Assembly (NCBI RefSeq): GCF_003334785.1
Contig: NZ_QOWV01000006.1
Strand: one strand, 5' to 3'
From: Escherichia coli
Lineage (GTDB): Bacteria; Pseudomonadota; Gammaproteobacteria; Enterobacterales; Enterobacteriaceae
Length of the DNA: 64,000 nucleotides
The notes under the pieces are model-generated. The model saw only the letters and a program-made list of their open reading frames with translations. It made no database searches and was not told the origin of the DNA. This document shows, piece by piece, positions 1 through 64,000 of the stretch (positions within the stretch are counted from its first letter, which is position 1; each line of letters opens with the position of its first letter). Made by a program: the position numbers and the translations under genes.

Positions 1-881
1 ACATTCAAAAGATCATAGACAAACGGCGTTGCGCCGAGCATACAGGTGCAACGCTGCTGCTCAAGCAGCGCGAGACACGCATCAGGAGTGAAAATATCTA
101 ACAACACGCTGCGAGCGCCAATTAAGAATGGTGCCGTTACGCCATGCAGAAAGCCCGTTGCGTGACCAAGTGGCGCAGGCATCATAAAGACATCCTGCCA
201 GGTCAGATTCAGTCGCGCGCAATAAGCCCGCTCACTGGCGAGAATATTGTTATGCGTTAGCATCACGCCCTTTGGCAGACCCTCGGTTCCGGAGGTAAAC
301 AGCACCGCAGCTAATTCATCGCCGTGGGTCGTTATCGCCGTGGTCAGTGAGGTATTGTCGGCGATAATCTGACTTAATGAGAGGGAAGAGGTGGCGGGAG
401 CCAGTTTGTCCACGCCGACAATTTGTTGTAGTTGTGGAAGCTGATTTTGCAGCGGCAGGATTAAATCTACCGGACGCGTTTGTTTAAACAACGTCGGTGC
501 AAAGAACATTTTTGCCTGACACTTATTGAGCACCCACACCAGTTCTGCTTCCCGCCAGGAAGGCAACAGCGGCACGGAAACTGCACCGATTTTCAGGCAG
601 GCAAGATAGATAACGGTAAATTCACACCAGCCAGGCAGTTGAAATGCGATGCGATCGCCTGATTCAATACCCTTCGCTAACATCCAGTTTGCCAGACAGT
701 TCGCGGCGTGATCGAGCGCGCTATAGGTGTACGATGCACCATGATTATCGACCACGGCAATTTTGTCTGGCATCGCACGAGCGGTCTGCTGCCAGTAATC
801 GGCCAGCGAAGCATCGCCCCATAACCCTTGCTGACGATACGCCGCACGACGTTGTTCGTTAAACGTTAATGTCACTTTCAT
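1..881 (-). CDS. fadK: Short-chain acyl-CoA synthetase, N-terminal part only (3' end lies beyond window position 1)
   Basis: Minus-strand ATG at 881..879; frame open to the window edge; translation begins MKVTLTFNEQRRAAYRQQGLWGD..., matching my recollection of E. coli FadK. Not in the ORF track because no stop falls inside the window. Confidence 0.8.
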   Translation of the reverse strand, partial: MKVTLTFNEQRRAAYRQQGLWGDASLADYWQQTARAMPDKIAVVDNHGASYTYSALDHAANCLANWMLAKGIESGDRIAFQLPGWCEFTVIYLACLKIGAVSVPLLPSWREAELVWVLNKCQAKMFFAPTLFKQTRPVDLILPLQNQLPQLQQIVGVDKLAPATSSLSLSQIIADNTSLTTAITTHGDELAAVLFTSGTEGLPKGVMLTHNNILASERAYCARLNLTWQDVFMMPAPLGHATGFLHGVTAPFLIGARSVLLDIFTPDACLALLEQQRCTCMLGATPFVYDLLN

Positions 882-937
882 GTTGGACTCTCGAAACAGA
901 ACATCAGGCCCGAGATGCGGGCCTGTGGGATGCATGA

Positions 938-1231
938 TTAGCCGTAGCGAAAATCAATACCGAAGGTGCCTGCGGGATATTGCCACTGTTCGAGAATAGT
1001 GTTACCGCACAGCACCCGACAGGTGCCGCACTCCAGACAACCGGCGGAATCAAAATGAATGTTTCCTGCGTCATCCTGCTTATAAAGTCCGGCAGGGCAG
1101 GCTTTCATTAATTTATGGAATTCATTGATATCGGGATTTTCCGCCAGAATGATATGCGGGTGGCCCTCATCAACATGGAATTTATTGACGCCTAATTTGA
1201 TGTCGACGTTAACCGTAGCGTTCTGGCTCAT
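938..1231 (-). CDS. ydiT: Ferredoxin-like protein, FixX family
   Basis: ORF track 97 aa; Cys cluster CLECGTCRVLC; 4-nt overlap with ydiS stop; position downstream of ydiQRS. Confidence 0.9.
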   Translation of the reverse strand: MSQNATVNVDIKLGVNKFHVDEGHPHIILAENPDINEFHKLMKACPAGLYKQDDAGNIHFDSAGCLECGTCRVLCGNTILEQWQYPAGTFGIDFRYG

Positions 1232-2517
1232 AGCGCGGTTGCTCCCTTAATGCCATCTTTCAGCAAGTTGATCAGCCCAATTTTCTTCGCATGTCCCATG
1301 ATCATTTTTCGTACCGGCTGGTTTGGTTTGCCGTCGATGGTGAACATCTCGTTCATGATGTCGGCTACCATTCGTGGGTATTGGCTAAACAGGCGCGGGT
1401 TTTCCATCAGCGCCGGGATCTTGCGAAAATGCTGCATATCACGCATGACGCAGCTTTGTTCCAGCTCACGTTTGTATTGCGCCAGACTGCTGGCGGAGAA
1501 ATCCGCGCGTTCTTTGGCGGCGATCACCGTTGTGGCGGCAGCCTGAGCCGATGCAATGGCTAAATCCATGCCGCGGACCGTAAAACCCAAATTCAGGCAG
1601 AAGCCTGCGGCGTCACCAACGATCATCACGCCCTCGTTAACCAGTTGCGGCACCATTGCCAGACCGCCTTCCGGCACCATATGCGCGGAATATTCAAGCA
1701 GTTTGCCGCCGCTAATCAGCGGGCGAATGGCGGGGTGTTGTTTAAAATCTTCCAGCATTTGCGGCACGCTTTTTTGCGCATGGGCGATATCACCCAATCC
1801 ACAAACCAGCCCCAAGGATATGGAATCCTTGTTGGTATAGAGAAATCCCCCGCCCATCAGGCCGTCAGAAGGGGAACCGGCAAACAGCCAGGCGGCACCT
1901 TCCTCGCCCGTAATATTAAAGCGATCGTTGATCTGTTCTGGTGTGAGGCCAATAACCTCTTTAACACCAACAGCGTAATGATGCGGATCGGAAGCGGGAA
2001 CCATTCCCAGCGAGCGGCCAAGCATCGAGTTAACGCCATCAGCCAGAATCACCACATTCGCTTCGAGAATATCATCCCCAGCCTGCACGCCAGTGACCTT
2101 GTTTCCTTCACGAACCAGCGCGTCGACGCGAACGCCTGGGATAAACTGCGCGCCCGCCTGCTCGGCTTGTTCCATCAACCACGGGTCCAGACGATTACGC
2201 AATACGGTATAAGATGCGTGTTGCGGAACATCTGGCTGCTCGCGGTGAAAATCGAGGGTAACGGCGCTTTCTTCGGTTAAGAAGGAGATTTTCTCGCGTG
2301 TGACCTTGCGTTCTACCGGCGCTGATACTGCAAAGCCTGGAATGATTGCTTCAAGTGTGTGGGCATAAAGACGCCCGCCGGTCATGTTTTTACATCCGGC
2401 ACTGTCGCCGCGTTCTATCACCAGGACATCCAGCCCGGCTCGTGCCATGACCAGTGCGGCAACGCTACCAGCAACGCCCGCACCGACCACAATGGCATCA
2501 AATTTGTCATCCGACAT
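1228..2517 (-). CDS. ydiS: FAD-dependent oxidoreductase, FixC family (ETF-quinone oxidoreductase-like)
   Basis: ORF track 429 aa; N-terminal dinucleotide-binding motif VVGAGVAGSVAA; ATG at 2517..2515 checked in sequence. Confidence 0.9.
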   Translation of the reverse strand: MSDDKFDAIVVGAGVAGSVAALVMARAGLDVLVIERGDSAGCKNMTGGRLYAHTLEAIIPGFAVSAPVERKVTREKISFLTEESAVTLDFHREQPDVPQHASYTVLRNRLDPWLMEQAEQAGAQFIPGVRVDALVREGNKVTGVQAGDDILEANVVILADGVNSMLGRSLGMVPASDPHHYAVGVKEVIGLTPEQINDRFNITGEEGAAWLFAGSPSDGLMGGGFLYTNKDSISLGLVCGLGDIAHAQKSVPQMLEDFKQHPAIRPLISGGKLLEYSAHMVPEGGLAMVPQLVNEGVMIVGDAAGFCLNLGFTVRGMDLAIASAQAAATTVIAAKERADFSASSLAQYKRELEQSCVMRDMQHFRKIPALMENPRLFSQYPRMVADIMNEMFTIDGKPNQPVRKMIMGHAKKIGLINLLKDGIKGATAL

Positions 2518-2572
2518 GCGTTATGCTCCCTTCCCGCTGCGTTTACAGCGGGAGATGTGGTTGAAAGGGGAA

Positions 2573-3511
2573 TTAGCGGCTCAACTGGCTAATCAGGGCA
2601 GGGACGACTTTGTAGATATCGCCCACCAGACCGTAGTCGGCATAGTTGAAGATTGGCGCATTTTTATCTTTATTGATGGCGACAATCACTTTTGCGCCGT
2701 TGCCGCCAACCATATGCTGGATCTGCCCGGAGATCCCCAGCGTCAGGTAGAGATCGGATTTCAGCAACACGCCGGAGACACCGATATAACGTTCACGCTC
2801 CATCCAGTTCTCGCCTTCGGCAATTGGACGTGAACAGCCGACTTCAGCATTCAGCACCGCCGCCAGTTCGTGGACCATTTTTAGGTCATCCTGCGCCGCC
2901 AGTCCACGACCGACGCCAACCACACGTTTTGCTTTGCTCAGGTCCACGCTGCTTGCGGCTTTCGCACGGCGTTCGCGACAGAGAATTTCATGACGCGGAG
3001 CAACATAAGGTACCGTTTCTGTCGGGCACTGATGAGAGGTATCACTGGTGCACGGTTCCTGAACACCGGGTGCAAGGGTAATGATCGCCAGCGGGCTGTT
3101 GATCTTTTCCTGAGCGAACGCTAACCCGCCATACATCCGGTGTTCGGCGCAAATGTGACCATCGACAATATCCACCGCCGTGGCATCGTTCACCAGCGCC
3201 GCATTCAGTTGCACACTTAACCGTGCTGCCAGCGCTTTACCACGTTTCGTCGCGGCCAACAGCAACATAGCGGGGTGTTTATCTTTCAGCAGGGCAGCAA
3301 TGCTTTCGGCGTAATTTTCAGTGCGTTGCAGCGCGTCGTTTTGCGCAAGAACATAAAGACATTTTGGACCATAAGGCATAACTGCCTGCGCCTGGTCGGT
3401 ATTTTGTACAATGGCATACACCTGTTGGCCCCATTGCTGAGCGCCGCCAAACAGTTCAGCATAACGTTCAGGATTATCGCTAAAGACCCAGACGCTGTTT
3501 AATTGACTCAT
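2573..3511 (-). CDS. ydiR: Electron transfer flavoprotein alpha subunit (FixB-like)
   Basis: ORF track 312 aa; ETF-alpha-like sequence; ATG at 3511..3509. Confidence 0.9.
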   Translation of the reverse strand: MSQLNSVWVFSDNPERYAELFGGAQQWGQQVYAIVQNTDQAQAVMPYGPKCLYVLAQNDALQRTENYAESIAALLKDKHPAMLLLAATKRGKALAARLSVQLNAALVNDATAVDIVDGHICAEHRMYGGLAFAQEKINSPLAIITLAPGVQEPCTSDTSHQCPTETVPYVAPRHEILCRERRAKAASSVDLSKAKRVVGVGRGLAAQDDLKMVHELAAVLNAEVGCSRPIAEGENWMERERYIGVSGVLLKSDLYLTLGISGQIQHMVGGNGAKVIVAINKDKNAPIFNYADYGLVGDIYKVVPALISQLSR

Positions 3512-3530
3512 CGTTTCTTCTCCGTAGGCT

Positions 3531-4295
3531 TCAGTTCAGGGCTTTCTTCAGATGTTCCGCCAGCTCGGCAATGGCCTCCGGCGAATCGTTATCGATAATG
3601 ATGTGCTTACGTTCTGTTTGCGGCGGTACGCGAATGCCGACCAGTTCAGCAAGTGGCGCGCTCTGGCTCCAGTCAATATCACTTGCCTGCCACTGATTTA
3701 CCGGTTTTTTACCCGCGCCGAGAATGGCTTTCATCGAAGGAATGCGTGGCACGTTAATATCGGAGGTGACGCAGAGCACGGCTGGAACAGAGAGTTCAAT
3801 AACTTCAACATCATCTTCAAGCGTGCGTTCAATCACCAGTGTATTGCCCTGACGCTGAATAGCACTCACTGCATTAATCACCGGAAGTTGCAGAATTTCT
3901 CCGACCAGCAAGCCAACCTGCTGGGCATAAAGGTCGCCGGAACCTTCACCAAAGATCAGTAAATCGAAGCCGATCTTTTCAATTGCTGCCGCCAGCGCTT
4001 TTGCGGTATCGAGAGGCAGTGCATGTTCAAGTTGCGCATCCTGCACCAAATACAGGCTGTGCGGCCCGCGGGATAGCACGTCTTTGCGCACTTTCGAGTT
4101 CTGCAACAATGAGCCGCCAACGGTCAGCGCGGCTATCTCATCGTCATCTGTTGCGAGCTGGCTTGCAGCTTCAATGGCATTGAGATCGAACTGGCTGATT
4201 TTGGCGTCGGCATTGTCGAAATTCAGGGTGTATTCTGGAGTGACAACAATGTCCTGTTCTTCAGGCACCAGCTTAAAGCAGGTTATTATTTTCAT
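3531..4295 (-). CDS. ydiQ: Electron transfer flavoprotein beta subunit (FixA-like)
   Basis: ORF track entry 3531..4394 trimmed to the internal ATG at 4295..4293 (MKIITCFKLV...), giving the 254-aa length I recall; the upstream extension is a GTG/TTG artefact. Confidence 0.85.
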   Translation of the reverse strand: MKIITCFKLVPEEQDIVVTPEYTLNFDNADAKISQFDLNAIEAASQLATDDDEIAALTVGGSLLQNSKVRKDVLSRGPHSLYLVQDAQLEHALPLDTAKALAAAIEKIGFDLLIFGEGSGDLYAQQVGLLVGEILQLPVINAVSAIQRQGNTLVIERTLEDDVEVIELSVPAVLCVTSDINVPRIPSMKAILGAGKKPVNQWQASDIDWSQSAPLAELVGIRVPPQTERKHIIIDNDSPEAIAELAEHLKKALN

Positions 4296-4610
4296 GATTT
4301 CTCCTGTGAGTCGCATACGGAACCATCTCCGATGGAAGGTAAAAATGGCCTGAAAATAGTGTGCGATAGCGGTGCGGGGTTTTCGACGGAGCAAGCTGTT
4401 TTCCTTGCCAACAATCTTGCAAAAAAAATGCGATCGCTAAAACAAAAGTGCAATTTGCGGCAATATAGTTATTCCATGACCGTACAATCTTGCATTCAGT
4501 GTAAATAATCTTGTTTAGCTCTCGCTAAACGCGGTTGTATAACCGCAATACACGCCGTATTTTATCCGGCATATATTGTTTTTGCTTGCTCATGGAATAG
4601 GGAGGTTGTC

Positions 4611-5522
4611 ATGTATCAACGCTGTTTTGATAACGCCAGTGAAACGCTGTTTGTCGCCGGTAAAACGCCACGGCTTTCACGTTTTGCATTTAGCGATGAT
4701 CCAAAATGGGAGTCCGGACATCACGTTCATGACAATGAAACCGAGTTGATTTACGTCAAGAAAGGGGTTGCAAGGTTTACCATCGATTCTTCGTTATATG
4801 TCGCACATGCGGATGACATTGTGGTGATAGAACGCGGCAGGCTGCATGCGGTGGCCTCTGACGTTAACGATCCGGCAACGACGTGTACCTGTGCGCTGTA
4901 CGGCTTTCAGTTTCAGGGGGCTGAGGAAAATCAGCTACTGCAACCGCATTCTTGTCCGGTAATTGCCGCGGGGCAGGGAAAAGAAGTCATAAAAACCTTA
5001 TTTAATGAGCTAAGTGTGATTTTGCCGCAAAGTAAAAATAGCCAAACATCTTCGTTATGGGATGCATTTGCCTATACGTTAGCCATTCTTTACTACGAAA
5101 ATTTTAAAAATGCTTATCGTTCGGAGCAGGGGTATATTAAAAAAGATGTTCTGATAAAAGATATTCTTTTCTATCTGAATAATAATTATCGCGAAAAAAT
5201 CACTTTAGAACAGTTATCGAAAAAATTTCGTGCCAGCGTCAGTTATATTTGCCATGAATTTACCAAAGAGTATCGTATTTCCCCTATTAACTATGTTATT
5301 CAACGGCGTATGACGGAAGCAAAATGGTCACTCACTAATACTGAATTATCACAGGCAGAGATCTCCTGGCGTGTGGGTTATGAAAATGTCGATCACTTTG
5401 CCAAACTGTTTTTGCGCCATGTCGGTTGTTCGCCCAGCGATTACCGTAGACAATTTAAAAACTGTTTTGCGGAACAAGAAATCCTATCTGAATTTCCTCA
5501 ACCGGTAAGTCTTGTTGGATAA
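4611..5522 (+). CDS. ydiP: AraC-family transcriptional regulator
   Basis: ORF track 303 aa; C-terminal AraC-type HTH region; divergent from ydiQRST with a 315-bp shared intergenic region. Confidence 0.9.
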   Translation: MYQRCFDNASETLFVAGKTPRLSRFAFSDDPKWESGHHVHDNETELIYVKKGVARFTIDSSLYVAHADDIVVIERGRLHAVASDVNDPATTCTCALYGFQFQGAEENQLLQPHSCPVIAAGQGKEVIKTLFNELSVILPQSKNSQTSSLWDAFAYTLAILYYENFKNAYRSEQGYIKKDVLIKDILFYLNNNYREKITLEQLSKKFRASVSYICHEFTKEYRISPINYVIQRRMTEAKWSLTNTELSQAEISWRVGYENVDHFAKLFLRHVGCSPSDYRRQFKNCFAEQEILSEFPQPVSLVG

Positions 5523-5564
5523 ATCTGGCGGCGCAGTTTGTTAAGAAGCTGCGCCGCCTGCAGA

Positions 5565-6716
5565 TTATTTGTTCTGATAGTCTTTCAGGATCTGCCGACC
5601 TGCTACGTAAATCATAATTTCGTCTGTACCGCCGCCGATACGTTCACAACGGACATCACGCCAGAAGCGGGAGACGCGCGCCTCATCGGTATAGCCCAGA
5701 CCGCCCATGATTTGAATCGCATCATCAATGACTTCCATTGCGGTACGTGCACAGTACAGTTTTGCCAGCGCCGCGCTGGTGCGCAGTGACTGATGCTGAT
5801 CGGCTTGCCATGCCACTTTCAGCACCATGTTGCGCATGTTGTCGATCTTAATCGCCATCAGCGCCAGTTTTTCCTGGATCATCTGGTTATGACCAATGGG
5901 CTTACCAAAAGCGATACGTTGGTTGGCATAGCGGGCGGCATCTTCAAAGGCGCATTCGGCAAAGCCGGTGCTGCGCGCGGCGTTGATCAGGCGCTCCATC
6001 TCAAAGTTGTACATCACATTGAGGAAACCCATTCCTTCTTCGCCCACCATGTCGCTCTCTTCAACCTCCACGTTGTCGAGATAGACTTCGCAGGTGCTGA
6101 GCATATGCCAGCCGATTTTATGCAGCGGGTTAATCTTAATGCCGGGCTTACTGGAGTCGACCCACCACAGGGTGAAGGCTTTTTTGGGATCTTTCGGTTG
6201 CGGATCGCGCGCCAGCACCAGCATATACGGGTACTCTTTCGCACCGGTAATAAAGGTTTTTTGTCCGTTGATGTAGACCTTGCCGTTTTTACGCGTGTAA
6301 GTGGTAGTGGCACTGTTGTTATCTGAGCCAGCACCTGGTTCCGTCAACGCCAGGGCATAGGCGGGATCACCCGTTTCCAGGGTGCTCTCTGCCGTTTTAC
6401 GTAGCTGCTCTGCAGAACCGAAACGGCGCATACTGTGAATACATTGACCGTTGGTAATTAAAAATGCCGGAGCACCGCATTTTGACACTTCCATCAGCGC
6501 CAGCATTTGGGTGACGTAATCCGCAGGGATACCACCAAATTCTTCCGGCACGCCAAGCATGGAAATACCGTTATCCGCCAGCGCCCGCATAAACTCACGC
6601 GGATATGTCCCGTTTTGATCGCAGGTGCGGAAATACTCTTCCGGAAAGTTAGTCGTAATCAGTTCGCGAATACTGGCCAGCAGCAGTTCTTGTTCTTCAG
6701 TTAAAGAAAAATCCAT
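5565..6716 (-). CDS. ydiO: Acyl-CoA dehydrogenase family protein
   Basis: ORF track 401 aa trimmed to the second of two adjacent ATGs (6716..6714) with AGGAG 7 nt upstream, giving 383 aa MDFSLTEEQ...; acyl-CoA dehydrogenase-like. Confidence 0.85.
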   Translation of the reverse strand: MDFSLTEEQELLLASIRELITTNFPEEYFRTCDQNGTYPREFMRALADNGISMLGVPEEFGGIPADYVTQMLALMEVSKCGAPAFLITNGQCIHSMRRFGSAEQLRKTAESTLETGDPAYALALTEPGAGSDNNSATTTYTRKNGKVYINGQKTFITGAKEYPYMLVLARDPQPKDPKKAFTLWWVDSSKPGIKINPLHKIGWHMLSTCEVYLDNVEVEESDMVGEEGMGFLNVMYNFEMERLINAARSTGFAECAFEDAARYANQRIAFGKPIGHNQMIQEKLALMAIKIDNMRNMVLKVAWQADQHQSLRTSAALAKLYCARTAMEVIDDAIQIMGGLGYTDEARVSRFWRDVRCERIGGGTDEIMIYVAGRQILKDYQNK

Positions 6717-6729
6717 CATTATACTCCTG

Positions 6730-8325
6730 TTAATGAGCCGCTTCAGGCAGGACAAAACCCATCGCCGCATCGATAAATAATCTTTCGTCCATCAGTTTGA
6801 GTTCTGGCGAAATCACTGGGGTGAAATCCATTTTGTCGAGAATATCTTTTTGTAAATCGACGCCAGGGGCGATTTCGATTAAATGCAGGCCGTCTTCTTT
6901 CAGCGTGAATACTGCGCGCTCAGTGATATAACGAACATCCAGCCCTCGCTCGAGAGCGATTTTTCCGCTGAAAGTAATTTCCGGTAGTTCCCGAATAAAT
7001 TTCTTCACCCGTCCTTCCTGGACGATATTTAATTTGCCGTCGGTAATTTCTGTTTTTAAACTGCCCGCAGTTAATGTGCCGCAGAAAATGATTTTCTTCG
7101 AAGTGGCACTGATATCAATAAATCCACCGGTGCCCATGATTTTACCATTGAATTTATGCACGCCGACGTTACCGTGCTGGTCGACTTCAGCAAAACTCAA
7201 ATAACAAACATCCAGACCGCCACCGTGATAAAAATCAAACTGGGACGTCATATCCAGAATGGCACGGGTATTCACGTTCGCGCCAAAGGCGATCCCCTGT
7301 GAAGTAATTCCGCCAATCGGACCTGTTTCTACCGTCAGAATAAAGTCATCAGCACAACCTTCTTCTCGGGCGACCAGGCCAATGCCGTCAGCAATACCGA
7401 CGCCGACATTCCCCACCGCGCCTTTACGCATTTCGAATAATGCGCGCCGCGCAACTAATTTACGTTGGTTTAGGGGCAGGCTAAGTTTGGTACTGTCATC
7501 AAGGGTGAAGTCACCAGAAATAAAGCGGTTAACCGGTGCACCGCCATACAGTTGGGTTTGATCCGGATCGACCACCACAATATCCACCAGATAACCCGGA
7601 ATACGGACAGATTTAGGATGCAGCGTGGCTTTCTTAACCATTTTCTGCACCTGCATCATCACAATACCGCCGTTATTGTGCACCGCCTGGGCAATAACCA
7701 ATGCGTCGAGATACATCACCTCATCTTCAAAAGTGGCGTAGCCTTCACTGTCGCAGGTGGTAGCGCGAATGAAGGCAATATCTGGCGCAATCGCTTTGTA
7801 ATAGAGATATTCTTTGTTATCAAACTCGACCAGTTTAATCAGGTCTTCTTTAGTGACTTCATTCAGTTTGCCGCCTTGCTGGCGTGGATCGACAAATGTC
7901 CCGATGCCAATATCACTAATAATACCAGGCTGGTGGGCTGCGGCGGCGCGTAAGGTTTGTGTAAGTACACCTTGTGGGTAGTTATAAGCAATAATTTTAT
8001 TTTGTTCTGCGAGTTCAGAAATACGCGGCGATTGTCCCCAGTGACCACATAATGCCCATTTCACCAGACCTTCTTGCGCCAGAGGACTAATACCACGGTC
8101 GGCGCGATCGCCAAGCCCTGTTGGACTAATAATCGATAAATTACGTGGTGTTTGAGTCTGTTTATATTTATCAGCAAGAGCAGTAATTAACGTGGTGGCT
8201 TCCAGAATACCGCCGCCAGCGCCTAACACACAAAGTGTTGCTTCGTCGGGAATATAATTCACCGCTTCCTGTGCCGACAGGACCGGCACTCGTCCATTAA
8301 TACGAGGTGGTTTTACAGGTTTCAT
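6730..8325 (-). CDS. ydiF: Short-chain acyl-CoA:acetate CoA-transferase, fused alpha/beta subunits
   Basis: ORF track 531 aa; stop 11 nt upstream of the ydiO start (tight operon). Confidence 0.9.
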   Translation of the reverse strand: MKPVKPPRINGRVPVLSAQEAVNYIPDEATLCVLGAGGGILEATTLITALADKYKQTQTPRNLSIISPTGLGDRADRGISPLAQEGLVKWALCGHWGQSPRISELAEQNKIIAYNYPQGVLTQTLRAAAAHQPGIISDIGIGTFVDPRQQGGKLNEVTKEDLIKLVEFDNKEYLYYKAIAPDIAFIRATTCDSEGYATFEDEVMYLDALVIAQAVHNNGGIVMMQVQKMVKKATLHPKSVRIPGYLVDIVVVDPDQTQLYGGAPVNRFISGDFTLDDSTKLSLPLNQRKLVARRALFEMRKGAVGNVGVGIADGIGLVAREEGCADDFILTVETGPIGGITSQGIAFGANVNTRAILDMTSQFDFYHGGGLDVCYLSFAEVDQHGNVGVHKFNGKIMGTGGFIDISATSKKIIFCGTLTAGSLKTEITDGKLNIVQEGRVKKFIRELPEITFSGKIALERGLDVRYITERAVFTLKEDGLHLIEIAPGVDLQKDILDKMDFTPVISPELKLMDERLFIDAAMGFVLPEAAH

Positions 8326-8467
8326 TGTTAATTCCTGATTCAGATGTGATTTTCCCTACGCCAAATGGAGAATTAGCGCACAGAGACTCACGAAATATTT
8401 TTATTAAATACGATTGAATATATTTTTTAGTTCGGCGGGGAGGGTGTTCCCGCCGAAATATTATTGC

Positions 8468-9226
8468 TTATGCCTGGTGTAAAATAGTTAATACCGTGCG
8501 CAAATCATTTACCGAGATTTGCCCTGGCGCAGACGCTTTTTTTACCGCACCAAAAGTTGCCGCCGAGCCAAATACTTCACCAGCCAGACGAGAAATTACG
8601 CCAGTTTTTGCCATCGACATCGTGATAATTGGACGATCGGCATACTGCTCCTGCATCTCCAGGGTCGCGGCAAGCAACGTCAGCACATCGCTGGTACTTT
8701 GCGGCATCAGCGCAATCTTAGGAATATCGGCGTCGAAGGATTGCATTTTGCGCAGACGGGCAATGATTTCTTCGGCTTCCGGCGTTTTATGGAAGTCATG
8801 GTTGGACATGACTACTTTCACATCATGCGCGTGGGCGTAGGCGACGGTTTCTTTAACCTGATCATCACCGGTAAATAACTCCAGATCGATCATATCAACC
8901 AGGCCGCTGTCGATGGCTGCACGATTGAGTGCAATATAAGCCTCGGTGGAAATCGCCTGCTCGCCGCCTTCTTTGGCACTGCGGAAGGTAAACAGCAGCG
9001 GTTTTTCTGGCATGGTCTCACGGAGAATTTTTGCTGCCGCCATGACAGACTCCACATTGGAGAGGTCGGCATAGTGGTCCACACGCCATTCCAGAATATC
9101 AAAGTCCGCTTCACGATAGGCGAGAGCTTCGGATTTCACGCTGGCGATATCTTTCGCCATCAGCGAGACGATGATTTTAGGTGCGCCCGTACCAATGACG
9201 AGATCTTTTACAGTTACGGTTTTCAT
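8468..9226 (-). CDS. aroD: 3-dehydroquinate dehydratase (type I)
   Basis: ORF track 252 aa; recognised AroD sequence and length. Confidence 0.92.
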
Positions 9227-9256
9227 TTTTTACCCTTTCTGCACGCGGTCAGCCTG

Positions 9257-10123
9257 TCAGGCACCGAACCCCATGACCTGTTTAACATATTCCAGAGGGA
9301 AATCTTTGCCAGTCCATAATGTGAACTGTTCAGCCCCTTGCCACAACAACATGCCGTATCCATCAATCGTTTTGCAACCAGCTTGTTGCGCCTGCTGCAA
9401 TAACTTCGTCATATGCGGGTTATACACGCATTCAGTGACCAGAAGTCCCGGATGTAACAGACTGATATCATTAACCAATGATTCATTCTCAAGGGGTTTC
9501 ATACCCACTTTTGTGCCATTGGTTAAAATGTCGGCGGAAGCCAGGGCTTCAGCAAAGGCTTGCTGATCGGCGAGATCGGTGACCGTGACGACACAATCGG
9601 TGTTTTCATTAACCCGCTGCGCGAAGGCGAGGGCTTTATCGAAGAACTCATCCCGACGGTTAAAGAGTTTAATTTCTTTTAAACCTTCAATTGCCCCCTG
9701 CGCGCCAATTGCCGTTGAGGCACCACCGGCCCCTAACAGCACCATCGTTTTGCCTTTGATATCAAAACCGCTCTCTTTAATGGCGCGAATATGGCCCGTG
9801 CCGTCGGTGTTATAGCCACGCAGATAGCCATCATCATTAACGATGGTGTTGATGGCCCCCACCAGTTTGGCAGCTGGTGTTAATTCATCAACATATTCAC
9901 ACGCCAGTTGTTTGTTCGGCATCGATACACCAGTTCCGCGCATTTTGAGGGCTTTTAATCCTTCAATTGCTCCAGGAAAGCTATCGTTATCCACTTCGAA
10001 GGCCATATAGGTAAATGGCAATCCCGCTTTTTCTAAGGCTTTATTCTGCATTTCGGGCGATAAACTGTGGCGGATAGGATAGGCCATCAACCCAATCAAT
10101 TCGTATTTTGCGGTAACATCCAT
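9257..10123 (-). CDS. ydiB: Quinate/shikimate dehydrogenase, NAD(P)-dependent
   Basis: ORF track 288 aa; shikimate dehydrogenase family; 30 nt upstream of aroD. Confidence 0.9.
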
Positions 10124-10134
10124 AATTAACTCCT

Positions 10135-11400
10135 TTAACCTCTATGCTTAATTGTGTTTAACCGGGTGCAAAATTTACGCTCGCCAAACCGCACATCATT
10201 TTCAGGAATAATGAAAACGCGGTAATAGCGGATAAAAACAATAATTGCGGTAATCAGGGCCAGCAGCGCGAAAGTAAAATCGAGAACAATGATATATTGC
10301 AGGCCGATGTTCGACAGATAACCGGTAATCAGTGGAATAACAAAGTTAGCCAGTCCACCCATCATCATATAAATACTGGTGACTTTGGCTTTGCTTTTGG
10401 GAAAAAACTCTGACATGACCGAAACGCCGAGCTGTAAAATGCCGCCAGCTGCTGAGAAACCGATAACAAAGGCTCCGGCATTGCACACCAGTGGAGAAGG
10501 GTACAGGTAGATAATGGCTGCTGTTATTGTTGCCAGTGCAGAGTTAAATACATTAGCCCAGATGGGCCGGACCATTTTTTTCAGTAGTGCGGCAAAAATA
10601 AAGACACAGACCAACGAGCCCATACTGTAATAAGAGATGGTTTTTAATGCCTCAGCTTCTGACATACCAGCAAAAGCCATCGCATATTTGGGCATCCACA
10701 CCACAATCACATAAAAGGTCGAGAATGCGGCTACACCGAACAGTACCGATGAAACACCTTCCAGCCAGACTAACGGTTTGCTGTTCATTTGCGGTAATTC
10801 ATTAGTTACGCTGGCGTCCACCAACTGGCTGGGGAATTTGCTTTTCAACAGCATCAGCGTGATCAGTACAAATAGAATACCCGGAATAATCAGCCCATAG
10901 CCGTACCAGATATTATTGAGCAACATATAGCTCACCAGCATTGGGTAGAACATTTGCCCAAATGACACCATCGCTTTAACCAGTATGACCGCCGAACCAG
11001 AGGCTTTCGGAAAGCATTCCATGAGCGCGGGGTAGCCACCCGTATCCAGCGCTGAGTTAGCGATACCTACGCACACTGCCAGACCGTAGGCGAGAGTTAA
11101 ATTCGGGCAAGCGGGAATACCAAAGAAGAATAGCAGATACATTATTACTGCCATTAATATCACCGCCCGACGACCAAACTTATCGGAGATCACACCGAAG
11201 AATAAAATACTGATCAATCGCCCCAAACCGATACCGGAAATTAAGTAGGCAATGCCCGCGTTGTCAGTGGAAAACTTTTCCGCCAGAGATGACATATTTT
11301 GGGCAAGCGTAATAACACTAATGCCGTGCAGGAAGTAGCTGAAGTAAATACAAAGAACAGCCAGGATAAATGGCGTGCTGAAAGCCTTATTTTGAGACAT
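10135..11400 (-). CDS. ydiN: MFS-family transporter
   Basis: ORF track 423 aa (GTG at 11406) trimmed to ATG 11400..11398 with AAGGAG 8 nt upstream; polytopic hydrophobic sequence. Confidence 0.85.
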
Positions 11401-11626
11401 TTTCACAGCTCCTTGCTGAAAGATAATTTCGTTACCGTACGTATTGTTCTCCGACGGTTTACATAATTACTATACTGAAGATGATTTTCCCTGGGTACAT
11501 GGCATAAAGTTTATGTTTCCAGGAATATTGCATGTCATAGTTTGTTTTTGATCGCGATTTTCCTTAGTTAGCGCAGAAAGAGTTATTTATCCGTAAGATC
11601 TTGCATGACCTGAAAAGAATATTGCA

Positions 11627-12841
11627 TTACCCACCCGGAGCGACATTTTCCTTTAGCGAGTGATGCCGCGTTTTTTTGCGGCTGCGTAAGCCGATAAACA
11701 GTGCCAGTAAAAAACCGATGGCAGCGATGGCGGTATCGAACCACATAATATCGGCAATACTTCTTTGGGACAGATGAGCCGTAATCAACGGAATAGTAAA
11801 GGTCGCAATACTGCCCGCACTGTAATAGATCCCTGTAGCTTTACCTTTAGCGTAAGGGAAACGTTCAGCCATTAACGTCAGGCCAATTTGCACAACACCT
11901 CCAGCAGAGGTAAAACCAATGACAAAAGCAAATATTATCACCACATAAAATGTGGGATGCAGGCAGACGGTAAACAGAGCAATAAATGAGATAAAGGTGT
12001 ACAGCATCAGTAATGTTGTTGGGCGAACGGTATTACGAATGAGTGGAGCGGTAATAAATACACAAAGCAGCGAACCCACGGTGTAGATACTGAGTAGTTT
12101 GATCGACATAGTGTATGACATGCCTGCAACAAATTGTCCGTACTGTGCCAGCCACTGGCTAACCAGATAAAACGTTGCCATTGAGATATAGCCATATAAG
12201 GTATAACTGGCTAAATCGATAATTGAACAGCGATGTTCCGTAGAGCTGGTGGTTTTCTTTATGACAGGTAAGCGACGACCCGGATGGGGTGGGAACGTAC
12301 AACGGTATAAAAACAGAGCGTTAATAAACATAATGCCTGCAGCAATCATAAAGGACCAACCGAACCACAGTTCAGCCCACACTAACAGGCTAATGATTAG
12401 CGGTAATAAAAATTGTCCGCTGGAAACAAATGCTTTAATTAAAATATTGGCTGTCCCAGGTGAGCGTGGAAAAGCTTCCATCAAACTGGGATAAGTGCCT
12501 GCATCGAGAAAACTGTTTGCCATTCCCGCCAGAAAGCCAAAAACATAAGCGATAATGATGTTATTGGTCTGCAGGATGCCAAAAAAGAAGGCCATATAGC
12601 AGCACATCCCGAGCATGATAAAAGGGCGGCGACCAAAGCGATCGGATAATAATCCTGCAAAAAGCAAGACACTTAATCGACCAATGCCCAGCGATGAGAT
12701 AACTATCGAGACACCCGCGGCATTAGTCTGCCAAAGTGTCTCCAGCGAGGCCATATTCAGGCTCATCAAAAGGACGCCCATACCATGCACCAGGTAATTA
12801 AAATACAACCCAAGTGCGGTAGGGAAATAGGGATTTTTCAT
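11627..12841 (-). CDS. ydiM: MFS-family transporter
   Basis: ORF track 404 aa; paralogous in sequence to ydiN. Confidence 0.88.
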   Translation of the reverse strand: MKNPYFPTALGLYFNYLVHGMGVLLMSLNMASLETLWQTNAAGVSIVISSLGIGRLSVLLFAGLLSDRFGRRPFIMLGMCCYMAFFFGILQTNNIIIAYVFGFLAGMANSFLDAGTYPSLMEAFPRSPGTANILIKAFVSSGQFLLPLIISLLVWAELWFGWSFMIAAGIMFINALFLYRCTFPPHPGRRLPVIKKTTSSTEHRCSIIDLASYTLYGYISMATFYLVSQWLAQYGQFVAGMSYTMSIKLLSIYTVGSLLCVFITAPLIRNTVRPTTLLMLYTFISFIALFTVCLHPTFYVVIIFAFVIGFTSAGGVVQIGLTLMAERFPYAKGKATGIYYSAGSIATFTIPLITAHLSQRSIADIMWFDTAIAAIGFLLALFIGLRSRKKTRHHSLKENVAPGG

Positions 12842-12940
12842 AGGTTCTACTTAGCAAAGGTGCTTTAAAAAGTGAAGCGATGTTGTGTCAGCATCCGTTC
12901 ATTATTGTTGTAACAACGACAATTCCTTTCTGTGGAAAAA

Positions 12941-13297
12941 TTAACAAAGCCGCTCCAGATCGTGTGCATATAATTCAGCAGCTACCGATTGATAGATCTT
13001 CCAGTCAATAAAATTGCCATCAGGGTAGACTCGTTGAAATGCGGTTAAGTCGGGGAAAAAACGCATGGTGTTGTTGCCGATGCGGTTATTTATTTTCTCT
13101 ATGATGGCATGAAGATGTTTTTTTCTTTGCTGACGCATAGCCAACAGTTGCTCGACTACACGATCAGGAATGGCACACTTGCCATTTTCCCACTGACGCC
13201 AGCTTTCACTGTCACCGGTCTGGGCAATCCAGGTCGCGCATTCATCAATAGTCATGGCAAAAATATGGCGGAGTGCCTGGAGTTCATAAGCGTTCAT
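12941..13297 (-). CDS. ydiL: Small DUF1870-type protein
   Basis: ORF track 127 aa starts at a TTG; trimmed to ATG 13297..13295 (MNAYELQALRH...), 118 aa as I recall for YdiL. Confidence 0.75.
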   Translation of the reverse strand: MNAYELQALRHIFAMTIDECATWIAQTGDSESWRQWENGKCAIPDRVVEQLLAMRQQRKKHLHAIIEKINNRIGNNTMRFFPDLTAFQRVYPDGNFIDWKIYQSVAAELYAHDLERLC

Positions 13298-13434
13298 CGT
13301 GTAATGGCTGCATGAAATAAACAATAAAATATAAATAACATTATCAGCCTGCTGACGGCTTGAAGAGAGTCACAGTATCTTGTGCAACATTATTGGAAAG
13401 AGTGAGGGGCGAGGTAGCGAAGCGGAAAAATGTT

Positions 13435-13540
13435 AAAAAAAAGCCCATCGTGGGAGATGGGCAAAGACTACACACAGCAATTCGTTGTTTCACTCAGGGG
13501 ATTTCCATGCTTATAAATCAATATGTTGATTTATAACCGT
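13435..13540 (-). ncRNA. rprA: RprA small regulatory RNA (Hfq-dependent activator of rpoS translation)
   Basis: Minus-strand sequence ACGGTTATAAATCAACATATTGATTTATAAGCATGGAAATCCCCTGAGTGAAACAACGAATTGCTGTGTGTAGTCTTTGCCCATCTCCCACGATGGGC followed by a T-run; matches my recollection of E. coli RprA, including the terminal GC hairpin (CCCATCTCCCACGATGGG). Confidence 0.9.
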
Positions 13541-13725
13541 GAGCTAATAGTAGGCATACGGACTTTTTGCGTCGATCAGATTCGTCTCATTAGTTTAAAA
13601 ACTGTAAAGAATTTGCGACAGGTACTACCAGCTGAATGGCGGTAAGCAGGAAAATATGGGGAAGAGCAAGCAAATATCAATTAGCGGTGGTTAACAATCA
13701 GGCGGCAGAGCCGCCTGATGAGAAA

Positions 13726-14838
13726 TTACTTATTCGGTTTCTCGATTTCGCCAAGTTCTTCGAGAATTTCTTCCGGTTGGTCCGTCGGCGGCGGGACTTC
13801 TTCCACCCACGCGGCAAACAGACGCCAGGAAACGGCTAACAGAACCGGACCAATAAACAGACCGATCATCCCGAAAGCAATCAAACCACCAATAACGCCA
13901 GAGAGAATCAGGATCAGCGGTAAATCGGCACCCATGCGAATTAACATTGGGCGGATGACGTTATCCAGCGTGCCAACCACACCGCTCCACACTAACAATA
14001 CCGTTCCCCAGGTGGTATCGCCAGTCCAGTAGAGCCAGATAATCGCCGGAATCAGTACCGGCAACGGGCCAAGCTGGACAAGGCAGGAGAGGATCATTAA
14101 CACCGTTAGCAACGTTGCATAAGGTACGCCGGATACGGCGAGGCCGATACCGCCAAGCACTGCCTGTACTAACGCCGTCACCACCACACCCAGCGCCACC
14201 GCGCGGATAGCCTGTGCCGCCAGCAGCACGGCGGCATCTCCGCGAACGCCTGCCAGACGGGTTGCAAAATGGCGAATGCCTTGTGCCACCTGTTCACCGC
14301 GCCAGTACAGCAGGGCACTGAAGAGAAGCATCAGCGCACAATGCACCATAAAGCGCCCGATATGCGCCGCCTGCCCAACGAACCAGGTGGTGGTGGTGCC
14401 AATATAAGGGCGGACTTTCGCCATGATCGCCGTCCCCCCCATATCCAGCAAGTTGTGCCAGCCTGCATACAGCTTCGCGCCAATCACCGGAATGGTATTA
14501 AGCCACGCCAGATCGGGTAACGTCATGTCACCGCTGGAAATGGCTTTAATTAGCGGGCCGCTGCCGTCGACGATACTGTTAACCAGCAAAGCAATAGGGA
14601 TGATAAACACCATCACTAATAACAGCGTCATCACCAGAACGGCGAGAGAGCGGCGGCCAAACATGATCTTTTGCAAACGTAACAATACCGGCCAGGTGGC
14701 GATAACCACCGTACCGGCCCATGCAAAGCCGAGAATAAAGGGTTGAACAATCCACAGACATGCCACAATCATGATGGCTAAAAACAGCACCGAAAGCAGA
14801 ATTTGTGCGACATCCCTGGGCTGACGAACATTTACCAT
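13726..14838 (-). CDS. ydiK: Inner-membrane transporter, AI-2E / UPF0118 family
   Basis: ORF track 370 aa; polytopic membrane protein. Confidence 0.88.
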   Translation of the reverse strand: MVNVRQPRDVAQILLSVLFLAIMIVACLWIVQPFILGFAWAGTVVIATWPVLLRLQKIMFGRRSLAVLVMTLLLVMVFIIPIALLVNSIVDGSGPLIKAISSGDMTLPDLAWLNTIPVIGAKLYAGWHNLLDMGGTAIMAKVRPYIGTTTTWFVGQAAHIGRFMVHCALMLLFSALLYWRGEQVAQGIRHFATRLAGVRGDAAVLLAAQAIRAVALGVVVTALVQAVLGGIGLAVSGVPYATLLTVLMILSCLVQLGPLPVLIPAIIWLYWTGDTTWGTVLLVWSGVVGTLDNVIRPMLIRMGADLPLILILSGVIGGLIAFGMIGLFIGPVLLAVSWRLFAAWVEEVPPPTDQPEEILEELGEIEKPNK

Positions 14839-15226
14839 AACTACTTTTCACCTTTTTTGTGCGTCAAATCGTCGACGCGACGTGAACACGCGAAACTCAC
14901 CTGCATAATGATGAGCAATTTCAGCGGTTTTTAACAGGCCGATTCTGCCCTTAATTCTGATGGGCGTGTTAGAAAAAAATGTGGTACAACAACTCAGGCA
15001 ACACGCAAACGATTTACTCGTCGTATTTCAAGTTGCATGTGCTGCGGCTACGTTCGTTCACCCCAGTCACTTACTATTGTAAGCTCCTGGAGTTCACTCG
15101 CTTGCCGCCTTCCTGCAACACGAAATCCATAGAGTAAACAAACATCACCTTTCAGTGCGCTATTGCAGCAGCCTGAAAGAATAGTGTATCGACCTACATC
15201 ACAGACCGCAGGAAAGGGTCAATATA

Positions 15227-18200
15227 ATGATTCCACAGATTTCCCAGGCACCCGGCGTCGTTCAACTGGTGCTTAATTTTTTGCAAGAGCTGGAGCAACA
15301 AGGTTTTACCGGCGATACGGCGACAAGTTATGCCGATCGTCTGACAATGTCGACCGACAACAGTATTTACCAACTTCTCCCCGATGCGGTGGTATTTCCG
15401 CGTTCAACCGCAGATGTGGCGCTGATCGCCCGTCTTGCCGCGCAGGAACGCTATTCATCGCTGATCTTTACCCCCCGCGGCGGCGGCACCGGCACTAACG
15501 GTCAGGCGCTCAACCAGGGGATTATTGTTGATATGTCCCGCCATATGAACCGCATCATCGAAATTAACCCTGAAGAGGGCTGGGTGCGCGTTGAGGCCGG
15601 GGTGATAAAAGATCAACTCAATCAGTACCTGAAACCGTTCGGCTACTTTTTTGCGCCGGAACTTTCGACCAGCAACCGGGCAACGCTCGGTGGGATGATC
15701 AATACCGATGCATCCGGTCAGGGATCGCTGGTCTATGGCAAAACGTCAGATCACGTACTTGGCGTACGCGCGGTGTTGTTGGGGGGCGATATTCTCGATA
15801 CGCAACCTTTACCCGTCGAATTGGCGGAAACGCTGGGTAAATCCAATACCACAATCGGGCGAATTTATAACACGGTTTATCAACGTTGCCGTCAGCAACG
15901 CCAGTTAATTATCGACAACTTCCCCAAACTTAACCGCTTTCTTACCGGTTACGATCTGCGTCATGTCTTTAACGATGAGATGACCGAGTTCGACCTGACG
16001 CGCATTCTGACGGGTTCAGAAGGGACGCTGGCCTTTATTACCGAAGCGCGGCTGGATATTACACGCTTGCCTAAAGTGCGCCGTCTGGTGAACGTCAAAT
16101 ATGACTCTTTTGACTCTGCGCTGCGTAACGCGCCGTTTATGGTTGAGGCGCGGGCGCTTTCGGTAGAGACGGTGGACTCAAAAGTGCTGAATCTGGCGCG
16201 GGAAGATATTGTCTGGCATTCCGTCAGCGAGTTGATTACCGATGTGCCTGACCAAGAGATGCTCGGGCTGAACATTGTGGAATTTGCTGGTGATGATGAG
16301 GCGCTGATTGATGAGCGGGTAAATGCACTCTGTGCGCGGTTGGATGAGCTGATCGCCAGTCATCAAGCAGGTGTCATCGGCTGGCAGGTGTGCCGTGAGC
16401 TGGCGGGGGTTGAACGTATCTATGCAATGCGCAAAAAAGCCGTTGGTCTGCTTGGCAATGCCAAAGGTGCCGCTAAGCCAATTCCGTTTGCTGAGGATAC
16501 CTGCGTACCGCCGGAACACCTGGCGGATTATATTGCTGAATTTCGCGCGCTGCTCGACAGCCACGGCTTAAGCTACGGTATGTTCGGTCACGTCGACGCA
16601 GGTGTCTTGCACGTCCGTCCAGCGCTGGATATGTGCGATCCTCAACAAGAGATTTTGATGAAGCAAATCTCTGATGACGTGGTGGCGCTGACTGCGAAAT
16701 ACGGTGGTTTGTTGTGGGGCGAGCACGGCAAAGGTTTTCGCGCTGAATACAGCCCGGCGTTTTTCGGTGAGGAACTTTTTGCAGAACTGCGCAAAGTGAA
16801 AGCGGCATTTGACCCGCATAACCGACTCAACCCAGGGAAGATTTGCCCGCCAGAAGGTCTCGATGCGCCGATGATGAAAGTGGACGCGGTGAAGCGCGGT
16901 ACATTCGATCGGCAGATCCCCATTGCGGTACGCCAGCAGTGGCGCGGTGCGATGGAGTGTAACGGCAACGGTTTATGCTTCAACTTTGATGCCCGTAGTC
17001 CGATGTGTCCGTCGATGAAGATCACCCAGAACCGGATTCATTCACCGAAAGGGCGCGCAACGCTGGTGCGTGAATGGCTGCGTTTGTTGGCGGATCGCGG
17101 CGTTGATCCACTCAAACTGGAACAAGAACTGCCTGAATCCGGCGTCAGTTTGCGGACGTTAATTGCCCGCACGCGCAATAGCTGGCATGCGAATAAAGGC
17201 GAATATGACTTCTCACACGAAGTCAAAGAGGCGATGTCGGGCTGTCTGGCCTGTAAAGCGTGTTCGACCCAGTGCCCCATCAAAATTGATGTGCCGGAGT
17301 TTCGCTCTCGTTTTCTGCAGCTCTATCACACCCGTTATTTACGCCCGCTGCGCGACCACCTCGTCGCTACGGTCGAGAGCTACGCGCCGCTGATGGCACG
17401 CGCGCCGAAAACCTTTAACTTCTTCATTAACCAGCCGCTGGTGCGCAAACTCTCGGAAAAACATATCGGCATGGTTGATTTGCCGCTGCTGTCGGTCCCC
17501 TCGCTACAACAACAAATGGTGGGGCATCGCTCGGCAAACATGACGCTGGAACAGCTTGAATCTCTCAATGCAGAGCAGAAAGCGCGCACAGTGTTGGTGG
17601 TGCAGGACCCCTTTACCAGCTATTACGATGCGCAAGTGGTGGCGGATTTTGTCCGTCTGGTCGAAAAATTAGGTTTCCAGCCTGTGTTACTGCCATTTTC
17701 GCCAAATGGCAAAGCCCAGCATATTAAAGGTTTTCTTAATCGTTTTGCGAAGACGGCGAAAAAGACGGCGGATTTCCTCAACCGTATGGCGAAGCTGGGT
17801 ATGCCAATGGTGGGCGTCGATCCGGCGCTGGTACTTTGTTATCGCGATGAATATAAACTGGCGCTGGGCGAGGAGCGTGGCGAGTTTAACGTCTTACTGG
17901 CGAATGAATGGCTGGCAAGCGCACTTGAGTCACAGCCAGTGGCTACAGTCAGCGGTGAATCATGGTATTTCTTTGGTCACTGTACCGAAGTTACCGCCTT
18001 GCCGGGTGCGCCAGCACAATGGGCCGCGATATTTGCCCGTTTTGGCGCGAAACTGGAAAATGTCAGCGTGGGTTGCTGCGGCATGGCAGGGACTTACGGA
18101 CATGAAGCGAAAAACCATGAAAATTCGCTCGGGATCTATGAGTTATCCTGGCATCAGGCTATGCAGCGACTGCCGCGTAACCGCTGTCTGGCGACCGGAT

Positions 18201-18283
18201 ATTCCTGCCGTAGCCAGGTAAAACGGGTTGAAGGCACGGGGGTACGCCATCCTGTGCAGGCTTTACTGGAGATTATTAAATGA
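15227..18283 (+). CDS. ydiJ: FAD-linked oxidase fused to an Fe-S domain (D-2-hydroxyglutarate dehydrogenase)
   Basis: ORF track 1018 aa; N-terminal FAD-binding region; Fe-S motif CLACKACSTQCP; a second Cys cluster near the C-terminus. Confidence 0.9.
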   Translation: MIPQISQAPGVVQLVLNFLQELEQQGFTGDTATSYADRLTMSTDNSIYQLLPDAVVFPRSTADVALIARLAAQERYSSLIFTPRGGGTGTNGQALNQGIIVDMSRHMNRIIEINPEEGWVRVEAGVIKDQLNQYLKPFGYFFAPELSTSNRATLGGMINTDASGQGSLVYGKTSDHVLGVRAVLLGGDILDTQPLPVELAETLGKSNTTIGRIYNTVYQRCRQQRQLIIDNFPKLNRFLTGYDLRHVFNDEMTEFDLTRILTGSEGTLAFITEARLDITRLPKVRRLVNVKYDSFDSALRNAPFMVEARALSVETVDSKVLNLAREDIVWHSVSELITDVPDQEMLGLNIVEFAGDDEALIDERVNALCARLDELIASHQAGVIGWQVCRELAGVERIYAMRKKAVGLLGNAKGAAKPIPFAEDTCVPPEHLADYIAEFRALLDSHGLSYGMFGHVDAGVLHVRPALDMCDPQQEILMKQISDDVVALTAKYGGLLWGEHGKGFRAEYSPAFFGEELFAELRKVKAAFDPHNRLNPGKICPPEGLDAPMMKVDAVKRGTFDRQIPIAVRQQWRGAMECNGNGLCFNFDARSPMCPSMKITQNRIHSPKGRATLVREWLRLLADRGVDPLKLEQELPESGVSLRTLIARTRNSWHANKGEYDFSHEVKEAMSGCLACKACSTQCPIKIDVPEFRSRFLQLYHTRYLRPLRDHLVATVESYAPLMARAPKTFNFFINQPLVRKLSEKHIGMVDLPLLSVPSLQQQMVGHRSANMTLEQLESLNAEQKARTVLVVQDPFTSYYDAQVVADFVRLVEKLGFQPVLLPFSPNGKAQHIKGFLNRFAKTAKKTADFLNRMAKLGMPMVGVDPALVLCYRDEYKLALGEERGEFNVLLANEWLASALESQPVATVSGESWYFFGHCTEVTALPGAPAQWAAIFARFGAKLENVSVGCCGMAGTYGHEAKNHENSLGIYELSWHQAMQRLPRNRCLATGYSCRSQVKRVEGTGVRHPVQALLEIIK

Positions 18284-18690
18284 TATGGAAACGGAAAATC
18301 ACCCTGGAAGCACTGAATGCTATGGGTGAAGGAAACATGGTGGGGTTCCTGGATATTCGCTTTGAACATATTGGTGATGACACCCTTGAAGCGACAATGC
18401 CAGTAGACTCGCGGACAAAGCAGCCTTTCGGGTTGCTGCATGGAGGAGCATCCGTGGTACTGGCCGAAAGTATCGGTTCCGTTGCCGGTTATTTATGTAC
18501 CGAAGGTGAGCAAAAAGTGGTTGGTCTGGAAATCAATGCTAACCACGTCCGCTCGGCACGAGAAGGGCGGGTGCGCGGCGTATGCAAACCGTTGCATCTC
18601 GGTTCGCGTCACCAGGTCTGGCAGATTGAAATCTTCGATGAGAAAGGGCGTTTGTGCTGTTCGTCACGATTGACGACCGCCATTTTGTGA
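18280..18690 (+). CDS. menI: 1,4-dihydroxy-2-naphthoyl-CoA hydrolase (hotdog-fold thioesterase)
   Basis: ORF track 136 aa; start overlaps ydiJ stop (ATGA). Confidence 0.9.
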   Translation: MIWKRKITLEALNAMGEGNMVGFLDIRFEHIGDDTLEATMPVDSRTKQPFGLLHGGASVVLAESIGSVAGYLCTEGEQKVVGLEINANHVRSAREGRVRGVCKPLHLGSRHQVWQIEIFDEKGRLCCSSRLTTAIL

Positions 18691-18789
18691 CGTTGTCACC
18701 AGAAAAGTGTGACGCATATTGCTTTTGGTCATTATCTGCACAGTAAACGGTGGTATACTGTGCAGGTCTTGTCTAAAAGCGAGGATGCT

Positions 18790-18978
18790 ATGTCTACTCA
18801 ACTTGATCCCACCCAGCTGGCCATTGAATTTTTACGCCGTGACCAGAGCAATCTTTCACCTGCCCAATATCTCAAACGTCTGAAACAACTAGAACTTGAA
18901 TTTGCTGACCTGCTTACTCTCTCTTCTGCTGAATTAAAAGAAGAAATCTACTTTGCCTGGCGTCTGGGCGTGCATTGA
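18790..18978 (+). CDS. ydiH: Small protein of unknown function
   Basis: ORF track 89 aa trimmed to ATG 18790 (MSTQLDPTQLAIEF...), 62 aa as I recall for YdiH. Confidence 0.7.
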   Translation: MSTQLDPTQLAIEFLRRDQSNLSPAQYLKRLKQLELEFADLLTLSSAELKEEIYFAWRLGVH

Positions 18979-19131
18979 TCCTGACTTAATGCCGCAAGTT
19001 CGCCAAATCGACCTGGATTAACCTCCGTCCAGGTTCGATGACCTTCTTAATACTGCTTATCTACCGCCTGATATTGTTCAAAAATAATACTAATCGCAGT
19101 TTGTGTTAAAACGGCGGGTTAGCTTTATGAG

Positions 19132-19245
19132 ATTATTCTTATCGCCCCTTCAAGAGCTAAGCCACTGAGAGTGCCGGAGATAAGCGCCGGATGGGGTAGA
19201 AACCCTTAAGCCTGTGTCGCACAGACTTAAGGGTTTTCTTATTTC
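19132..19245 (+). ncRNA. rydB: Candidate RydB sRNA locus with rho-independent terminator hairpin (exact ends uncertain)
   Basis: Intergenic ydiH-sufA position where rydB lies in E. coli; strong hairpin AACCCTTAAG...CTTAAGGGTT (19201..19235) followed by TTTCTTATTTCT on the + strand. The sequence itself was not matched from memory. Confidence 0.35.
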
Positions 19246-19465
19246 TGAACGCTGCACTTTTTTACCTATCTCTTAAATAGTCATTTTCAATACAACTTTT
19301 TCTTTTTCATCACAGCCTTAATGCTCCTTAGATAATAACCATTATCTAACAATGAGATACCTAATTCTTAGCGTGCCTGTTAACCCACACATCAGGGTCT
19401 ATGCTTATTAAAAGCAGGCAAAAAGCATGTTTTACGGTAAAGCCCCTGCGTTTGCTGGGTTGAAC

Positions 19466-19480
19466 TGATAATCATTATCA
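19466..19480. promoter_or_regulatory. Fur box in the suf operon promoter
   Basis: TGATAATCATTATCA about 46 nt upstream of the sufA ATG; close match to the GATAATGATAATCATTATC Fur consensus. Confidence 0.8.
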
Positions 19481-19525
19481 CTAACATGCTGTTATACGCT
19501 GAAAGCGATGAAGTGAGGTAAATCG

Positions 19526-19894
19526 ATGGACATGCATTCAGGAACCTTTAACCCACAAGATTTCGCCTGGCAAGGCTTAACGCTGACACCCGCAGCGGCG
19601 ATACACATCCGTGAGCTGGTGGCAAAGCAGCCGGGTATGGTCGGCGTGCGCTTAGGCGTGAAGCAAACGGGCTGCGCGGGCTTTGGCTATGTGCTCGACA
19701 GTGTTAGCGAGCCGGACAAAGACGATCTGCTGTTTGAACACGACGGCGCGAAGCTGTTTGTCCCGCTGCAAGCGATGCCGTTTATTGATGGCACGGAAGT
19801 CGATTTCGTTCGTGAAGGACTTAATCAGATATTCAAATTTCACAACCCTAAAGCCCAGAATGAATGTGGCTGTGGCGAAAGCTTTGGGGTATAG
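19526..19894 (+). CDS. sufA: Fe-S cluster A-type carrier
   Basis: ORF track 122 aa; C-terminal CGCGESF motif. Confidence 0.93.
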
Positions 19895-19902
19895 GCGGTA
19901 CT

Positions 19903-34352: not shown

Positions 34353-35165
34353 ATGATCATTACACAAGCAGACCTGCGAGAATGGCGTATCGGAGCGGTG
34401 ATGTATCGCTGGTTCCTGCGCCATTTCCCACGCGGCGGTAGTTATGCCGATATTCATCATGCACTGATTGAGGAAGGATATACGGACTGGGCGGAGAGTC
34501 TGGTTGAGTATGCGTGGAAAAAATGGCTGGCGGATGAAAACTTCGCGCATCAGGAAGTTTCCTCTATGCAAAAACTGGCCACAGACCCCGGAGAGAGACC
34601 ATTTTGCAGTCAGTTTGCCCGCAGCGACGATCATGCTCGCATCGGCTGTTGTGAGGATAACGCCAGAATCGCAACCGCTGGGTATGCCGCGCAAATTGCC
34701 AGTATGGGTTATAGCGTGCGGATTGGAAGTGTCGGCTTTAACAGTCACATTGGCAGCTCCGGTGAACGCGCACGGGTTGCTGTAACCGGTAATTCTTCGC
34801 GGATAAGCAGCGCTGGAGATAGCAGTCGGATTGCGAATACCGGAATGCGAGTACGCGTTTGTACATTGGGTGAACGGTGTCATGTCGCCAGTAATGGTGA
34901 CCTGGTGCAAATCGCCAGCTTTGGCGCAAACGCCAGAATTGCCAACAGCGGCGACAATGTACACATCATTGCCAGCGGTGAAAATTCAACGGTAGTGAGC
35001 ACGGGCGTGGTCGACTCAATTATTCTCGGGCCAGGAGGAAGCGCCGCACTGGCATATCATGACGGCGAAAGAGTTCGCTTCGCCGTCGCCATTGAAGGTG
35101 AAAACAATATTCGAGCCGGAGTCCGCTATCGTCTTAATGAACAGCATCAGTTTGTTGAGTGCTGA
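34353..35165 (+). CDS. ydhT: Protein of unknown function with tandem nonapeptide repeats
   Basis: ORF track 270 aa; residues 93-218 are 14 consecutive 9-residue repeats (x-x-x-[RQH]-[IV]-x-x-x-G). Confidence 0.88.
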   Translation: MIITQADLREWRIGAVMYRWFLRHFPRGGSYADIHHALIEEGYTDWAESLVEYAWKKWLADENFAHQEVSSMQKLATDPGERPFCSQFARSDDHARIGCCEDNARIATAGYAAQIASMGYSVRIGSVGFNSHIGSSGERARVAVTGNSSRISSAGDSSRIANTGMRVRVCTLGERCHVASNGDLVQIASFGANARIANSGDNVHIIASGENSTVVSTGVVDSIILGPGGSAALAYHDGERVRFAVAIEGENNIRAGVRYRLNEQHQFVEC

Positions 35166-35176
35166 TAGCTTTACCT

Positions 35177-36781
35177 TTAATCAAACGAAAGACGCCGACG
35201 AGCACGGGATGCAGGCTTTACGACCGCCCGAGCCATCGCCTCACCAATTTCTGCACATGCCGTAAGTCCCTGAACGAAAGGCTGGTCGTGCATCAACCAG
35301 GGCAACGCGCCGAACGCTACGCGCCCACGAATATCTTCGGGTTGCTGTAACGTATAATCTTCGCCAACATCAGGGATTTCATCCCCTGTTTTCTGTAATT
35401 GCTCGCGTAGCCCAGGGAAAGGGATATCTTTCACTTTAAGCGGACGTTGTCCGCGGGCATCAATAAAAACGTCAAACGAGTAGCTGTTGTCTTCCGTTTT
35501 CAGGACGGTGCGCGACTCATTAATTTCCATTTTGTAGTCTTCACCGAGGGCGAGAATATGAATGATTCCCGCTTCACGTAAGGCAAGTAGGCGACGAATA
35601 GACTCTGAAGGGATTGCCGCATAATTATCGATGAAAACCCGGGCAAGGCCTTTACTGAACCGTTTATGGTCGTGTTCATTCAGATGTGGAACAATTTCCT
35701 GTACGGCTTCATGCAGGCGCAGAATGACATAACGCCAGGGAACAGTATGTTTTTCTCGTTTATTGCGTTCGACTTCCTGGAGATTTTTTTCTGCCCAGTC
35801 AAATGGGTCGCGTTGTTTGCGCTCGGCAAACCAGGCTTGAGCAAAGGAATCGACATTCAGGCTCTCTAAGGCTATGCGTTGACTCCAGTCTGGATCAGCA
35901 AACTTGATTTCCTCTACTATCAATCTAAATACCCGATCCAAAAGGCCCTCTTCGCCTTTTTGAATCTCAGCATTTAATGCCTGATCGGTGACGATGTGTA
36001 AGGGCTCGTAGGGAATAGGGCAATAGAAATCGGCTTCGGGTAAAATACCCGTGCGCGACAACAACGTGATATTTAGCTTTTCACTTGCGTTATCGCGGTG
36101 AAAAACGACGTGTTGTTTATCATCTTCAATGAACGAACCATGCTGAATAGCCACTGCCATTGCCGCATCCAGTCCGCTCAAGGATGTTCCCATAATACCC
36201 ACGTTACACGCATCGACCTTTGCTTCCATCAGGCCTGACCACGGGCTGGGAAAATACGTTCGGGTTGCTTCTTCTTCATCAGGCCAGACGTGACCCGTGG
36301 CGATCACCGCTAAATCAAACGTCTCGCTGGGTAAATCCTGATTTGTAGCGAGCATGACGCCAGCATTTGTAATTTGCAGATCGGTAACCTGGCATGATTC
36401 ATAAACAGCCACTGCAAATTTTTGCTGTCGTGCCTGGTCTACTAGTCGTAAAAATTGATCGCGGAAATATTCGCCCAGCAGAATTCGCGGTAAAAACTGA
36501 CGATCGTGCAAGGTTTCTTTTTTAACGCCATAACGCTGGAGATGGCTGTCTTCTTGCTTTTGTAGCCATTCGAGATACGTACAATAAATCGGCGGTATTT
36601 CAATACTGGCAATATTTGCCAGCATCATTTTTGAGTTTTCCTCATCACTGTATGGCATCCCGACACCGGCCTCGTCAGCCTGCTCGAAGATAGAAATAGA
36701 AAGTGGAGTTTGTTGCTGTAGAAGCGAGAATAAGGTGTAGATCCCCGTAGGCCCGGCACCCACAATAGCAATTTTTTTCAT
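35177..36781 (-). CDS. ydhS: FAD/NAD(P)-binding protein of unknown function
   Basis: ORF track 534 aa; N-terminal GxGxxG motif IVGAGPTG. Confidence 0.88.
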   Translation of the reverse strand: MKKIAIVGAGPTGIYTLFSLLQQQTPLSISIFEQADEAGVGMPYSDEENSKMMLANIASIEIPPIYCTYLEWLQKQEDSHLQRYGVKKETLHDRQFLPRILLGEYFRDQFLRLVDQARQQKFAVAVYESCQVTDLQITNAGVMLATNQDLPSETFDLAVIATGHVWPDEEEATRTYFPSPWSGLMEAKVDACNVGIMGTSLSGLDAAMAVAIQHGSFIEDDKQHVVFHRDNASEKLNITLLSRTGILPEADFYCPIPYEPLHIVTDQALNAEIQKGEEGLLDRVFRLIVEEIKFADPDWSQRIALESLNVDSFAQAWFAERKQRDPFDWAEKNLQEVERNKREKHTVPWRYVILRLHEAVQEIVPHLNEHDHKRFSKGLARVFIDNYAAIPSESIRRLLALREAGIIHILALGEDYKMEINESRTVLKTEDNSYSFDVFIDARGQRPLKVKDIPFPGLREQLQKTGDEIPDVGEDYTLQQPEDIRGRVAFGALPWLMHDQPFVQGLTACAEIGEAMARAVVKPASRARRRLSFD

Positions 36782-36906
36782 TGTTACTTACCTGTACGCA
36801 TTCTTTCGAATTTAGTGTTATCAGATAAGTTTGGTTGAGATTTTTAGAATTTGAGAAATTTCAGACAGGGATGAAAAGGGCGCTAACCGCCCTTGATTAA
36901 ATTCTG

Positions 36907-37212
36907 TCAGGCGAGTTTTGCCTGATTGATTTGACTAAGTGGCTCATTGACATCGAAAACTTTGGCGACAACTTCCTCAACGCCGAGATTTTTCAGTCGG
37001 GCAGTATGTTTTTCCAGATAGGCAAGGGCGCTTTTTTCATCAGTGAAAAGGTAGATCCCACCGGCTTCGTGGTTCTTTTCACTTTCTGTCCATACCTTCC
37101 ACAGAAAACCAGGTTCCTGATTAATCGACTCAGCAAGTGGTTTAAGCTGCTCAGCCATTGCGTCGCCAAATGGGCCATTAAAAGCAAAATGAAGTTGTAA
37201 CAAAGTTGCCAT
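36907..37212 (-). CDS. ydhR: Small protein, putative monooxygenase-like
   Basis: ORF track 101 aa. Confidence 0.85.
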
Positions 37213-37319
37213 AGCGATTCTCCTTCTGATAACGCATACGAAGACAGTGTAAATCTTTTAACGTATTGGATACAGAGAAGAAACAGAGGGAAAAAGGAGA
37301 AGACCAGATTAAGAAAATC

Positions 37320-37396
37320 TGGTGCGTCCGAGTGGACTCGAACCACCGACCCCCACCATGTCAAGGTGGTGCTCTAACCAACTGAGCTACGGACGC
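37320..37396 (-). tRNA. valW: tRNA-Val (anticodon GAC)
   Basis: Reverse complement GCGTCCGTAGCTCAGTTGGTTAGAGCACCACCTTGACATGGTGGGGGTCGGTGGTTCGAGTCCACTCGGACGCACCA; anticodon loop CTTGACA; encoded CCA. Confidence 0.95.
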
Positions 37397-37400
37397 AGGA

Positions 37401-37477
37401 TGGTGCGTTCAATTGGACTCGAACCAACGACCCCCACCATGTCAAGGTGGTGCTCTAACCAACTGAGCTATGAACGC
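37401..37477 (-). tRNA. valV: tRNA-Val (anticodon GAC)
   Basis: Reverse complement GCGTTCATAGCTCAGTTGGTTAGAGCACCACCTTGACATGGTGGGGGTCGTTGGTTCGAGTCCAATTGAACGCACCA; a near-duplicate of valW with compensatory acceptor/T-stem changes. Confidence 0.95.
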
Positions 37478-37503
37478 AACGTTGTAGGTGACAACGGGGA
37501 CGA

Positions 37504-37532
37504 ATATTAGCGGCAGAGTGGGAAGGTGGCAA
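37504..37532 (-). promoter_or_regulatory. Candidate sigma70 promoter for valV-valW
   Basis: Minus strand -35 TTGCCA, 17-nt spacer, -10 TAATAT, then a GC-rich discriminator (CGTCCCC) typical of stable-RNA promoters, about 20 nt upstream of the tRNA 5' end. Confidence 0.55.
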
Positions 37533-37784
37533 GAGGCAAAACGTAATTTTCTGCGCTATTTCGACCGTTTGCAGAGCTTTTAAGCAAATTGGCTATATTT
37601 TGTTGATTTGCAAGGGTGATTTTTATTCAGGATCGCATTTACATCTGATACAACCCAATAATTCGTGTATCAGAGTTTAAACAGAGTTGTTTGCCACCAT
37701 CTCAAATCTGTCGTGGATAAATCCTCCGTAGCCTTTACACTTAGGTAGCAATAAAGGCACACAGATGCAGCAAAGGAATAAATC

Positions 37785-39041
37785 ATGGGATCTGATGCGA
37801 AAAACTTGATGAGCGACGGGAACGTGCAAATTGTTAAGACCGGCGAGGTCATTGGCGCGACGCAACTTACTGAAGGCGAGTTGATTGTTGAAGCTGGCGG
37901 AAGAGCCGAAAATACCGTGGTCACGGGGGCTGGCTGGTTGAAAGTGGCAACCGGTGGGATCGCCAAATGCACACAGTACGGTAACAATGGCACGCTATCG
38001 GTCAGCGATGGTGCCATTGCCACAGATATTGTTCAGTCCGAGGGAGGCGCAATTAGTCTCTCTACGCTCGCTACGGTTAATGGCCGCCATCCCGAAGGTG
38101 AATTCAGCGTTGATAAAGGTTATGCCTGCGGTTTGTTGCTGGAAAATGGCGGTAACCTGCGTGTACTGGAAGGACATCGCGCGGAAAAAATCATTCTCGA
38201 TCAAGAGGGCGGCCTGTTGGTTAATGGGACAACCTCAGCGGTCGTGGTAGATGAAGGTGGTGAATTGTTGGTGTATCCAGGTGGGGAAGCCAGCAATTGT
38301 GAGATTAATCAGGGCGGCGTTTTTATGCTGGCCGGGAAAGCCAGTGATACGTTGCTTGCTGGTGGCACCATGAATAATCTCGGTGGTGAAGACTCTGACA
38401 CTATTGTTGAGAATGGATCCATTTATCGTCTGGGGACGGATGGCCTTCAGCTCTACAGTTCCGGTAAGACGCAAAACCTGTCCGTGAATGTGGGTGGTCG
38501 GGCTGAAGTGCATGCCGGTACGCTGGAAAACGCGGTAATACAAGGTGGGACAGTGATCCTGTTGTCACCCACCAGCGCGGACGAAAATTTTGTCGTAGAG
38601 GAAGATCGCGCACCGGTTGAACTGACCGGGAGTGTTGCATTACTGGACGGCGCTTCAATGATTATTGGTTATGGCGCAGAGCTGCAACAATCAACGATTA
38701 CTGTACAGCAGGGCGGTGTGTTGATTCTAGACGGCAGTACGGTAAAAGGTGACGGTGTCACTTTCATTGTTGGTAACATCAATCTGAATGGTGGAAAACT
38801 GTGGCTGATCACTGATGCGGCAACGCATGTGCAACTGAAAGTGAAACGCCTGCGCGGAGAGGGAGCGATTTGCCTGCAAACCAGTGCAAAAGAAATTTCA
38901 CCTGACTTCATCAATGTGAAAGGGGAAGTTACCGGGGATATACACGTTGAGATAACAGATGCCAGTCGGCAAACTCTGTGTAACGCTCTGAAATTACAGC
39001 CAGACGAAGACGGGATTGGCGCAACGCTCCAGCCTGCGTAA
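37785..39041 (+). CDS. ydhQ: Autotransporter-passenger-like beta-helix repeat protein, no obvious signal peptide or beta-barrel
   Basis: ORF track 418 aa; recurring Gly-Gly-containing pseudo-repeats about every 20 residues. Confidence 0.85.
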   Translation: MGSDAKNLMSDGNVQIVKTGEVIGATQLTEGELIVEAGGRAENTVVTGAGWLKVATGGIAKCTQYGNNGTLSVSDGAIATDIVQSEGGAISLSTLATVNGRHPEGEFSVDKGYACGLLLENGGNLRVLEGHRAEKIILDQEGGLLVNGTTSAVVVDEGGELLVYPGGEASNCEINQGGVFMLAGKASDTLLAGGTMNNLGGEDSDTIVENGSIYRLGTDGLQLYSSGKTQNLSVNVGGRAEVHAGTLENAVIQGGTVILLSPTSADENFVVEEDRAPVELTGSVALLDGASMIIGYGAELQQSTITVQQGGVLILDGSTVKGDGVTFIVGNINLNGGKLWLITDAATHVQLKVKRLRGEGAICLQTSAKEISPDFINVKGEVTGDIHVEITDASRQTLCNALKLQPDEDGIGATLQPA

Positions 39042-39047
39042 AAATAC

Positions 39048-39073
39048 AGGCGCAACCCGTGAAGGTTGCGCCT
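39048..39073. terminator. Bidirectional terminator hairpin between convergent ydhQ and mdtK
   Basis: Inverted repeat AGGCGCAACC / GGTTGCGCCT with a 6-nt loop, inside the 40-bp gap between the two stops. Confidence 0.7.
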
Positions 39074-39081
39074 TGTCTTTA

Positions 39082-40476
<1,395 letters not shown>

Positions 40477-40669
40477 TTATATGAGAGACTAAAAAGCCGC
40501 CTGAATGGGCAGCAAAAAGAAGAAGCAGGGGAAATTCAGTCTATTGTAGCGAGGATTTATTAATTCTCCAGTGAAAAAATAGCCATTCTTACCCCTTCAC
40601 TGGTAAGGGCGTTTTCCACCTGCTATTGTGCTGAACAGAATGTCTTAACTGATTTCAGGAGTTGTAAGT

Positions 40670-41311
40670 ATGTTTACGGGGATTGTACAGGGCACCGCAA
40701 AACTGGTGTCGATTGACGAGAAACCAAATTTTCGTACGCATGTGGTGGAGTTACCCGACCACATGCTGGACGGCCTGGAAACCGGTGCTTCCGTGGCGCA
40801 TAACGGTTGCTGCCTGACCGTGACGGAAATTAACGGCAACCATGTCAGTTTTGACCTGATGAAAGAAACGTTACGCATTACCAATCTTGGCGATTTAAAA
40901 GTGGGGGATTGGGTAAACGTTGAGCGTGCGGCGAAATTCAGTGATGAAATTGGCGGACACTTAATGTCAGGTCATATTATGACCACTGCTGAAGTGGCGA
41001 AAATATTAACCTCAGAAAATAATCGCCAGATCTGGTTTAAAGTCCAGGATAGTCAGTTGATGAAATATATTCTGTACAAAGGATTTATTGGCATCGACGG
41101 TATTAGCCTGACCGTCGGCGAAGTCACGCCAACGCGTTTTTGCGTCCATTTAATTCCGGAAACACTGGAACGCACGACTCTTGGGAAGAAAAAACTTGGC
41201 GCACGCGTCAACATTGAAATCGATCCACAAACTCAGGCAGTGGTAGATACGGTAGAACGTGTGCTGGCGGCACGAGAAAATGCCATGAATCAACCAGGCA
41301 CAGAAGCCTGA
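40670..41311 (+). CDS. ribC: Riboflavin synthase
   Basis: ORF track 213 aa [15 protein letters not shown]...; internally duplicated lumazine-binding halves. Confidence 0.92.
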
Positions 41312-41317
41312 TCTGAA

Positions 41318-41340
41318 ATCGCCCCCGGAGAGGGGGCGAT
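41318..41340. terminator. Bidirectional terminator hairpin between convergent ribC and cfa
   Basis: Inverted repeat ATCGCCCCC / GGGGGCGAT with a 5-nt loop. Confidence 0.75.
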
Positions 41341-41350
41341 AGAATAGCCT

Positions 41351-42499
41351 TTAGCGAGCCACTCGAAGGCCGTTTTCAACACCGCGTGAGAACACGACCT
41401 GCCAGAGCTGAATATCACGGGCGCGGAAAGCACCTGCACAGGCATTCAGATAATAGGTAAACATTCGTTTAAAGCGTTCACTATAGTTATCCGCAATTTC
41501 TGGCCATGCGGCGAGGAATCGTTCATACCACGCCATCAACGTAGTATCGTAATCAGCACCGAAGTTATGCCAGTCTTCCATCACAAAGTGGGGTTCGCTG
41601 GACTGAGCAATCTGGCGTACAGAGGGCAGGCAACCGTTCGGAAAAATATATTTATTAATCCAGGGATCAACATTCAGATCGGTTTTTTTCGAACCGATAG
41701 TATGGAGCAGGAATATGCCTTCCGGTTTCAAATTACGATCCACCACCGCAAAATAGGTATCGTAATTTTTCGGTCCGACGTGCTCGAACATCCCCACAGA
41801 AACAATACGATCAAACTGGTCGTTCAGGTCACGATAATCTTGCAGCAAAATGGTGACATCCAGGCCTTCACAGCGTTCCTGAGCCATTTTTTGCTGTTCG
41901 GCAGAAATGGTGACGCCCACCACGCTTACGTCATAATTAGATGCCATGTAGTGTGCCAGTCCGCCCCAGCCGCAGCCAATATCCAGTACGCGCATCCCTG
42001 GTTTTAACTGCAATTTTTCACAAATCATTTTGAGCTTCGCCTGCTGGGCAGATTCCAGATTATCGGCATCTTTCCAGTAAGCGCAGGAATATTGCATGAA
42101 GGGATCAAGCATGCGGCTGAACAAGTCATTACCCAAATCGTAATGCTCTTTGCCGACTATCCAGGCACGTTTTTTACTCTGCAGATTGAAGAGACGAGCG
42201 CCGGCAATACGCAGCGTGTCTTTGAAATGATGGGGGAGTTGGTTCTCGAGACCTGCGCGTAAGACTTTGCTAAAAAACATATCCAGTCGGTCACATTCCC
42301 ACCAGCCATCCATATAACTTTCGCCTAACCCCAAAGAGCCTTCTTGCAGAACGCGTTTAAAAAAATCGGGGTTTTTCACACGAATATCCGCCGGGGCAGA
42401 ACCGTTAATGGCTATACCGGCACGGCTAAGTAATTCGTTGGCGATACGGTACCAGTTGTCATCCGGTACACTGACTTCTTCTATACACGATGAACTCAT
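41351..42499 (-). CDS. cfa: Cyclopropane-fatty-acyl-phospholipid synthase
   Basis: ORF track 382 aa; SAM-methyltransferase motif VLDIGCGWGG. Confidence 0.93.
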   Translation of the reverse strand: MSSSCIEEVSVPDDNWYRIANELLSRAGIAINGSAPADIRVKNPDFFKRVLQEGSLGLGESYMDGWWECDRLDMFFSKVLRAGLENQLPHHFKDTLRIAGARLFNLQSKKRAWIVGKEHYDLGNDLFSRMLDPFMQYSCAYWKDADNLESAQQAKLKMICEKLQLKPGMRVLDIGCGWGGLAHYMASNYDVSVVGVTISAEQQKMAQERCEGLDVTILLQDYRDLNDQFDRIVSVGMFEHVGPKNYDTYFAVVDRNLKPEGIFLLHTIGSKKTDLNVDPWINKYIFPNGCLPSVRQIAQSSEPHFVMEDWHNFGADYDTTLMAWYERFLAAWPEIADNYSERFKRMFTYYLNACAGAFRARDIQLWQVVFSRGVENGLRVAR

Positions 42500-42789
42500 A
42501 GTTTCTCCATCACTGGTCGGTGATCAGAACCTTAAAACAGCGTAGACGCTTTTTGGGCTTTGTGAGAAATCTCGCAGAAAAAACCGCGAGTCTATAATCC
42601 GACGTAGAACAGAGGGAAAGGAGGAACCCTTGCCGAAATGACTATCCATAGTGAGTCGGGAACGATCCTGTCCCCGTAAAAACATAATATTTATCGTAGC
42701 TTTAACAACTCGAAATTAGTATAGGCCGCTAATTTCAATCATACAACAAAATTTTGTTAGCAGCCTAAGTATAAGTATATCGATATAGA

Positions 42790-44001
42790 TCAGTGTGATT
42801 CGCTATGAGCGACTTCGGCATTGCCATGATTCTGGCAGCCAACTTCTTCACAACGTTGCATCATGTAACCCAGCGCGACCAGCACTACTGTTGATAACAT
42901 CACGCTGGTGGTGGTGAGCAATGGCGTGCTGATACTGATCAGCCAGGAAACTACCAGACTTGCGAGGAAGCACAGACCCAGTTGAAGAGTGTTCTGCAAC
43001 GCTGCGGCGCGACCAGTTGCGTGTGGGAAGGGACGCAGCGCCTGGGCGACAACAATAGGGTAGATCGCGCCATTGGCAATCGCCATCACACAGAATGGGA
43101 TCAGGATTTCGACCAGCGACACATGGCTAATGAAGCCCGCAGCCCAGGTCGCAATGACGCTGACAGCAAACAGCACCAGCAACCACGGTAATAACTGCTT
43201 GCCTTGCCATTTCTGCAGCGCGGCGCGACAGCCATAACCACCAATCAGAAACGCGATAGTTTGCGGGACATAACTTAAACCAATAACTGCCGGGCTGTAG
43301 CCCATTTCACTAAGGATGAACGGTGAACCGGTCAGCCATGCAAAAAAACTGGCTGAACAGGCTGCGTATATCAGCACGTTGCCGCGATAGGTTTTAGAAC
43401 GTAGCAGGTCGGTAAAGGTCAGACCATCCTGACTATTGTTACGGGCCTTCGTCGTGGGTTTGAGCCAGAAAATAGGCAGAATCAGCACCACGGTAATGGC
43501 AAACAGGGTGGCGAAAATCGCCTGCCAGGAAAAATGGACCAGCAGCCAGCTTCCTAACAGAGGAGCCAGTGCCGGAGATAGACCCACCAGCGGCATGATG
43601 GTCGCAAAAATACGGTTAACTTTCTGTGAAGGATAATAATCTGTCACTAATGCTTGCCAGATAACCGCCGCGGCGCAGACACCCACAGCCTGTACAAAAC
43701 GCAATACCAGCAGCGTAGCGGCGTTTTCTACCCACAGCATCCCCAGACTACCTAACGCAAAAATTGTCAGGCCGATTAATAATACCGGTTTACGACCATA
43801 ACGGTCGGAGAGCGGCCCCCACAGAAGCTGGGCTGCGGCAAAACCGGCAAGGAACAGACTAAGGCTGGCACTGACAGCAGACGCAGGCGTTTGCAGGTCG
43901 GCCTGTATGGCGGCGAAAGCAGGCAGATACATATCGGTTGCCAGAAAACCGAGTACGCTCAAACCCGCCAGCCAGACTAAAAATCTTTTCCCAGGTTGCA
44001 T
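42790..44001 (-). CDS. punC: MFS transporter (purine nucleoside transporter PunC / YdhC)
   Basis: ORF track 403 aa; divergent from the LysR regulator gene. Confidence 0.88.
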
Positions 44002-44113
44002 GTATATTCTCTAAATCTCTCAATTAAACACCGCCGCAAAGTGTAGGGAGTGAAATTAGTGTTGTGAAACGGTAATATTTGATGACTGGTTTCAAAAATT
44101 TTGCAGGCAGACT

Positions 44114-45046
44114 ATGTGGTCAGAATATTCACTCGAAGTTGTTGATGCGGTAGCGCGTAATGGTAGTTTTAGCGCTGCGGCACAGGAGCTGCATCGCGTT
44201 CCTTCTGCGGTCAGCTATACCGTGCGTCAGCTGGAAGAGTGGCTGGCGGTGCCGCTCTTTGAACGACGGCACCGTGATGTGGAGCTGACCGCTGCTGGAG
44301 CGTGGTTTCTCAAAGAAGGGCGCTCTGTTGTCAAAAAAATGCAGATCACCCGCCAGCAATGTCAGCAGATAGCGAACGGCTGGCGCGGTCAGTTAGCTAT
44401 CGCAGTGGATAATATTGTCAGGCCAGAACGTACACGGCAGATGATCGTTGATTTTTATCGCCATTTTGATGATGTCGAACTTCTTGTCTTTCAGGAAGTG
44501 TTCAACGGTGTCTGGGATGCGCTTTCCGACGGGCGCGTGGAACTGGCGATTGGCGCAACACGCGCGATTCCGGTAGGCGGTCGTTATGCCTTCCGGGATA
44601 TGGGGATGCTAAGCTGGAGTTGCGTTGTTGCCAGTCACCACCCGCTGGCGTTGATGGATGGCCCGTTCAGCGATGATACGTTGCGCAACTGGCCGTCGTT
44701 GGTGCGCGAAGACACCTCGCGAACGCTACCTAAACGTATTACCTGGTTGCTGGATAACCAAAAAAGAGTTGTCGTGCCTGACTGGGAATCATCGGCAACC
44801 TGTATCTCGGCAGGATTATGCATAGGGATGGTGCCAACACATTTCGCCAAACCGTGGCTTAATGAGGGGAAGTGGGTAGCATTAGAACTGGAAAACCCCT
44901 TTCCGGATTCGGCATGTTGTCTGACATGGCAGCAAAATGATATGTCGCCTGCGTTAACCTGGTTGCTTGAGTATCTCGGCGATAGTGAGACGCTGAATAA
45001 GGAGTGGCTGCGGGAGCCGGAAGAGACTCCCGCAACGGGTGATTAA
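44114..45046 (+). CDS. punR: LysR-family transcriptional regulator (PunR / YdhB)
   Basis: ORF track 310 aa; N-terminal LysR HTH. Confidence 0.88.
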
Positions 45047-46068
45047 CGACGATAGTCGCGGAACGGGCCGTCAGCCACGGAGCGGCGTTCAATCAAGCGC
45101 GGATGCACTTCAATAGACTGCGGTTCTTCACGTTTGTTGACGATACGATCCAACAGCATGTTGAACGCTGTTTCACCCAGCGAATCTTTTGGCTGATGGA
45201 TCGTGGTCAGCGCCGGCGTAAAATAGCGCGCGTTGCGCACGTTATCATAACCGATCAGCGAAACATCCTGCGGGACGCGCAGGCCCATTTCATCAGCAGC
45301 ACAAAGTGCGCCCATTGCCATGATATCGCCACCACAGAAGACGGCAGTAGGGCGATGCGGCTGCGACAGGATTTGCTGCATGGCGCGATAACCGGATTCA
45401 GGTTCAAAGTCACCCTGCACAATCCAGCTTTCCGGCACCTTGATCATCGCTTCTTCCATCGCCTTCATAAAACCGGCAAGGCGGCCTGCGCCGGTGTTAC
45501 GTTCCAGCGGGCCGGGGATGACGCCGATTTCGCGGTGACCGCGTTCAATCAGATAACGCCCGGCCATGTAGCCGCCTTCGAACGCGTTATCAATGACCGC
45601 ATCGGTGAAGTCAGCTTTTGCTTCACCCCAGTCCATGACCACCATTGGGATATGGCGATACTCTTCCAGCATCGCCAGCAACGGCTCTGGGTACTCAGAA
45701 CACATCACCAGCAGACCATCGACGCGTTTTTGCGCCATCATCGACAGATAAGCCCGCTGTTTCTCAAGATTGTTCCACGCATTGCCCAGAATCAGGGTGT
45801 AACCTTTCTGGAAGCAATTTTTTTCAACTGCTTCAATGATCTCGGCAAAATAGGCCGCTTCGCTGCTGGTCGCCAGCAAACCGATAGACTTGGTGTGGTT
45901 AACCTTCAGGCTACGCGCCACCGCGCTAGGGGAGTAGTGTAATTCTTTAATCGCTGCCCACACGGCGTTGCGCGTTTCTTCAGCGACGAAACGTGTTTTG
46001 TTGATCACGTGTGACACAGTTGTAGTGGAAACGTTTGCTCGTTTCGCTACATCTTTTATTGTTGCCAT
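45043..46068 (-). CDS. purR: Purine repressor (LacI family)
   Basis: ORF track 341 aa [33 protein letters not shown]... Confidence 0.95.
46027..46042. promoter_or_regulatory. PurR operator inside the purR coding region (autoregulation)
   Basis: Minus strand ACGAGCAAACGTTTCC matches the PurR box core AAACGTTT. Confidence 0.65.
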
Positions 46069-46112
46069 TCCATTTCACTCCAGACCCTAACTTCAGCTCC
46101 TGCAAAATCGCA

Positions 46113-46128
46113 AGGTAAACGTTTGCCT
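46113..46128. promoter_or_regulatory. PurR operator in the purR 5' leader (autoregulation)
   Basis: Minus strand AGGCAAACGTTTACCT, 45-60 nt upstream of the purR ATG. Confidence 0.7.

Positions 46129-64000: not shown

Follow-up and report, generated by a model that had tools for sequence, protein, structure and literature searches.

The window analysed here, the whole 64-kb stretch of DNA, is E. coli chromosome: a 1.7-kb stretch around the two sequence boxes that concern us finds a match in every one of the 5,426 complete E. coli genomes of the collection, with 100% identity in several, and the genes annotated under this match are punR, purR, cydH and ydhP. The 341-aa open reading frame on the minus strand at 45043..46068 aligns over its full length with the purine repressor of E. 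coli as crystallised (1PNR, 1BDI and others; E = 9e-231); it is purR, and is annotated as such in E. coli genomes. Two PurR-binding sequences (PUR boxes), here called O1 and O2, lie respectively in the leader and in the first codons of this gene. The features of the locus are as follows, in window coordinates and in the direction of purR transcription, each with the evidence by which it was placed.

46255..46260, minus strand: putative purR −35 element, TTCCCC (3/6 match), 17 bp upstream of the −10 element; placed from its spacing to the −10 element and the transcription start site (TSS) only
46232..46237, minus strand: purR −10 element, CAAAAT, whose last base is 5 nt upstream of the published TSS; conserved without exception in 25 species
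46226, minus strand: purR TSS (G); from the table of Kim et al. (2012), placed on the window sequence
46069..46226, minus strand: purR 5′ untranslated leader, 158 nt; from the published TSS and the window sequence
46113..46128, minus strand: operator O1, AGGCAAACGTTTACCT, strong PUR box, +99..+114 from the TSS and −60..−45 from the ATG; from the matrix, the ChIP-chip motif and conservation
46078..46081, minus strand: Shine-Dalgarno sequence of purR, GGAG, 9 nt before the ATG; read from the sequence, inside the conserved run GGTCTGGAGTGA
45043..46068, minus strand: purR coding sequence, 341 aa; both the repressed gene and the source of the repressor
46025..46040, minus strand: operator O2, GAGCAAACGTTTCCAC, weak PUR box, purR codons 10-15, +187..+202 from the TSS; from the matrix, Table 4 of PMC5110547 and frozen wobble bases

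Both boxes fit a 16-bp imperfect palindrome with a CG centre and an AAAC|GTTT-type core (O1, AGGCAAAC|GTTTACCT; O2, GAGCAAAC|GTTTCCAC), and in the window their centres are 88 bp apart. A first-pass annotation of this DNA had named two strings as PurR boxes, and both are found where it placed them, on the minus strand. Its leader box (AGGCAAACGTTTACCT, 46128..46113) was correct in position and register; its coding-region string (ACGAGCAAACGTTTCC, 46042..46027, codons 9-14) is also present but was read 2 nt out of register, as the CG-centred box, GAGCAAACGTTTCCAC, occupies 46040..46025 and so reaches 2 nt below 46027, the lower bound of the span annotated. The 10-mer core said to be shared by the boxes, GCAAACGTTT, does occur exactly twice in the 64 kb, at O1 and O2 only (0.42 occurrences expected; a count of two was reached in 5 of 100 shuffles).

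When the window was searched for the perfect palindrome ACGCAAACGTTTGCGT with up to three mismatches, O1 alone was found, a result that was not significant (0.70 matches expected), so a matrix derived from real sites was used in its place. This PurR log-odds matrix was built from 27 independent ChIP-chip sites (Cho et al., 2011, Table 1), leaving out purR’s own site, and was used to scan both strands. The scan, in which poor scores would by the first-pass annotation’s own account have counted against its boxes, was decisive for O1 at 21.5 bits and borderline for O2 at 10.4 bits. O1 ranked first in the 64 kb (exact p = 3e-8 per position; 0.004 such matches expected per 64 kb) and fell inside the leave-one-out range of the 27 ChIP sites (7.5-25.1 bits); judged on sequence alone, it lies far beyond chance. 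O2 ranked sixth, with about four matches of its strength expected per 64 kb and six observed, and under leave-one-out scoring it exceeded only two of the 27 ChIP sites and fell below the other 25. Within ±150 bp of O1, a match as strong as O2 is expected only 0.02 times. O2 is thus beyond chance only once its position and conservation are counted, and it stands on conservation and on published experiments, not on its matrix score. Elsewhere in the window, a candidate box lies at ydiK/ydiJ (15003-15018), where the promoters are divergent.

A genome-wide map places the purR TSS at 1,735,710 (+), with a 5′UTR of 158 nt and the upstream sequence ...GGCCAAAATTCCACG (Kim et al., 2012; PMC3415461, supplement 2). 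On the window this start falls at 46226, which puts O1 at +99 and O2 at +187 and bears out the first-pass claim that both boxes lie downstream of the start of purR transcription. The promoter itself was placed by this published TSS together with conservation, in lieu of a consensus scan: a generic sigma-70 consensus scan missed the purR promoter, including its −35 element, although the putative −35 region is well conserved among 25 Enterobacteriaceae. The only match from that scan (46566..46539, minus strand) is unrelated to the purR promoter. A literature search for the purR promoter (purRp) gave no paper on it. Two reviews and an IPOD-HR paper carry no locus-specific detail. A structured leader or attenuator was considered and rejected, since the predicted fold of the leader RNA is no more stable than those of shuffled sequences (z = −0.13), the purR strand of the leader has no Rfam match, and a terminator-like hairpin at 46189..46175 is weak, with six pairs of which two are G-U; this hairpin needs no role.

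Published binding data cover both boxes. In a ChIP-chip study, a PurR peak seen only with adenine was found at purR (1,735,528-1,736,095), the motif assigned to it was AGGTAAACGTTTGCCT at 1,735,808-823, and the authors state that ‘PurR directly autoregulates itself’ (Cho et al., 2011, Table 1). That motif is the reverse complement of O1 and lies at the expected distance from the ATG. O1 alone was assigned as a motif in that study, in which binding regions are described as intergenic (Cho et al., 2011); the peak itself spans both O1 and O2, at a resolution that cannot part them. The 16-mer of O2, GAGCAAACGTTTCCAC, is listed at MG1655 positions 1,737,872-887 in a GalR ChIP-chip study (PMC5110547, Table 4), and an earlier paper speaks in its title of sites downstream of the transcription start, both of them required (Rolfes & Zalkin, 1990, J Bacteriol 172:5758).

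The gene identity, the TSS map and the coincidence of the ChIP-chip motif with O1 all support the first-pass statement that this is the autoregulatory arrangement known for purR. We take O1 and O2 to be purRo1 and purRo2 of E. coli purR, as described by Rolfes & Zalkin and by Meng, Kilstrup & Nygaard in 1990. The locus and the sequences are the same, with one operator after the TSS but before the start codon, the other in the coding region, and we see no difference from the described system. The second operator is said to be bound with approximately six-fold lower affinity than the first, reportedly without cooperativity, and both sites are said to contribute to a two- to three-fold repression. 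In vitro footprints, and a loss of regulation when the operators were mutated, are reported from Rolfes & Zalkin (1990). The feature is therefore already known, its arrangement having been described in 1990 and its occupancy by ChIP-chip in 2011, and the boxes serve as a positive control, in that the first-pass reading had picked out real operators. What is added here to the known system is modest: the taxonomic distribution of the operators, the evidence from synonymous sites and the dependence of O2 on a single amino acid, Asn12.

For the comparative analysis, purR loci were fetched from species-representative genomes with a degenerate DNA pattern covering codons 17-25, which has no overlap with O2; the comparison set comprised 86 orthologous purR 5′ regions, among the matches listed, together with the window. 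Salmonella and Klebsiella were not among the genomes listed. Among these matches, O1 was found at about −60 from the ATG in 25/25 Enterobacteriaceae, 7/7 Erwiniaceae, 7/7 Yersiniaceae, 3/4 Pectobacteriaceae, 2/2 Hafniaceae and 2/2 Budviciaceae, and is thus conserved in six of the seven Enterobacterales families sampled. It was absent from all five Morganellaceae and from most Pasteurellaceae and Vibrionaceae among the matches listed, a distribution that agrees with the statement credited to Ravcheev (2002) that V. cholerae and Pasteurellaceae lack the autoregulatory site. O2 was confined to the Enterobacteriaceae (24/25, among the matches listed), across which the spacing between O1 and O2 is 86-88 bp; in Siccibacter it is degraded (K10, TCT, 5.9 bits).

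An alignment of the region from −280 to +60 relative to the ATG in 25 species of Enterobacteriaceae contained six fully conserved runs: AAAAATC at 46301..46295, CAAAAT at 46237..46232, the O1 core (AGGCAAACGTTT), the Shine-Dalgarno region, the start codon and O2. Within O2, the wobble bases of purR codons 11-14 (GCA AAC GTT TCC) were invariant or kept in 24/25 of these Enterobacteriaceae, giving a mean wobble entropy of 0.06 bits, against 1.02 bits for the other degenerate codons. This was the sole frozen four-codon stretch of its kind in codons 2-60, in a gene where third codon positions over the first 80 codons are merely 60% identical between Enterobacteriaceae species; equally conserved wobble sites make up 9.5% of the remainder, which gives a naive P of ~8e-5, not corrected for phylogeny. 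In 26 other Enterobacterales these codons show free variation (1.47 versus 1.22 bits). Both boxes are under purifying selection on their DNA sequence. Codon bias was rejected as an explanation for the frozen wobble, given that the same codons are free to vary in the clade that carries Gly at position 12; GCA, GTT and TCC are, moreover, not known to be preferred codons in E. coli.

The score of O2 has to be read against what the reading frame allows. Codons 10-15 encode R-A-N-V-S-T, the turn of the helix-turn-helix of PurR, and this peptide can be encoded across the box in 768 distinct ways, among which the E. coli O2 is the third-best PurR site (top 0.4%). The single best of the 768, at 12.9 bits, is GCGCAAACGTTTCCAC (GCGC...), which is also the commonest O2 variant, found in 14/25 Enterobacteriaceae. 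The coding sequence thus caps O2 at 12.9 bits on the PurR matrix, and since the outer AC is dictated by the Thr15 codon, consensus is out of reach for O2. Any functional site at this place must score weakly, and it is the cap set by the overlapping reading frame that leaves O2 scoring no better than background. The case carries a caution, that a functional site can score at background on a matrix, and offers a compact example of protein-coding sequence and regulatory site constraining each other.

The residue on which O2 depends is Asn12, whose codon, AAC, supplies the AAAC half of the core and which is present in 25/25 Enterobacteriaceae. Outside this family, the sampled PurR orthologues (n = 59) keep Gly12, save for two from Aliivibrio (Ala) and that of Acerihabitans (Asn); Gly12 belongs to the canonical A-G-V-S turn of LacI-family helix-turn-helix motifs, and Gly is also kept at this position in the paralogue RbsR. 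A Gly12 codon (GGN) limits the PurR score to 4.2 bits at best, whereas sites in the Asn12 clade lie at the 12.9-bit synonymous optimum or within 2.5 bits of it. Acerihabitans has Asn12 but encodes the stretch as GCT AAC GTA TCG and has no box. On balance, we favour the view that O2 is a derived operator specific to Enterobacteriaceae, which became possible only after the change from Gly12 to Asn, so that the repressor’s DNA-reading motif and the site embedded in its gene seem to have evolved together, whereby an older circuit with O1 as its single operator gained a second, tunable site of feedback. Between them, purR genes with one operator and those with two form a natural experiment in which the contribution of a second weak roadblock to negative autoregulation can be gauged.

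We are highly confident in the overall reading, in which O1 and O2 are the operators of an autoregulated purR and corepressor-bound PurR blocks the elongating polymerase, giving mild negative feedback. When hypoxanthine or guanine is abundant, PurR, which is a dimer, would bind together with its corepressor to the strong O1 in the 5′ leader (+99..+114), and would bind less avidly to O2 in codons 10-15 (+187..+202). The bound repressor would then form a roadblock to polymerase that has already started, and the outcome would be mild negative feedback on PurR synthesis. The proposed point of action follows from the geometry: both boxes are downstream of the TSS and far outside the footprint of promoter-bound polymerase, so repression would act on polymerase already under way. 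We infer a functional contribution of O2 to this repression, for which experimental proof is reported from 1990.

The closest parallel is purB, in which a PurR site inside the gene is reported to act as a transcriptional roadblock: as at purR, the PUR box lies far downstream of the promoter, in coding sequence, and gives modest repression through the elongating polymerase (He & Zalkin, 1992). The two genes differ in that purB has a single intragenic site while purR has two, one of them in the untranslated leader. It is by analogy with purB that a modest corepressor-dependent roadblock would most likely operate at purR. The boxes of purF, purL, purMN, purHD, purT and other genes have in common with those of purR the 16-bp CG-centred palindrome ACGNAAACGTTTGCNT and answer to the same corepressor-dependent repressor, but they overlap or abut the promoter, whereas the purR sites begin at +99 and +187 and give weak repression. 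PUR boxes that overlap a promoter bring about strong repression by blocking initiation.

Another member of the LacI family could in principle be the main user of these boxes, and of O2 above all: they might chiefly be operators for GalR (or GalS), tying galactose regulation to purR, with PurR binding at O2 secondary. GalR operators (OE/OI type, GTGNAANCGNTTNCAC) belong to the same class of LacI-family palindromes, and a GalR ChIP-chip peak at ynhF/purR, with a score of 9.5 and validated by ChIP-qPCR, has O2 and O1 as its inferred sites (PMC5110547). On a GalR matrix built from 17 other sites in the same paper, O2 is the top match in the window at 14.4 bits, and GTGGAAAC, one of its halves, agrees perfectly with the GalR half-site consensus. 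GalR, too, depends on the four wobble bases that are frozen in O2, so their conservation does not by itself single out PurR as the selective agent, and GalR may contribute. The scores nevertheless fall outside those of GalR operators, as both O2 (14.4 bits) and O1 (10.5 bits) lie under the range of all 17 training sites (16.8-22.8 bits), and O1 reaches 21.5 bits on the PurR matrix. The other half of O2 and the whole of O1 are PurR-like, the outer GT/AC of the apparent GalR half is forced by the Thr15 codon, and the commonest O2 variant (GCGC...) is exactly the synonymous encoding that is optimal for PurR. Little or no GalR-dependent regulation of purR was found (PMC5110547), and we consider it improbable that GalR is the principal regulator here.

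PurR might repress not by blocking elongation but by action at the promoter or by a DNA loop joining O1 to O2, and two operators 88 bp apart do recall the looping systems of gal and lac. Each site, however, lies 99 nt or more downstream of the TSS, and between −300 and O1 no PurR-like site of at least 8 bits was found. The spacing drifts between 86 and 88 bp from species to species, which argues against a strictly phased loop, and 88 bp corresponds to 8.4 helical turns, leaving the sites out of phase. PurR is, besides, a dimer without the tetramerisation helix of LacI, and its binding to the two operators is said to be non-cooperative, both of which count against looping. We regard looping or action at the promoter as distinctly unlikely, and retain the elongation block as the probable mode of repression.

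It could also be held that only O1 is functional and that O2 is a chance likeness driven by coding, with no regulatory role, in as much as the Ala-Asn-Val-Ser codons happen to spell GCAAACGTTTCC. Such a view draws on the unexceptional matrix score of O2 (10.4 bits, with about four such matches expected and six observed in the 64 kb), on the fact that Cho et al. give a motif for O1 only, and on the outgroup families, which autoregulate, if at all, by O1 alone. Against this view, the same codons vary freely in Gly12 relatives and in Acerihabitans, which has Asn12 and no box; the observed encoding is among the best 0.4% of the synonymous ones, and the wobble bases of codons 11-14 are frozen across 25 species that elsewhere share 60% identity at third positions (naive P ~8e-5, not corrected for phylogeny). 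Both sites are required, moreover, according to the title of Rolfes & Zalkin (1990). A chance origin for O2 therefore seems to us very unlikely, and we keep it as the second operator of purR.

Finally, the O1 palindrome might be kept not as a protein-binding site but as a hairpin of a plus-strand sRNA (Rfam STnc550) antisense to the purR leader, for which there is a full-length match to RF02081 on the plus strand (46069..46459; 396.5 bits against a gathering threshold of 48) whose model draws AGGUAAACGUUUGCCU as a stem-loop, but this we find scarcely credible: the palindrome is invariant, not covarying; an independent PurR matrix gives it 21.5 bits and it lies under the PurR ChIP peak; the 3′ third of the model is cydH coding sequence (46367..46456); and the only published plus-strand TSS here, at window position 46329, lies downstream of O1. 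No open paper mentions the name STnc550. The 5′ end of RF02081 corresponds to the antisense of the purR ribosome-binding region and one of the model’s ‘hairpins’ is the O1 palindrome, and STnc550 seems to profile the sequence of this intergenic region, not to document an RNA structure.

The following purR codons, all read on the minus strand, bear on O2, the weak PurR box lying within codons 10–15 (46025..46040), or on its surroundings:

46039..46041, minus strand: codon 10, CGA (Arg10)
46033..46035, minus strand: codon 12, AAC, encoding Asn at the helix-turn-helix turn
46012..46014, minus strand: codon 19, TCA, wobble position invariant in 25/25 Enterobacteriaceae
46000..46002, minus strand: codon 23, AAC, wobble position invariant in 25/25 Enterobacteriaceae
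45979..45981, minus strand: codon 30, GAA, wobble position invariant in 25/25 Enterobacteriaceae

Codon 12 was compared across the window and purR loci L001–L120. Asn occupies the turn position of the PurR helix-turn-helix in all 25 sampled Enterobacteriaceae, and it is the Asn12 codon that supplies the AAAC core of O2; encodings of Gly12 limit the PurR site score to 4.2 bits. The canonical Gly is found at this position in the other sampled families, with the exceptions of Acerihabitans (Asn) and two Aliivibrio species (Ala). Acerihabitans purR carries Asn12 but lacks the O2 box.

Arg10 is encoded by CGA, a rare Arg codon, in E. coli, E. albertii, Citrobacter and a few others, and by CGC in most of the clade. 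With CGA, O2 scores 10.4 bits versus a synonymous optimum of 12.9 bits, so this codon choice may reflect tuning of O2 strength, or drift. Beyond O2, a few more wobble positions do not vary in the 25 Enterobacteriaceae, at codons 19, 23 and 30; the pattern used to retrieve the loci included codons 19 and 23, and accepted any TCN and either AAY there.

O2 is also the best match in the window to the GalR matrix (14.4 bits). The box is a hybrid: one half, GTGGAAAC, is GalR-like and the other, GAGCAAAC, PurR-like. Both O2 and O1, the strong PurR box in the purR leader (46113..46128), are inferred sites under a GalR ChIP-chip peak, validated by ChIP-qPCR (PMC5110547).

Three further features lie in or beside the leader:

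46069..46459, plus strand: full-length match to Rfam RF02081 ‘STnc550’, 396.5 bits
46367..46456, plus strand: cydH (ynhF), a 29-codon small ORF (MSTDLKFSLVTTIIVLGLIVAVGLTAALH), divergent from purR
46175..46189, minus strand: weak terminator-like hairpin followed by TTTTT, at about +38..+52 in the purR leader; six pairs, two of them G-U

In the RF02081 model, which covers the whole purR leader in antisense, the palindrome of operator O1 is drawn as a hairpin in RNA, and the cydH coding sequence forms the terminal part; the model therefore probably profiles conserved control DNA together with the mRNA of a small protein, and not a structured sRNA. We found no mention of STnc550 in the open literature. 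Taken whole, the purR leader folds no more stably than its shuffles. The published cydH TSS lies at approximately 46329 (plus strand), 103 bp from that of purR, so the two promoters stand back to back, and the conserved blocks at 46295-46320 are probably part of the cydH promoter.

Elsewhere in the window, the PurR matrix picked out a candidate in the divergent intergenic region between ydiK (13726..14838, minus strand) and ydiJ (15227..18283, plus strand):

15003..15018, plus strand: candidate PurR box ACGCAAACGATTTACT, PurR-matrix match of 18.6 bits

This box ranks second in the window, with 0.04 such matches expected per 64 kb. A ‘ydiJ/ydiK’ PurR ChIP-chip peak, listed without a motif in Table 1, has been reported at 1,766,545–1,767,225 (Cho 2011), and collinear mapping places the box near its mid-point.
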